Position numbers and translations under genes: made by a program
Notes under the pieces: generated by a model
Database searches by the model: none
What the model was told of the DNA's origin: nothing
Seen by the model: only the letters and a program-made list of their open reading frames with translations
Source of the DNA: Yuukianura sp. NJ FZ-2021
Lineage: Eukaryota
Direction of reading: 5' to 3'
Length of the DNA stretch: 64,000 nucleotides
Assembly: GCA_046563655.1 (NCBI GenBank)
Contig: CM102283.1
Coordinates: 1,860,001 to 1,924,000 of the forward strand
Part shown: in pieces, positions 1 through 64,000 of the stretch
Numbering within the stretch: the stretch's first letter is position 1
Layout: every line of letters begins with the position of its first letter

Positions 1-133
1 ATTTTGGAAACAAACTTTTGAGGTCATTCAAGGTCAAGCTCAGCGGCAAATTCGTAATTTTGAGCCTGAAACGAAACAATTTAAAACGTTTTATAAAAAA
101 AAAACTTGACTTTCGTTGAAGAAAAGTTTTTTT

Positions 134-1186
134 TTACACTGCGTGCTCCCAGGAATCGGATTTCTTCGGTTCAGACAAAAAAGATGCTGCTCCGAGACTA
201 GCTTTAGAATTGTTGGTGGCAGCAGTGGCGCGAGATTTTGAATTTGCAGTACTCGATTTCCCATTAGGCGGTATTTTTGGTTGACTCGGCGGAAGCCACT
301 CTTCCCGAGCATTTCCAAACTTTACCGAACGAACTTCAGCAGCACCTCGCGTAACCGACTTTGTTGTAGGAACGAAACTCTCTTCTGAATTTGCGTTGTC
401 CAGATCTTCAAAATCTTGATCCTTCTTCTTCTTGGACAATTTTTTGGAAGATTCACGCAGCGATTTTGACATTGCTTTGGCAATTCTTTGTCGCATGGCT
501 TGGTCCATCAGGAATTGCTCAATCAAGGAAGAAGTTCGTGACGGTTCGTTGGATTCTACACGACCATGATGACTACTCTGACGGCGACTTTCTATTGGTG
601 GATACTCCGGAAGTTGTGCTTGGGTAGGTCGTCGTCGATCTTCGCGTTGAGCGGAGTACATGGCACGCAGAACGGCTTCGGTCTCTTGTTTCTGCTGAAG
701 ACATTTCGCGCCTTCACGGCGCCATTTTTCAATTCGGGCTCGTTTGGCTTCCGGACTCGTCGCGGTTTCACTGGGAATGAACGGCGGTTTCGGTGGATCG
801 TCTTCGACGTTTTCTTCGTCGTCGCGTGGCTTTGTGTTGGCTTTGGATTTGACATGGTCACTGTTCCGTCTGCTTGACTTTTCTTCCTTGGCTGCATCTT
901 TTTGCACCGCGGCGGTGTTCCCATGTGACTTTGACTTGACATGGTCACTGTGCCTTCTATTAGATTTGTCTTCGTCGGTAGTGTCACGGTGCCGGTGGGC
1001 ATGTGACGAAGACTGTTTCGTGTGTCGGGATGGCGAAGAGTCGTCGTGATTCGGACTGTGTCGCTTCGATGTCGATGCCCGTGCACCGCCACTGCTTTTG
1101 TGACTGTGATGTTTACTTTTTGAAGATTTCCGCTCATTTTCGTTCCATCCGTGATGATGGGGCTGTCGACGTTCCTTGTCGTCCAT
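134..1186 (-). CDS. Hypothetical ~350-aa low-complexity, highly charged Ser/His/Arg/Lys-rich protein (single coding exon)
   Basis: Long uninterrupted ORF. The ATG at 1186 lies just downstream of a T-rich AG acceptor near 1206. It contains an internal peptide duplication (KSNRRHSDHVKSK / KSSRRNSDHVKSK). No recognisable domain. Confidence 0.6.
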   Translation of the reverse strand: MDDKERRQPHHHGWNENERKSSKSKHHSHKSSGGARASTSKRHSPNHDDSSPSRHTKQSSSHAHRHRDTTDEDKSNRRHSDHVKSKSHGNTAAVQKDAAKEEKSSRRNSDHVKSKANTKPRDDEENVEDDPPKPPFIPSETATSPEAKRARIEKWRREGAKCLQQKQETEAVLRAMYSAQREDRRRPTQAQLPEYPPIESRRQSSHHGRVESNEPSRTSSLIEQFLMDQAMRQRIAKAMSKSLRESSKKLSKKKKDQDFEDLDNANSEESFVPTTKSVTRGAAEVRSVKFGNAREEWLPPSQPKIPPNGKSSTANSKSRATAATNNSKASLGAASFLSEPKKSDSWEHAV

Positions 1187-1806
1187 TCCACCTATCACGG
1201 ATTACTAAAAAAAAATCAAAATTCAATTTTTTTTTTAAATTACGCCATGTTTCTGAAATTTAATTTCACTTCCGAAATTCAAAAGTCGAAACTTTCAAAC
1301 AAAACGGATGTTTGTGCTTGAATTATTTGCTTCTGCAGCAACAGGATGCAAACTATATTTTGAAAGGTTAAAAATTTTATTCTTGTTCCATAATTGAAAT
1401 GTGTTAATTTTTTTCTTAATTGCAAAGGTCATTCTCTTTTTTTAAACTTTTTTTTTTGAAAACAAAACTCTTTTTAAAAAGATTTGAAAATGTTACACTA
1501 AAATAATTTGAGATTAGGGATATTTTGATCCTGACTCGTTGTTCCTTTTGGTTCCATTTCCATTTTTTAAAAACATGATTTTCAAAATTGTTAAATTCTT
1601 AAAACTCTTAAACTAAAAAATCCTACCTTTAAACTGTTTTGTTCGGGCCTTAAAATAATATTTTCTTGAAAATAACAATAACAACTCTGAAAGTTTGAGA
1701 ACATTATAAAAATGGAGTGTAAATAAAACGTTCAAACTCACAAACACTCATAAATCATAAATTATTTTTAAGTAAGAAGGCAACAGAAGAGGAAAGGAAA
1801 ACAGGC

Positions 1807-2023
1807 GGTTGGGGTAAGGACAAATTGCATCGGTTGTAACCACACAGTGTCACCCCCAACGCCATCTTTGTTGCCATCAGGTGGTTACACTAGGTGGTGA
1901 CATATAGGTATCACCACCCCTAGTTTTCGGAAATAAAACCCTGTCGCCACCGTTTGGTTACCAAAATGATGTGGTTGGTTATGCTATGTGGTTACAACCG
2001 TTGCAAGTATCCTTACTTCAACC
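1807..2023. mobile_element. MITE family A, copy 1 (~217 bp, ~40-bp imperfect TIRs)
   Basis: The left end GGTTGGGGTAAGGACAAATTGCATCGGTTGTAACCACACAG is an imperfect inverted repeat of the right end CTATGTGGTTACAACCGTTGCAAGTATCCTTACTTCAACC. Related copies lie at ~15505 and ~57260. Confidence 0.7.
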
Positions 2024-2185
2024 AAACGGCCCAAAGAAAGAAACATTTGAAACTGCCTCTCAATGCTCTTCTTCTGTTCTCTTTTCCTTTGTCCTAAGAA
2101 ACTACGGTGGTGACGGTGGTTAAGGTGGTTGATGGTGGCTCAAAGTATTCAAAAGTGGTGGCGGCGGAAGAATTAAAAGAGAATT

Positions 2186-5100
2186 TTAATGATCTCCTCG
2201 AAGTAGCTCAAAGAGTAAGTTGAAACCGGAAGAATCTTCTGTTTTGGCTGTTAGCATGTCTTTCCCAACCTGAGAAAAATAACAAAAACAACATTTTTTA
2301 CTCATTCAGGTTGAACTCTCACCACAAAACTATTTTTCTTCCATTTTAACGATGTTTTGTAAACAACATTTTTAATTAAAAGTGAAACTCACTTGGCAAA
2401 TTCGTTGAAGCTCAGGAATTTTGAGAAGCAGTTCTCCAAATTTGGACGGAGACTCGGGACACCGGGCGATTGTGTAGGTTTGTAAACATTGTAAAAGCCT
2501 CTCTTGAGATTCACGCACCTTGTTCCCCTCTTGAAGTTCATCCACTTCTACAAAATTCAAAATCAAAATATGAAAAATCAAAATTTTCTATTTTTTTTAA
2601 CTTTTTGACAAACTTTCAAAAATATTTGGCAATTTCACAGGAAAACTGACCTGATGACATGAGAATAATAACTTTGAGAGCAGCGTACTCCACTGTATCG
2701 AGACGCAGTCGCCTCAAATTATCTGCAAAGTGGATCATGCGCGTAATGCACTGATTCCCATGGGCATCGTCCTCTCTCAAGGTCAACCGCTCATTAATTC
2801 GAATGTGACCCGACGGCATTGGAATAGAACGGTAGCAACAGGAGAACAGGAGAAGCTCACACCAAGAATTGAGTAACAATTTAGTCTGGTCCTCAACCTG
2901 AACAATAAAAAAACAAGGTATCAAATTCCTGTTTCCAAAATCAAAATCTCAATTTCTTCAAAATTGAACATCTTAAGCTCCTACCTGGATATTTTTAAAA
3001 AGCGGAAGCGATTTGCACCATTTGACGAGACGGTAGAGACGTCGATCAGCCGCTGAGCAGAGTTCAGCCAAGTAATCAGCCGCTCTCGTGCTGTTTCCAT
3101 TCGTATTTGTACTCGAAGTTCCCCGGGAGGACGGAAGGTCACCTAAAGTGAGCGGATCTCCTTCAGCCGATAAGTGCCACAGAGATTCACACTCGACAAT
3201 TTCTTTCAGTAGATTTGGAATTTCCCATGTCACGGCACTGTTTGGACTGGATTGGGGGCAGGGGTCACCGGACGAAGAAAACGGACCACCAGAGGTCACG
3301 GGTGGCAGGGAATAGCTGCATGCATACGTACTCCTCCCACCCCTTGTTCTATCCTCCCGAATCGCTAAAAAACAAAAACAAAATTGTAATTTCAAATTAT
3401 CACCAAGAAAAAGCCATTCATTCCCTTAAAAAGAGCATCCACAAAACCAGCTCAGGCTTTTTGAAAAGACTTCTTCGTCGGATACCGTAAAACTTCTAAT
3501 AAGCTCCCGATTTTTACTAAAAATCTAAATTCTGAGTTACTAACCCCTGGCGCTTTTTCGCTAGTTAGAAACCCGGGTTTATTAGAAGTTTTACGGTAAA
3601 CTCATCATGTTGAGAGCCTCCTTTAAGCAAATGGAGTCTCTCCACAAGGTAAACTCAAGGCAATAAACTTCTTGAGTGCGTTTGCTTTTTGGTCATTTGG
3701 AAGATGTAAGATGGAAGAGATGCAAATGTGATAAAAACGACTGACTGTTGTGTTGCGTTTGTACTTAAAAAGGCTTTGTTCCGAAGAGAGGTGACTGAGG
3801 AGAGGCACGCAGAGGAGGGGCATTGCTATTACGCCGCTCAAGGTCATTCCCTCGGTTCAATTCCCAACAAAGGCAAAGAATAAAAAAAAATTACACGTGG
3901 TTCTCCAAAATCATAAAATTATTCCCTGCTTGGCGCATTGTCAAATTTTTAAAAGTAACAAAAGAGCATTTTCTGAAAAACTTTCTGAGAAACTGTGATG
4001 AATCGTGTGGAATTGAACAATGGAAGCCGCACACACTTCTTTGACCTCACAAATCTCACCCCGGCAGTCGTGAAATTCAAAATTTTGAGATAACAGACAA
4101 CCTAGTAATTCAAAATTTTGAAAATTTTCGTTAACTCTCACCTTCCAATTTCATTCCGACTCTAAGGCACTTGTCGAACCGACAACCCGGACACTTTTTC
4201 CTAGTAGACACAGCGACCTGAAAAGAACAAAGACAATACGAGGTCAAACTTGAGACTTGATAATTGAAGACTTAAGTAAAGTGTTAGGTAGCGGGAAATT
4301 GAATTTGGAATTCAAAATGGCAGTGGCTTACATGGCACGAAGCTCCGCGAAGGCACACATAATTCTTGCGATTTTGAACTGTTCTCTTGAAGAAGCCTTT
4401 ACAAGACTCACATGAGAAGATCCCGTAGTGAAACCCTGAGATACGATCACCACAGATTGGACAGGGACTGTAATTATTAAATTTCAAACAAAAGAATTAC
4501 AAACTCAGACTCTCAATTTTCATCTTTCATCTGCTCAGTAAAAAGTACAACACAGATCAAACGATTACCGAAAGCATACTTATCAAGTAACAACTTTGTG
4601 CCGCGAAAATGTAAATTTCAAAACAAAAAACTACACTTTTCAAACTTTTTCCAGTTAAAAACTAACCTGTTGATTAACTGCTGTCGAGATACCCCAGAAG
4701 TCAAATTGGACGTAAGTAATACTTCTTGTTGGTCAGCATCTAAAATCACAAAGTAAATGTAGTCAGCATTTTTTGTTGTCACATTATTCAGACGGGAGGT
4801 CACGGGTCATCTTGGTCAAGGATCTTGTTTGCCAGGATAACGGGTCAATTTGGTCAAAGGTCAACCGGTCAACGGTTAAAATGAATCTTGGTCAGAATAG
4901 AGAATATCCAAAATCCAAACTTCCCACAAGATTCAAATTCCAGAAGAAATTATTGTCAACTTTTTGAACTTTTTTTTTGCCTACATTTGACATTTTGAGT
5001 CAAAATTTTTGACTTACCAAAATCTTCAACTTTGATTCGATTTTGATTATGAGTGAGGAGGGGAGAGTTGGATGGTGACGGTGGCGTAGTATTGTTGGAC

Positions 5101-6027
5101 GACGACGAGAAGCTCCGTTGCGACGCATCCGAATTGTGACGAGAGAGATTTGAGGACGGAGTAGACCAGCCGCCAAGGGCCGAGTCCGGTGAATGCGGAA
5201 TCCTCGGAAAGGAGAGATTCATCGGTGGTTGGCCGTTGGATATGGACTGAGGGAGACAAGGGCCTCCGTTGGTCGTTGCCAAAGTGGTGTTGACATTGTT
5301 ATTATTGCAGGAGCTATTATTAGCATTGAGGAGGATCTTGTTGTTATTCCCCGGATGATTCGGGGGGAGAGAGGTGGGGAGTTGGGGCGGGTGGATTGAA
5401 GTAGGTGCAGCAGTGGCAATGAGGCTAACGGTAGTGCCAGTGGGCATTGAGGAGCTTGACCTTGCATTGTTGCTGGGGTGAGTCGTGAAGTTTGAGATAC
5501 GGGAAATGCCTGAGCCTGTACTAGAGGACAGCGTGACCAATGGGCGCGTGAGAGGGTGAAGGTCAGCGGTTATGACGGAACCCAACAGGTCAAGTCCGTG
5601 GTAGTCTTCGCTGTTTCTTCTGGGCGAGTGCTTGATGTAGAATGAGTGCTGGGTCTTTGGTTTTAGTCGCTCCTCGGGTTCTTCGTCTTCGTCGTCAGCT
5701 CGGCTGATTGGTTTCGGAGAACTGAATTCAACGTCTTCATTTATAACGACTTCAACTCCGACATCGTGCTCCTAGTTTAAAAAAGAAAGATCAGGTCATA
5801 CTTTTACACTTCATTTAAGTTTGAGATTTGTTATAGAAAACGATTTTCAAACGTTTTACCTCAACTTCGTCACCTTCCTCCTCCGACAGTTCACCGTCCC
5901 ACGACATTGGCCTTGGAATGTCATGCCGAAGGCCTTCGTGGTTTCGGTGTTGCACATGATGATCTTCATCCTCCGACTGAGAAATCCTGGCAATTTCTTC
6001 GTCACATTCCGTCTCAATGTCGTCCAT
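2186..6027 (-). CDS. Hr39: Nuclear hormone receptor HR39 (FTZ-F1 beta, NR5B)
   Basis: In-frame GT-AG exons: 6027-5860, 5771-5018, 4739-4667, 4467-4332, 4217-4142, 3364-2985, 2897-2651, 2547-2393, 2269-2186. [38 protein letters not shown]1 box [15 protein letters not shown]-terminal [13 protein letters not shown] ending [12 protein letters not shown]. The start is tentative because an acceptor at ~6123 allows an upstream exon. Confidence 0.93.
3485..3596. mobile_element. Tc1/mariner-type (pogo/Tigger-like) MITE in an HR39 intron
   Basis: Perfect 18-bp TIR CCGTAAAACTTCTAATAA...TTATTAGAAGTTTTACGG, flanked by TA on both sides. Confidence 0.85.
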
Positions 6028-6326
6028 TCTCGTGAGTTTGAGGTCAATGTCGCCGTGGAGTTTGAGGTCAATGTCACCGTGGGATGATGGCGGAAGTTTT
6101 GACGGTAGGGAAAGGGCCAACCCTAGTTACATCAACATAGTTAAGTTTTAGTTTTACATAACTTTAGAAAAGTTCGTGATCACTGTCTGATTAGTTTCAC
6201 TTTAGTTAAACTTTAGAGGTCGTCTGGTGCAACTTTGAATTATGCATCAGCTGCTGGCCTGCTCACCGTCTGTAGCTAATACACTAAAACTATAATTTTA
6301 ATGGGAATCAATGAGAGTGAACTCAT

Positions 6327-6423
6327 CCAAGGTCAAGTTCAAGGTCAACTGACAGCTCAAAGTTCAGTAGCTGACCATTCACCCTCTGTCGCTCACTGTC
6401 ATATAAAACTTATCTCAAGGTCA
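6327..6423. promoter_or_regulatory. Cluster of three FTZ-F1/NR5-type sites (YCAAGGTCA) upstream of the HR39 coding start
   Basis: CCAAGGTCA at 6327, TCAAGGTCA at 6339 and 6415. Function is not demonstrated. Confidence 0.35.
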
Positions 6424-9400
6424 TAACCTTCCTCAAGAACACAACACAACGAGCTGGTTCTTGGTAAAAATCAATGCTAAATTGGAGTGCAAAAATAGCT
6501 TTTTGGGGAAATAACTGTGAAACGACGGAATGAAGAGGCGTGTCGGTGCAACTCTCATGCAATATGGCCTTCATCAAAATTTTGAATGTCGAGTTGAATT
6601 AAAAAGAGAAAGTTAATCTGAGTCACAAAAGGCAAATTTTGGAATTGATGAATCAGCGAATCAGCCTTATTCATCTGTTCCAAAAAAAACGTTTTTTGGG
6701 ACAAAGAAATGATGCAGCGCACGGTATGTCGAGGCTCGAGGGAGACATAAAAAAAAATTAGTGACTCACCTTTCCCCTTCCGTTGTTTGTTGATTTAGTT
6801 CTACTTAGAGTCCTTCAACCTGACTTCCGGTAAACGCAATTGTACTGGATGTCGGTGTCGAAAGCCGGAACGGTAACGGAAACGATACTTTGAACAAAAG
6901 GAAAGATACTTGAGTGACCAATAGTAGACTCCACTAGAACATGTGTTTAGTCACTGTCACTTACATCACTGGGGAAGATGACAAGATGAGAACGTGATTT
7001 GACCTTAGTCGATTTACGATGAACCGGGTAGTGACTAATTCTGGAATTTCTGAACAAAAGGTGGCCGTTTCGTTTCACTTTCGTTCGAATAGATTCTCGG
7101 TTCATTAGACCTAAAATAACAAATGGTTACGGTGCAACAACGATTGGATTGTAAAAAACACAAATCACTTGTTGTTCACTTTACGCTGATTGTTGATTCA
7201 TTTGTGAATTGTGATGATAAGTGAATGACGACGACGATGATGATGCTGATGAAAGGAGGACGTTGACTTGACTTTTGTCCCTTCACAACAGTTTGCACTT
7301 AACACTCGCTTGTCTTGTACTGTGCAGCAACACTTCAACAAAAGATGCCAATTAAACTTTAGTTGGGTTGGTTTGGTTATATGCTCAATCAGAAATGATA
7401 GTCTTGTGAGAGTGACCTTGTCCTTGACGACAGCTTTGTCCTAGAACCCGACTTCATGTTCCTTGTTGCCTTGCTCTTGACTCGTCACAATCGCACTTAA
7501 CTTTCCGTAAACTGTCAATTGTCAAACCACTTTGACGACAACTGAGCAGGGAGGGAGGCTGCTGCTGTGTTGTTGCTGTCTGTAAGTTCTGGTTTGTTGT
7601 TAAGTCGTGTAGCACATCAAGAAGAACCTCCTCTTCCGTAGTGTTAATTATCCTTGGCTTAATCCTATTTGAAAGATGATTGTTGAGGTTATTGTTCACT
7701 GTGAGACATTTTGGGGCTGAATAAATAGAGGGCATAGCTCTAAAGGCTAGCCTCTGTTGTCGTTGCGTACCTGATGATGGGATAAAGTATTATCCCTGAC
7801 TTTGGTGGCTGGACTGGATGGATTTTGTTGCGGGTAGTACAGAGTGTACCACCGTCGCTTTCGTGTAGGACGATAGTTAGAACAGGGGAAATCGCGGTGA
7901 TCGTTGTGGATAGAACTTAAACTGCCATATCCGACTGCCAACAGCCCAATGTCCTTTGCCTGGCCCTGGCAATGAAGGTGTCTGTGCCATTTGTTCCACT
8001 CCTGCTTAAAAAGATAGGGAGTTGTTATAAGTTTCCAAACCCAAAAGGTGTCCACAACCCTCTTTGTTCGTGGATCATGGTTTTACTTACTACTTGGATA
8101 TTGCAGACGAATACATGGCCAGATATAACCTCATCCGTTCGTGCCTGGCTCTGCGATGAATGATGCGAAGTGTTTCGCTATGACTTTCGTCTGCCCCTTC
8201 TTTCCTTGTCTCTGTCTCAGTAACCTTGCATTCATTCCATCCGAAACTCAGTCTAAAAAACAAAGAAAAGTACAACCAAAACAATCTCCAATGTCTATTC
8301 TTTCAAAAACAGTACTTACGAACCGTGTTGATGTGCATTTCACCTTGCCTTATGATTGGACGTCATCCTTAACTAATGCTGGCCTGAGATTAGACAAGGA
8401 CATCCTAAGAAACTTAAACGGAAAATATTTTATGATCTTTACGATAAAGACTGTTTACTTTTTACAGAAAGTTTACCTATGTCATATGTCAGGTAAGTAA
8501 CACAAGGTCAGCATGTCGAGGTCAACAAGTCGAGGTCAATGATCAGGTCGTCGTCAGCCGAATCCGAAATCTATCCAGTTGTAAATCAGAAAACGAAAAA
8601 ACGATGAAACGAAACGATCCTCCCGGTGGAATCCAGAAAGCGAAAGCAAGAACCGATTTTTAATTGTTGAGGAGCAAAAAAGTTTGAAAACAAAAACAAC
8701 AAATGTGTTCCCGCGTTTTTATTGATTCGCAATAAAATTTAACGTCCCTAACTTTTAGTTTACGTTGTTAATTGAACCAGTTACTTTTCATTATTTAACG
8801 TAAGCTGCAATTAACGTTCTAATTAAAACGATTAACGACCAAACTAATTAGTTTGAGTAAATGGCGACTATTAAATCCAAAAAACAGGCGCCAAATAGTT
8901 AAATCATATAAAGTAAAATGTGTCTGTCTGTTTGTCTGTCACCAGCCAAGGTTTGTGCAGAAATGACCTTGACCTTGACGTCTGCTAACCGCAAAGCTTC
9001 ATCATGACTTTTTAAGAAAAAGTTTTCGTTTACTGCACTTTGAACATTTCTAACACTTTGGCTTTGTGAACTTTGGGAGTTGAAATGTGACCTCATAAGG
9101 GTGCTTAAAATCAAAACCAAAAGAAGATCAAGAAGAAGAATGTCGTTATATTTTTAGAACCTCCATAATAAATTGTAATTGGACTCTTTATGTCTTGAAC
9201 ATTCAAACTTTCCCGCCCGCCCACGCACGCTTCTTTCTGAATGTGATCTTGTGACTACTTTGTCTCTTCGTCTGGATCTTCCTGGAGCAGGGTACCTTCA
9301 GCATTAAAGTGTCAAATGGAAATAGTGCTATGGATGTTATAAAGTTCTCGGTTGGCAGTGTGCGTGGGACGGTGGACATGTTGACTTGTTGAAAAGTTGC

Positions 9401-12400
9401 CAAATCTCTCCACGGTCTACGACAAGCACTTACTTCCTTTTATGCCAATGTCACCAGACGCTGCTGCACCATCACATTTTATTCCATCAGACAAAAACCT
9501 AACACCCACTGTTTCCTCCCATAAAGCAGCCAACTTCAGTTTTCCAAGGTCACGAAGGTCAACTTTCGCTTTTCAAAAAGGAACGTGTACTATCACGCTA
9601 ATTTCCAGCGCCATCTACTGGCTTCTGCTTGTTTTTCTCTCCGCGGGAAACGTCTTAAAACGTTTTGCAAAAGAGTGCAACGTTTGATCTAAATTTTAAA
9701 ACGTTTTGAAAGCGTTTCGCCAGCCTGCAAAAGCCTGACAAGGATTGTATCGTTTTGCGAGAAAAAAAAAGCTTCAAAAAAAAATTTTTTTTTTAACTTT
9801 TGGCAAAATTGTTCGAAAAAATTGCGCTTTTTCCTGAAAGAATTTTGGAATTCCACCACAATGCAGCATTCCAGTAATAATGTCGTCGTTTTCCCATCAA
9901 CATATTTAAAAAAAATAAAAAATTTATGAGTTATCTTACCGCATACACGCGTCTAATTTTCATCCAAAGCTGTTAATAATTTTTAGTAAAAAAAAATTCA
10001 AACAAAAATTTCTTCTGGATTATTTTTAAGTTAAGAATTCTGAATTTTTTTCAGAAGATGTTGTGTTAGGTTAGGAAATGTTGAAGTTACAACGCATAAG
10101 AAGAGTTGGACTTGAGACATTGCGCATGTCCGTTGACCATGAAAAGATACAAGGTTGTTGAGTTAAGTTTTAGAGATAGGTTTGGGTTAAAGTGGCGAAT
10201 AATTTGGGAAGAGGAAGGGAGATTCCCGTTAATTGTGTGATGATGTGCCATAAAGTTTAAACTGTGCAGAATATTAGCACACTCACTTCAAGTGGTTTTG
10301 GTGTGCTAACTGGGAGGGAAGCACCATTTCATTAGCAAGTTCTGTATGCACAGTATACCAGGGACACACGGAGTGACATTGACATTGGGGGAGGAGCTAC
10401 AGAAAGAGGTCAATGACCCGTTACCTCCTTCACTCATAGTTAGTGCACGGCAAACTTTCAAACTTTGCCTCCAAAGTCAACTTCTGCAACGGGCTCTCAG
10501 AGTCATGGCCGGACGAACTGAAAAATTTTGGCACCCACGACTGCCAAATTTCCAAATTAAAAAAGCCAATTTCGAAAAAAGAGGAAAAAACAATTTAGAA
10601 GACCGAAAAACGTCAATTTTAAGCAGAAGTTGAAAAAAATGCGAAAACTTTAATTTCCTTCATGGGATTGTTTTTGCAGAAAAATTTAAATTCTACGCGC
10701 GTCTGAAAAAGTTGAAAGACAGACAGCTTGGCAACTGTTTTTTTTTCGTCGGTCGCACAAAAACGATTTTATTCAAAGCTGTTTTTTGCGCCAAAATTTT
10801 TTGAAACCTTATCACGCAAAGGTTGTCAAAGGTCAAGGTCACGACTATAATAACTTTAATTACTTTGACTTTGTTTCTTTCATGAGCTGCAAAATTTCAA
10901 AAAAGTTTTTGCAAACTGTTCAACCGTCATGAAAATTAATTTGCAAAACAGAAGACATACGTATGCAAAATTTATTTGCAAAAGCCTACCCCGTTATTTT
11001 CGCACATGAGAATAAATGTGATGACTGACGGGCACGGTAGCGTCTTTTTCCCCGTTAGAAATAAGTCTCAAATGCAAAGTCAACTTTGTGCAAAATTATT
11101 TGCACAATACTTTGCCTAACCCAAGATTTGCAAAATTTTTGCAAATTTATTGGCTTCATTCATAAACTGCCAAATTGCTACAGGAAAAAAAAAAGAATTG
11201 CTGTCAGGGGATGAATGAATCACTTTTCCGAAGTTTGCAAAAAATTTCCCTCCGTATTTGCACCAATTAATAACTGGGATTTGCAATATTGCAAAAATTG
11301 CAACTTCAAAAAACTTGCAACCGAAATTTTGAAAAAAAGATTTATAACTTTCATAAAGCAGAACCTGTTGTTAAAATGAGAACTCTGCAAAAAATGTTCG
11401 GTGTTTTGCGAAACAAAATTGAATGAAGAAAGTTTACGAACCATGGTGTATAATTATTTTAAATTTTGTGAAATGAATCCAATTTCAAACAATTTTCTGG
11501 AGCTGAATCATCTTTTCCAATTTCATTCATAAATCAAATCTTAATTTCGCCAATTCCCGATTTTTTGTGCCATTTTCAAAAATCCTGAGCCTGAGGCCTC
11601 CATCCCTATAAAAGTTTATTGAATCTTTCAATCCTGGTTGAAACTTTTATTTTTGCAAAATTGTGAAGTTTATCTTTGCACAATTGATGATCCCTTGTTC
11701 CTTTTTCAAGGTCAAAATTCACAATCTCTCAGCGGAGGTCCTTTGCAGCTTCATTAGAGAAACCTTGTGAAACAAAGAAATTCGAAGAAATCTTTGTTTG
11801 TTTGCAAAAAATTTCGCAGATTGCAAAAAATTTGACCTTACCTGGTGCAGGAGGTACTTTAGGGTACTTTTCAGAATCAGCATTTTTGCAACATCGCGAA
11901 AATTTAGGAGCGCCTACACGTTTATTTAGTTTTTTTTTGTTTTTGCAAATTAATTGAATCGACAATTTCCTTATTACGTCAATTCCATATTTTATTTGCG
12001 CCAATTACACAACAACCATTTAAAATCTCTGAGGCGTTGCAAAAAAAAAATTTTTGCAAAAACTTTTCGCATGTGTGAAATTTAATTAAGGGTGAAAACA
12101 ATTGGCGTTTAACAATGCTTTTTTTTTAAGTTACAAGCTTGTTCCTCAACAAAGTTTAACGAAGTTCAACAAACTTTTTTTCACACAAAAATTTAAAATT
12201 TTGAAAAAAAAAGTAAAGAATTAAAACTGGTTCATTTTTATTTTGTCGTTTTTATACCACTCAAAGCCAGATTGTTTCCACCAAGAATTTGACATTTGAC
12301 CTCAAACTTTAAACAACTCAAAAAACTAAACTAAAAATTGTAAGTTACGACATTTTTGCGACGTAATCATCAAATTAAAAATTCAAATATCTCCCGCCAC

Positions 12401-13681
12401 AATGAGTCACAAACAAAATTTTCATTGCATTTCCACTGAAAAACACAGGATAGCCTAACTTTTTGGAATTTAGGAATTCACTTTTTCGAGAAGTTACTGA
12501 ATTTCGAAAGGTTGGTACTATTTTGACATGTTTTGAGTTACAATTTGTGTGAAGGGTGAAAGGTCACATAATGCTTTTGGGTTGAGTGGTTGAATGAACA
12601 TGGAAAAGGCTGGGAATTGTGGTGGCTTAACAGGTGTGTATAATTTTTGCATTAATTTTCCACAGTTTTTGCACAGAATCATAACTCTGAATTCGCGAAA
12701 TTTTTTGCGAATTGGCCATTTTTTGCTAAATTGCGAGAACCCAAGCTCGCTGAACCCGCCATGGTGGGGTGGGTGTATCCTAATAATGGTTTTGCCTCCT
12801 TCCGCCAAGGACAAGGTCATCGGCAGAGGTACTGCCAGACATTGCATCGCCACTTCTGCTTCCCTTGTGATGTCAAGGAGCTTATAAGAGTGGCAACAGG
12901 CACTTAAAGGTGGTTAAACAACTTTGCAAAAAATGAAATGAAAAAACACGTTTTGGAAGATCTATTTACATCGATGAGTCAAAGGGGGAGCGGATACTGC
13001 TAAAAAACAAATTCAAAATGGGTGAAACGATACATTTTCATTAAAAAAAACTCAAAGGATAAGTATTTAAAAGTATAAGGATAAAGTGTTAAAAAAGGTA
13101 CAAAATTTAGAAAAACGGACAACTTTCTTTTCCAGCTTCTTAAAATTCAAGATGATGTTGTGTTCAATTTAAACTGGAAAGAACTTTTACGAGAAAACAT
13201 TTTTTGTTTGAGTTTTTAACCGGCGTTCCTCCTTACTAATGACTATGATATGATGATGGGGTGAAAAATGATTCTTTCTCAGTTCATACTTTTGGGAAAA
13301 CATTTAAACACCTATTAGATATTTGTTAGCATATTTTTTTATTTTTAAAAAGCATTATTTTTATAACTCTTTTAATATTTGATTTTAATGTTTATTTGCT
13401 AGTGTTCAAAAAATTTTGCGGACCCGCTTTATGTCTGTTTGAGATTTGACAAAAAGGCGCCTAACTGATACATTTGAATATTTGAATTCTTTTGTTTTGT
13501 TTCTTTTTGATTTTTTTTGCCGCGCGCCAACGATTGTGTCTGTAAGTAAATTATTGAAGGTTTTACAATTAATTAATTGAACATGAACTAATTATTAAGT
13601 TAATTGAAGTTTTAATTGGTGGGATTAATTAGACTCGAGAAGGATACGTTTCGGTAAGCTTGCGACGCTGAAAAGTAGGAA

Positions 13682-15211
13682 ATGGCGAGTAGCAGCACTC
13701 GAAATGGATCCGGGCAGTCCAGTGGCACTGGAACACCAAAAACAGCTGAGATCGTTTTGAATTCCAGTTTGAGTGGGGCGGACGCTGGAGGCAGTAGCAC
13801 AGGAAATGCTGGCAGTGGTGGCTCTGCCAATGGTTCATCAACTTCTCAGAAGGCTCCACCGAAGTTGAAACAGTCGTCGAATGTCTTTGGAATCGGTATT
13901 GCATCAAAAATGTTTCAATGGTTATGTACATTTTAAGCTCACTGACTTACATTTGTATTGTTTTAGATGTATCACAGAAAGCAGAAATAGATGACCTCCG
14001 TGAACAATTCAAGAAGAATAACCGTGTTCGTGAGTTTGCATCACACAGTAACAAAGTTCATTCTGTAGATTGGAATTGTGATGGTCGACGACTTGCCTCG
14101 GGGTCATTTGATAAAACTGTTGCCGTATACATCTTTGATAACACTCGGCTTGTAAGTATGATCATTGGAAGTTGAAGATTTCAAGCTAAACAAGATTCAC
14201 GTTTGATGTACGAATACGCACGACCTTTTGTTTTGCTTTGATCTTCTAGAAAACTGACCATATTTGCAAAGGTCATGCAGATTCGGTGGATCAGCTCACT
14301 TGGCACGTCACGAATCCAGAACTTTTAGCAACCGCTTCCGCTGATAAGACTGTTCGAGTGTGGGACACAAGACAACAGAAGAACACGCACTGTTATCCCA
14401 CCAAAGGAGAAAATATTAACATTACTTGGTCAGGAGATGGAAATTACATTGCCACTGGGAACAAAGATGACCTCTTGACCTTCATTGACATTCGACAAGG
14501 AAACAACCTACTTGAAGAACAATTCAAGTTTGAAGTCAATGAAATCACCTGGGATCCCACTGGCAAACTCTTCTTTCTTACCAACGGAGAAGGAAATGTT
14601 TGCATCTACAGGTGAGGAACTTTGAAAAAGTTAGTTTGTTTTAGAATTTACCAATCAGCTGATCTTTACTGAAAAATCATTTTTGTTGATTAGTTTTCCA
14701 GAATTTCAATTGAAACACACCCTGAAAGCGCATACGTCCAACTGCATCTGCATAGAATTCCATCCTTCCGGTGACTACTTTGCTGTTGGTTCGGCCGATG
14801 CAATTGTGACTCTCTGGACTTCGGATACTCTCGCCTGTATTCGGACCTACACGAGGCTTGATTGGCCAGTTCGTGCCATCAGTTTCAACAGTAACGGATC
14901 TCTTATTGCTGCTGCCTCGGAAGACTTAGTAATAGACATTTCTCATACAGACACCTCAGAAAAGGTAACCAATCATAATGAAATTCTCTTATCAATTAGT
15001 TACTTCTTCAATTTCTTGTTCACAAGTTTAGAATAAGTAATAACTTTGATTATTTTTACAGATTTTTCAAATTCCGGTAGAAACTCCAACATTCACGGTC
15101 TCTTTCCATCCTTCCAAAAATATCCTAGCATTTGCCTGTGATGACAAAGACAAATATGATAGAGAAAGGGACAGCGGAGTCATCAAAGTCTTTGGACTTC
15201 CAAGTGACTAG
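13682..15211 (+). CDS. THOC3: THO complex subunit 3 (WD40 protein, Tex1)
   Basis: Exons 13682-13895, 13967-14151, 14250-14611, 14694-14964, 15062-15211 join in frame. Motifs KVHSVDWNCDGRRLASGSFDKTV, TKGENINITWS, RLDWPVRAISF and the C-terminus LAFACDDKDK...VFGLPSD*. Confidence 0.95.
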
Positions 15212-15504
15212 TTAATCGTGCTTAACTTTACTAATTAATTACTTTGCTTACTAATTAATCAATTACTTTACCAATTAACTTACAATATTTTCTAAGTATG
15301 TCAGCGAATAACAATAATGTTTGACTTTTGATTAGGTTTTGTTTTATAGGTCAAAGTGTTTTTTAATTATTTTTTGATTTAAACTGTTTGTCAAGACGTA
15401 GCTGCGTAAGTGCAACGCACACTACCGTTTTACCGGTATTACAGTTTTTGATACTAGGCGCATGTGTGAATCTTATCAAAGTGAGTGACATTTGTTAACA
15501 TTTC

Positions 15505-15680
15505 GTGTCAGGTAAGGATAAACGACCGTCATTATATAATCTTTTGTGTCGACAATAGGTGGCAACACTTTGTAGCCCCTTTAACTTAAAGTGGCAACAA
15601 AAGTAACGGCACAGTGTAGGTAGCATCGAAGTGGCTACACAGTGCGGCTACAATGACAGTAGTTAAACCTTACGCCAACC
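15505..15680. mobile_element. MITE family A, copy 2 (degenerate)
   Basis: GGTAAGGATAAAC...GTTAAACCTTACGCCAACC termini. Shares the internal AAAGTGGCAACAAAA and GGCTACAAT with the copy at 57260. Confidence 0.6.
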
Positions 15681-15740
15681 AGATATTGTAGAAGTGATTG
15701 AGAAATTGTGATTGAGTAGTGAAAAAAGAGAGGAGCTCTC

Positions 15741-15827
15741 GCCCAGATGAGCCTCGCTGGTGCGGGGTGAAAGCTTCAAACTTTCGGCTGATTAACGTCA
15801 GAGGGGTTCGATTCCTCCTTCTGGGCG
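15741..15827 (+). tRNA. trnaSec: tRNA-Sec (selenocysteine, anticodon UCA)
   Basis: GCCCAGATGAGCCTCGCTGGTGCGGGGTGAAAGCTTCAAACTTTCGGCTGATTAACGTCAGAGGGGTTCGATTCCTCCTTCTGGGCG folds into the eukaryotic 9/4 Sec structure: 6-bp D stem with TGGT loop, 6-bp anticodon stem with CTTCAAA loop, long variable arm and G discriminator. An oligo-T run follows at ~15841. Confidence 0.95.
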
Positions 15828-16020
15828 TTAATTACAATTATTTTTTTTTGTAGTTTAATCTTCTGATGAACACTTTACACCATTTTGAATTCAGCGGGCT
15901 ATATAAAACTTTTCAAAATTTTGAATTTGGGGTATAAAGTTAAAAGAAACGGATCTCTGCTCTGCTGTCTTATTTGTGCGGCCCACACTGTATTTTTTTT
16001 GTTGTTAAACGTTTAATTTT

Positions 16021-18402
<2,382 letters not shown>

Positions 18403-18998
18403 TTTTTAACTTTTCTGTTTCTGGTAATGACAGAAGTTTTGCTTAGGTTAGGCTATTAAAGTTTCTTATTTATGATTGAAAAACTATGAAAAATTGAACT
18501 TTTTTTTTGAAAAATATGAGAAAATAAATTTTCAAGTCGGCGCCTCACACTTGAACTGTGGATAACTTATCGGCACAAATGTTGCATAGAAACTGAACGA
18601 GCACAACAAACCTTGCTGAGGTTTGGTACTTTCCTCTCCTCATACACAAAAATGAGGTCAACGCAAGGTCATCACAAAAAGAAACAGCTTTCGAAATTTA
18701 GTCGATAACACGTTAGGTGGATTACATAAAAAAAACATAGTTTTTGAGTTTTTACATTTTTATTTTTCGAGATTTTTTATAAAACAATTCTAACGTTTCC
18801 AATTTTTTTTTACAATTTAATGCTTTACACTTTTTAAATATTTTTTAGCATTTTGTATTTTTTTTTTTTACATTTTCAGTACTGTACTTACATTTTTTTT
18901 ATACTTTCGTGGTTTACATTTTTTGAAAAACTTTTTGTGAAAATTGCAGCAGAGTTGTAGTTGTAAAGGGTTTTGATATTTTGTTGTAATGATGCAAA

Positions 18999-21900
18999 TC
19001 ACTGAAATTGTTTTGAAAATGCGCGTGCAAACCGTTTGGGATCGGGCATGCGTGACATTTTGGGAGCCGTTCCTTGTGCCATTTTCTTGGGCTGGTCTGA
19101 CTTCCCTTGAGTGGACCGCCTTGGTTTCGGTTGGGCAGACGGTAGAATAAGAGTGGGTACATTGTCCACAATTCGAACGCGTTCGTTTCCATGCATCTCC
19201 ACTTCGTGCAAGTACTTTTCATAGCGAAGAAGGATTTCCCAGGCTCCGCGCTCCAGGCGCGCGTAGAGGGCGTTGTGGGCATACACACGAGTACTGTACA
19301 TTCGGTGGGCGTAGTAGCCCAGAATGATGAGACAGCATACTGTAAGAGTAGAAACAAAAGTCAAAAGGACTTAATGAAATTTCAAAGGTGAATCTACATA
19401 TTGGAAGTAGAAATCTTGAGGTCAAATGTCAAAAACGTAACGTTCAAAATTACAACTTGATACGGTATTTCTTGAAAATATGAGATGTGACGTTCAGGGG
19501 TCACAAGAATTGAGAGACAAAAAATTACAGTGCAAAAAATAAAATAAAATAAAATAAAGAACCGAGTGGGACTCGAACCCATATCTCTCCGATCCCAGAA
19601 GAGCACTAACCACTGAGCTATCCGGCTCTAATCGGACAGCTTGCTTAAGTGGTTAAATTCAAAACTTGGAAAGTCAGGAATCATGTTGAAAATTGAAAGT
19701 GAATGGATAAGTTGAGAGGTCAACACAGGTCAAATTATACATTGAAAGGTCAAAGGTCAACGTACTGAAAAACAGCATCACGAGAAATCTGACGATCGAG
19801 TAGAGTGGATCACTGCGGATGTCGGCATTCAAACTGACGGCGAAAAACGTTGTGTAGTCACAGAATGTATCAATTTGTCGGTCAATGTCAATTGCCAGGA
19901 AAAAGTACCTGCAAGGTCAAAGGTCAAAGGTCATCTAATGGGTTAATCAGAGGTCAAACGTCATCTGAAAACATACACGTCTTTTCGTTCCTTCCGATCC
20001 CAGATAATTGCGTTTCCTGAACCGCGTTGCATGATTTCATATGGATCATCTTCCGGAATGCGGAGATCTTCCACGTCTTCGGCAGCTCGGCGAGCAGGAA
20101 TTTCACATGGCAGGTGACTCTGTCAAAAAAAAAAATAAAAATTTTGAAAAAAAAAAAATAAAAATTTTGAAAAAAAAAATCTTAAAAATCTTTATTTTGA
20201 AATTCATTACGCTCTTCTGCCAAATATTTTGTGGATCTGCAACTGCTTCGGTGTGAAACGATTTGTATTTTTTGAAGGCTTCAAAAATGACTTTTCGGCG
20301 ATTTTTCCAGTCACGAAGAAGAGTTTTGAAGTTTAGCGGAGCTCGACGACATCCTAAGCCAATCAAAACGCGTTATTATCATAATAATACTAAATTATAC
20401 ATATTTCAATATGATTATATAATATATTAATATAAAATACTAATTTTGAGTTATGTTTAGCTCGCATTACCTGATTCCTTCACCGTTTTCAGGAAGCTGA
20501 ATCCACCTTGTCCGAAAGCCTCAATCAAAACGTCTAAAAAATTGCAATTTTGGTAGAGATGATTTGGGAATTTTAGTTTTTTAAAAAAAAACGCACTCTT
20601 GAATAAAAAGTTTTTTTTTAACACTCACATTGTCCAAGAAATGGTTTGCCTCTTGCAGTGTCCGTAATGTTCGAACTCTCTTTCAAGTTCAACCTGTCGA
20701 CCAATCAGCGCCAAGATTTTTTAAAAGTAAAAGGAATTCAAAATTGCAACTTTTTGGCGCCATAATTCAAATTACACTCTGAGATCAGGATGAAATGGAT
20801 CGAGTCTGTAAGGTTCAATGGGACATCCGAATGTTTTGTAGTCATATTCTACTACCCAACCGTCTCCATCTCGACTAAAAAGTTTTGGATCCTGGAAAAT
20901 CCAATATAAAAATTTCTGAAACTCGACAAACCATAAAAATTCTGGAATTGGGATTCCTATTTTGAAAAAAAAACTGGAACGTACTCGTTTTCTCCAAAAA
21001 CTGAGTAGCTCAGGATCATACTGTCCATCTTCAAGTCTAAAGTTGTATGTCTGATAGGCGTTTTCTGTGAAATCCCATAGACCAAAGAACTTTTGACATT
21101 GAGGTCGATCGTAGTCTTCATGCGCCACCAATTTTTTACCGCTGCAACCAAGGTTGACCAAAACATTACCACGAGGTTGCGTATGACACCGTTCTGCAGG
21201 AGCATTTGTCAGTACCAAGTTTGCAGATTCTGAAATTTAAAAAATCAGTGTTATAACTAAAGAAAATCAAAACACTTTTTCGAAATTTTCCGAATTTTGA
21301 AAATGTTGGTAAAAATTTTACGGTATGAAAACATGTCGTAGTTTGAGCCAAAGAAAGTGTCCTCGTAGAGTCCTGCGCCGCATAATAAAAAAAAATAACA
21401 TCAGTTTTTGAAGTGAATATTTGTTTTTTAAATTTTTTTGAAATATTGAAACAAAGTTTCAAGCGAGTTTCTTACGTAGTGAATCTTTGAGAATTCCGCG
21501 AGGCGTTACTGAAACTCTCTAAAAAACATATAATTATTTTGTTTGAATGACCTTAGAAGTAAATTGACCTTTGACCTTTCACTTTTTTACTACCCAAACG
21601 TGAGTTCGTTCCAGATTAAGAGCTCCTTTGGAAATAGAATTGTTCTTCACCACGTCAATTTTTAGCACTTGCGGCAAAGACGAAAAAATGCCCAACTCTG
21701 CATCTGCATTTTTGTCTTGCACGGACACCGTGAACACCGCGGTTTCTCCGAGGTCAATACTTCTCTCACGCGTGTCAACACTGAACGCAAATGTCTAAAA
21801 AAAGGTTGAGTCATTTCGCATGTAAAGATTGGAGTTGTGCACATTAGAGTTGTGCACCTATAGGCTTACACGACACTTTGAAAATCCGTCCTGCTTATTG

Positions 21901-24900
21901 GCTATTGCCGTATTTTCTTCAAAAAATGGACGAATGGCGTCCGTCAATTTAAACGGAATGTCGATGAGTCGGATGGCTTTCCGATTTTCATACTTGGCCG
22001 TATGGGTGTTATTGTTTTCCAAGAGAAAGTGCATTACTGATACAGCAAATTCTAAAAAAAAGTGCCAAAATTCAAAATTTGAAAATTTCAAAAAAAAAAG
22101 TGTCGACGATATTTGTCTCACTGATGTCGCCACTGTTGGTGTAGTACGGAATGAACTTGCGATTTGTACTGAACTTGATGAATGTATCGACGTACGGAGT
22201 ACACTCAGGGTCACTAGATCCCTCAAGACACTTCTCTTTTACTTCTACACACCCTGGCTCTTCTGCAAGGTCAAAGGTCAACCTCAAACATCAAAATTTT
22301 AGTTTCTAGTTTTTTTGAACTTACTAAGAGCCGTATTTTTGCATGCGTTGCAGACTTGTTGCGCACTTTGCCCTGGTGCACAAACCCCACGGTAGTCAAT
22401 CCTTCCCTCCGTTTCTGCAATTCGACCGACCAGAAGTCGGAACTCTTCGGTATAAGCCATGAATCCTACGGCATAGAAGTCACCGAATGTAAACGTTACG
22501 GAGTTTCCGTCCGGGTCAAATGCTACACTTGGAATGCTGAATCCAGGTTGCTGAAAACGGCGTTCGTAGTATCCCTCGTCAGATGCCGTGTAGAACACAG
22601 CGTTCCAAAAAGTGTAACCTGCAAATTTAAGAAAATGAATGTGAATAAGGTCATCATTATCACAGTATAACCTATGAAACGCCATTTCGCCCAATACAAT
22701 TTATAGGAACGTAACCTGAAAAAGACAGTGGAGTTTTTCTACTGAATGATCAGCGAAAAAAACGAACGTTTTTGCAGAAATCTCACATCGCCCCAACTAC
22801 AGTTGAGATTGTTTGAACAATATAATTAACAAAGTTTAAAACGATTCAAATTAATTTAAGCAATGACGTTTTAAAATACTAAAAAGTCAATTATGAACGC
22901 TTTCGGCTGTTTTTAAAATTCATTTTCAAATTCATTTTAAATATTTGAAACTTTTTTTTAGTTATTGTTCAAACAACTTGAAAAAGCGTTGGGGTGATGT
23001 GAGATTTCTGGAAAAACGTTCGTTTATTTTTCGCTGATAGCTCAGTAGAAAACGCCACTGTTTTTTTTACGTTAAGTTTTGCTATGAAATACGTTAAGAA
23101 ATGTCTTTTCAGAGCGTTTTTTTTTGGAGGAGTCGCGATTCATGGGTCATAATGACCTTGGGAGAAAAATTGTTTTTTTTTTTTGTTAAGTATTCATTTT
23201 TTGTTTACCGCCATTGACGGAGTGATACAGAATTGACTCGCAGCCAATGATGATCAAGTTCATACCACGCGTGCTCAAACGGATTTCAGGTTCACGTGGA
23301 ATTTCAACGTTCGGTTCAAGGTCAGAGTCTTTGACTGTACATGAAAGTCTTCGTTTTGACTTGAGTTTTCCATGGAGAAGCGGACTATTTTTGGACACAT
23401 CGAACTGAAACACGGCGTAGTTGATGTTCAACTGAACCCCCTGGGGGTGTCTTCGCTGCAGGGGGTCACCAAGGTCAGTTCGACACAGAGCCAGAAACCC
23501 CTTCTCTTCCTGGATAACCTCCACTGACACAATTTCAGCACAAATGACCTGTCGGAAGCAAGTCATTGTTTCGAAAAGATTGTTTCGAATGGGAATTGTT
23601 TCGAATTTGGAATCGACAAGTCTATAGGTTAGTTAGGTTAGAATGGGTTAGGTTTAGGCGTAAAAATGAGCGTTTCGAAACAATTGTTTTTCGAAACAAT
23701 TCAATTCGAAACATTTCCATTCGAAGAAATGGCATGAAATCGGACCTGTCCAGGTAGAACTGTTGGTGCTTCTTTTTCCTCTGTTCCATCCAGGATGGCT
23801 CTGACTACATGATCGGTGTCGTTTCCCCAGCGACCAGTCGCTTTGGCCTTGACGATTCGTCGGGAAACGAATTCAGGCGGTTTCAAATTTTGGCGCGTGT
23901 ACAAACCATTGATGAGTTTCAAAAAAGTTGTGTCTGAAGCAGCAACTAGTTTCTGATCCCAGGAATCTCCGTTGTCAAATGAAAGGTAAATCCGTTTCAA
24001 ATTTTCTTCTCTGTAAAAAATTGAATTATTTTTCATAAATACTCACCAAAATTTTAAATCGGAATTTGATTTTACGTATTTTTAATGTCGTAGCTGTACG
24101 CCACTGCTATTGGTTCCATTTCGTTACAAACTCCGGCACAACAGACATTCGAAGAGACGCGGTTGATTTTTCCAATAAATTTTATGTTTTTATGAATCGG
24201 TTTTTTGATATATTTTGAAAAAGTGTCCAAAATTAAGTCGTCTTCACTGTAGTCATCAGGATCAGGATCTGAAGAAAAAAGATCCCACGTAAACCATTGT
24301 ACTTTATAAATTTTGTTTGGCTTAAAGCAGACTCAAGGATTGTTGACTCGATTTTCTTTAACAGGTTGAGTAATACTTCATGTTTTTTCTGATTTTACGA
24401 GAAAAAGTGTATTTTAATTTCAGAGCATCGTAGTCATAACGATACAGCCGAATTTTTTAGATTCTGCATACGCATTGGTAGCAGTTGGTACAATTTTTTT
24501 TTTGGAACAAGCGAGGTAGTACCCAACTTGTTAAAGAAAATTCACTTTTCGTTGTCAAACAACCTTGAGCAGAATAAAGTTTTCCAACTGTGCGCAGTAC
24601 ATAAACTGTGCTTCTTACTTCTTTTAGCTGCTTCGAGGTAATTCGTAGGAGCATCAATTGGTTTGAGAATCATGATGCCACAGTACATTCCAAGAATAAG
24701 TCGGTTAGATGCAAACGTAAAGTCCAGAATATGGTTCAACCTGCTTGAACTCGGGACTAAGATGTCACTGCCGTTGGCGGGAACTTGAAGGGCCAGACAG
24801 TTCGGGTCAGTGTGACCTTCTGCAAGGCGATTCATTTGTTTAACTGGAGCGAACAGAGGTTGAATAAAGTCACGATGGAATGACCTTGGTCCGAAAGCAA

Positions 24901-26099
24901 GGTAGAACGGATTGTACTCCTAAAGAGACAACAATAACAAAAGGTTAAAATGAGGTTGAACCGTACAAAGTAAAGTTAAAATCTTAAAAGCATGAAAATT
25001 CAATGAAGGATACAAAAATTGCCGAATGTTTAGTAAAATTAAGGCAATTAATTCAATGGAAACATACACAAAAAAAAGGCTAAAAAATCTCTACAATTTA
25101 ACTTCCTCATTTTATATGTTAAACATGTTACAAGTTTTTGAATTATAAAAGTTAAAAGGGTTAAATCAAAAATGTTAAAATTTTGGCTCAAGAGATATCA
25201 TGTCGTCCGGTTAAAAACTAATTAAAAATGTTAAACAAAAACGAAAACATGAGAGGAATGTTAGGAATTTTAGGAAGTTAGAAGTTTTAACCTGGGTGAG
25301 AGTGTAGTTGGGATTGATTGGTTTAAATCCCATTGCTCGAATGTGTGTTCCAAGACGGCGGTTACAAACGTAGTGTCGAAAAATTGAATGTTCCCCTCTA
25401 AAACTCAAAGGAGCAAATTTTTCTCCAAATTTTCTTTGTAGTCGTCCTTCGTATGAAACTCCGTTTGGCACAGCGTCCGTGTCAGAGACGATTCCTACAG
25501 AAAAAATAACTTCACTTTTTTTGAATTTGTTCACCTGAAGACTGCTTAAATTCTTGTTTTTCAAGAAGGTCATTGACCTTTGACCTCTGACCTCAACATT
25601 TACCTGGCCACTCAATGATCTCGAGGTCAGTGCCCTCATACTGTTGCTCCACTTGCCCAATGTCCATCTTAGGAAAGTACCGTTCCAGCTTCATAGCCCT
25701 CACGCGGAAAACCCCTCAAAAGAGCGAAAATCAAAATTAGCATTTCGAAAACTTGGAATTATTCATGAAAATTTTAAAAAATCCAATCAAATTTAGATTT
25801 TTGAAAAAATTACCCTCTTCTTCCTTGGGAATGTCCACACTCTTGGCGACAATGTCTATCGTGGGGTCATCTGTATTGGGTACACGAGGTGGCGCTGGGC
25901 CAATGGGCCCCGGGGCATTCGGGTTCGGTACTTTCCGTCCCAGTTTGTCAATGACATCGAATGGCACTGGATCAGGATCAGGGTTAAAGTGCACGCACGC
26001 CGAGGTTTCTTTGAGGTTGCATTGGGGTCGCTGAAATCCTTGTCCAACCACTTGCACAGCGGCGCAGACCAACAGCCACACAAGAATTCCACTGCGCAT
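18999..26099 (-). CDS. CATSPERE: CatSper auxiliary subunit epsilon-like (delta/epsilon family) type I membrane protein, ~21 exons
   Basis: Signal peptide MRSGILVWLLVCAAVQVVG and Asp-box IYLSFDNGDSW. The spliced C-terminal half has the CatSper-epsilon motif order: VNLGCSGKKL, VEYDYKTFGCP..FHPDLR, YVLIEAFGQGGFSFLKTVKESGC, PYEIMQRGSGNAIIW, YFFLAIDID..TFCDYTTFFAV, then a TM helix (IVRFLVMLFFICCLIILGYY) and a basic tail. Recognised from memory of the family, not from a search. Confidence 0.75.
19561..19626 (-). pseudogene. tRNA-like pseudogene or tRNA-derived SINE head in the last intron of the CatSper-epsilon-like gene
   Basis: Minus strand GCCGGATAGCTCAGTGGTTAG (A box)...GGTTCGAGTCCC (B box)ACTCGGT. 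The acceptor and D stems are mismatched and the anticodon loop is non-canonical. Confidence 0.6.
22726..23060. mobile_element. Foldback/MITE with long (~120-bp) imperfect inverted arms in an intron
   Basis: CAGTGG...ATCAGCGAAAAAAACGAACGTTTTTGCAGAAATCTCACATCGCCCCAAC is mirrored by GTTGGGGTGATGTGAGATTTCTGGAAAAACGTTCG...TTTTCGCTGAT...CCACTG. Weaker symmetry extends to ~22670-23115. Confidence 0.8.
23553..23742. mobile_element. Small foldback element with inverted ~15-bp TTCGAA repeats around a TTAGG-like core
   Basis: TGTTTCGAA repeats on the left, TTCGAAACA repeats on the right, central TAGGTTAGTTAGGTTAG. It fills nearly all of intron 23549-23745. Confidence 0.6.
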
Positions 26100-27213
26100 G
26101 GTAACTGATTCGGTTGGTTTTTCAATTAACTTGTTCTAGCGTTTGATTAATTCCAAAACTGGATGTTTTTCAACCCAAATACTTTCTATATAAAGCTTCG
26201 ACTTTCTCTTTTCGAAATTCTGCAACAAGTTTCAAGCAGGAGCTTTCAGCAAAAAATGTCAAAGTTTGAGAATTTTTTTTGAGTTTCTAAATTTGAAAGA
26301 AAAATAACAACAAACACGCGTTTTACGTTTAGTTGTCATAGAAACTCTTGGGTTTCTTTATGAATGATTTTTCTTTTGCTTTCTTTTAGCAAAAAACAAA
26401 ACAATCATGAATTTTTTTTTTCGAAGTTGGTTATCTTTTTCCCGGAAAATTGCAAATTTCTTCGTTGAAACTTTTTCGCTTAGTCATTTTTTGTAGAAAA
26501 CAAATTTATTCCTTTTTTTACATGAAACGAAGATTGCTCGTGTTGTTAAATTCGTCTTTGGCAATTTCATCGTCGACTGGCGAGTGGCGGGCGACTAGTC
26601 AAAGGAAATGACACAACCTAAAGTGAGGGAATGTCAATTGAAGTCAAGTAAAGCGTATGATTGCTATTTAAATTTGGAAGGTCAAACGTCGCAACTTTTA
26701 AGTATCCATTTTAATGTATAAGTTGACATGCATAAAACATAAAACGCATAGATCTTTTCTTTTGGTTTGCAAAAACTAATAGTATTTTTCAAAACTACAG
26801 GAAGATCAAAGGGAGCCATTTAGCAAAATGAAAAGAAATAAAAGCATCACTTCTGTGTCAAGCGAACAAGAACCAAAAGTCAATTCAAATACGTATTTAA
26901 TATTCAAAAATATATATAAATATATAAAAGTATATAATATTCCAATACATCAGTTCAAATACGAATCAAAAGTTGACTGTGCACTCCACTCTTGATTCTG
27001 CTTTCAAAACCCCTAAAAACAAATTGAGTTTGGTTGAGAGTCTGCTGAAGATTCAACATTTTCATTTTTGGCAACAACACACACGTGGCATATTGATTTT
27101 AAATTCATGTAATCCGTTTTGTTAATGCTTTTAACATTTTGAATTCAAAGTCTCCCTCCGCTTACTCTGTTGTTTTCTGCATATTTTATGTTCATGCTTT
27201 GGTATGTTATGAC

Positions 27214-27410
27214 CAGGCCTGTCAAACATATTTAGTCTCCATGCCCGTAATGTTAACAAAAAAAATATTTTGGGGATTTTTGCTGCTAAATATTTATTTA
27301 TTTCCCCATGCCCGTAAATGTTAAATAGGTAAATATTTGTGCGATTTTTAAAAAACGTATTTTTTTATCCATATTTCGGGAGTTTTTAGCACATATTTTT
27401 GACAGGCCTG
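27214..27410. mobile_element. hAT-type MITE (197 bp)
   Basis: TIR CAGGCCTGTCAAA...TTTGACAGGCCTG with a perfect 8-bp TSD GTTATGAC (27206-27213 and 27411-27418). Internal CATGCCCGTAA repeated twice. Confidence 0.92.
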
Positions 27411-28869
27411 GTTATGACTATTGAGTATTGAGCAAAAACCTAACAAACTTTACATAACGTAACTAACACAATTAACGTAACAAAGTTACGTCAATGATAA
27501 AAATCATTAAATCACAAACGTGACTGACTGACATGATCAGATCACAAATGAGACTTTGAGTCACAATCTTGCACTTTGATCATTTTCTTTCTTTTTGCTG
27601 TTCTCAATTAAGCGTTTTCTATGAACTGAAAAAAAGCTAACCCCGCTTTAGTTCAAAAAGATTTCTGCTCTTAAGATTTTTTTTTGGAAAGTCCTTTTTG
27701 CACTTTTCTCCGCTCTTGCTAACGTGACAAGAACAGAAAAAGTTCTGAACAGCAGGACATCATGCAACTAGTCTCTTCAAAGTGCACAGAAGCTATGGAC
27801 CAAAAAGATGACAATACACTGAAAAAAATCTAGACTAACCTAACAGATAAAAAACGTGAAAAGATTTTTCCAAAAGATATTTGCATCCATTTCCTAAGTG
27901 TTTTCTCACGTCCTTAACTGTCACTTTTATAGCATCTGTTCTGGAGCTATTCGATTTTTCAGTGTCAACAACTTTGCATTTTTCAAGCACTTTGGCCAAT
28001 GGGTTGACAAAGCAATAGAATTTTTCAAACAGTTTTGCATTTCTACGAAAACCGAAAAAAGAAATCATGTTTTCAAAAAAAACGTTCTGTTCAATTTCAC
28101 AAAAAAAAACTCTTTTCACGTAAAGTTCAAGCAAAAATCAAGATTTAGGTTTTTGCAGCCAACGTGAATTTTAAATCTCGGAATCTCGGTTGTTAATAAA
28201 TTTTAATAAATTTGGATTTTAATAAATTCAAACTTTCCCGCTTTAGTTTGTTTGAAAGCGAGGGTGCTGTGATTGTTTTCTTTTCAAAATGAAAACTTTG
28301 GTTATCCCCTGAGACCGTCTTTGTTACGCTACGTTGAAGATTATTATTACATAAGCTTTTGTATACAAGACATTACCCAAAGCTCTTCCAAAGTTTTTAG
28401 AACAATAGGGAAATGGCACCAAATTCAAAAGTTTGGAGTTTACATTAGACCCGACTTTCTCCAGGAAGGAGAAAGTAATAAATCTACCAGTTCAAAATTT
28501 CCTGGAAGAAAAGAAAATTAAACTGCCGTAAGAAATTACTATTCAAAAACTACTGAACCGATTTTCCTCTGTTCTTTTTTGCAAAAAAGGAAAAGTTGCG
28601 TAAATTTTACGTCTTTAGAAATCTTGGCTTTATGAATTTTTAAAAAAGAGGCAGACGGCTTGAGACAATTTAGTGTTGGAAGGTAAAAGCTTAAAGTGAA
28701 GAATGGGAGAGCAGCAAAGTGGAATGGGATTAGAACGGAGTGTTCTATGTGATTTATTTCATTTTCGCTTTTTCGGCGCGAAGAAAATTCAAATTTTGAC
28801 GAGTTCTATTTGTTCAAAAAAGGCCCGAGGGAGGTTTCTTGAAATTGTAGAAAAGTGGCTACTGGAAAT

Positions 28870-30792
28870 TCAAATTCCGCAATACGGACCTTTTGAAACT
28901 GCGGTGTCAATGAACACAACATTTCCGTTTTGAGGCCATGCGTTACCCGCTGTAACACCAACACTGCTGCCGTCAACAGTTGCACCGCCGCTGAGCTGTC
29001 GGTAGCCCACGATTACACCAACGATGAAACTGACTGTGAGAAATGCCACTTCGTATGGGGCGTCGCTCAGTGGCATTTGACCTGTGAGGAGCTAGTAAAA
29101 AAAATTCTTTCAAAAATAAATTTTTCAAAAATTTGAAAATTACTTCTTTACTTTTTGAATAATGATGAGCTGATTGGCCAGAAAGTCTTGGATGATGGAA
29201 CTCCATTCTCCAGTGGCAGCAGCTCCACTGATTGCCCAAACATGTGGAATGTTAGAATTTATGGCGCGAACGGTGGATTCAAATCCTTTTTCGTTGTCGG
29301 CACCAAACAAATTGGACACACTTTCACTAATAGCTGCCAAGCCAGCACTAGCCGCCGCAGCGACTTGAGCCACCTTTGAAGGATTGTCTTTCGGAGGGGT
29401 TTGTCCGTGAGCGGCTTGTCCAGGAGCGTCTTGTCCTGGAGCGGCTTGTCCAGGAGCGGCTTGTCCTGGAGCGGCTTGTCCCGGAGCGTTCTGCACAGGC
29501 GTGCCATCTTGAGCCCGCTGTGCACCAGCCTCAACACAACCGGGAAAGACATATTCTAGTGTAAGAAAAATTAAGGAGACTCTTATTGCATTAGAAAAAC
29601 GCTTTTAAAAAACATCGCGCTTTAGGCGCGTACCTGGTGGTTGTTGGTAGGCCTGTTGGGGGGCCACCAGAGGTATGTTTCCAGCGTCACATGGATCGAA
29701 GCAAGGATCAACGTAGGCACAACTAGCGTCAGGCGCGACGTAAATCATGCCCTGTGGAATTTGCGCGCCAATTTCAAATCCATTAGGAGCTCCAGGTACT
29801 TGGCTTCCTGCCATGATCCATTGGCCATTCTGATCCATAAAACCTCCACCACTGCAGTTTGGCATCCAGTTACCTAAGAACACATAAAAATTTGGCGGGA
29901 AAACTTTCAAAACTGCTTGGCGCCAATTTTTTTTAAAAAGAGTGTACCTGCATGGTAAGGGCAGTTGGCATTTCCCAGTGCATGGTCGAATTGTTGTGAA
30001 AGTTGGTCCATGTACTTGACTAAACAGTGAATTTCGTTACAAATTCCTTGTACTTGACTTTGATCTTGAATGCTAGGGGCTGAAGGTCATGAGGTCAAAA
30101 GCCAAAAGTCAAAATTTTGTTTCAAAATCGTTAGATTACTAAAAAGAAGTGGTAAGTTATGTACCGGGCTCTTTTTCTTGACATTCTGGAGCATTTTTCA
30201 ACTGTTCCAGCATGTTGACCAACTCAACAGCTTGGCCCAGCACATTGTAGATTTTGTCTTTGATGCATGCACGAGGAGGTCCTTCATGCTGTTGACCTTG
30301 ACCTTGCCCTTGACCTCCCCCATCATGTTGCATCGATACGCAAATTTCAGCTCGCAAGTTTTCCAGAAGCTGACCTTGGTCTTCTAGGTGTTTGAGGATT
30401 GGTTTGGGCAAGGCTTGACCTCCTGCCTAATAAAAATTTCCATCTCCAAATTTTCAAAATTTGAAAAAAAGTTCCAAATTTTAAATTCCAACAGATTCTC
30501 ACCTGACCTCCATTTCCTCTGCCGGGTATCAGCCCTTTTAGCTTAGCCTCACAGTACTCGGCAAGGAAGCAATAGATATTTTCTGGTTTTTGGAGCAAAA
30601 CCTACAGATTTTAAAAAAAGCCAATTTCGAAAAAGTTTTTCCAAAAAACTAAAAATAGAAAATCTCATCAAGCAGCTTTTAGCAACACAAGAACGTGCGG
30701 GTTCTTCTCACCTCAGTAGAAAACTCTTCCAGAATTTCAAAGAGCCCAGGCGGTATGGTACATTGAACCGGGGCAGGTTGAGACGCGTCCTG
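28870..30792 (-). CDS. RIIa dimerization/docking-domain protein with APGQA repeats and a C-terminal hydrophobic helix (5' end unresolved)
   Basis: Splicing across the ~30711/30601 intron gives TIPPGLFEILEEFSTE|VLLQKPENIYCFLAEYCEAKL, the RIIa D/D pattern of PKA-RII/SPA17. Further in-frame exons run through five APGQA-type repeats (29400-29490) to VAFLTVSFIVGVIVGY and a TGA at 28870. Confidence 0.65.
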
Positions 30793-33700
30793 CGGTTCCG
30801 CCATGTCCACAGGGCGGGAATTCAAATCAAATTTGAATTTTGGCGCTCTTCCTTTCCAAGTTCAATTTAGAAGTAGATGTAATTTATTCGGTGTGTTTGG
30901 GATACCGTTATCATCAGTAACACCACTTTCACTTTTTTCGCTCCCACTGTTCGCGCTTTTGCTGCTCCAAAAAAAATTCGGAATTTTGACAAAGTGAATA
31001 ATGACACAAAATTATACAGAGGGTTGATAAATGTGGAAGCTCCCAGGAGAGAAGCACAAGAGTCATCATGCCGGAAAATAATGCGATGCAAGAGGAAAGT
31101 CTCCATGGAAACGATATACACAACAACAATTTTTCACAAAAAAAAAAAAAAAAATTCCCGCTCGCTCCATTGTGCCCAGAATGAGCTTTATTTGCGTCTT
31201 TCAGACACTTACTTGAAGTTGATTGACTTGTTGATTTAATTTAAGCTGCACCAACCTGAATTTGCCGCGCTTAAATTTACTTTGGCCTTCCGCTTTCCTC
31301 TGTTTTGTTGCATTTTTTTGACAGAAAACATTTTTTTAATGCTTGATTTGATTTTGACTATTCTTTTTACTCATAATTTATGAGTGAAAAAGATAATCAA
31401 ATCAAGTCATAAATGAGTCATGAGAAGGTTTTGAGGTTTTTAGCCAAAACGTTTTGCTTTCTATTGAAAGGGCTTTTTTGGTATTGAAAACCATTTTTAA
31501 GAGGAAACTTTTTTTCCCTTGGGTTTTTCCTTTTCGTCGGCTTTCTGCAGTTGATTTCCTATTGAAAAGGTAGTTATTTTCAATTTTAGTTGTAGCATGT
31601 AGATGTTCATGGAAAAGTTAAATTATTTTTTGCAACTACCATTTTGCAATTTGTACTTTACTTTGATTTTTTAAGGATTTCTTTGAAAACAGCCTGATTG
31701 AATTAGAACCATTAAAGGAAAGTGGTGATATCGGTGTGGCGTGATTCAGAAAAAAGTTTTGGAAAGAAACTTTTTGGAAAAGTTGTTACAAAGATATCAC
31801 AACCAAATGTTTACGGAAATTAAACGACTAACTTTTGTTACACGCTCCACCACGAACGAGTTTCAATTACTTTTTTAACCAAGCTTTTTGAAGTGAATTT
31901 AGTAAACAGAGAATGGAAACAAATGAAACTCTATTTTTTTTTGAAAAATAAAAATAAGAGACATAGCAATGGTGAGTTACATCGGAAATTCTGATTCAAC
32001 TGAATAAATGGAAAAAAACTTTGATGAAGTTGACTGAATTGTAATTAGCTTGAACGTTTTCTTGGTACAAAAATATTCTAGCTCTGACATTTTTGTTGTG
32101 TAAATCTTGAATCAAACCGCGGTGGCAGGAAGAAAAATGAAAATGCGATTTTCCGGTTTCCGGAACAAAAATGATATTTTTTTTCTGTTTCCTATCACAC
32201 TTTGTGAAAATTCACTGGGACGATGGATTTTTTTTCAAAGTGCTTTGAAGATTTCGAGCCTCTGCGATTTTGAAGATATCTTGAGGTAAAAGATAAAAGG
32301 ATTTGCGGAGGAAATTCAAAAAAGGCACACTGTAATAGACGACACACGAGTTGAATGAAACGAGAAGACTTTTTTGTTTATTTATTTGCGTATCAAATGA
32401 AGACGAGATTCTTTTATTGAGATTTCAAACACAGAAAAAAGTCTAAAGTCTAACTACAAATTGGAAAGTAGAAGATTGCTAGTTTCGTGGACAAAAGAAA
32501 AGTTTTTGAAAGAATTGATATCATTATCCATTCGGAATCTCATCTTGTTTATTTTTATTTACTGGTACGCTTTCTTACAAAAAAAAATTTCAAAAAATAA
32601 CAAATGTACATATAACTTTTTTTTTAAATTACGGACTAGCGAAAGTGAATTCTAAAGGAAATTTCGAAAACCTGTATAACTGATTCCACGATTTTAAATA
32701 ACATTTAAAACATTTGTTCACAAATCACAATGTTGGAATAAAATTTCTGTAGGTTTCGGTATTTAATGTAGGTGGAATTCAAATGACAAGGTAATATAAA
32801 AAGAAACTGCGTTTTGAGAACGAAGAAAGAATTTTAAAAATATAGATTTCTTCCCATTTTGTAAAATTTCTGAAATCCAAATTTTTTTTTATATAATAGT
32901 GGTCTTTCCAAATGCCTGTTTTTCTCACTCTACATTATTTTTTATTTTCTTTTTTCAGAATTTTTTCGTGAAATTTTGTTTTTATAAATAATTCCAGACA
33001 GATCGTAGGTGTGTTGCTCTAAGCAACTTAAGCGACGTATTGAATTCCAAGCACAAAACAACCGCGCTCGTGCCTGAACTGCCTTTTCAAGTAATACAAG
33101 TGTAAAAAGATCATTTTTTGAAAGAAATTTTTTTTGGACATGACATGGAACTTATAGTGACATAAAATACGGCAATAGTGCAGCAGTGCAGGTAACCATT
33201 GGAGAACTGCCCGGAGGTAGTACTCGTCATTCATCAAAAAATCAATTCAGAAGTAGATGTATCAGAAAAATGAACGAAAAAAATGAACGATTCAATTTTG
33301 TCAAGAAAAGTTTCGTCTTTGTCGCGCTTCTTTTCATTACTTTTCAAAGCGTTCAACCCAGATATAGATTTCTCATCAAACTCCAACTTGTAACAAATGT
33401 TGTGAAGGTGACAGTAACATGTCATCTAATAACACATTGGGTTCCACAATGGCACAAGACAGGTAAGTTGATCAAAAAATGGCAAAAACGAATTAAATTA
33501 TTGAAAATCGATTGAAAATCAATTGAAAATTTCTCTGCTTTGTCAAAACTATTTTAAAGAAATTGTTTCAAGAGTAGTTTGTGAGAGAAAGTGAAAGAAA
33601 GTTTAGGTTTATATCCGGTAAAGTATTTGAATATTAAGAGTTCGAATTGTTTTAGAATTTTATCCCATATTTCCTTATGTTTGTTATTTTTAGCGCCAAA

Positions 33701-36700
33701 AACTAAACTTTAAGCACGAAGTTTCGATTTCTAAAAAGTCCAAAAGTTCGTATTGTGGTCGGTAGTTACAAGGATCGATTCTTTTTGCGGTTTTTCCTTG
33801 AACCAAAGAAGAGTTGTTGTTACCTTTGACCTCTCGTTCTTATATTTTTCTCGTTTGGCGGGAAAGGCATAATTTACAAAAGTTGAAAATTCGTTTTTGA
33901 AAATTACACTTCTGTAATTTGGAAATTCCAACTCACCAAACATTTAACCCAAAGTGAAGACTGGAAAGTAACAAGCTGGATGACCTTGTCTACATTTCGA
34001 CCAAAATTTCAAATTAACCGAGTAACCAAGGTTAATTTGCCGTGGTCGAAATATCAAATTTCCCTTTGTACTGAAACATCAGTTTTCAGTGTCAAGATTT
34101 GCTGGATGGTGGAAATTAAATTCCAAGGTGTCCACCTTTCACTCTTCTAGCCATCACCGCCCGGTTTGTAAACAAAACCAGTGGCACGGGAATTCAAATT
34201 TCTGAAACTTCTGTTCTAGTTATACATGAAATTTTCCAGCTCACTAAACATTCCAAAATCTTTAACTTTTGGAGTTATTAAACTGCAAAGATGAATAATT
34301 AAAGTTCAATTTGAGAAAGTACAAATTAGGGAGAAAATTTAAAGTTTTCCTTTAAGAAAATCTTGGCTAAGACTCCAAAGTCGCATTTTTTCCAAAACCT
34401 CAAACTTTCTGACTTTCAAGGAAAATTTTCTCTTTCCGTTGAAACTTCTCGACATCCGGAGGAGGTGGTTGGAGGAGGAGGAGGGAGGAGGAAGGAGAGC
34501 GGACTTAATGTCCTCCCTGGGGGCAAATTCGTTCGTGACCTTTGACCTTTCGACTCCAAATCTGCGGCTGTCAGCAGAACTACGGGGAATTTACACTCTT
34601 CCGGTGGCCGGTGGCAGTGACCACAAAATGAGAAACAGACTGACTATTGTCCAGGAAGAAGCATAAAGTGGTTTTTACTTTCCTCCCTTCAAGCCAAACC
34701 ACAAAACAAGTTGCCTAAATCTCCCGCACTTCCGCCCTCTCCCACAGAGTCAAAAATTCTTCGTCTTTTCTAAATAATAAACTGCACGTGCCATTTTCCC
34801 GCCAAATTGCAAATTTTCTTCTACTCAAGATGAGAATAGACGTGTAATGAACCTCATTTCCTCCCGAGCACTTTTTGCCAACCATTGCAGCACATTTTTT
34901 ATTGACTCAATTTATTACGTTCCCTCCAAAACGTGTGGTGTAAGGTAGCAGCACTACATTTTTTTTGTTGAACACGAACAAATACCGCAAAGATGTAAGT
35001 TGAAATGAGAAAATTCTTGAGCATTGTGTTTTGTGGACAGACATCGTCACGAACAACACAAATCCAATTGTTCCCCAAGATGAAATGTCGCTTGGCGACC
35101 ATCGTTTTTTGTACTCAAATGTCAAAAGGTTCTGTTGGAATTGGATTAATAGAACTTCGGATCTGGCGTAAAACACGTTTCAAAATTTCCCATCGAAATA
35201 CGATCTTTTGAATTGGATTGTATTTTGTTTCTCGGAGAACAACTTTGCGCCGCATTGGGAATCAAATTTTAGTTTGCATTTTCCTCTTCTTCAAGCCCTA
35301 TGCAACTTAAAAATTTTCAAGAATTTTATGAAACGGAAATTCTAAAAAAAATCCAAGCAAAATGTAGTAATCCAGCACAGAAAATGTAAAAAGAATGAAA
35401 GCATTTTCAATTTTTTTCTCGCTCTTTTGTTTAAATTGCCGACGCTTAAGAATTCAATTACTCCACATTTAGTTTCAAAAATGAGTTGTTCAAGTTCTTT
35501 CGACTAATAATTCAAAAAGATTTGGCGCTAAAATTATATTTTAAAAAAGCAATTAACAGCAGAACCAGTGAGGTGTCGAAAGTAGTTCGGGATGGAAGTG
35601 AAAGCGGAAATGATTAGAAGTGAAAGCAATTTGTTTTTTTCTTATTTTACTGTCAAATTTTTAAACAAAAGCAAACAAACAACTTCCAAGGTTTTTAGTT
35701 TAAAAAACTAAAGTTTCGTTTAAAGAAGAAGTGACACGTCGTCTCACCATCCTTTTGGAATAACACAAGTTAACACAATAGTTAATTACAATATGTCAAC
35801 TAATTATCATGTAAATTGTTACATTCTATTTATAACACAAACTAATAATTGATACCTTAGCAATACAGAATTTTAGTAGATTTAGATTAACTTAACAGCG
35901 AAGATCAAAGCTTTGAATTTAACTTTAAGTTTTAAGCTTCTAGTATAAAATTTTTTAGTTTTAAACCTCCGTTTTTGATAGATCTAAAACTTTTCTAAAG
36001 CTTTTTGAAAATGAATCACAAACTTTACGTAATATCGACAAAACATGTCATACGACACGAATTTCACATAATACACACGAAACCTACAAAAACTTTTGAT
36101 TTCACCGCGGTTTAACTCAAAACTAACTTATTTTGATATCGTGTTCGCACAATTATTAGTTCACATGAAATTTCTCAAGTGTTGGCAACTTTTATTGAAA
36201 AAGTTTCATAAAATATTTAACTCCAGTTAAACTTGAAACTAATAACTTCGGATAATACGTTTACGGATTTGGCGAAACCAAAACTTTTCTCTTTTGTCTT
36301 GTTAGTCTTACCTAACATTACTACTATGTTATTTATGCTACCGAACATAAACATAACACTACTTTCTCTTTTTGTTTTATTTTTAGCGCCTACAAAAGTT
36401 TACCTTTCCGTTCGTTAATGGAGTTTGGAAAACATTGTTAGTCGAAAAGCACAAAAAAACACAAACACACAAGAAAAAATTTCCCTGACGTTCCCTCGCG
36501 CGGGAGATTTACGAGTAATTTTTGTTTTGTTTTTGTAACCCGAAACTTAAAAAAAATGAAATTTTGTGTTGAATTTGTGACTGTGTGTGAAATAAACTCA
36601 AACTGTTTCGGTGTATTGCCCGTAACGTAAAGTTTTCAAAATTTTACAAAATGTTACACTTTCCATTTCACTAAAAAGTTCCATTTTGCAGTTTTTTCAG

Positions 36701-36973
36701 AGTTAATTTTAAGACTAAGCTTAATTGAAAAAAAAGGCTTGCTATCGCAAGAATGATGTAATTCTGTGAATCAAAAGTTCAAAACGTTCATCAAACTAAT
36801 GTGCTTTCCCTGCATAACTTTTTGAAAAAAAAAGAAAATCCTTTCACTTCCTTTTGTTTTTTAAAATTTAATTTTCCAGAGTAGGACTCTCAATCCTTTT
36901 CTCACTTTTTCTTAACCTATTTTTCTAAAAAGTAGCTATAAGCTCAAGTTTTGAGTGACTGACTGAAGTGATC

Positions 36974-39900
36974 TCAAGCATAGTACGTCTCCACTTCAGT
37001 TTGTGACGACTGGTAGAATGTCGTGTCACGAGATTTGGGTTTGGCTGGTGGATAATGGACGCTTTTGGAGTTCTTCTGACATTGGACGACATTCGGCTCC
37101 AGTCGTACCTCACTCAAATCAGTTTCCGTTCTGTAGTCATGCTGAGCCATGTTAAAGTTCATCTTTGGATCTTTGGACTTCCTGGACAAAGAAGTGCCAC
37201 ATTTTGAAAACGGTTTTGGACGCCCGGATCTTTGTCTTTTACGACCCAATGAGATTCCATCTTTCCGCCGTTCTGCGCAGCACAGATTGCGCAGAGATTT
37301 ACGAAAGTTACGACCAGAGACGCAGTAGAGGAGGAAATTGACGCTGAAGTTTGTGTTGAAGAGGATGTTAGCCCACTGCTGAAAGGGAAAGACGTATGAC
37401 GGGTCATCCGAAGTCGTATCCAGAATGTATCTCTGAGAAACCAAAAACCAGAAAAGTTAACAGTGGGAAGGTACAATTTCGAAAAAAGTTAAGAGCGGGA
37501 AGACACAAATTTTGAAAATGAAGATAGTAAATGTCAAAGACGCCTCTTTTAGGAATATTGGCTCATAAAAGTAAAAAAAAAGTGGACGTAAAATATCTTG
37601 ACTCAAAGAGTGAAAATGGCACAGAAAAGAGGTTTCTGGAACATAAAAATCAAGTTAGTGTGACTAAGGGGATTACTCTACAAAATTTTTTCAAGAAAAA
37701 AAAAATGTCTCGAGTTACCCCAATCCATTTTCACTTTCACCATGGGCGCCCTGGAGAGTATGAAAATGGACTTTTGGCATAAAATGCAAACCAGAGCTAA
37801 AGCGAACCGCCTAATAAATGGACGTTAGGCAAATCAGGATCAGATTTCAAGTGATTAGTGTCGCACAGAAACATCAGCTTTCTCTAACAAGTTTCGAAAA
37901 TTATGTCATGTGTCGCAAAGTTTTGTAAACTGTGGAATTTGACAATGTAATGCAATTTCAAAAACTTATAACCAGAACTCGGCTGTGTTTAAAAAAACAA
38001 ACTTTCTCTTCTTTCTTTGCCAGAAAAAGTACTCGATATTCTACAAACAATTCTACTGTACATTCCATTTTTGCTTTGCTTACTTATAATCTGCAAAACT
38101 ATTCACAAACAAAAGAACTTTTTTTTTCAAATGTGATCTATTTAAAAAACTCACAAAATGCCGTGTCTTTCCTCCGAAAAGTTCAAATAACATACAAAGC
38201 TGTCTTTGAGGTCCAATTACATAACTAACAAAAGAAAAAGTGCTTTCACCACTACTACCAAAGTGGTGAAAGTTTTAGTCTTGGCTTAATTTTGGATCTA
38301 ATAAGCTCCCTTTCTGAAAAAGGGAACTTTTTCAATTTTTTCTTTGGAAGGCTGCTGCAATGGAGATGTCAACACTTCAAAAAATTATTTTAAAGTTTTT
38401 AAAAGTTTTTTGTGCTGCCTAATTCCGAAATTTTGTTAAAAGTAATCATCGCTTTTAGTACAAGTTGTTAACTTATAAAACTTCATTTTTTAAAAAGAGA
38501 ATTTTTGAAAAGGTCGAGAAAAGGTATGAATATTTTAAAAGTTAAAATCAGATTACTCCGCACATGACAGTTTCGAACTTTCAAACTTTCGAAATTTCAA
38601 ACTTATTACTATTTTATACTCCGAATTTACTACCACAACTCTTCACTAAACTTGTTTCAATTTTATCAAAATTCAATTCAAAATAAGTTTGCACAGAATC
38701 CGAATTTTTCATAAAAAGAATAAAAAGAATTTTTGGTAACTTTTGAACAATGTCTCTTCATGATATGAATATTGAGCACAACAAAATTGAAATTATGGTT
38801 GAATTGAAATTCTTGCGCCTTTCATCTATTTTTCATTATGGTTTAAATGTTTCAAAACGCTTCAGTTCCTCAAACTTCTTTCAAACGAAGTTCCAAACAC
38901 ACAAAATTCCGTTTAAAACCTGTTCATCAATAGGCTTATAAAATGCTTATCAGATGAGGTTCAGAACTAAATTTTCTGAAAAACTGTACATTTAAAGCTC
39001 TTGTGAATGTGAATTCAATGGAACCGAATTTGCGGGCAACAGGTCTAGAACACCCAAAACTCGTGAAGCTTTGTATTCAAGTTTCCGGAAAAACCAAATT
39101 CGATCGAATATTTAATCTCCAAGAGTCTTTCTGTTTGCCTTTTCCACACAAAAGTTTCATAAAGACAACGAAACAAAAATTAAGCAAAAAAATATGACTA
39201 AAGGAAAACCAAAACAAACAGAAAAACAAAAAAGTAATTTCATATTCCTTCACAAACTCACAAACCGTGTGCACCAAAAACAAAAAAACCGACGTATAGA
39301 CTAACATGAATAGACAAGTGCAAAATATTTTCCCACACTTCACATTTTACAAAGATGGACGCCACACTGTAAAATGTCATTCACGCTTGATGGGCATCTG
39401 AGATGCACATGTATATCAGAGAAAGTTAGAAAGTTAAAAAACGCAAGTCTTCTTCGACATGTCGTAGACATGAGGCTCTAGAAGACTAAAAACGAGAAAA
39501 AACACCAAAAGAATGAAATAAAGAACAAATGGATATTTGAAAAACTTGTTTCTTGGCGACAATGTCACCGCCAGCGATGTCATCGTTGCTATTGAACACC
39601 AAAGTCACAGTCACTGTCACTTGAAGTACTAAAGTAACACCATCTCCTATGCTCTGCTCATTGGACCAGAAAAAATACAGACTATAGTTTCAGGTTCCAA
39701 AGCCCTGGGGATTCTGAAAACACGAAATTCGGATAAAACCGACATCGGAGATAACACAAAATTCATTTCTAAGAAAACATTATCTTATTTTTTGTTTGTA
39801 TTTTTTTATGGTAAAAATTTTTCCACTCTTCCTCGAGGCTGAACAAAAGTGACAAAGAAAATTAAGTCTTTTCTGCAGAATGTTTGTTTTTGCTCCGAAT

Positions 39901-42444
39901 TTCGTTTTTCTTCCCGCTTTTTTTTGAACATGACAGTAATGACTCTCGAGGAAAGTCAAAAGGACAAAATTCAAAAGATGAAACTGAAGAAAGTTCTTTT
40001 GTGTATCCAAAGTAAATTCTTTTATTTGGATGAAACCTGAGACAATGTCTTAGATCTTTCGTGTGTTAAAAGCAAATCAATCAAGAAACTCTGAAAGATA
40101 CTTTCACCGAATATAAAACCAACCGCGCCCAAAAAATTCAAAAGTTGCCGCTCTTTGTACATACGTTGTGCAGAATTTGACTATTCAAAAAAAGAAAAGC
40201 CAGCCGGAAATGAAGCGACGTTTCTATTCTTTACGTTCACTTTCACAATGAATCACAATTTCACAATTTCTCAAAAATTGAGTTTTTGAACATTTTCCAC
40301 CAGATTTGAAGTTTGGAAGTTCATTGTGGAAGTGGAGAAGTTCAAAATTCAAAAATTGATGCTCCAAAATAAGTCTGACGGTGAAAGCGAAAAATAAATG
40401 TGAAAGTGAAAGCGAGAACACAGAACCGCACTCTGTGTTAACTTTATTTGCATCTTTTGATCTTATCTTTTCATGATCCTACTTAGCAAAAAGCCTCTTA
40501 GGCATTAATTAGACTTTTACTTTTAATTGGTTCATTAAAGCTTTTGAAATGACATTTTCTCCTTGGTTCATTTTTCATTGAAAGTGCTAATTGGGTAGCA
40601 CCAGCATAAAAGGTGGGAGAACTGAAAAGAGCGGGCAATTAATAGTTTGAAAATAGCGTGACATTTTTCGAACTAATTTCTTCTCGCGCGTTTTTTTTTC
40701 TTTGCATTTTTACCTGTACGAATGAAACGGCTCGGATCGCATGTGACGGGAAATTGAGAACGAGAAAAACGGTGGACACGAGCAAAAGTGTTTTGGTGAC
40801 ACGAACTTCAGCGGCGGATGACGCTTGGCCACATCTGAGCCCTCCACCTCCTCCTCCTCCTCCGCCTCCTCCTCCTCCTCCATGTCCAGGAGGCGATCTA
40901 CAAGTACGTCTCTGCCCACTGAAGATTCCTGGGAGTCTGCGTGACCTTTGACCTGATCCGTTACAAGTAGTGCAACACAATGTACTACTCGTTGTAGATG
41001 CTCCGTTTTGTAGAATTGGACCTGGATGGGATTGGGCCACATTGAGACTGATGGTTACACGGGTTTTGTCGGCTGAATTGATGGAGTTGGATCGATTCAT
41101 GGTTGAAGAAGCTGCAACGATAGTTTCTCGTTGACCTTTGAACTTCCAGACGCATAGGGTAATTCGAATGTTGAGAAACATTATGGCAAAGAAAGGAACA
41201 ATGAGAGTGAAAATGGTGTCCAGAGTGTTGGCGGTCATGGAGAACTCGTGGTAATCGTCTGGAACGGAACACACAAACTGAATGTGTGTGTAACTCCCAT
41301 TGCTGTCGGTCTGATTTTGAAAATCTGAAAAAAAAATGACAAAACCGTACAAAATTCACCTTCCTAACTTTCACCTTTTTCACCCCCTGAAAACGGGGAA
41401 AAAATTAATATTTTAGAAAACGGTTTCAAAAAATTCCTAAACCAAAGGAAAAAACAAATTGGATTTTCAATTCAGTGATCAAAAGAATACAGGAGGTAAA
41501 AAGTACACAGATTTTAAAAACAAATAAAAATAATATACGTTACACAAAATACACGCATTCAAAAAACACAAGTATTAAAAATACACACGTCTTCAACAAA
41601 ATTACCGACATGGTACTCGAAACACACTCGTCAAAAAACTACGCAAATCCAAAAATACATGTACCTACAAAACACGTACTAGAATACACACCACGGATCC
41701 AGAACAAGGTTTGTTTACTTTGATTTTCTAAAAATAAAATACACTTTTAGTTCGAAAAACCACCCCGCTTAAATTGTTTTTAGGTTAAAACTTTTTTCAT
41801 TTTCATCAAAATTCTTCAAATTGAAACTGTTTTCGACGCTACAGTTTGATACTATTTTAAACTTGCTATTATTAGCCAAAATTAGTGTATATTCATAAGT
41901 GGAACAACTTACCTGTCAAAGACAGTGACCCACTTTCCGTGTTTACTCCACCGCCGTGCCCCACACTATCGTAGTCTGGTGGGTTCAGCTCCACCGCAAT
42001 CGGAATCACCGCAGCTATGACCCACACGTACGAAAACACCACCAGAGCCACCACCGTCAGAATTCCAATCACTCTCTTGGCTCTGGCCACAGTACAGACG
42101 GTGGGTCGAGTCAACGGATACACCACAGCACAGAATCGTTCACACGTAAATGCCACCACTAACCACACCGACAGGAAACAAGTCACTTGACCCAGGTACA
42201 TGATGAGTGGGCATGTCACTCGCGTGGTAATGACTTCGTAGCCCTTGTCACTCAACCACACTGCAAATAAGTTAATTAGAAATCCCGTGTCGGAGATGGC
42301 CAGAGCTGCCAAGTAGTAAGATGAAGACAGATTGCGGTGACCCGAGGTCATGAAGAACACGGCCACTGAGAGACTGTTCCCAATAGCACCGAAGAGGCAG
42401 AGCGGTGGAGTGTAAAACTGATCCACGGTCTTGGCCAACTCCAT
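36974..42444 (-). CDS. CNMaR: Class A neuropeptide GPCR, CNMamide receptor-like
   Basis: Exons 42444-41913, 41324-40714, 37432-36974. Motifs FYTPP..GAIGNSLSVAVF, LSSSYYLAALAISDTGFL, FLSVWLVVAFTCERF..V.YPL.R..CTVARAK, VTKTLLLVSTVFLVLNFPS and TNFSVNFLLYCVSGRNFR. Poly-Gly in ICL3. An upstream exon is possible (acceptor at ~42476). Confidence 0.82.
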
Positions 42445-44672
42445 GATCTTTTGACGTGGGCCGACGACCCAGAGCTAGAAAAAGTAAAAGCAAAGGTCAT
42501 TAATCTTTGGAAGAATGATGAACATGTCAGGTTGAGTAGCAGAGGAGCAGAAAAAAACTTTTAGCCTAACGTAAACTTGTGGTAGGTTAACCTTAATATA
42601 ACCTGAAGTGTTAACATAACTTGAAGAGTGTTAGGTTAACCTAAAACGACGTCAGTAGTGACGAGGCGGGAAACTTCAAAACCAAACACTTTTCAAAAAA
42701 AAAGTTTCGAACGGGAGAGCAAAAATTGGAGTAGGGCTTAGCAGCTTAAGTTCGTTGAGCGACGTATTTTCAAACTTGAAGACAAAGCGGCCAACCGAAC
42801 CAAAATTTCCGACTGGAGAAACCCTAAAAAGGTCGAAATTTTGAATTCACTGTTCAAAATTTTGAATTCACTTTTCAAAATTTTGAGAACAAAGCAAACC
42901 TATGCTATACTTTCCAAACTTACAATTAGTCACTACATAAGCAGCTTATTATTCTACTCCATTCATGTAGGTATTCATTATATTAAAACCCGCTTTGTCC
43001 TAAATATTCTAAAGTTTCTAAAGAAATAAATGAAAGTCTGAAATTAGCAAATTATTTTTATAATAGTCTTCTTCAGTAAATCGTAGACGTGCGTCTGCAG
43101 AAGACTAAAAAGCAATTTTCGAATTCAAAAAAAAGAATTTTTTTTGCACCTTTTGAGAAAATAGGCGGTTTTTCTGGAAGAGCTAACAAAACACACGATC
43201 GTTTTAATTGCGCAAAAAACTTCACAAATACATTCACAGTGAACATAATATTAAAAACATTTTTTTTTAAATTCAAATGACTTGAGAAATTAAAATTAAC
43301 CAAACTTTTCTGGAAGAGTTAACAAAGGCACGCGATCGCTTTAATTAAAAAAAAAAACTTCACAAAAGGTTGAAGGGTAAAGACAAACTTTTTCCGAAAT
43401 TTTGGAAGTTTTCAAAATGTCAAGAGATTTTAATTAAGCTGTAATTCCAAACGGATGGTGAGGACCATTGTTCAAATGATATTTCTTTGAGTTGTACTTA
43501 CGTTAGTTTAATGTTAATTACAAAGGTTAAGTTTGGGTAATTATAATACCGTAATCGTAAGTGAGAGTGAAAGCTGACGTTGTTCTCACAATAATACGAT
43601 TTAACTTGTGCCAAATGACGCTTGTACCTCTCTTTTAACAGTAAAATTAAACGTGTTTTGTTTTCTTAAGGCGATTTTTTTCCTAAATTGGAAAACTGAA
43701 GTGTTTACGAAAGGCCTTCCGGCAGAACTCTGCTTTCTAGAGTTGTTCGCTCAGCGCCGAAACCGTAAAAAGCGAAAGGTTAGAAAAAGCGTCAGCGCTT
43801 TCTTGAATGTTGCTTTATAATTTAAAAATAATTTAAAAATTTAATTGAAAATTTGAAATTGAACTGATCTTAAGATTTTTAATTTGCTTTTGATGGGAGC
43901 TGTGACGTTAAAACTAGGGCTGTTCATGTTCCGGTATCAGAACTTATTTAATTATTTCCGGTGTCGTTTCGTTTCCACATTTTTTGGAAACGAACTTTCG
44001 GTTCCGTTTCCGTTTCGGTTCCAGAGTAGAGACACTACAGTTACAAGAACATTTTGAATTTGAAGTGGCTGAAACATAACGAGCGAATAAACAAAAGTAG
44101 TGTGACACATAGTCACATTTTATAAATTTCAAAAGAAAAGTTGAAAATACACCAAAAGTTGTTCAAAAAGTGGCTCACCTCAGTACTAATGGCAATTTTG
44201 GGTATGAGAAAATAAGTTTTCAAAAAATTAAATTTATAAGCACACAGCACTCAAGTAATTAGAGAGAACGCTGAATGCTTGATTCCAGCACATTACATTA
44301 GTATTGGATCCAGAATTTTAAAAATTGGCTTCTCCAGTACAACACACTCCTGACGTCCTGTTCCGCTCAAATCGGATGTTGAAATGAACCACTTTTTTGG
44401 CGTCGGAAGGGGATGATACTGCTCTAGTGTAGGAGAAAGGGTGATTGACGCCGCCGCGGTTCACCGGACGGTGGAACAACGGTTCCACGGTCATTAAGGT
44501 GGCATTGCGGCAAGGGCCATAGGCATAATGGTCTCCGTGTGGAGGCTACTGTGCCTTTAATGTTCCAGAATGCTGTCAGTACTTTACTTTGTGGACTTTA
44601 CTTTATTTTTAATGGGCCTGACTTTAGTTTTTTTTAGCAATTCTATTTTGTATTTTGCTAGTTTTTATTTGT

Positions 44673-45278
44673 TTAGCACTCGGCGGGTGGCGTGAAAGTG
44701 GCCAGTTCTCCTTCTTCAAGCGATGGCGGAAAGGCGTTGAAGAACAAACGTCCAGATTTCAAAATCTAAAAAGAGAACTACGACTGTTAACAGTTCAATG
44801 AACAAGTCCAGCAATTATACTTACGTAGGCGATTGTAAAGCCAAAGTAGAGGATCCCAGCGATCAGTTGACGATTGTAGTTGCCTTGTTTCATTTTATGG
44901 TGAGCAAGCCAAGATCCAGATGGAACCGGCATCTCGTCCAAATGCGGTGGTTTGAAGTCATCTTGAGCTTTGTACACAGACCCATGCCGAACTAATAAAC
45001 AACAAACATTTAAAAAACACACATTAATTTAAAGCCTCGGAAATTCTGTTCTTAATTAACGTCTGAAATCTTAAACGCTTTCGTACTCTGACAAGTACTC
45101 TGTGAAAGTCATACACTTTTGCAAACCTTTACAACGAACTTGTACAGGAGGCATTGTACAAGACGTTCCAACCAGCTGTTAATCTTGAATGAAAATTACC
45201 TGTTTGAGTAACGACAGCTGACTTGAATGCTCGGTAACCCCGGCCAACAGTGATAGCGGAACGAAATGAGACCACCAT
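44673..45278 (-). CDS. Deltamethrin-resistance prag01-domain small mitochondrial membrane protein (COX7B-like, cf. Drosophila CG7630)
   Basis: Three exons (45278-45200, ~44991-44825, ~44765-44673). Basic targeting-like N-terminus, LDEMPVPSGSW....KQGNYN motif, one TM helix. Confidence 0.75.
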
Positions 45279-46032
45279 TTTCCTAGATACCTTTCTACGT
45301 CTGACGCCTGCGATGTGGGATGTGGCGACGGTTCCTTCCCTTAATAAACGTTCACACAGGAGGTTGTACTGATTAGGAAGGATACAAGTTACAAGACTAA
45401 GATTGTCAGCGTAGTTACCTGAAAAGTGATTGTTCACTTTGCGAAGGAATACGAACCAGCCGAAAATGTGTACTAACCGGTCTACCTGTCAGTTGTCACG
45501 GATAAGAACTCAGCGAGGAATTAATCGCTTCAACAACTCGATTCGATAACTTACATAAAACGAAAAGTAAAACCGGTCGCCAAACAAAGAAATCCACCAA
45601 ATCGAAGGCCAATCCGCCTAACTCTTGGTTGAGGTAAGCTTTAAGCATACGAATGTACTACCACTTTCGGGTAGATTTACAGTGTTATAGAACTTAAATA
45701 TTTCATGTTTCAATTAAAAACTAAAGAAACTGAAATTATAATAACTGAAAAAAAAACGTTAAATGAAAACACCTATTAGACAATTAGGGGGAAAACAGTC
45801 GCTAAATTATCGACGTAGAAACTGTAAAAACTGCGAGCTTTCAATTTTTATGGTTGGTGACATCGGTGCCGCTCTACAGCAGACCGAATTTTCCACCAAA
45901 ACATTAATTATGGGGTTTAGACGAAGAAGTTTTCTTGTCGTTGCCAAGAAAATAACTTCGAGTTGCTGATTAGAATTGGAGGTGCTAATTTGTAAAAATT
46001 ACTGTCGGTCTGTCCGTTTCAAACGTTTAATA

Positions 46033-46658
46033 TTTCCATAAAAAATGGAAAATGCACTATAGTAAATTTGTTAGCCTAATCCTGACTTTTTCCAAAAGTC
46101 CTTCTGTAGAAAGTTAGAAGGTGTAATGGTGTTCTTAAATATCAATATTTTGGAATTTTTTAAATTTCTATAAAAAAGGAAAATGCACTGTAGTGAATTT
46201 GTTAGAGTAATCCTGACTTTTTCCAAAAGTGCTTCTGTAGAAAGTTAGAAGGTGTAATGGTGTTTTTAAAAATCAATATTTTGGAATTTTTTAAATTTCC
46301 ATAAAAAAGGAAAATGCACTGTAGTGAATTTGTTAGCCTAATCCTGACTTTTTCCAAAAGTGCTTCTGTAGAAAGTTAGAAGGTGTAATGGTGTTTTTAA
46401 AAATCAATATTTTGGAATTTTTTAAATTTCCATAAAAAAGGAAAATGCATTGTAGTGAATTTGTTAGCCTAATCCTGACTTTTTCCAAAAGTCCTTCTGT
46501 AGAAAGTTAGAAGGTGTAATGGTGTTTTTAAAAATCAATATTTTGGAATTTTTTAAATTTCCATAAAAAAGGAAAATGCATTGTAGTGAATTTGTTAGCC
46601 TAATCCTGAGTTTTTCCAAAAGTCCTTCTGTAGAAAGTTAGAAGATGTGATGGTGTTT
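46033..46658. repeat. Minisatellite, 131-bp unit x ~4.8
   Basis: Units begin at 46033, 46165, 46296, 46427 and 46558 (TTTCCATAAAAAAGGAAAATGCA...GTAGAAAGTTAGAAGGTGTAATGGTG...). They differ by only a few substitutions. Confidence 0.95.
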
Positions 46659-47627
46659 AAATAAAAAAAATTGCAATTTTAATTATTAAAATTGCAAAAT
46701 TGACAAAGTAGCACGAATAAGTAGCTAGGTACGTGAGATGTCTAGTTTATTTAGCTGTGGGTTACAGAGATTTAAATCTTTATAAATCCTGATTTTGGCA
46801 TTCAATTATAATGCAATTTATAAATTTAACTTAACGTTTCCTCCAGCAAACGTGTCGTGTTATTTTTGATTCCGGCCCACAATGCATCGCAGACACACAC
46901 GTATTAGACATTTTTAGCAATAAGGCGCTGCACTAGCTGCGGTATGTGGAGACAATGCTGCTGCGTAATCCTTCCGGCAGCCTTAGTTTCATCACGAAAA
47001 TTCCAAGTCCGCGGAATTCTGTCTCACACAAGTAACAAAGTACAAATGGTGATCACGATTGTATGAACAGTACAGTATCCATTGAATTCTTGTTTGACAT
47101 TAGTTAATAATCACTTTCAATTAATTAATGATAATTAACTCAATAGCGATTGTTTTTGCATAGTTCAGTTAACGATTAATTTTAATTTCATCAGTATATA
47201 AGGCGTAAACATGGAATGCCAGTTTGTAAACTGGAACTGGATTCCGGACAAAATGCATAACATTCAAAATGGCTGATTAAACAAGTAACTTTAAATGGGA
47301 AGTAACTAAAATTATTCTTACACATTGCAATCCAGTGTAAATTAATAATTACTGAACAATTGTACTGAAGTGATTGTCTATGGATATTAAGGTTAATAAT
47401 AATAACTTCGACACTTTGATTGAACTTTGTAAGAGTGAAAAGTGATTAATAAATGTTGATGAATTAATTGTTGTGTCAGTCCTTTGTGTGTGCGTGTGTC
47501 TGTCTTAAAAATGAACATACAGAAGCCAAGAAGACTTAACATGTTACGAATTTAGAGTAATAATTAATTTGAAATATTAGGAAAAGCGTCATTTTAGATC
47601 CGTGGATCCGTCGTTTGAACTTTCACA

Positions 47628-48448
47628 TCAAAGAATGGTGCAACCCGATTTCTTGGGCTTTCGAATCTGGGGACACAGAACAGCTCTGATCGCTTCATCA
47701 AAAACTGTTTTGAGGCCTTTCTGGGTCAATGCTGAGCATTCTAGAAACTTAACGGATCCGATTTCCTTGGCCATCGATAAACCCTAAATGAAAACAAAAT
47801 TTTAATAATGCACAATTTAAAAAATTCGTAATCATTTCACTCTCCTCCGTCCTTCTCCATCGTACCTGTTGATAGGCAATTGGATTTAATTTCTTATCCT
47901 TTAGTTTCTCCAGTGTAACTTTGTCATCACGCAAATCTAGCTTGGTTCCTACCAAAATCGTAGGTGTGTTTGGACAATGGTGACGAACTTCAGGATACCA
48001 CTACAAGAAAACCAAGTCGTTAGTCAATTAATGAACTCATTATCAATTATTGATACCTCCAGAATAGTAAGCTCACCTTCGCTCGAACGTTTTCGAAACT
48101 GGCTGGATTAACTAAACTGAAACAAATAAGAAAGACGTCTGTCTGTGGATACGACAGAGGTCGAAGTCTGTCATAATCTTCTTGACCAGCCGTATCCCAA
48201 AGTCCAAGATTAATTGGTTTTCCATCCACCATGACATTGGCCGAGTAATTGTCAAAAACTGTCGGGATATACTCTCCTGGAAATGCATTTGTTGTGTAAG
48301 AAATGAGGAGACAGGTTTTACCAACAGCCCTGTACAAAAATGGAGCACGATTAATTTCTTAATTCTTAGTTAACTTGTGTTTTCCTAATAACTTATTACT
48401 ATGTACTACTTACCCGTCCCCTACCACGACACACTTGATTGCTTGCAT
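47628..48448 (-). CDS. Rac1: Rho-family GTPase Rac1 (192 aa)
   Basis: Exons 48448-48414, 48329-48077, 48000-47866, 47783-47628 total 579 nt. [40 protein letters not shown]...; CAAX box CTIL*. Confidence 0.97.
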
Positions 48449-49939
48449 TGTGTAAACTGATTGGACTCAAAAGCACCAGTTTCAAGACGTCCAATTCACA
48501 AGTTCACACTGGTACCCCTGCCGTCCCGGGCCACTAATAAGGTGTACTGATCTGCAAGAACCAAAAACGATAAACAGATGAAATTATTGAAATTCAACAT
48601 GCAGTTTTGTCATTCAAAACCAGTTCAACTACTCCCTTAAAACCAAACAGTTTTATGTCAACTTGCACCGTCACCGTCAATCAAAGTATACTCAAAATTA
48701 CACCTAATAGTCGGGTTACACGAATCCAAGTGGAAGTGGAACCACTAGTAAATGGATAATAGGAAGAAACCCAATGTCATGACCATGATAAGATAGCGAA
48801 AACACATATTAAACCACCACTTAATAGCAGTGTTATAACTGTGTAAGGTCATAAAGTATAAATCATTTTTCTCCTTTCTAGACCAACTTATGCAACAGGT
48901 AAATCAGAACTGGATTACTACAGGGCAGGGCTGGAATCGAAAAAAATCAATAATTACAAAAGTAATTTAATACCTAACACGTCAAAATTCAAAAATGATT
49001 AATTTTGAAAGTACCTTCAAACTCTAAGGACAAAGTATTGTAAGCACTTGACAGGTTGACACACTTTGGTCTTTGGTCCAGTAGTCAAGAAGATTAACCC
49101 TACCGAACTTAACCCTTGACCTACAAACTTCTATTTTCCGTATTCAATTCACTATCATTGATGAATCAAAGGCAACAAACCAAATTACTGATGATTCCTC
49201 TAAACAAAACAAAGTCAAAATCAACTTACAAAGTCAAAAGTAATCAATCGTGATTCGTGATCGTAAAGATTAGATTTTTTTCTGATTTGAATTCTGTGTA
49301 TATTCCTGTATTCATACTAATCCCTTCCCATCCCATTCATCTCCTGTTGCTCTTGCACTGTCGTACGCGTACCATTTGCCTGTATTCCTTGAACAGTAAT
49401 TGAACTCTTGAACTTTTCAACCAATTGCTGATTCTGATCATGGTCATCTCATAGTTAAAGGTGATTACATACCAGCATGTTAATTAATTACAGTCTCAGT
49501 AGATTAATGGGTTAAATTTCAAATCACTTTAGCTTACCCCAGTGGTTTTGTAGCAAGATGAGCCAATTTGTGGACGGGATTTTCCTTGTGAATTTTTAGA
49601 GCCACTCCCAATTACTTTCCGACTGCAACAAGAGAAATGCTAAAATGTGACTAAAAAGTGGACCAAACTGAGGCAAGGAAGGGTGACTGACAACTGAACA
49701 ACACACAAGACATGAATGTTAACAAAAAAGGAAAACCAAGGAGCAACTTTTAAGTAAGAAGCTTCATTCGACCAAGGAATTTACGTGCAGTGTGGGATTA
49801 ATCAGAAACGAACTATGACAGAATTAGTTGTAATTTAAGGGCATAAGCATTGCATCATGTCCATATCCATTCCCCACATCCAACACCGCGCACCGGTAGT
49901 GATGGTTATGCTAATGGTAAGCAAGCAAAGCATCCAGAC

Positions 49940-50842
49940 CATAGATGGGCGTCCTCACTCAAAAAATCCTCAAAGAGGACGAAATCCTCAAAGAGGACAC
50001 GATTTTGGATGAGGATTGAGTATAGAGGATTTGAGGACCGATGGCCGGGAAGAGTATAGAGGATTGAAGTTTTGAGGATGGACTTTGAATGAGGATAGAG
50101 GTTTTGAGTATTTAAGGATACAGTATGAAGTGAGGATAGAGGATTAGAGTAGTTGAGGATTCACATTTACTTGAGGATTGAGTATTTTAGCACTCCTCAA
50201 TTTCGCAATTCCTAGCAAATTGAGTCAAATGAGACATCCCCAGACATCCCGCTAACAACCGCGGTTGTTTCAAAGTTGAGCATGAGCTTTGATCCTATTT
50301 CTTCTCTTCACTATTATTCTTTTGTATCATCAGCTGCCACTGCCAATAGTATAGTCCGAAGTGGTGTGTATCTAATTTAAATTAGTTAGTGAACAACATG
50401 TCGTCGAACTTAAAACAGGCAACACTCGAGTTTGGTCCTGTCGTGATTAATGACGAGGAAGTACAAGAAATCGAATCTTCGTCATCTGCAAAAGTTATCA
50501 ACAGTCTGCGTTACAAGAAAGTTACTGGTGGTGTTCCTGACGATGTTAGGTTAGGTTAATTAAATTGAATATTAGTCTGAAATAAAATTGACTTGGTGAA
50601 CCAAACTTTATATATAGTTATTTTCACTTAATTGAGGATAGAGGTTTAAGAATTTGAGGACATTATTGGGATTGAGGATAGAGGATTTGAGGTTTTAAGG
50701 ATTGGGATACCAATGAGGATGAGGTTTTGAAGATTTGAGGACTGGAAATCGAGTGAGGATAGAGGAGAAGAGTACTTGAGGATCGGGAATCGATTGAGGA
50801 TAGAGGATTTGAGGACGTCCTCTTTGAGGATGCCCATCTATG
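49940..50842. mobile_element. Non-autonomous DNA transposon (903 bp; hAT or P superfamily)
   Basis: TIR CATAGATGGGC(G/A)TCCTCA (17/18 match), perfect 8-bp TSD ATCCAGAC (49932-49939, 50843-50850) and dense subterminal GAGGAT repeats. Confidence 0.92.
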
Positions 50843-51248
50843 ATCCAGACTCCAGAGGTCGTTCGGTTATCCAAAACATGTTAAGTTAAGTTGTAAAAAC
50901 AAGTTTTTAAGCGGCGCCGACATGTCTAGCAACAAGTGTCCATAATCCAGTCCACTTTACGATATAAGCAAAGAACATTTACTTCAAGAACTTGGTAGAA
51001 ATAAAGCTAAAGCAAAGCTGACCGGGTATAGATGACTACAAACTACAAGCAGCCGCCATATTGAATTGATGAAAGCGTAGAATGCTTGTTTGTTGTTGAG
51101 GACTGACCTTTGGCAGATTTCCACACGGTTACGTTTCTGTATGAGACTGTGCCGCTTATGACCTGCCGGAAGAGTAACCCAAACTAAACTATGCATTCGA
51201 ATTGACCAATTGAAACTTAAGTGTTAATTAGTGGTTAATCTTTAAGTC

Positions 51249-51671
51249 TTACACGATGATGTTGTTGATTGGGATATGAATAAGCTTGACACAAAATCCA
51301 ATTACGCCCATCATCATGAATCCAATCGCTGTGGCTTTACACATTTGAACAAACTCTGAAATCAACAAGTGCAGTAATTAATTAACGTAGCTGAATGTCA
51401 GATTAATCGATGGTTAGGGCTTGATTGATGTAATGATGTAATTACCTTGTTTGCTTGGTTTCGTACAACGTTTGAGGAGTCGCATGGAGTCTTTGTAGAA
51501 GTAGTAGCACGGATTGGTCCACTCTTGGATACATTCTCCAACGTATCCTAGACGTGCGAGTCCAGAAAGTCTGGCGACAACCAGCATCATAAACACGCAG
51601 AGTCCGACAAATAGGATGTCCACAATGGACGAACCGATTCCCGGTTCGTACGGTTTAACTTCCTCAATCAT
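51249..51671 (-). CDS. SEC61G: Sec61 gamma-like translocon subunit with an N-terminal extension
   Basis: Spliced [53 protein letters not shown] is the Sec61g/SecE signature. It is preceded by ~45 extra residues with a hydrophobic stretch. The start is at 51671 or 51686. Confidence 0.85.
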
Positions 51672-52314
51672 TTTGACCTTTGACATGAAAAAAATAGATT
51701 CTTTATTACACTGTTTAACTCGTTGTTTCAATGTTAAAAGTTAGTCAATTGCTTACGGACAGTTTTCCTTCGTATCTTGTATCTCCCAGAGGAATCAGAG
51801 AGAGAGTAATTGATGATATCGACGTTTTTCAACAGCAAAGTTTGACGTGACACTTGACCTGGTCACCTTTGACCTTTAGAGACCGAAGAAACTAGACAAC
51901 GACAAGACACAAGAAAGACTGAATTGGATGGAAAATTAATTTGGCGGGAAAGGTGAATGACCTCCTTCATTCCTTTCGCTATTTTTTGCTCATTGTTCTC
52001 AAATCATTCCGAGAGATGGCGCTCAAAAGACGCTTAAATTGCCAAAACGCAAAAGTTTTGAAACTTAACTTCTAGTTTCGGTTAGTTAGTTAACCAAGAT
52101 GAGTGTTATTTTAGTTTGAGCATAATTCATAATAGTTGTTCGAAAAAATTTAACCGTTCAATAATATTTTTGAAAAGTTCGCGAACGTTTTGTACGCGAA
52201 AAGAATAACGTTTTGAAAACGTTGTTGCCGGCTTGGGGACATTAAATTCTTTATTGAATGGCGTGATATGGATAGCATATTCCAAATTCCAATCGATTTT
52301 TTAAAACAAAACAG

Positions 52315-53804
52315 AATTTCAAACAAACCTTTGTTCGTGACTGGATATTCGGTTTTTTTTTGTCATTGTGTAGTGGGCAATGTCCACGAGTCAGGACATA
52401 TAATGTTTATTTTCCATTGCCAAGGGTAGGTATCATCAATAATTCAAAATGGCTACCATAGGAGTTGCTTAAAGTGAAACTTACATTTTCGAAAATGAAA
52501 TAACAAGCGGAAAGTTGAAATGAATTTAGGTTTGACATTTTAGTTTTTTTTTCCAAAAGTAAAAAAATGCAGGATTTGACAGTTCCTTTCTTCATCTTCT
52601 TGAGATTCTTTCATATCGTAAGTTAAACAGAAAATATTTTGTAAAAAAAAAAGTATTCTCAATTGTTTTTTGAATTTATATCTGATTAAATTGGAAAACT
52701 GAAATTGAAATTTTTGTTTCCAGTTGCTTGCATTGCCTGGAATGTGCATTTTGTCTTCTTATGGAAATCCAGCGCAGAAATACATGGGAGATGTGGAAAT
52801 CGCGTATCTATCGATCACCGGAGTTTCTTTTGTGGAAACTTGGATAATGGCGATTGTTCCACTGTGCTATAGAAAGAAAACATGCGTACGAAAAATTTCC
52901 AAAAATTATTTTAAAAGCCGATTTTGAACAAGTAGAATTGAAATTTTAGTTTTTGAGAATTGAATTACAAATTTCAAAATGTTAGAATCCGGCACACCGT
53001 TTCGTGTTTGCTGCTGCCATGCTTGGAGTTGGAATTGCTCTGCTCGTGCGTACCGTAAGGCTGGAAAAAGCGGGAGTTCCGAATTGTCGCGTCGTCCAGA
53101 CAGAAAGACACAGTTTTGGAAGGACAAAAACATATGATCGTGTTGCGCTGGATCAAGAGCCATGTCAACTCTATGGCAACAGGATCGCTGCAGGCGTATG
53201 AAGCTCTTAACCTAATATAAACCTAACCTTAGCCTAATAAGCCTAATAACCCTTTAAACCTTGCATGATATGTTGTAGCCAGTGAAATGATCACAATAAT
53301 TTGATCAAAAAGTGAAAAGATCAACAGTTGGACTAGAGTTTCTTATGCTTGGTCGTCTCACTTTTTGACCTTTTCACTTTTTGACCAAATTGTTTTTGAC
53401 CATATTATATGGAATCGTTTAGGTTGGGGCTCTCGTGAGTGCGTTGATTTACTTTGTAACTGGCTTCAAAAGAACGATGCGCATGCGTAGTAAGTTTGCT
53501 CTGGTTTCACCGTCACCCTCTGGTCAAGGTAACACATGAACCACGGCGTTTGCTAAAAGTTAACAACTTAATTAATTATTAATGATTAATCAAGCAAAAA
53601 ATATATAATAATTTTTGCCTACTTTCGTCAGTCTACTCCGTCTGGAACCCACAACCGCAAAATTATTATGCACATGCGCCGCCTGGGGCTTCGTACTACC
53701 AGCAGGAACCATCCGCAAAGTATGGGCAACCATACAACACAGCATACGGGGGATACCCAGCACATGGGCAGCACTACAGCGCAAACTACTACAGAACTTA
53801 CTAA
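52315..53804 (+). CDS. Four-TM MARVEL-like membrane protein with a Tyr/Gly/Pro/Gln-rich C-terminal tail (5' end unresolved)
   Basis: Phase-compatible exons ~52315-52425, 52573-52617, 52724-52885, 52987-53195, 53423-53528, 53632-53804. Four hydrophobic helices, then YSVWNPQPQNYYAHAPPGASYYQQEPSAKYGQPYNTAYGGYPAHGQHYSANYYRTY*. Confidence 0.6.
53285..53417. mobile_element. Small foldback element with inverted ~15-bp repeats, next to AACCT-rich sequence
   Basis: TGATCAAAAAGTGAAAAGATCAA is mirrored by TTGACCTTTTCACTTTTTGACCA. It ends ATGGAATCG, like the 23.7-kb element (ATGAAATCG). Confidence 0.5.
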
Positions 53805-54576
53805 AGTGCAATTAATTTAACAAACTACTAAGATTAATCATGAGTTACCGAATAAATTAAAGTGTTTGTATACCAAACAACTTCAAATTAAGTAAACTTC
53901 AACTTTAATTCCAACGGAATTAATATAATATAACATTTTATAGAAAATATTTTCTAAGCAAGGAAACTGGAAGGGGGGACAAGGAACGTTAAAAATACTG
54001 AATTACTACTTTAATTTAATAACTTTAAGTATAAGTTATACTTTGAGAAAATTCGTTGGGTTGGAGGCTCAGTTAATTAAATTAGTTTCTTCCAGTCACC
54101 TTGTGATTAGTTAATTAATTGTTATAATTATTAATTGTTAGCTGTGTTTAGAATTACGTAGTATAAGGCATAAGTACAAAATTTGATGTCACTTTTGCTT
54201 GAGCCGTGTGCAATTATTCAGGAACATTTGTAGCCTCTAGATATTCCACGGGTGAGAAAAACTAAACAAAAATTAAAGCATTAGTCAAGTGGAAATTAAC
54301 TTTTGATTAATCGATTAATGAAAAGTTGGTGTCAAATGAAATAAATACCTTTAAGTGTGCACACGAAATGCACACTCACAGACCAGTTCGAATTTAAGTG
54401 CTTGTTTAGGTGTAGAGAAGTTGTTGACTTGATTCTAGTACAAAGGGCAAAGGTCAAGGTCACGTTAATCTTGTACTCGTTTTTGATTGGTTGTTATGTT
54501 TGGTCTAGCTGTAGTTTTAAGTTTAGTAATTTTACATGTAGTATTTTTTGTAATGTATGCTCGATTATTACCAGAG

Positions 54577-56428
54577 TTAAAGCTTCGGTTTTGCACAAAC
54601 GTCGGAATGGGTCACCCACGCAGCTGACTGGAAGACAAAAATTTCAAAAACTTCCAAATTTCATTTTTTTCATAACCTATCGAAAATCTCTCTACAGTTT
54701 GGAATTTGACTGACCTGGCATGCCCTGTCACAGTACCATTGATTCTCACAACCAGCACAAACAAACAAAGCCTGCTTCTTGTTACAGTACTGGCAAAGTG
54801 CAGTCGTCGCTGCCGAAGTGTTGACAGCAGCAGCAGATTCGTTTTTATACTCAACCTAAAAAAAAAATTCATCAAAAATATATTTCTTTACTCATCACAT
54901 TTTTTTTTGTCGTACCGGCTGATTTGAAGCGACGATCTGCAATTCATTATTGACTGTGAGCACAGCGTTAACCTTGCCTTTACGCTTCTTCACTTTTCCA
55001 TTTTTCTTTTTGGAAGTGACTGCCTTTGGTTTAGCAAATTCTACATGAACTGGTTCTGGAAGACCTTGAGAAATACTTGGACTTGCACCACTGCGTGGAG
55101 GAGTTTGACAAAATGCTGAATCTGCTAGAAGACTAGCCAACGTCAAAGTAGAGTCAAATCGATCACTCAACGAAGGAATCTTTGGGTATTGCACAGTAGA
55201 TGACAACTTTGGTTTTGGATTGGATTTGGAATTTGCCGGTTTCGATTGTACTGGTGTGAGATTTGAATTCACTGCTTCTAGATTTTGTTCATGGGCGGAG
55301 ATTTTGGCCAAGGCGACAAGCACATCGGAGTAGTTGAAACTGGGAGCGTCAATAAGTGTACCGGATACTTTGGATTTTTTGGTCATCTGCTCAGCAGTGT
55401 CGGATTTTCGTTTCGTAGCAGTCGAGGTCCTGGAAGTTATAAAATACTTACGTTATTGTACAGGTCCAGTTTTCAACTTTGATAATTTACCTGTTATTTT
55501 GAACTTTTGACGACAATCCGTTGAGAGCTGCTGCTAACTGGGGTGAACTTTGTGGCAAAACTGTAGTTGAATGATCAATTTTTGGTTCCAATTGGAAACA
55601 GGATGCTTCTTCAGTTTTGGAATCAGTCTCCATGTTATCTTCGCAAACGTCTGGGTCGGGTTTCAAAATATCCTGGACGAACTGATTTGTGACTAAGTTG
55701 GACAATTCGTCTTCAGGTTTGACTGATTCTTCTTCTTTAGTGACATCTATCTTCCGTTTCAATTGAGTAAGCAGTATCTCCTTCAGCTTCTTCAGTCGGA
55801 GGATTCCATTCCACTCAGCCTCCTTAGCATTTAGAAGTTCCGTCAGCTGATTGACCTCGCCTTGTAACTGGTTGAGTCGATTTTGATGTAAAATTCCATT
55901 GGCCACCGTCTCTGCATCCGTCGCAGAAACCGAATATGCTTCAATTTTGGGCACCACATCTCCTACAGCTAAGAAAAAGTATAAGTTAAACGTTAATCTT
56001 AACGTTCTTAGGTAATCCAATCCATTATAATAATCAATATTGATGATCAATTATTCTTTGAATACCACCGTACCATTTGTACTAGTCAAATTCTCTTGGG
56101 TTTCACAAGCATTGTTTTCCATCTTGACACATGACTCGGGCTCCAAACCAAGAATTTCATTGCGATCGTTGTAATTGTCTTCCATTTTGGATTCTACCTC
56201 AAAATCGGGTTCTGACTGGCAAGTAGTATCTTCGGCTCCCGTTTCGGTCTGGTTTGATAACGGGTCAAGGTCACTGTCGTGTTGATTGTCCAATCCAATG
56301 ATACTGATACTATCATGATTCTTGTCAGCTGTTTCCATTTTCATACTCCCAATCGCAGATCCTGTCAAATTAAGATGGATTCCATCCTCGCCATTATTGT
56401 CCCACGCGTTCGGATAAGCCGTGGCCAT
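54577..56428 (-). CDS. MYND-type zinc finger protein with a central coiled coil
   Basis: In-frame exons end in CQYCNKKQALFVCAGCENQWYCDRACQ|SAAWVTHSDVC (MYND). Coiled coil EWNGILRLKKLKEILLTQLKRK. Several short upstream exons (56560-57150) are probably UTR, and the start is tentative. Confidence 0.8.
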
Positions 56429-57259
56429 TGCTGTAGCTTCGCTCTTCGCTCGCAACTACATACAAGGTAGCCGAAAAAAATTACATTGCCTGGCTGTTCT
56501 TTTTCTTATTCCTAACAAGGTTAATTGACTATAAAATATACGAAACGATTAGCTTACGTATTTATTGGAACTGCTCGATCAGCACCACTGGTTCTAAATT
56601 AAAGAAAAGAAACAGATGACAGATGAGCACAACCTACCATTCCATGTGATTGATCACATTAAAAGAAAGTATGCGATTAGTATAATGAAGTCGTGTTGTT
56701 GTTGAACATGACCTTACCATTACCAAGGTTAGCCCCCAATTGTTGAAAACCAAGTCAAACTTGTTGTGTCGAAGTGAATTGTGATTTTAATTAATTGATC
56801 TCCACCCAATTAATTTACCTCTTCTGCTTATGTCTGCTGTCTCCTCGTGCCCTCCACCTGACCTCCAAGGACTCCAGGGAAAGCACTGCAAAATAAGTAG
56901 AAACAAAAGAAAAGAAGTTAGACATAAGGAAATGACATGCTACAAATCCCGCGCTAAAAATACGAGACAATATTTTATTGTTTTCATAAAATGTTCATGC
57001 AATAGTAGTCATTATGATTTCATCAATAGCAAATGATATTTTGCAGAGTGCTACACTTTAATATAATATATTAACTTTTACTCATTTGTTTATTTAACTT
57101 AAAAAAAAATAAATAATTTGAAAAAGAGTCAAAGAGTGCTCACACCTTGTTGTTTGTACAAAATGTCGCCCCGGTTTATTGATGAAGAGAACAATGTTGA
57201 CAGCGGGAAAATTTTTAATTTGAAGAAGACAAAAAAAGGATTTGTTTTTGTCTTTTTTC

Positions 57260-57493
57260 GTTGAAATAAGGGTTAACAACCTCATTGTAGCCCGCGTTGT
57301 TGTCGCTTCGGGAATCTTGTGTGATAATAATAAAAGGCTACATATAGACCACATTTGTAGCCGTTGTGACGTACCCTAAATTTTTACGCCTAAAGTGGCA
57401 ACAAAAATAGCGGTATAGTGTAGCCACCCAGTGTAGCCGCAAAGGGCTAATACTGTGTGGCTACAATAGCGGGCGTTATACCTTACCCCAACC
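57260..57493. mobile_element. MITE family A, copy 3, between the divergent MYND and ZnF/NR-DBD genes
   Basis: GTTGAAATAAGGGTTAACAACCTCATTGTAGCC ... GGCTACAATAGCGGGCGTTATACCTTACCCCAACC imperfect TIRs. The right end is the exact reverse complement of GGTTGGGGTAAGG at 1807. Confidence 0.7.
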
Positions 57494-57787
57494 TGTTTTA
57501 TGTTTGACATCGATTTTTTGTGAATTTTAAGTTTTAAACTTTATTGTTATTCAAATAGTGCTGGTTGAGTTCGAATCAGTTAAATTAATTAGTAATTAAG
57601 ATTGAGTGTGTTGAGTATCTCAAAATTAAGTGGTGGCAGATTTGTCATGTAAAAGTAATAAGGAGCGTAATTTAATTTCTTTGCTTACCTTGTTTTCAGT
57701 ACAATTGAATGACAGTTGAATGTCGTTTCTCTTTCGTATTTTTAGGACCTGCAAGAGATAAATGACGACTTGGTGATTCCAGGCAGA

Positions 57788-60700
57788 ATGAAGCTGGAAA
57801 CTCATTGTTTACTATGCCAAAAGCTGTCGTTACAACTAGCAAATTCTCAGGATCCGACAACTAAAGGCTGGAAGAAGGCATGCGCTGATTCCATTTGCAG
57901 TTCACTTCGAATAACTGGCAAGCCGATTTGCTCTGTTTGGTTCAAACGGGCAACGTACTGCGAGGACTGCTACCAAACCTTTTGTGACTTTGAATTTATT
58001 GAAAAATCGATCCAGCGTCTTCAAAAACGTCTTCAGGAGATCACTGAAACTGCAGAACAATTGATACTGAAAAATGTCGAAGATTTGGGTTCCGGGGAGG
58101 ATAGGACGGGCGAAGAATACTTTGAGGCTGTGAAATTCATTGGCCGTGAATTGAGTCGAAGAGGGAAAAATACTTTTGACGATGACATTGACGATGGGGG
58201 TATCGGCTTTCGATCGGCAGTATTGCAATCAGATGAGATTGAAACAAATTATGAAGTTAAGACTGAAGTCGACTGTGACCCGTGCGACGTTATTTACAAT
58301 GATAATACTGATTACTTTCCTGTTTCTGCATTCAGTGAAACAGAATTTCGCAGCCAGTCTGGATCTGATCCGGAGGAAGATCCGCTTGGAGGACATAGCG
58401 GGCCAGATTCTCCGATTAATCAGGAACAAGTATCAGAAAGACATCCTCCCTCAATTTCAAAGAGAAGTACCAGACAAGGTTCGCGATACCTTCGGAATTC
58501 TTCGGGACCTAATACAACTTCTGATGCTGCATCAATCTCCGCAGCATCCTCCATGTCAATGGCAATGCCAATACAATCTACTTTAGGAGGACGTTATCGT
58601 CGGATTGCTCCTGCGCCATTTCCACGCGTTCCTTCACCTTCACCACCACAAGAAGTTCCATCAAAACCAACACCTTGTAAATTGGATCTTGAACGAAGTA
58701 TGGCACGACGACATCGACGTTGGAAATGGTACAGCCGTAGAGCTCAGCGCAGGACTAATACCGACGCTCCAAAAATAATCAACTCTGCTGCTATTACATC
58801 AACAGCACTAATCACAAACGTTGCTCCACGTCCACCTATAGCACCAGTCTTAGCTCCTACACCAGCACCAATTACGAACTTAGCTCCAATTATGCCACCA
58901 CTCACACAAGTTGCTCCAAGTAGAAGAAGAACACCAATCACAATAGGTCCAGCCAAGACACCAGTGTACAGTACATCTGCAGCGAGCGCCAGCGTATTAA
59001 ATTCATTACCACTTCGTCGAATTGCCCCAGCTCCATCTCCACTGCGATTCCGTTTCCCTCTCCCCCTCATCCCCATTGCACCAACACCTCCCCAAATTCC
59101 AGTAACTTCAACTGCCAGATCAACGTCAACTACTGTCGGACGACACCGTGATCTGGCTCCCTCCACATCCATACCGGAAACCGCGCTCTTGCCAACTCCT
59201 TCCCCAACTTCGTCGCCAATTCGCTATGTATTAGGCTCTATGATTTCTGGAAACAAGTAAGTTCAAAACCTTGACGACGTTTACGTGTAGTTAAGGCGTG
59301 TGCAAAATGTAACACATGTGCATTGTAAAATGTGAGATGTATCAATGTAAACTATTTCTGACGTACATGTACACACAAATCAAGTTTAACTTTTTCTGGT
59401 TTTAGTATACTACCATCGTTGCCGTTCTGGATGCCTGATACTTTTGGTGGAAATGTGATACGTACAAATAATCCAATGACGCAACCGCCAGCACTTATTC
59501 CCACGATACGGCCAGAAGTAATTGATATTGACATGAGCGACACTGAAGCACCAGCGGATGTTGATGTTGATCCTGCTGATTCTACCGTGCTGGATTCAAG
59601 CCCTGGAATTCGCAGTATATATTCAGCCATTACAAGCAGCACACTTCCAGCGATATCTTGTACTGTTCCTCAAGTTCTGCAAACATCGGCCGGAAAGAAA
59701 GTGAAACCTATGAAATCGAAGAAGATACGTTGCAATTATCTCAACTGCAAATACGAAACCTCTGCAAAGTTCCCTTACGTTTTAGATGCTCATGTTCAGC
59801 AAGTTCATCATGGAGGTGCAAAGCCGTTCCGTGTCTCCTACTGCAACGAAACTTTCAAGACAAGACATAATTTAAACGAACATGTCAACAGAGTCAATCG
59901 AAAACCAGTAAAACCGTCTCCAGTAGAAGTCGTTGATATTGACTTAAGTGACGGAGAGGCACCTTCCGAAACTAACGTTACGGGTTCTAAGTTAGTTAAA
60001 CTTAGAACTACTCGCCGAAAGTATTTAACAAGGAGTACGACCAAGTCAAATACTTATCCAGTTCTGCCAAAACGACCGAGAATAGAATTGAATCGACATC
60101 AGTGGAAGAGGCTATATTGCAGTTACGAAAACTGCGATTACAACACGCTGGAAAGGTTTGAGCACCTCTTAGCCGCTCATGTTCGAAAAGTTCACGAAGG
60201 AGATCAAAAGCCGTTCCATTGCTCCGATTGCACCAGAAGTTACACATCAATGGCTCGTTTGACCGACCACGTCAAAAAAGTTCACAGAGACCCAGTGATT
60301 TGCCCTTGTCCCCATTGCCCGCGTACTTTCAAATATCAAACGTCTCTTGATAACCATATGAAGTGTCGACATCCATATCCACTAAATACTGCTCGTTCTT
60401 ATCCCAAATGCAAGATATGTACGAAAATGTGTCGAGATGAAGCAGAGCTGGCAGCACATGAGGATTTACACAACGTTCCAGCTGATGGCGAAAACGTTTT
60501 GTCTTGTGTTCTCTGTACAACTAAATTCAGTTCGGACGTTGAACTGGGACGACATGTGAACAGAGTCCATGAAGATGAGTACCGGACAGTTAAGTGTCCC
60601 GACTGCGATGAATTGTTCTTCCGCAAAGAAGAGTTACGCAGTCATGTCAGAAATAACCATACCAAAAGGGATCCAAAGTTCAAATGCACAGTTGCTGGTT

Positions 60701-63248
60701 GCGATTTTGTGGGAGTAGGTCCCTCGTCTTATGCCGGTCATAAAATTTCACACTCAATTGCTAAACCGTTTAAATGCATCCGACCGAATTGTAACAAAAA
60801 GTTTAAGCATCAGCGAGGTCTGGACATACATACGCAAGTTCATGCGATGAAGGATAAACTGATTGAGCCCAAATTCACATGCTCCGTTTGTTCCAGAGGT
60901 AAGCAAAACTCTGACTTATTTTTGAAAAGTAAAAACTAAAATTTTGAATTGTTTTGAAATAGGTTTCATCAGGCAGGATTCGTTGGTTACGCATATGCAA
61001 AGTCACAACAACTTAAGGCCATTTCTATGTGACCAATGTCCAATGGCATTCAAGGCCCTTCCTTCTCTCACCAAGCATGTTTGGAGACACGCTCAACGTG
61101 CAGCTTTACACACATCTCCAGAATTTGACGCATCAGAGAATCAGGAAAGGCGTAGACAACGGAATCCAGCGGACCAAACTGCAATAATTGGTGAGTTTGT
61201 GCCAACAAAAGAATTTTTGAGTGTTTCTAATTCACCATTGACTTTGTTTCTGTTGACAGGTGACTGCTGTAAAGTCTGTGGAGACACTATGAATTTGGTT
61301 ATCGTTGGGTCTATAACGACGTGTTTCCCCTGTCGTATGTTTTTTGAGTATCATGAGACCAGCAAAACCAGCAATTCCGTTAAACTAAAGACCACTAACC
61401 GTATATGCGACAATGGAGATTGTACAATTACGACAGAGACGAGGAGTGATTGCAAAAGCTGCCGACTCAAAAAGTGTTACGCCGTAGGAATGAAAATTGA
61501 GGGTGAGTTTAAAAAAGTGAGGTCACTCCCCGCTGTAAATTTAACATTTTCTAATATATTCTATAAATGGTTTATAACGCAAACTCCGCAATATCCAAAC
61601 TTATATTTCTTATGTCAGATTATATCAAACCCGTAACAGAAGTCAGGATATCTTACCGTCGTGGCAAATCGCGATGTAAGAATGATAAGCCAAAGCCACG
61701 GTCCGGAAATTCTGAAACACGAGAGGAGTGTCCAATTTGCTTTTCCAAAAGTAGTCGAATTGGAGACGTCTTTGGTGCGACGGCGTGCCACAATTGTAGA
61801 AGTTTCTTTGCAAAAGCGACACAGCTTAACCGTGTGTTCAAATGTGCTTTCGACAACAACTGCCAGTTCACTCCAGAACGAGACGTCTATTGTGCAAGTT
61901 GTCGTATGCAAAAATGCATTGCTGCTGGAATGAAGACTGAGGGTAATCAACTAAATTAAAAAAAAAGTTCAAACAAATATTTCTTTCTATTTTCAGATCT
62001 TTTACTAACCTTTTTGATTACTTTTCTAGCGGTAGGAGTCAATTCTGTGTCACTAGTGACAGGAAAATGTCCTGTTTGTGAAAGGGATATGGAATTGAAA
62101 AACTTGTTTGGTGTCCTCGCATGTGCAAATTGTGGTCGCAATTTCTGGATGGCTGTTCGTCTCAACCGGCCGAAGAGTTGTCCAAAAGAAGTGCCATGCA
62201 GGAATCTACGGTCTTGTCATGGATGTCGCTGGACAAAGTTCGTACAAGCTGGATTTAAGCCCGAATGTAAGTGTATTTGCATCCTATAAAGTAAAAATGA
62301 GGAGTAAAGATTAATTTTTTGAAAATTTTCTGACTGGTATTTTTTGTAATTCAGTGGTGAATTTGCCAAAGGGAGTAATGGAACCTGTTCAAACAAGCTA
62401 TACTTGTGCAGTATGTGGTGATGCTGGCAAGCATCGGTGCCGTGACGGACGTGTGTGTGGCAGTTGTAGTTTATTTTTCAGTAAAATTACTGTAAAGGAG
62501 GCTGTGCCGGTTTGTACCAAAGGCGGGAACTGTCCCATTGACATGCTCACAAGAGTGGACTGCAAGGCCTGTCGTCTTCAAAAGTGCTACCAAGTCGGCA
62601 TGCGCCGAAGTAAAGTTGTCGTAAAAACATTTTTAAAGTAGAACTTTCCAAATAGTGTAAATTGATTGGTTGTTTGTGGTGTGTACAGCAAAGGCCTATA
62701 CGAGACGAACGGAACCGGACGGGTCTGTGCAAAATTGTAAAATCTGCGGTGACGTTTCCATTGGAAGTCGCTATGGAGTCCAATCCTGTGAATCTTGTTC
62801 CTTCTTTTTTATGAAGGGAAGTGGTAGGGACTTTGGAGACTGTATGGTGACACACGGAAACTGCGAAATTACGAAGGAAACACGCACGAAATGTCAACCT
62901 TGTCGTATGGCCAAATGTGTTGAGCAGGGCATGAAGAAAGGTCAGATTTAAAAAAAATGAAACTAACAGAATATCACAGTGTTTTGATTACGTTAATTGT
63001 TTTTTTTCCTAGCTCCTGAGCGAAGACGACTAGGACGAATTCCTAAAGATTCAGAAGAGGCTCGTGCCTTAAGGAAATTAATCAGCAACGCTGCAGCGGA
63101 ACCTGCTGAAGCTGCTTCCGCTGAAGCTCAAAATACTGCTGAAAATGCTGATGAGCCGCCGCAGTTTGCTCTGGAATTGGTTTCAGTTCCACATGAAAGC
63201 CCCGCCGGAACCACCTACTCATTTTCGTTGCCCGCAAATGAGTGGTAG
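57788..63248 (+). CDS. ~1578-aa chimeric transcription factor: ZAD-like C4 domain, Pro-rich region, 12 C2H2 fingers (one degenerate), five tandem nuclear-receptor-type DBDs, no LBD
   Basis: Nine exons join in one frame with GT-AG introns: 57788-59256, 59406-60898, 60963-61190, 61260-61502, 61619-61942, 62030-62266, 62355-62609, 62689-62940, 63013-63248 (4737 nt). Each DBD has CxxC...CxxC..F and C..C...CxxCR..K...G(M/F). Confidence 0.85.
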
Positions 63249-63853
63249 AACTTTCGTTTAGGTCAAAGGTCAAATTGAGATTTTTGGCAACAAATATTTG
63301 ATTTTGATACATAGTAGTAGTGATGTAAGAAACGAAAGTTTTGAAACTTTCAAAATTGTGGTAGAGTTTTTTTTTTAGAACAAATGTCGCGTTTAGAATT
63401 CACTAATTTTTGTTACTTTTTTTTAAACATTTGTTGTCCATTTCTAATTAGTGAGAGGTTTATATCTTGATTTTCATTGGTCAAAGTCAGAGTTACGAAA
63501 TTAAATGTTTCATTTCCACAACGAATCATCTAGGAATTTGGTCCAAGAATTTTCTTGGACCAACTTCCATACGAAGTTTGAAGAGCAAGGAAAATATTGT
63601 TGATTTGATAATTTTTCTAGGGATGTTAATTGGTTGAACCAAAGTTTCCTCACCACCTCACCTCTTTATTAATGAGTTAACTAATAATTAATCATTAATT
63701 AGGAATAAATGTATTAAAAAATCTGAGTCGACCACATTGAAACTCTTAATTTTCCTTGTGATCTGTTTCCTGTAGCTTTCGACTTGTAATGATTTTAGTT
63801 GATCTTTGAAAGTTATTAAGAAAGCGTTGATCTCCCTTTGAATTTTGGACAAG

Positions 63854-64000
63854 ATGAGGGTCGTCGTATTTCTGTTGGTGGTAAATTTTACCTTAGTTGT
63901 TAGTGGGTCAAAAAACTGGGAAAGAGCAAAACAAGCACTTGCTCATGGAGATCAAGTTTCAGAATTCGCAACAGAACAAGCAAAAGAAAAACGTGGATTT
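63854..64000 (+). CDS. 5' portion of a putative secreted protein (runs off the window)
   Basis: MRVVVFLLVVNFTLVVSGSKNWERAKQALAHGDQVSEFATEQAKEKRGF... has a signal-peptide-like N-terminus and is open to the window end. An acceptor lies upstream at ~63774. Confidence 0.5.
   Translation, partial: MRVVVFLLVVNFTLVVSGSKNWERAKQALAHGDQVSEFATEQAKEKRGF

Follow-up and report, generated by a model that had tools for sequence, protein, structure and literature searches.

On its minus strand, between positions 26099 and 18999, the window (the whole 64-kb stretch of DNA analysed) carries an intact and conserved gene. We consider it likely that the product, a glycoprotein with type I membrane topology, belongs to the CatSper delta/epsilon family and has a role in a sperm channel like the one known from mouse. 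The window protein is tied to CatSper by its homology to springtail proteins and, through those, to the stem domain of CATSPERD/E. The host genome itself is probably that of a springtail.

The gene was rebuilt from the sequence as 21 exons and 20 introns, running from an ATG start codon at 26099-26097, which is the first ATG past an in-frame stop, to a TGA stop codon at 19001-18999. All 20 introns (62-590 nt) are of the GT-AG type, the phases are all consistent and each of the 40 splice sites is canonical; the coding sequence of 3873 nt specifies 1290 residues, with 0 internal stops and 0 frameshifts. A first-pass annotation had proposed about 21 small exons at 18999-26099, joined without a stop in the junctions traced and encoding a signal peptide, a large ectodomain and a single transmembrane segment. 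The rebuilt model has 21 exons at identical coordinates, its frame stays open across every junction, and hydropathy analysis of the spliced protein finds two hydrophobic stretches only, one at the N-terminus and the other at residues ~1163-1190. The topology is that of a type I protein: a signal peptide, an ectodomain of ~1140 residues and a single transmembrane helix, followed by ~100 residues of tail. The whole spliced protein contains 29 cysteines and 6 N-glycosylation sequons. A small additional exon at ~22717-22680 was considered and dropped: its acceptor has the right phase, but a stop is reached unless it is spliced to a frame that fails, and no match to it came from any of the seven relatives used in tblastn.

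The gene model lies beyond what chance would produce, because collinear tblastn matches fall on its exons alone and because a metagenome contig aligns to it with shared intron positions. With seven relatives as queries, tblastn gave matches in collinear order to 16 of the gene's 21 exons and to 0 of its introns; elsewhere in the window it returned four weak matches only (E 0.3-0.8). The metagenome contig (L001), from a scan with the relative P0001 as query, is a collinear orthologue whose alignment takes in 1181 of the model's 1290 residues. In L001, stops occur solely where the translation reads through introns, and these introns sit at the junctions of the window gene. Three further loci from the same scan (L002-L004) were dropped, the spliced model having no match to them at E <= 0.01. 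A metagenome scan with exon 14 produced 168 pattern matches, 0 of which were confirmed.

All exons lie on the minus strand and are defined by the gene model, with further support as follows. Exon 1 (25814..26099) holds the start codon, the signal peptide identified by hydropathy and an N-terminal proline-rich stretch, and ends at the donor GTAATT; the L001 alignment covers model residues 7-39 and 81-97 here. Exon 2 (25604..25714) is matched by P0020 in tblastn and by L001, in which the intron at the exon 2 junction, after an 'EWPG' motif, lies at the same position as in the window gene. Tblastn matches from P0020 and P0008 support exon 3 (25292..25494), and those from P0007, P0020 and P0008 support exon 4 (24619..24919), L001 covering both. 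An 'S..CC' motif in exon 5 (24076..24268; homologue comparison and L001) marks the region where relatives show below-threshold matches to the PF15020 beta-propeller. Exon 6 (23746..24010; tblastn matches from P0007, P0020, P0004 and P0008, and L001) has the weakest donor of the gene, GTCCGA, and one L001 alignment crosses the exon 6/7 junction, L001 having no intron there. Five relatives in tblastn, together with L001, match exon 7 (23209..23548), the largest with 113 full codons, and the same holds for exon 8 (22325..22618), whose junction is also an intron position in L001.

Exon 9 (22122..22262) encodes a cysteine-rich insert; none of the protein relatives matched it in tblastn with seven queries, and L001 covers it at residues 664-728. 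Homologue comparison and L001 support both exon 10 (21870..22051) and exon 11 (21591..21794). Exon 11 covers the region of a putative Ig-like domain: the part of P0005 that aligns here takes the form of an Ig-like sandwich in a low-confidence predicted model. A second possible donor of exon 11 lies 3 nt upstream, at 21594, and the 'W-V-R' residues kept in L001 agree with the donor used in the model. Two short exons follow, exon 12 (21476..21518; 43 nt) with coverage from L001 only and exon 13 (21322..21372; 51 nt) with a tblastn match from P0001 and with L001.

The best-conserved block is exon 14 (20985..21229), which contains the RCH.QP, LGC..K and AHED..RPQC motifs, is matched in tblastn by 7 of the 7 relatives, shows invariant columns in the family alignment and served as the query that uncovered the family. 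Exon 15 (20776..20891; homologue comparison) carries YDY...GCP and FHP and begins the stretch matching the Pfam family PF22850 and the mouse delta/epsilon chains, a stretch that ends in exon 18 (20211..20353), itself opening with a conserved cysteine. Between them lie exon 16 (20629..20693), with an N-glycosylation sequon, and exon 17 (20471..20533), with an E..G...F.F motif that mouse delta/epsilon have as well; homologue comparison and L001 support exons 16, 17 and 18 alike. Exon 19 (19977..20119), with the PYEI...N.I.W motif, is seen in the family alignment and has coverage from L001 only. The transmembrane helix straddles the exon 20/21 junction, so that exon 20 (19766..19908; hydropathy, homologue comparison and L001) supplies the membrane-proximal block and the first half of the helix, and exon 21 (18999..19339; hydropathy and homologue comparison) supplies its second half, the cytoplasmic tail of ~100 residues and the TGA. 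In this tail a conserved AW.I..RYEK motif was found, at which L001 matches the window over >20 consecutive residues. The order of motifs that had been proposed for the C-terminal third stands: LGC..K, YDY...GCP, FHP, E..G...F.F..T.K..GC and PYEI......N.I.W follow one another as described across exons 14-20, and the last motif, YFF...FC...FAV, is present but with a wider spacing than had been given.

A phmmer search with the read-through of exons 14-15 against 1.84 billion representatives returned 15 matches at E <= 0.001, and 13 of these 15 also match the spliced model. The other two, a TPR protein (P0013) and a repeat protein (P0014), were rejected as false positives: they belong to different Pfam families and are unmatched by the spliced model. 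The spliced model scored best against P0004 (316.8 bits) and P0007 (316.2 bits), with E 3e-89 and 4.6e-89 respectively on the scale of the large library. P0004 is ODM86961.1, named at source 'Cation channel sperm-associated protein subunit delta [Orchesella cincta]', and the closest named relatives are all proteins of this springtail genus, P0020 and P0007 coming from Orchesella dallaii. In a MAFFT alignment the window protein is 28-31% identical to P0004, P0020 and P0007 over 900-1180 aligned residues, and in a tree it sits on a long branch of 2.48 changes per column. A word-based protein search with residues 1000-1505 of P0007 returned only 3 Orchesella proteins; the same kind of search with exon 8 against longer proteins gave 155 candidates, with 0 at E <= 0.001, and exon 7 as a query to the ESM Atlas yielded no usable match. 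The cluster of P0010 bears the source name 'acetolactate synthase regulatory subunit', which is presumably a mis-annotation. Adjoining the gene is a GPCR exon whose nearest match is from the springtail Allacma fusca, at 66% identity.

The link from these relatives to CatSper was made with PF22850 (CATSPERD-E_C, the CATSPERD/E C-terminal or stem domain), for which the Pfam gathering cut-off is 27.4 bits. Among 8 proteins scanned, three relatives score above it (P0004 at 56.8, P0007 at 29.1 and P0008 at 29.4 bits), and P0005 falls slightly below it at 26.7 bits. The window model aligns to residues 513-892 of P0004 (204.1 bits), a stretch that includes the PF22850-matched residues 738-834, and a PF22850 domain is putatively assigned to the window protein by transitivity through these relatives. 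Searched directly, the 10 raw ORF pieces of the locus matched no CatSper family in Pfam at E <= 1, and phmmer with the exon 14-15 stretch gave 0 matches in the PDB at E <= 10. Profile A1, built from the family, was also compared with 177,635 PDB sequences. Below E 0.001 it found only 9ubw_G, 9ubw_H, 7eeb_H and 7eeb_G, all CatSper delta/epsilon chains (E 5.8e-4 to 7.1e-4, ~21 bits), and the next match, an unrelated one, came at E 0.075. These alignments run over the stretch from YDY..GCP to a cysteine, outside the Ig-like part, and the likeness they show to the mouse delta/epsilon chains is weak but specific. Matches to the PF15020 beta-propeller were 17.0 bits for P0004 and 14.5 bits for P0007, both under the cut-off of 27. 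The ESM Atlas puts a 'CatSper delta-like' cluster closest, at a score of 0.93 and with 209 of 256 features in common. The earlier identification of a CatSper delta/epsilon-like auxiliary subunit, for which a profile search against such subunits had been proposed, is supported by way of the relatives: three of them pass PF22850, one (ODM86961.1) bears the NCBI name CatSper subunit delta, at E < 0.001 profile A1 retrieves nothing but delta/epsilon chains, Foldseek with a low-confidence model puts 7eeb_H and 7eeb_G on top, and the Atlas agrees.

Predicted structures were of poor quality for P0004 (mean pLDDT 35.0) and of low confidence for P0005 (mean pLDDT 47.8). Foldseek with the low-confidence P0005 model against 350,542 chains placed 7eeb_H first (E 3.2e-7), 7eeb_G second (E 6.9e-6) and 7eeb_E fourth, with TM-scores of only 0.25-0.31; we treat this ranking as weak evidence. 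When the same model was compared by VIA-align, 7eeb_G gave Z 9.5 with an rmsd of 6.7 over 185 residues, level with generic Ig-like folds at Z ~10.

For the window protein, delta and epsilon cannot be told apart. Profile A1 scores the two equally (20.9 vs 20.9 bits); Foldseek with the low-confidence P0005 model ranks epsilon ahead of delta; and the ESM Atlas favours its 'delta-like' cluster (0.93 vs 0.79), the NCBI name of ODM86961.1 also being delta. The window protein most likely represents an undivided delta/epsilon lineage; Chung et al. (2017) describe epsilon as ancient and delta as later. Across the 8 proteins scanned there was no match to the Pfam families of CATSPERB and CATSPERG at E <= 0.1, and CatSper beta and gamma chains are absent from the PDB results of profile A1 at E <= 10. 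CATSPERB and CATSPERG, the other two large auxiliary subunits, are reported in the 2021 CatSpermasome structure paper to have the same general build. In line with such a build, 7eeb_E took fourth place in Foldseek, and the Atlas has clusters that mix the CATSPERB_C, CATSPERG_C and CATSPERD-E_C families.

By analogy with mouse CatSper, the protein would be made in male germ cells, where it would join CATSPER1-4, the four subunits of the pore, and the remaining large auxiliary subunits in one complex. The transmembrane helix would pack against a pore subunit, and the ectodomain would form part of the canopy over the pore that auxiliary subunits make up (PMC13674862). The subunit would then be needed for both assembly and trafficking of the Ca2+ channel, which responds to pH and voltage and acts as a switch of sperm motility.

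We regard it as unlikely that the protein is a true delta/epsilon homologue that has ceased to serve a canonical CatSper channel of sperm, either because the pore subunits have been lost, for example in a parthenogenetic lineage, or because it has taken on another cell-surface role. The long branch of the window protein would fit such a change, as would the conserved cytoplasmic tail of ~100 residues, since the mouse chains are shorter and have little space for one. However, the frame is open over 21 exons, conservation with L001 and the Orchesella proteins extends along the full length, and the CatSper delta/epsilon family is not known to have any other function. Romero & Nishigaki (2019) describe animals with partial CatSper sets, among them a butterfly that has two pore subunits, whereas CatSper1 and CatSper4-like sequences are on record from other springtails, namely a CatSper1 of 633 aa from Orchesella cincta in Table 1 of a 2026 comparative paper (PMC13674862) and a CatSper4-like EST from Onychiurus arcticus (Cai & Clapham, 2008). 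The earlier proposal that this lineage may retain a CatSpermasome with its auxiliary subunits draws on these records from other springtails.

Far less plausible still is the reading that the protein is a lineage-specific one of type I topology, unrelated to CatSper, whose likeness to delta/epsilon stems from chance or from a common Ig-like module. The PDB profile matches reach only ~21 bits, VIA-align puts generic Ig-like folds level with 7eeb_G, and pieces of the window have no direct match (10 ORF pieces in Pfam, exons 14-15 in the PDB). Against this, the PF22850 score of P0004 is twice the curated cut-off, 4 of the 4 PDB matches under E 0.001 are CatSper delta/epsilon chains aligned outside the Ig-like part, and the first two Foldseek chains and the first Atlas cluster are CatSper delta/epsilon as well. 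Equally remote is a decaying relic, that is, a recently inactivated pseudogene that still looks open. CatSper genes are known to be lost often (Cai & Clapham, 2008), but here the 3873 coding bases without stop or frameshift, the 40 of 40 canonical splice sites and the retention of family-conserved residues, including invariant Cys, Gly and Pro columns, speak for an intact gene.

An intact delta/epsilon-family subunit gene bears on the distribution of CatSper. The whole CatSper set is given as lost in arthropods by reviews, for example by Cooper & Phadnis (2017) citing Cai & Clapham (2008). With this locus, a genome of the hexapod lineage contributes an auxiliary-subunit gene that is intact and has been carefully checked, and L001 contributes a second orthologue. 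The locus therefore supports the picture of patchy retention drawn by Romero & Nishigaki (2019). Such very divergent sequences also help to define the indispensable parts of delta/epsilon, namely the stem motifs, the transmembrane helix and the tail motif. The AW.I..RYEK tail motif is not known to have been noted before. Genes of the CatSper delta/epsilon family are already annotated in springtails, and the locus opens no new question. Springtail CatSper proteins are in public annotation, and one of them was used in the 2026 paper (PMC13674862). A bolder proposal, which we offer tentatively and think more doubtful than not, is that springtails have a working CatSpermasome with an enlarged delta/epsilon-type subunit (1290-1506 residues), that the AW.I..RYEK tail links the channel to a partner inside the cell that is missing from mammals, and that a duplication in Orchesella occurred independently of the vertebrate delta/epsilon split. 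If so, Orchesella would have arrived convergently, through its own duplication, at two distinct delta/epsilon-type subunits in the complex.

The full-length Orchesella proteins P0020 and P0007 share the architecture of the window protein and are collinear with it from the signal peptide to the C-terminus; P0004, of 1116 residues, begins further in, at about model residue 290. RCH.QP, AHED..RPQC, YDY..GCP, the transmembrane helix and the AW.I..RYEK tail motif are common to the Orchesella proteins and the window protein. At 1290 residues the window protein falls short of the 1505-1506 residues of the full-length Orchesella proteins. These have acidic or charged inserts at two places where it has none, one following exon 6 and one preceding the transmembrane helix, whereas the cysteine-rich insert of exon 9 is its own and is missing from Orchesella. 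Orchesella has two paralogues, which the tree places as a duplication inside its own lineage (clade support 100/99).

Compared with mouse, the window protein is 300-480 residues longer than delta (805 residues) and epsilon (985 residues), and its sequence likeness to them is limited to ~90-115 residues at ~21 bits. Its tail of ~100 residues has a conserved motif, whereas in mouse an estimated ~134 residues past the matched stretch must accommodate stem, helix and tail together. The type I topology is nevertheless that of mouse CATSPERE and CATSPERD (chains H and G of 7eeb and 9ubw), and a putative Ig-like domain ahead of the stem in the low-confidence P0005 model would correspond to the one in chains G and H of 7eeb. 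Within the stem itself (PF22850), mouse delta and epsilon have in common with the springtail family a Y[DE]Y...GCP motif followed downstream by an E..G...F/Y.F/Y...C pattern.

A genuine multi-exon gene occupies the minus strand of the locus under study. Read on that strand, 21 exons extend from an ATG at 26099, the earliest ATG downstream of an in-frame stop, to a TGA at 19001-18999, in agreement with the first-pass annotation, which had placed a gene of about 21 exons at 18999-26099. All 20 introns (62-590 nt) have GT-AG boundaries and compatible phases, and the 3873-nt coding sequence is open throughout, encoding 1290 residues without an internal stop (the spliced model), as had been anticipated from the junctions. 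Hydropathy analysis detected just two hydrophobic stretches in the spliced model, an N-terminal signal-like segment and a helix at approximately residues 1163-1190, thereby bearing out the proposed signal peptide and single transmembrane helix. Because the last intron splits this helix, the exon 20/21 junction is itself checked. The protein contains 29 cysteines and six N-glycosylation sequons. The series of C-terminal motifs that had been proposed (from LGC..K to the final YFF...FC...FAV) is found complete and in the same order within exons 14-20, although the spacing of the last motif is wider than had been described.

Seven relatives were aligned to the window by tblastn. They matched 16 of the 21 exons collinearly and gave no match in the introns of the gene; their only other matches in the window were four weak ones outside the gene (E 0.3-0.8). 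A 12.9-kb metagenome contig (L001) carries a collinear orthologue, to which 1181 of the 1290 residues of the spliced model could be aligned with 35-84% identity per segment. Stops in this alignment were confined to stretches read through L001 introns, and these introns share junctions with the model (e.g. after exons 2, 3, 7, 12, 13, 16, 17, 18, 19 and 20). Preservation of the open frame despite such divergence argues for a functional gene.

The last intron contains, on the gene's strand, a 73-nt tRNA-Ser(GGA) called by ARAGORN (19557-19629) that had no Rfam tRNA match at the gathering score and could represent either a decayed tRNA or a repeat of tRNA origin. The 13-mer AGGTCAAAGGTCA, a repeated 7-bp unit, occurs window-wide (19 occurrences with at most one mismatch, against an expectation of 0.11); of these copies, 10 lie within introns of the gene (19419-19963, 21565-21577, 22268-22280 and 25574-25593), the repeat being positioned directly 5′ of the acceptor in introns 8 and 19. 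Its hexamer, together with the complement, is ~3.6-fold over-represented in the window. AGGTCAAAGGTCA also putatively takes the form of a DR1 nuclear-receptor site.

Family assignment was built on single exons and on relatives of the spliced model. Single ORF pieces of the locus had no CatSper family match in Pfam (E <= 1), the exon 14-15 stretch had no match in the PDB (E <= 10), exon 8 gave no match at E <= 0.001 in a word-based protein search, and exon 7 gave no usable match in the ESM Atlas. When all 1.84 billion representatives were scanned by phmmer with the exon 14-15 read-through, 15 matches were obtained at E <= 0.001, and 13 of these matched the spliced model as well when compared with it locally by phmmer. 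The remaining pair (one TPR protein and one repeat protein) lacked such a match and were rejected as false positives. The top relatives of the spliced model were P0004 from Orchesella cincta (ODM86961.1; 316.8 bits, E 3e-89 scaled to the large library) and P0007 from Orchesella dallaii (316.2 bits, E 4.6e-89). Together with P0020, also from O. dallaii, they are 28-31% identical to the model over 900-1180 aligned residues; the alignments of P0020 and P0007 start in the signal peptide and extend to the final residues, and that of P0004 begins at approximately model residue 290. P0004 bears the source name 'Cation channel sperm-associated protein subunit delta [Orchesella cincta]', and the two O. 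dallaii proteins have no source name. A cluster of metagenome gene calls (P0010, with P0016-P0019) matches model exons 15-18 at 107.9 bits; its source name, 'acetolactate synthase regulatory subunit', probably reflects incorrect annotation of a fragment of eukaryotic origin.

Profile searches against CatSper delta/epsilon were run via the relatives. The CATSPERD/E C-terminal domain (PF22850, cut-off 27.4 bits) was detected above cut-off in three of them, P0004 (56.8), P0007 (29.1) and P0008 (29.4), and narrowly below it in P0005 (26.7). P0006, whose sequence stops where the domain begins, scored weakly (14.8 bits), and P0001, whose sequence stops before the domain, had no match. Relatives scored 17.0 and 14.5 bits for the CATSPERD beta-propeller (PF15020), below its 27-bit cut-off. 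A profile of eight family members searched against 177,635 PDB sequences gave exactly four matches at E < 0.001 (9ubw_G, 9ubw_H, 7eeb_H and 7eeb_G, ~21 bits), all of them CatSper delta or epsilon, and the next match was unrelated (E 0.075). The four matches span from YDY..GCP to a conserved cysteine, corresponding to window exons 15-18. In the ESM Atlas, the cluster closest to P0007 residues 1000-1440 was 'CatSper delta-like' (score 0.93, 209 of 256 features in common). AlphaFold2 models from shallow 7-row alignments were poor (mean pLDDT 35.0 for P0004 and 47.8 for P0005). When the P0005 model was compared with 350,542 chains by Foldseek, mouse CatSper ranked first (7eeb_H, E 3.2e-7) and second (7eeb_G, E 6.9e-6), but with TM-scores of just 0.25-0.31. 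Upon re-checking with VIA-align, the 7eeb_G alignment was the longest (185 residues, Z 9.5, rmsd 6.7) but was level with generic Ig-like folds (Z ~10). These model-based matches lend weak support to membership. Taking the sequence and structural tests together, membership of the CatSper delta/epsilon family is well supported, in line with the identity initially proposed.

Regarding delta versus epsilon, the lines of evidence split: HMM scores for the delta and epsilon PDB chains were equal, the Foldseek ranking leans towards epsilon (7eeb_H ahead of 7eeb_G), and the ESM Atlas cluster and the NCBI name of P0004 lean towards delta. A passage in Chung et al (2017) places epsilon as ancient as CatSper1-4, beta and gamma, with delta arising later; thus, the invertebrate member is most likely an undivided delta/epsilon lineage. 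Orchesella dallaii has two paralogues in the family that are 48% identical. In an 8-row tree (all rows retained), the two Orchesella paralogues (P0004/P0020 and P0007) formed a single clade apart from the five other sequences (support 100/99), indicating that they duplicated within their own lineage rather than through the vertebrate delta/epsilon split. The window protein had a long branch (2.48) and its own placement was unsure.

The neighbours seen in the window are ordinary genes, and a scan of 20 larger neighbouring ORFs revealed no further CatSper-related gene. Three ORF pieces at 13798-15036 (+) match consecutive parts of the THOC3 beta-propeller profile (positions 1-37, 39-156 and 150-250) and look like the exons of a THOC3-like WD40 gene. 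A selenocysteine tRNA gene lies at 15741-15826 (+; ARAGORN tRNA-SeC, anticodon TCA; Rfam RF01852, 71.1 bits, cut-off 47). At 40639-42474 (-) lie two exons of a rhodopsin-family GPCR with a 7tm_1 match; the one at 41893-42474 (-) is closest to Allacma fusca proteins (66% identity; other named arthropods <= 59%), followed by neuropeptide-receptor-like proteins of insects and crustaceans. Considered alongside the Orchesella relatives of the CatSper-like protein, this points to a probable springtail origin for the window. A 525-residue C2H2 zinc-finger ORF and then a nuclear-receptor-type zf-C4 ORF (E 4e-10) occupy 59362-61636 (+).

Springtail CatSper parts are already on record in databases and passing mentions, without a dedicated study. 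Passages in Cai & Clapham (2008) describe protostome genomes of that time as being without CatSper and note a CatSper4-like EST from an Arctic springtail, and one in Romero & Nishigaki (2019) describes a heterogeneous distribution across arthropods, with species named in its Figure 4 and supplements. Table 1 of a 2026 PLoS Biology paper (PMC13674862) includes a 633-aa CatSper1 from Orchesella cincta. Our literature search found no paper naming CatSper together with Collembola.

Beyond the gene, its topology and its family membership, which constitute the demonstrated part, the mechanism is modelled on mouse CatSper, whose biology leads us to expect a role in sperm. By analogy, the protein would assemble with CATSPER1-4 and would be required for channel assembly and trafficking. 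The C-terminal cytoplasmic tail of the spliced model comprises ~100 residues and includes a motif, AW.I..RYEK, that is kept in the window, L001 and Orchesella. The tail stretch encoded at 19002-19250 (-) matches L001 at ~8600-8800 over >20 consecutive residues and is better conserved than most of the ectodomain. Such conservation suggests that the tail binds a putative intracellular partner. In contrast, the mouse delta and epsilon chains leave little room for a tail of this kind.

Follow-up and report, generated by a model that had tools for sequence, protein, structure and literature searches.

The window analysed here, a 64,000-nt stretch of the Yuukianura sp. NJ FZ-2021 genome, carries nine plus-strand exons between positions 57788 and 63248, which are joined by eight GT-AG introns into a 4737-nt coding sequence for a predicted protein of 1578 aa. 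When the model was rebuilt from the window, the sole stop of this coding sequence was the one at its end, in agreement with the initial annotation, which had spliced the open reading frame fragments into a single 1578-aa frame through eight phase-compatible introns. Exon 1 (57788-59256) opens at the first in-frame ATG 3′ of a stop at 57743-57745 and ends in phase 2, and it is followed by two exons that hold C2H2 zinc fingers, namely exon 2 (59406-60898), with fingers 1-10 and the N-terminal half of finger 11, and exon 3 (60963-61190), with the second half of finger 11, finger 12 and then a basic/acidic linker. Each of the next five exons encodes one nuclear-receptor-type DNA-binding domain (DBD): exon 4 (61260-61502; DBD1), exon 5 (61619-61942; DBD2), exon 6 (62030-62266; DBD3), exon 7 (62355-62609; DBD4) and exon 8 (62689-62940; DBD5). 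Exon 9 (63013-63248) adds an RLGRIPK extension and an Ala/Glu-rich tail, and ends in the stop TAG at 63246-63248. Exons 3 to 8 are in phase 1 at both ends in every case. Introns 1 to 8 measure 149, 64, 69, 116, 87, 88, 79 and 72 nt, all run from GT to AG, and all eight are poorer in GC (0.21-0.35) than the exons (0.42-0.50); retention of any of seven of them brings in an in-frame stop, the exception being intron 3. By reading, exon 5 has an alternative in-phase acceptor at 61640, which would give a protein of 1571 aa. No AATAAA lies within 57788-63248; 3′ of the stop there is an ATTAAA at 63500 and a first AATAAA at 63704, and the window ends 752 nt past the stop.

Exon 1 lies in a stop-to-stop open reading frame of 504 aa (57746-59260). 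Its product begins with a pair of Cys motifs, C-x2-C at aa 7-10 and C-x2-C at aa 57-60; a long helix is predicted after them, and then come some 390 aa with a high content of Pro, Ser, Thr and Ala. This layout resembles that of the arthropod ZAD-C2H2 proteins, which likewise have an N-terminal C-x2-C pair with some 46 residues in between, then a helix and a disordered linker, and C2H2 fingers arrayed at the C-terminal end, and the Cys-pair geometry is close to that of the ZADs of P0001 and P0022. Unlike those proteins, ours has neither a zf-AD match nor fold support, and carries an added zf-C4 array. No Pfam family matches exon 1 at E≤0.01 or even at E≤10, zf-AD (PF07776) included, nor does the N-terminal region match PDB sequences, and phmmer comparisons with three ZAD-bearing proteins scored below zero. 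A single-sequence AF2 model of the region has a pLDDT of 64.9, its only confident part being the helix at 68-100, and a Foldseek search of this low-confidence model against the PDB returned no match at E≤0.001. An Atlas cluster with zf-AD on 30% of its members (rank 11, score 0.86) is a lead only. The initial annotation had called the domain 'ZAD-like' solely from its C-x2-C...C-x2-C pattern, a label that Pfam, the PDB, AF2 and Foldseek all fail to support.

The finger array is on firmer ground. Exon 2 matches Pfam zf-C2H2 (PF00096) at 57.2 bits (cut-off 25.2), and a regular expression finds nine fingers with canonical spacing at aa 762-1010, in keeping with the tandem pattern C-x2-4-C-x12-H-x3-5-H by which C2H2 membership was judged. 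Inspection of the translation by eye adds two fingers at aa 599 and 728, spaced C-x4-C-x14-H-x4-H, and one degenerate unit at about aa 633 in which two ligands are missing; the 12 fingers originally counted are thus a generous figure, of which nine canonical and two variant-spaced units stand and one does not. Finger 11 is divided by intron 2, exon 2 ending in ...CSVCSR and exon 3 starting with GFIRQDSLVTHMQSH, and splicing completes it exactly, as a regular C-x2-C-x12-H-x3-H unit, as had been proposed. Exon 3 scores 24.9 bits with zf-H2C2_2, below the cut-off of 40. Exon 2 also encodes the acidic motif EV(I/V)DID(M/L)SD(T/G)EAP twice, with finger units after each copy, and contains a DNA repeat (D4) whose copies at 59514-59552 and 59925-59963 are 77% identical.

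That the following exons encode five tandem receptor DBDs, another point of the initial annotation, is borne out by a Pfam scan in which DBD1 to DBD5 match zf-C4 (PF00105) at 40.6, 51.5, 23.2, 53.4 and 64.5 bits, all five above the cut-off of 21.1. Every zinc-binding Cys is kept, eight in each domain and 40 in total. DBD1 is spaced C-x2-C-x14-C-x2-C and C-x4-C-x9-C-x2-C, with the helix CFPCRMFFEY and, in alignments, an 8-aa insertion between its two zinc modules; DBD2 has an x15 loop in finger 1, the helix CHNCRSFFAK and a 45-aa basic linker upstream. The most degenerate is DBD3, barely above the cut-off, with the helix CANCGRNFWM, a second module of C-x5-C-x5-C-x2-C and a Phe in place of the Cys after CRxxK. 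DBD4 has canonical spacing (x13; x5, x9) and the helix CGSCSLFFSK, and DBD5 (helix CESCSFFFMK) is nearest to canonical receptors, its best solved relative being the NR1D1 DBD (1a6y, E 4.9e-14), with 88 PDB sequences matching at E≤0.001. The canonical recognition helix, with a P-box Lys followed by FF and two basic residues, is absent from all five; in our census its pattern CEGCKGFFRR dominates the second DBDs of receptors with two DBDs (2DBD receptors). Because all five helices are without the canonical Lys and basic pair, DNA binding by these domains is an assumption, and the suggestion of the initial annotation that the array could read very long DNA sites is purely inferential.

Spacers of 45, 21, 25 and 23 aa separate the DBDs, which are only 22-39% identical to one another, so that the array is old. 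No DNA repeats beyond short conserved motifs were found among them, and a recent tandem duplication is therefore rejected. In a FastTree analysis of 192 DBDs the distances are long (1.6-3.9), with no stable partner for any of the five.

No ligand-binding domain (LBD) was detected 3′ of the array within the window, in line with the initial annotation; an LBD exon joined by alternative splicing might lie farther 3′. Pfam finds Hormone_recep (PF00104) in none of the exons, and none of the seven plus-strand open reading frames in the 750 nt downstream, up to the window end at 64000, matches it at E≤1; as a positive control, the LBD exon of a neighbouring canonical receptor in the window scores 35.8 bits. 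Exon 9 has neither a Pfam family nor a PDB match. Its RLGRIPK segment is presumably similar to the C-terminal extension of NR1-type receptors, and the [FLIM]GR motif within it occurs after DBD5 only; this motif is common to 52 of 64 tight 2DBD receptors and is found in none of the 38 other poly-DBD proteins.

The nearest described systems are the 2DBD nuclear receptors, divided into 2DBD-NRA, B and C (Wu & LoVerde 2023, PMC10497141), for which the accessible part of that paper lists Spiralia, Nematoda, Echinodermata and Cephalochordata but no arthropod; the window itself shows its strongest, though weak, likeness to a springtail. In common with these receptors, the Yuukianura protein has tandem zf-C4 domains on one chain, three of its four spacers (21-25 aa) being similar to theirs (20-26 aa in all parsable tight representatives but one, with 15), and an [FLIM]GR extension behind the last DBD. 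2DBD receptors from echinoderms and from one hemichordate are colinear with the segment from DBD4 to DBD5 plus the extension (36-41% identity over 164-189 aa), DBD4 aligning with their first DBD. Profile HMMs built from first and second DBDs of 2DBD receptors do not tell our domains apart, scoring nearly equally on all five (55.0/52.3 bits on DBD4 and 65.7/61.1 on DBD5), and descent from a 2DBD pair is therefore only a possibility. Where a 2DBD receptor has two DBDs, a hinge and an LBD, however, ours has five DBDs, no detected LBD and an N-terminal C2H2 array, and its P-boxes match none of the group-specific P-P modules given in the accessible text of PMC10497141 (EACKK, LPCKS or EACKS, then EGCKG or EGCKK).

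A second comparison is with the DBD-only receptors of arthropods and nematodes (the NR0 group, knirps type), which have one DBD, no LBD and no C2H2 fingers. Ours likewise has receptor-type DBDs without an LBD, but the presence of five of them argues against simple membership of this group.

Closer in DBD number are predicted proteins in public proteomes. Among the 150 top-ranking representatives in a profile search covering 1.84 billion, 38 hold at least three DBDs. Poly-DBD proteins with 3-6 zf-C4 domains include sequences from mites, Caenorhabditis and a cephalopod; examples of the whole set are P0032, P0033-P0037, P0038 (Medioppia), P0046 (Dinothrombium) and P0050 (Argonauta), together with CAL2034586/88/89 and CAL2035663 of Caenorhabditis brenneri. 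Several may be gene-model fusions, and others lie on contigs barely longer than the open reading frame. Pfam found zf-C4 alone in all ten of those tested, and only nine of the 137 DBDs parsed in such proteins have a canonical recognition helix. Of 47 poly-DBD proteins from other sources, one also has C2H2 fingers, C. briggsae CBG19506 (P0058), where they come after the DBDs and not before them as in ours. P0032 aligns with ours over five DBDs at 31% identity, but since two registers score alike and the DBD tree has no stable partners, none of these proteins shows position-by-position orthology. Exon 2 has only generic C2H2 matches of 22-36% identity among longer proteins, with no ortholog, and a metagenome scan with it yielded no relative; a scan with the open reading frame of finger 12 and DBD1 reached one locus (L001), which matches query residues 1-45 only, that is, the finger part. 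A search of public protein collections returned no copy of the protein itself.

Full-text literature searches found no description of a C2H2 plus five-DBD protein, or of proteins with at least three DBDs. In the portions accessible to us, one paper reports tardigrade C4 proteins that reflect tandem gene duplication and are not multi-DBD proteins (PMC12941274), and another has nothing on zf-C4 repeats (PMC5291267). The architecture had been put forward as unrecognized, which holds for the rare combination with C2H2 fingers but not for DBD arrays as such; judged from predicted proteins, it is rare but not isolated.

Taken together, this is probably a real fused gene joining C2H2 fingers to five receptor DBDs, and we favour, with reasonable confidence, a single nine-exon gene for a 1578-aa nuclear zinc-finger protein without an LBD, the 3′ half of which probably derives from a receptor. 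Read from its N terminus, such a protein would start with a Cys4 region whose fold is unproven and a long disordered stretch; two acidic repeats and some 11 intact C2H2 fingers would come next, then the five zf-C4 domains in tandem, each encoded by a phase 1-1 exon of its own, and lastly the receptor-type extension RLGRIPK with an acidic tail. It is rather unlikely that this form is one of many products, with isoforms carrying differing DBD sets on one C2H2 body. The exon structure would permit it, for every DBD exon is symmetric (exons 4-8 holding exactly one DBD each, and exon 3 sharing their phase) and any subset could therefore be skipped in frame; the basis for this reading is purely structural, however, and symmetric exons are also a simple footprint of exon duplication.

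A head-to-tail arrangement of two transcription units, with exons 1-3 forming a C2H2 gene, exons 4-9 an LBD-less poly-DBD gene and the joined frame a by-product, would accord with the 46 of 47 poly-DBD proteins elsewhere that lack C2H2 fingers, by which count poly-DBD genes more often stand alone. We nevertheless think it improbable, given what lies between the halves. They are only 69 nt apart, with no AATAAA in between, and are separated by intron 3 (61191-61259), a GT-AG intron with good consensus donor and acceptor sites and a GC content of 0.348 (0.461 and 0.424 in the exons on either side). Its length is a multiple of three, the initial annotation having likewise given it as a 69-nt in-frame intron, and it has no in-frame stop, so that finger 12 and DBD1 share one open frame (stop-to-stop, 60926-61636) that needs no splicing, and the frame of finger 12 continues into DBD1 whether the intron is spliced or retained. 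From the last finger to the first Cys of DBD1, a reading of the open reading frames and the model finds zero in-frame stops and zero Met; translation of a full DBD1 therefore requires the finger exon.

Equally hard to sustain is the reading of the locus as a chimera that is dead or was never expressed, whether it arose recently by accidental exon shuffling or is a copy in decay with its frame not yet broken. The missing ortholog and self-protein, the degenerate DBD3 and the non-canonical recognition helices would all suit such a history, but the 1578-codon frame is open over nine exons with eight intact splice-site pairs, all 40 zinc-binding Cys survive, no stops have accumulated in an array of evident age, and divergent helices are usual in poly-DBD proteins. 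Chance open reading frames are rejected because five consecutive same-strand exons match Pfam with E-values of 1e-5 to 1e-17.

For the favoured single fused gene, the 3′ half probably came from a true receptor gene with tandem DBDs that lost its LBD; its one-exon DBD module would have been multiplied long ago by exon duplication, and the resulting array would have become joined to a C2H2 gene. The product would likely act constitutively, without a ligand, as a chromatin or DNA-binding factor, in which the C2H2 array would do the sequence reading and the five zf-C4 modules might provide extra contacts of non-canonical specificity, or contacts with proteins. More tentatively, the gene might belong to a wider, undescribed class of LBD-less poly-DBD nuclear-receptor relatives, with members in this genome as well as in mites, nematodes and cephalopods, where the DBD would be repeatable in the manner of C2H2 fingers, here as an array welded to such fingers, with symmetric exons allowing isoforms.

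Nuclear receptors are usually described as having one DBD and one LBD, the 2DBD receptors being the known exception. If the reading proposed here is true, five DBDs and a C2H2 array without an LBD would mean that the receptor DBD can act as a repeatable, shuffled module, and the gene would provide a natural setting in which to test how zf-C4 domains in tandem engage DNA when their reading helices are altered. As dozens of poly-DBD proteins lie unremarked in public proteomes, the question is testable in several phyla.

One open frame on the plus strand, 57788-63248, holds a C2H2 array together with five zf-C4 domains whose zinc ligands are intact and an extension of receptor type, with no ligand-binding domain (LBD). 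Its model, rebuilt from the raw window sequence, comprises nine + strand exons (exon 1, 57788-59256; exon 2, 59406-60898; exon 3, 60963-61190; exon 4, 61260-61502; exon 5, 61619-61942; exon 6, 62030-62266; exon 7, 62355-62609; exon 8, 62689-62940; exon 9, 63013-63248), joined via eight GT-AG introns of 64-149 nt. The spliced frame of 4737 nt encodes 1578 aa, its sole stop being the final codon, and this rebuild arrives at the same length as the initial annotation. At its 5′ end, the earliest in-frame ATG of exon 1 lies at 57788, with an A at -3; the ORF is opened by a stop at 57743-57745, the TAG within tttttag, which might just as well act as a splice acceptor and would then leave room for a 5′ exon upstream. 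Exons 3-8 are phase 1 at both ends, and exons 4-8 each encode exactly one nuclear-receptor-type DNA-binding domain (DBD1-DBD5, in order). Isoforms with differing DBD sets, which would be compatible with a single gene, are rather unlikely; speculatively, the symmetric exons would let isoforms carry different sets of DBDs. By inspection, exon 5 also has a second in-phase acceptor at 61640, use of which leaves the protein 7 residues shorter but otherwise unaltered.

The finger exons and the DBD exons probably form a single coding unit, a reading drawn from features of the sequence. Intron 2 divides finger 11, a split already seen in the initial annotation; the proposed splice alone restores a textbook finger, completing it exactly, while retention of the intron takes the frame to a stop at 60937. 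Intron 3, of 69 nt, is free of in-frame stops, and the stop-to-stop ORF 60926-61636 already contains finger 12, the linker and DBD1, as expected from the direct passage between last finger exon and DBD1 that had been proposed. By inspection, the stretch that separates the last finger from the first Cys of DBD1 contains no Met, and the finger exons have no stop of their own. Finally, no AATAAA was found across 57788-63248, the nearest past the stop being at 63704. Together these features argue well, though indirectly, for one unit, and transcription of finger exons and DBD exons as two separate transcripts is improbable. The G+C content of every exon (0.42-0.50) exceeds that of every intron (0.21-0.35), and retention creates an in-frame stop for seven of the eight introns. 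That the locus is a silent or dying chimera is likewise improbable. The fused C2H2 and five-DBD observation is confirmed, and the interpretation drawn from it is partly supported.

All five DBD exons exceed the Pfam zf-C4 cut-off of 21.1 bits (40.6, 51.5, 23.2, 53.4 and 64.5 bits for DBD1-DBD5), bearing out the tandem array first described, and the eight zinc-binding Cys are present in each. Of the solved receptor DBDs, 88 distinct sequences match DBD5 at E<=0.001, led by that of NR1D1 (4.9e-14). Canonical spacing is confined to DBD4: the first loop of DBD1-3 has 14-15 residues, the D-box four residues in DBD1 and six in DBD5, the second loop of DBD3 five residues rather than nine, and an eight-residue insertion separates the zinc modules of DBD1. 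In receptor DBD-DNA structures, a P-box Lys and a basic pair after the FF contact bases and backbone. This set is missing from all five recognition helices (CFPCRMFFEY, CHNCRSFFAK, CANCGRNFWM, CGSCSLFFSK and CESCSFFFMK, DBD1-DBD5), the corresponding helix of the window's own canonical receptor gene being [10 protein letters not shown]. Its absence makes classical half-site binding unlikely for the array, and that the five DBDs bind DNA in any manner is an assumption. The duplications that made the array are old, because pairwise identity among the five DBDs is 22-39% and their exons share no DNA repeats outside the conserved CRxxKC...GMK stretch.

Exon 9 encodes a short RLGRIPK... extension, an Ala/Glu-rich tail and the stop. 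Hormone_recep (PF00104) was sought in exon 9 and in seven downstream + strand ORFs with no match, while the LBD exon of a neighbouring canonical nuclear receptor gene (2619-2948, - strand) was detected at 35.8 bits, in agreement with the earlier view that the LBD is lacking; a distant alternative 3′ exon is possible, the window sequence ending 752 nt past the stop. The neighbouring gene (2619-4496, - strand) has both DBD and LBD exons, with an intron that separates the two zinc modules of its DBD into the ORF segments 4287-4496 and 4134-4271, and its exon 2976-3425 has a divergent REDRTRGGR stretch, which we take to be reminiscent of an Ftz-F1 box. Genes in the window are dense and introns short. 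A THOC3 gene (about 13.8-15.0 kb) is, over its whole length, most like that of a springtail, Allacma fusca (66% identity, against about 55-62% for many other animals); the organism may on this showing be an arthropod, perhaps akin to springtails, though with low confidence. A tRNA-Sec lies immediately downstream of THOC3 (15741-15826, + strand; Rfam RF01852 at 71.1 bits, with a gathering score of 47), and a rhodopsin-family receptor gene (40639-42474, - strand; PF00001, 51.3 bits) has a third-loop exon encoding a run of 13 Gly.

The finger region proved slightly less regular than first described. Exon 2 matches Pfam zf-C2H2 at 57.2 bits; a regular expression finds nine fingers of canonical spacing at residues 762-1010, and inspection adds two of the form C-x4-C-x14-H-x4-H and one degenerate unit, so that eleven of the twelve fingers originally counted are intact. 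An acidic motif, EV(I/V)DID(M/L)SD(T/G)EAP, occurs twice in exon 2 (59514-59552 and 59925-59963, +), with a long-spaced finger and then another finger after both copies; motif and two fingers are an internally duplicated unit, and the motif presumably resembles a SUMO-interaction motif. Neither exon 1 nor exon 9 matched a Pfam family. The ZAD-like domain proposed for the N-terminal region found no support in any of four tests: zf-AD gave no Pfam match up to E<=10, PDB sequences gave no match, a single-sequence AlphaFold model reached a pLDDT of 64.9 with its C-terminal helix alone confident, and Foldseek returned nothing at E<=0.001. What is left of the idea is a C-x2-C ... C-x2-C pattern of ZAD-like spacing, followed by a helix.

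A five-DBD profile searched against 1.84 billion representative proteins gave 9464 matches at E<=0.001; as scores sum across domains, multi-domain proteins are over-represented among the best 150. Among these 150, 38 have 3-6 DBDs by a strict domain filter (47 poly-DBD proteins by a loose one), and a further 64 belong to the classical tight 2DBD receptors. Named sources of poly-DBD proteins among the best 150 include Caenorhabditis brenneri, C. briggsae, the mites Medioppia subpectinata and Dinothrombium tinctorium and the cephalopod Argonauta hians. Several other poly-DBD ORFs nearly fill their own contig (for example, 878 aa on 2703 nt); their DBDs lie in one unbroken frame, not a stitched gene model. 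Three C. brenneri predictions, CAL2034589 (P0037), CAL2034588 (P0049) and CAL2034586 (P0141), have adjacent accessions and share one 17.9-Mb contig, pointing to local clustering of DBD-only genes or exons in this nematode. In all ten poly-DBD proteins tested, zf-C4 was the only Pfam domain, and the canonical helix occurs in 9 of 137 parsed DBDs of the poly-DBD set from the best 150. Of the 47, C. briggsae CBG19506 alone also carries C2H2 fingers, which follow the DBDs there, whereas here they precede them. The best match is the profile-search protein P0032, with six DBDs but lacking an LBD; its alignment with the present protein covers five DBDs, at 31% identity. Since an alternative register scores nearly equally and a tree of 192 DBDs does not resolve relationships, the comparison speaks for likeness of kind among the poly-DBD proteins rather than for orthology. 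The locus's own protein and close orthologs were absent from the protein and metagenome collections searched. The architecture had been called unrecognised; full-text literature, with most subscription journals outside its coverage, gave no description of receptors with at least three DBDs or of a C2H2 plus zf-C4 protein, but poly-DBD proteins as such do occur in predicted proteomes.

The array also resembles described receptors with two tandem DBDs. Proteins of the 2DBD type from Diadema, Anneissia and Ptychodera are colinear with DBD4-DBD5 plus the extension (36-41% identity over 164-189 residues), and three of the four spacers, of 21, 25 and 23 aa, lie within the 20-26 aa of all parsed 2DBD receptors but one. 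The motif [FLIM]GR, present here after DBD5 alone, stands behind the final DBD of 52 of the 64 2DBD receptors but of none of the 38 other poly-DBD proteins among the best 150 of 9464. Two observations speak against simple descent from a 2DBD pair: HMMs of the first and second DBDs of these receptors give near-equal scores for all five DBDs and the P-boxes match none of the 2DBD modules in the portions of the published account available. The survey of Wu and LoVerde (2023; PMC10497141) names Spiralia, Nematoda, Echinodermata and Cephalochordata as groups with 2DBD receptors; its accessible portions mention neither arthropods nor more than two DBDs.

We infer that the gene is probably a DBD array of the 2DBD type that has grown to five domains, lost its LBD and been joined to C2H2 fingers. 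Its 3′ half would stem from a genuine tandem-DBD receptor gene that would have lost the LBD and multiplied a symmetric one-DBD exon. The product would be a constitutive nuclear factor, in which the C2H2 fingers would do the sequence reading and the zf-C4 array would add non-canonical nucleic-acid or protein contacts.

Follow-up and report, generated by a model that had tools for sequence, protein, structure and literature searches.

The DNA-binding domain (DBD) of nuclear receptors is usually seen as a conserved single or double module tied to six-base half-sites. Arthropods possess DBD-only receptors of the NR0A type, namely knirps, knirps-related and eagle. In another family of zinc-finger proteins, the ZAD-C2H2 proteins, which include Drosophila M1BP, Serendipity-delta, Grauzone and Pita (reference structures PDB 7po9, 7poh, 1pzw and 7pok), an N-terminal four-cysteine helical domain is followed by a long linker and a C2H2 array. 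Receptors with two DBDs form the 2DBD-NR subfamily, which comprises groups A and B and the nematode group C (Wu and LoVerde 2023, PMC10497141); the excerpts of that paper at hand mention no arthropod member. Nematode sequences that exceed two DBDs may be present in its supplementary files S1 and S2. Our literature search, which covered main texts and few subscription journals, found only two-DBD receptors and neither an array of at least three receptor DBDs nor a fusion of the kind described below. The mentions of "four DBDs" or "three DBD" that it returned concern, in the passages seen, dimers, two genes or domain classes, and were rejected as arrays.

We analysed a stretch of 64,000 nucleotides from the genome of Yuukianura sp. 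(the window), in which nine exons predicted from sequence only, between 57788 and 63248 on the + strand, join into a stop-free protein of 1,578 amino acids. Its predicted order is a ZAD-like domain, a Pro/Thr-rich linker, some 11 C2H2 fingers, the five receptor DBDs and finally a tail of 77 residues, with no ligand-binding domain. The features are as follows, their exon boundaries being computational predictions:

57788..58111, + strand: ZAD-like N-terminal domain (CxxC...CxxC and a long amphipathic helix), from genome relatives and an AlphaFold model
57788..59256, + strand: predicted coding exon 1, with the ZAD-like domain, an acidic stretch and a long Pro/Thr-rich linker; a phase-0 intron follows
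59406..60898, + strand: predicted exon 2, bulk of the C2H2 array (Pfam zf-C2H2); a phase-1 intron follows
60963..61190, + strand: predicted exon 3 of 228 nt in phase 1/1, with the final C2H2 fingers and a linker (Pfam zf-C2H2)
61191..61259, + strand: phase-1 intron of 69 nt, in frame and stop-free
61260..61502, + strand: DBD exon 1, 243 nt, P-box region CFPCRMFF, nine-residue insertion past the recognition helix (zf-C4 44.7 bits)
61619..61942, + strand: DBD exon 2, 324 nt, P-box region CHNCRSFF, basic leader of 35 amino acids (zf-C4 51.5 bits)
62030..62266, + strand: DBD exon 3, 237 nt, P-box region CANCGRNF, the most altered copy (zf-C4 23.2 bits)
62355..62609, + strand: DBD exon 4, 255 nt, P-box region CGSCSLFF, donor one codon before the canonical position (zf-C4 53.4 bits)
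62689..62940, + strand: DBD exon 5, 252 nt, P-box region CESCSFFF, nearest to canonical, donor likewise one codon earlier (zf-C4 64.5 bits)
63013..63248, + strand: predicted last coding exon, with a Grip-box-like C-terminal extension (RLGRIPK), an Ala/Glu-rich tail and the stop

The start codon of the ZAD-like domain is uncertain, the open frame opening at the acceptor at 57746, and a repeat search found an internal duplication of about 137 amino acids in exon 2 (59406-60898). In DBD exon 3, the second finger is four residues short and the ninth cysteine is gone; the donor of DBD exon 5 (gtcaga) is the weakest by eye. All six introns from 61191 onward (69, 116, 87, 88, 79 and 72 nt) are GT..AG and in phase 1. 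In-frame alternative AG acceptors are present for DBD exons 1-4 (exon 2 also at 61640, exon 3 also at 61997), so the exact exon lengths could shift by whole codons. Our exon and intron reading agrees with an earlier note on this DNA, which had reported five DBD exons of these lengths, all multiples of three and flanked by phase-1 introns. A six-frame scan of the window yielded six motifs of the C4 receptor type (61268-62810 on the + strand for five of them, 4463-4389 on the - strand for the sixth) and recovered the five non-canonical P-boxes that the note had read, together with CESCKGFF in the HR39-like gene at the latter position. Among open frames of at least 70 amino acids inspected by eye, the next 10 kb downstream contain P450-like genes and a LINE-like element, and the last exon (63013-63248) matched neither a Pfam family nor a solved PDB structure.

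The array shares with 2DBD-NR the tandem arrangement of DBDs, the P-boxes that differ in successive domains and a Grip box, or here a Grip-box-like motif, behind the last DBD; the P-boxes of nematode group C are likewise highly divergent (PMC10497141). However, 2DBD-NR carry two DBDs and a ligand-binding domain, whereas five DBDs without a ligand-binding domain stand here behind ZAD-like and C2H2 regions, and the P-box pairs of groups A and B (EACKK-EGCKG, LPCKS-EGCKK or EACKS-EGCKG) match none of the five copies (PMC10497141). Membership of this subfamily was rejected on these grounds. As in NR0A proteins, receptor DBDs occur without a ligand-binding domain, and the best canonical match of DBD1 is a knirps-like gene (47%); unlike this array, NR0A proteins carry one DBD, which shows a near-canonical P-box and Arg161, and the knirps-type gene of this genome has no intron past the terminal Gly-Met.

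The N-terminal part resembles ZAD-C2H2 proteins in its four-cysteine helical domain, long linker and C2H2 array, and in belonging to a lineage-specific family within the genome; it differs from them in the absence of a Pfam zf-AD match, in its middling structural scores and in the five C-terminal DBDs with a receptor extension. The genome contains 18 related stretches, this one included. In the AlphaFold model (pLDDT 84.9), six ZAD crystal structures appear among the top 50 VIA matches with middling Z values of 3.9-5.3 below an unrelated top match, and the domain falls in an Atlas cluster in which 30% of the members carry zf-AD. Pfam zf-AD matched none of ten members of the set, and Foldseek found nothing for the model at E<=0.001. 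On sequence and model, the domain may be called ZAD-like, not a proven ZAD. Nine of its relatives in the genome (five of them read over 10 kb) have no DBD nearby, and most have C2H2 fingers. The whole gene model contains 11 C2H2 patterns and matched Pfam zf-C2H2. Kinship between the ZAD-like and DBD alignments was rejected by profile comparison (probability 0.6%). Searches for an orthologue gave weak negative evidence: none of 11 candidates scored with DBD2 against longer proteins; the C2H2 exon gave 218 matches from 3,355 candidates, of which the 120 listed were all generic ZNF236-type proteins without PF00105; the ZAD-like alignment gave none from 7,324; and an Atlas search with the frame spanning C2H2 and DBD1 returned, among the matches listed, only C2H2 or unlabelled clusters.

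Inherited intron and origin of the copies

Past the terminal Gly-Met, the third codon carries a phase-1 GT donor in 15 of the 20 DBD ends of canonical receptors in this genome. The donors of DBD exons 1-3 occupy exactly that receptor position, and those of exons 4 and 5 lie one codon before it. If phases were independent, a run of six phase-1 introns would be expected by chance at about 0.3^6, given the usual phase frequency. The phases are not independent, because five of the donors coincide with the position of the inherited receptor intron or precede it by one codon, and with donors in phase 1 and an open frame the acceptors are forced into phase 1. The sole independent condition is that the host entry intron be in phase 1, which any in-frame capture requires. 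Since receptors usually have this phase-1 intron downstream of the DBD, the symmetry of these exons is no evidence for skipping: it explains why capture and multiplication of the module were possible, and does not show that exons are skipped. Exon symmetry is, by itself, ordinary. The HR3-like DBD of this genome is already on a 228-nt exon in phase 1/1, probably with the FTZ-F1-like DBD likewise, and an internal intron is absent in 4 of the 19 canonical DBDs.

The last exon begins with RRRLGRIPK, which is similar to the Grip box consensus RXGRZP (PMC10497141); RLGRIP sits nine residues past the terminal Gly-Met of DBD5, with Leu at X, rather than Phe, Arg or Gly. This Grip-box-like motif occurs once in the 127,996 six-frame positions of the window. 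We compared the first 26 residues of the exon with four receptor extensions of this genome, in a test made after the motif had been noticed. The score was 37 against the E78-like extension (2 of 2000 shuffles as high), 34 against the E75-like (6 of 2000), 22 against the HR3-like (82 of 2000) and 18 against the FTZ-F1-like extension (1269 of 2000). Since the E78-like and E75-like extensions, which are of the R-[FY]-G-R-[VI]-P-K type, are closest, the captured piece would have been a DBD together with its extension, probably of the NR1D/E type, and the donor was probably an NR1D/NR1E (E75/E78-like) receptor. The receptor loci L014/L050 and L009/L055 of this genome are, we presume from their motifs, its E75/E78 (NR1D/NR1E) genes. 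They resemble the present locus in that a phase-1 intron lies behind the DBD and the next exon opens with R-x-G-R-[VI]-P-K, but differ in their canonical CEGCKG P-boxes, their single copies and their DBDs split by internal introns; a donor of this type therefore requires the loss of an intron.

In a tree with 19 canonical rows (ERR-like and seven-up-like DBDs left out), which named no donor class, the five copies were grouped in 0% of the bootstrap trees, monophyly was not rejected (p-AU 0.275), and the branches of the copies were long, at 3.4-10 changes per column where the median is 0.3. For four of the five, the top score comes from a canonical DBD and not from a sister copy, and the best canonical match differs by copy. 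Copies 4 and 5 have the shifted donor in common, and copies 2 and 3 a helix-flanking pattern. The earlier note had proposed that the domain arose by exon shuffling and duplication, with later divergence of the recognition helix. This fits the evidence, while a single origin of all five copies, as far as these sequences inform, is neither shown nor rejected by the tree. Five separate captures are unlikely, because only 4 of 19 canonical DBDs here are on a single exon. The 98.7 Mb genome has 39 zf-C4 matches, four of them from this locus (copy 3 is not among them), and the other zf-C4 loci that we translated, from 30 fetched, are canonical receptors. We take the receptor set to be arthropod-like, with labels assigned from their motifs.

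Pairwise, the copies are 24-48% identical. Identical residues are encoded by the same codon in 102 of 218 cases (0.47), where codon usage predicts 0.42, which places synonymous sites close to saturation; together with introns that have no likeness, this indicates that the duplications are old. At the DNA level, repeats between DBD exons are limited to short matches over conserved codons, and recent duplication was rejected for this reason. A pseudogene was likewise rejected, given that 1,311 nt contain no stop or frameshift, the splice sites are intact and all 40 zinc cysteines are present.

Fold and recognition helices of the five DBDs

All five copies score above the Pfam zf-C4 (PF00105) cut-off of 21.1 bits, and their zinc-ligand cysteines are kept (40/40), with altered spacing in four copies. 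Copy 3, the one copy that was folded, gave a model with a pLDDT of 80.0, a TM of about 0.6-0.7 to solved receptor DBDs and 69 PDB matches at E<=0.001, those listed being all receptor DBDs; the alignment used included canonical DBDs, which favours a receptor-fold result. The premise of the earlier note that the DBDs are not neutrally decaying thus holds up, with the cysteines, the open frame and a receptor fold even in copy 3, and decay of the copies appears unlikely.

RXR positions 153, 156, 160 and 161 face the major groove of DNA (PMC3908500, PMC10297449), and we scored the response-element contact residues Glu153, Lys156, Lys160 and Arg161 in RXR numbering. Glu153 is kept in one of the five copies, Lys/Arg156 in two, and Lys160 and Arg161 in none, whereas the canonical DBDs of this genome keep them in 18/19, 15/19, 18/19 and 19/19. 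Position 161 is Lys in three copies. The mean net charge is +4.8 against +9.5 in canonical DBDs, every copy still being net positive; the His-Tyr-Gly backbone motif is intact in none of the five, while the Arg and Lys that follow the eighth cysteine persist in all. Judged by these positions, the helix change exceeds an altered specificity code, with the predicted basic DNA contacts missing in all five copies, and DNA binding by the single DBDs of the array may be weak or absent. In C. elegans, receptors with divergent helices bind new motifs, and helix identity is a poor predictor of the motif (PMC4434323); nematode binding arrays gave a motif for only 27 of 135 receptor DBDs (PMC4434323). The five natural variants of this locus offer a ready test of which helix residues are needed for receptor DBD-DNA binding.

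Splicing and competing explanations

The explanation that we judge narrowly probable is an old capture followed by tandem amplification; the product would be a many-fingered chromatin protein, ligand-free and probably dimeric, in which the DBD array acts as a unit. A lineage-specific ZAD-like/C2H2 gene would have taken up, at a phase-1 intron, an NR1D/E-type DBD exon and the extension exon next to it; the module would have landed at the phase-1 donor of exon 3 (60963-61190), leaving the ligand-binding domain of the donor receptor behind. Bounded by phase-1 introns, the DBD exon would then have been copied in tandem long ago, and the copies, freed from the standard hormone response element, would have kept the zinc fold and rewritten the recognition helix. 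The resulting protein would be ligand-independent and dimerised through its ZAD, with the C2H2 array as its main DNA anchor and five weak DBDs acting jointly on an extended non-canonical site, like the beads of a polydactyl array.

On this explanation the gene would be spliced mainly as one form, and an alternative is that the five cassettes are skipped in combinations, which would yield isoforms of different DNA specificity with any cassette joinable to the single extension exon. As the earlier note stated, any DBD exon can be skipped without a frameshift, all five being multiples of three in phase 1/1, and skipped exons of animals are enriched for frame-preserving lengths (PMC6142364). Furthermore, the extension follows only DBD5, and skipping would presumably give other copies access to it; finger choice via splicing has a precedent in Drosophila Serpent (PMC8844375). 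Yet this symmetry is inherited, and skipped exons of eukaryotes tend to be short and to lie between long introns, with weak splice sites (PMC6142364), whereas the DBD exons measure 237-324 nt and their introns 69-116 nt. Such a layout, the opposite of the skipping type, favours constitutive splicing or retention. The splice sites look ordinary by eye, and none of the 15 pairs among the six introns showed likeness, a shared motif or dock/selector-type pairing beyond shuffles (best 10/200 and 25/200). The step that the earlier note took from exon symmetry to combinatorial isoforms is not supported in view of these results and the inherited intron (15/20 receptors). Skipping, if it occurs, would put any copy beside the single extension exon, but combinatorial skipping as the explanation of the array seems to us improbable; the main product is most likely one spliced form with all five domains.

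Retention bears on whether the gene model is partly wrong, such that the ZAD/C2H2 gene stops at DBD1 or beyond it through short-intron read-through, or the copies come independently from several receptors. The first intron (61191-61259) is in frame and stop-free, so that its retention would add 23 amino acids, and retention of any later intron would end the protein after one to five DBDs at short, natural-looking ends; the best canonical match, moreover, varies by copy. Removal of the six short introns, whose signals are normal and whose GC is low, nevertheless leaves everything in one frame, and several donor receptors are hard to reconcile with the 4/19 single-exon canonical DBDs, the donor shift common to copies 4 and 5 and the helix pattern common to copies 2 and 3. 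We hold this alternative to be very improbable. We give still less credence to the view that unequal crossing-over left the array as a by-product, relaxed or decaying and with no selected function: very long branches (3.4-10 vs 0.3), indels in several copies, a copy 3 barely above the Pfam cut-off and a single-copy gene for which no orthologue was found would suit it, but the frame is free of stops and frameshifts over 1,311 nt, the splice sites are intact, and 40/40 zinc cysteines and the Arg and Lys past the eighth cysteine (5/5) persist despite near-saturated synonymous sites. More weight, although we still consider it unlikely, belongs to the alternative that the origin was the same and the DBDs no longer read DNA, serving instead as zinc-stabilised protein- or RNA-binding modules (a scaffold or a decoy for receptor partners) borne to chromatin by the C2H2 fingers. 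The loss of Lys160 and Arg161 in all five copies, the broken His-Tyr-Gly motif and the roughly halved charge beside kept structural residues agree with it, and the GATA finger of Serpent acts via cofactor binding (PMC8844375). Against it are the Lys at 161 in three copies, the net positive charge of all copies and the Grip-box-like minor-groove element still behind the array; a P-box that differs in every copy, here and in all 18 other arrays described below, fits either reading.

Multi-DBD proteins in other animals

A profile of the five DBDs, run over 1.84 billion representative proteins, ranked multi-DBD proteins at the top. Among the 150 matches listed, 18 have at least four complete DBDs, 18 have three, 93 two and 14 one, and none were parsed in 7; these counts come from a profile with a bias towards divergent domains, and fused gene predictions may be among the entries (one has an aminotransferase domain). 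All 18 proteins with at least four DBDs have P-boxes that are all different. Among the matches listed, Arg161 is kept in 24 of 86 domains of proteins with at least four DBDs, in 21 of 54 with three and in 166 of 186 with two. The named proteins with four or more DBDs are from Caenorhabditis and a cephalopod. We looked up 30 matches, and the nine with a species are four from Caenorhabditis brenneri, one from C. briggsae, two from mites, one from a stick insect and one from a cephalopod. Multi-DBD examples include C. brenneri CAL2035663.1, CAL2034589.1 and CAL2034586.1, C. briggsae CBG19506, Dinothrombium tinctorium RWS01804.1, Bacillus rossius XP_063216918.1 and Argonauta hians GAB1611135.1. 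As at this locus, these database proteins carry three to seven DBDs per chain, with mostly non-canonical P-boxes that differ between copies, and usually no Pfam ligand-binding domain; however, none is an orthologue, the best per-domain identity being 30-47%.

The five-copy array and at least 18 other proteins with at least four copies, in which helix residues are lost in the same manner, suggest that evolution has repeatedly, and so far unnoticed, made DNA readers or scaffolds out of the receptor DBD. A broader proposal, which we offer as speculative and on balance doubtful, is that receptor DBDs have repeatedly (in nematodes, mites, insects, a cephalopod and this animal) become polydactyl arrays of 3-7 domains with free-running helices, a counterpart of the C2H2 and KRAB/ZAD finger arrays, whose targets, transposons or satellites for example, are long and change fast. 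The present gene would then be a hybrid under a ZAD, in which splicing may choose the neighbour of the Grip box. A C2H2 pattern is present in 2 of 152 proteins examined; in CBG19506, which combines DBDs with C2H2 fingers, the fingers follow the DBDs, whereas here they precede them.

Segments flanking the DBDs of the host gene

Three features lie upstream of the five nuclear-receptor DNA-binding domains (DBDs) of the predicted protein:

58600-59090, + strand: RRIAPAP (two copies) and the related IPIAPTP (one copy), Pro-rich linker
59514-60285, + strand: EVIDIDMSD and EVVDIDLSD, the two copies of one hydrophobic-acidic motif, within an internal duplication
59514-60285, + strand: two atypical fingers, related to each other, within the same duplication

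Repeat comparison showed that this duplication, of about 137 aa, lies in the C2H2 exon; its hydrophobic-acidic motifs resemble SUMO-interacting motifs. The linker repeats may represent a short docking motif. The predicted 69-nt intron preceding DBD1 (61191-61259, + strand) is in frame and stop-free, and its retention would add 23 residues. Directly C-terminal of DBD1, where the extension that follows a receptor DBD is expected, DBD exon 2 encodes a basic 35-aa leader (YRRGKSR; 61619-61720, + strand), which is possibly a remnant of, or a substitute for, such an extension.

DBD proteins in this genome and other animals

Caenorhabditis briggsae CBG19506 (P0027) joins three or more divergent receptor DBDs to C2H2 fingers, but in the reverse order to the host gene, and its fusion arose independently. 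The stick insect Bacillus rossius protein XP_063216918.1 (P0020) lacks a ligand-binding domain but contains three DBDs, of which two are near-canonical in the P-box, with an extension-like stretch behind each; its architecture possibly reflects an early stage in the making of multi-DBD arrays. Elsewhere in the source genome, an uninterrupted receptor DBD with the P-box CDSCKA (L005, G000:C7:6055867-6056076) belongs to what we take to be a second HR96-like receptor, L025 being the usual HR96-like gene.

ZAD-like family and downstream DNA

A family of ZAD-like domains that escapes Pfam has at least 18 members, on contigs C1, C2, C3, C5, C6 and C7 (L031-L040), many of them clustered on C3. They share the pattern Trp...Ser-Leu-Cys...Tyr-CxxC...Asp-Phe, and comparison of the family alignment with the database scored no relative (0/7,324).

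Downstream of the window, cytochrome P450-like genes were read by eye in tandem on the minus strand (L041:1900-10000; G000:C1 about 1924900-1933000). The same stretch, likewise by eye, contains a LINE-like element (L041 about 5951-9740) whose ORF1, endonuclease and reverse transcriptase are spread over several frames.
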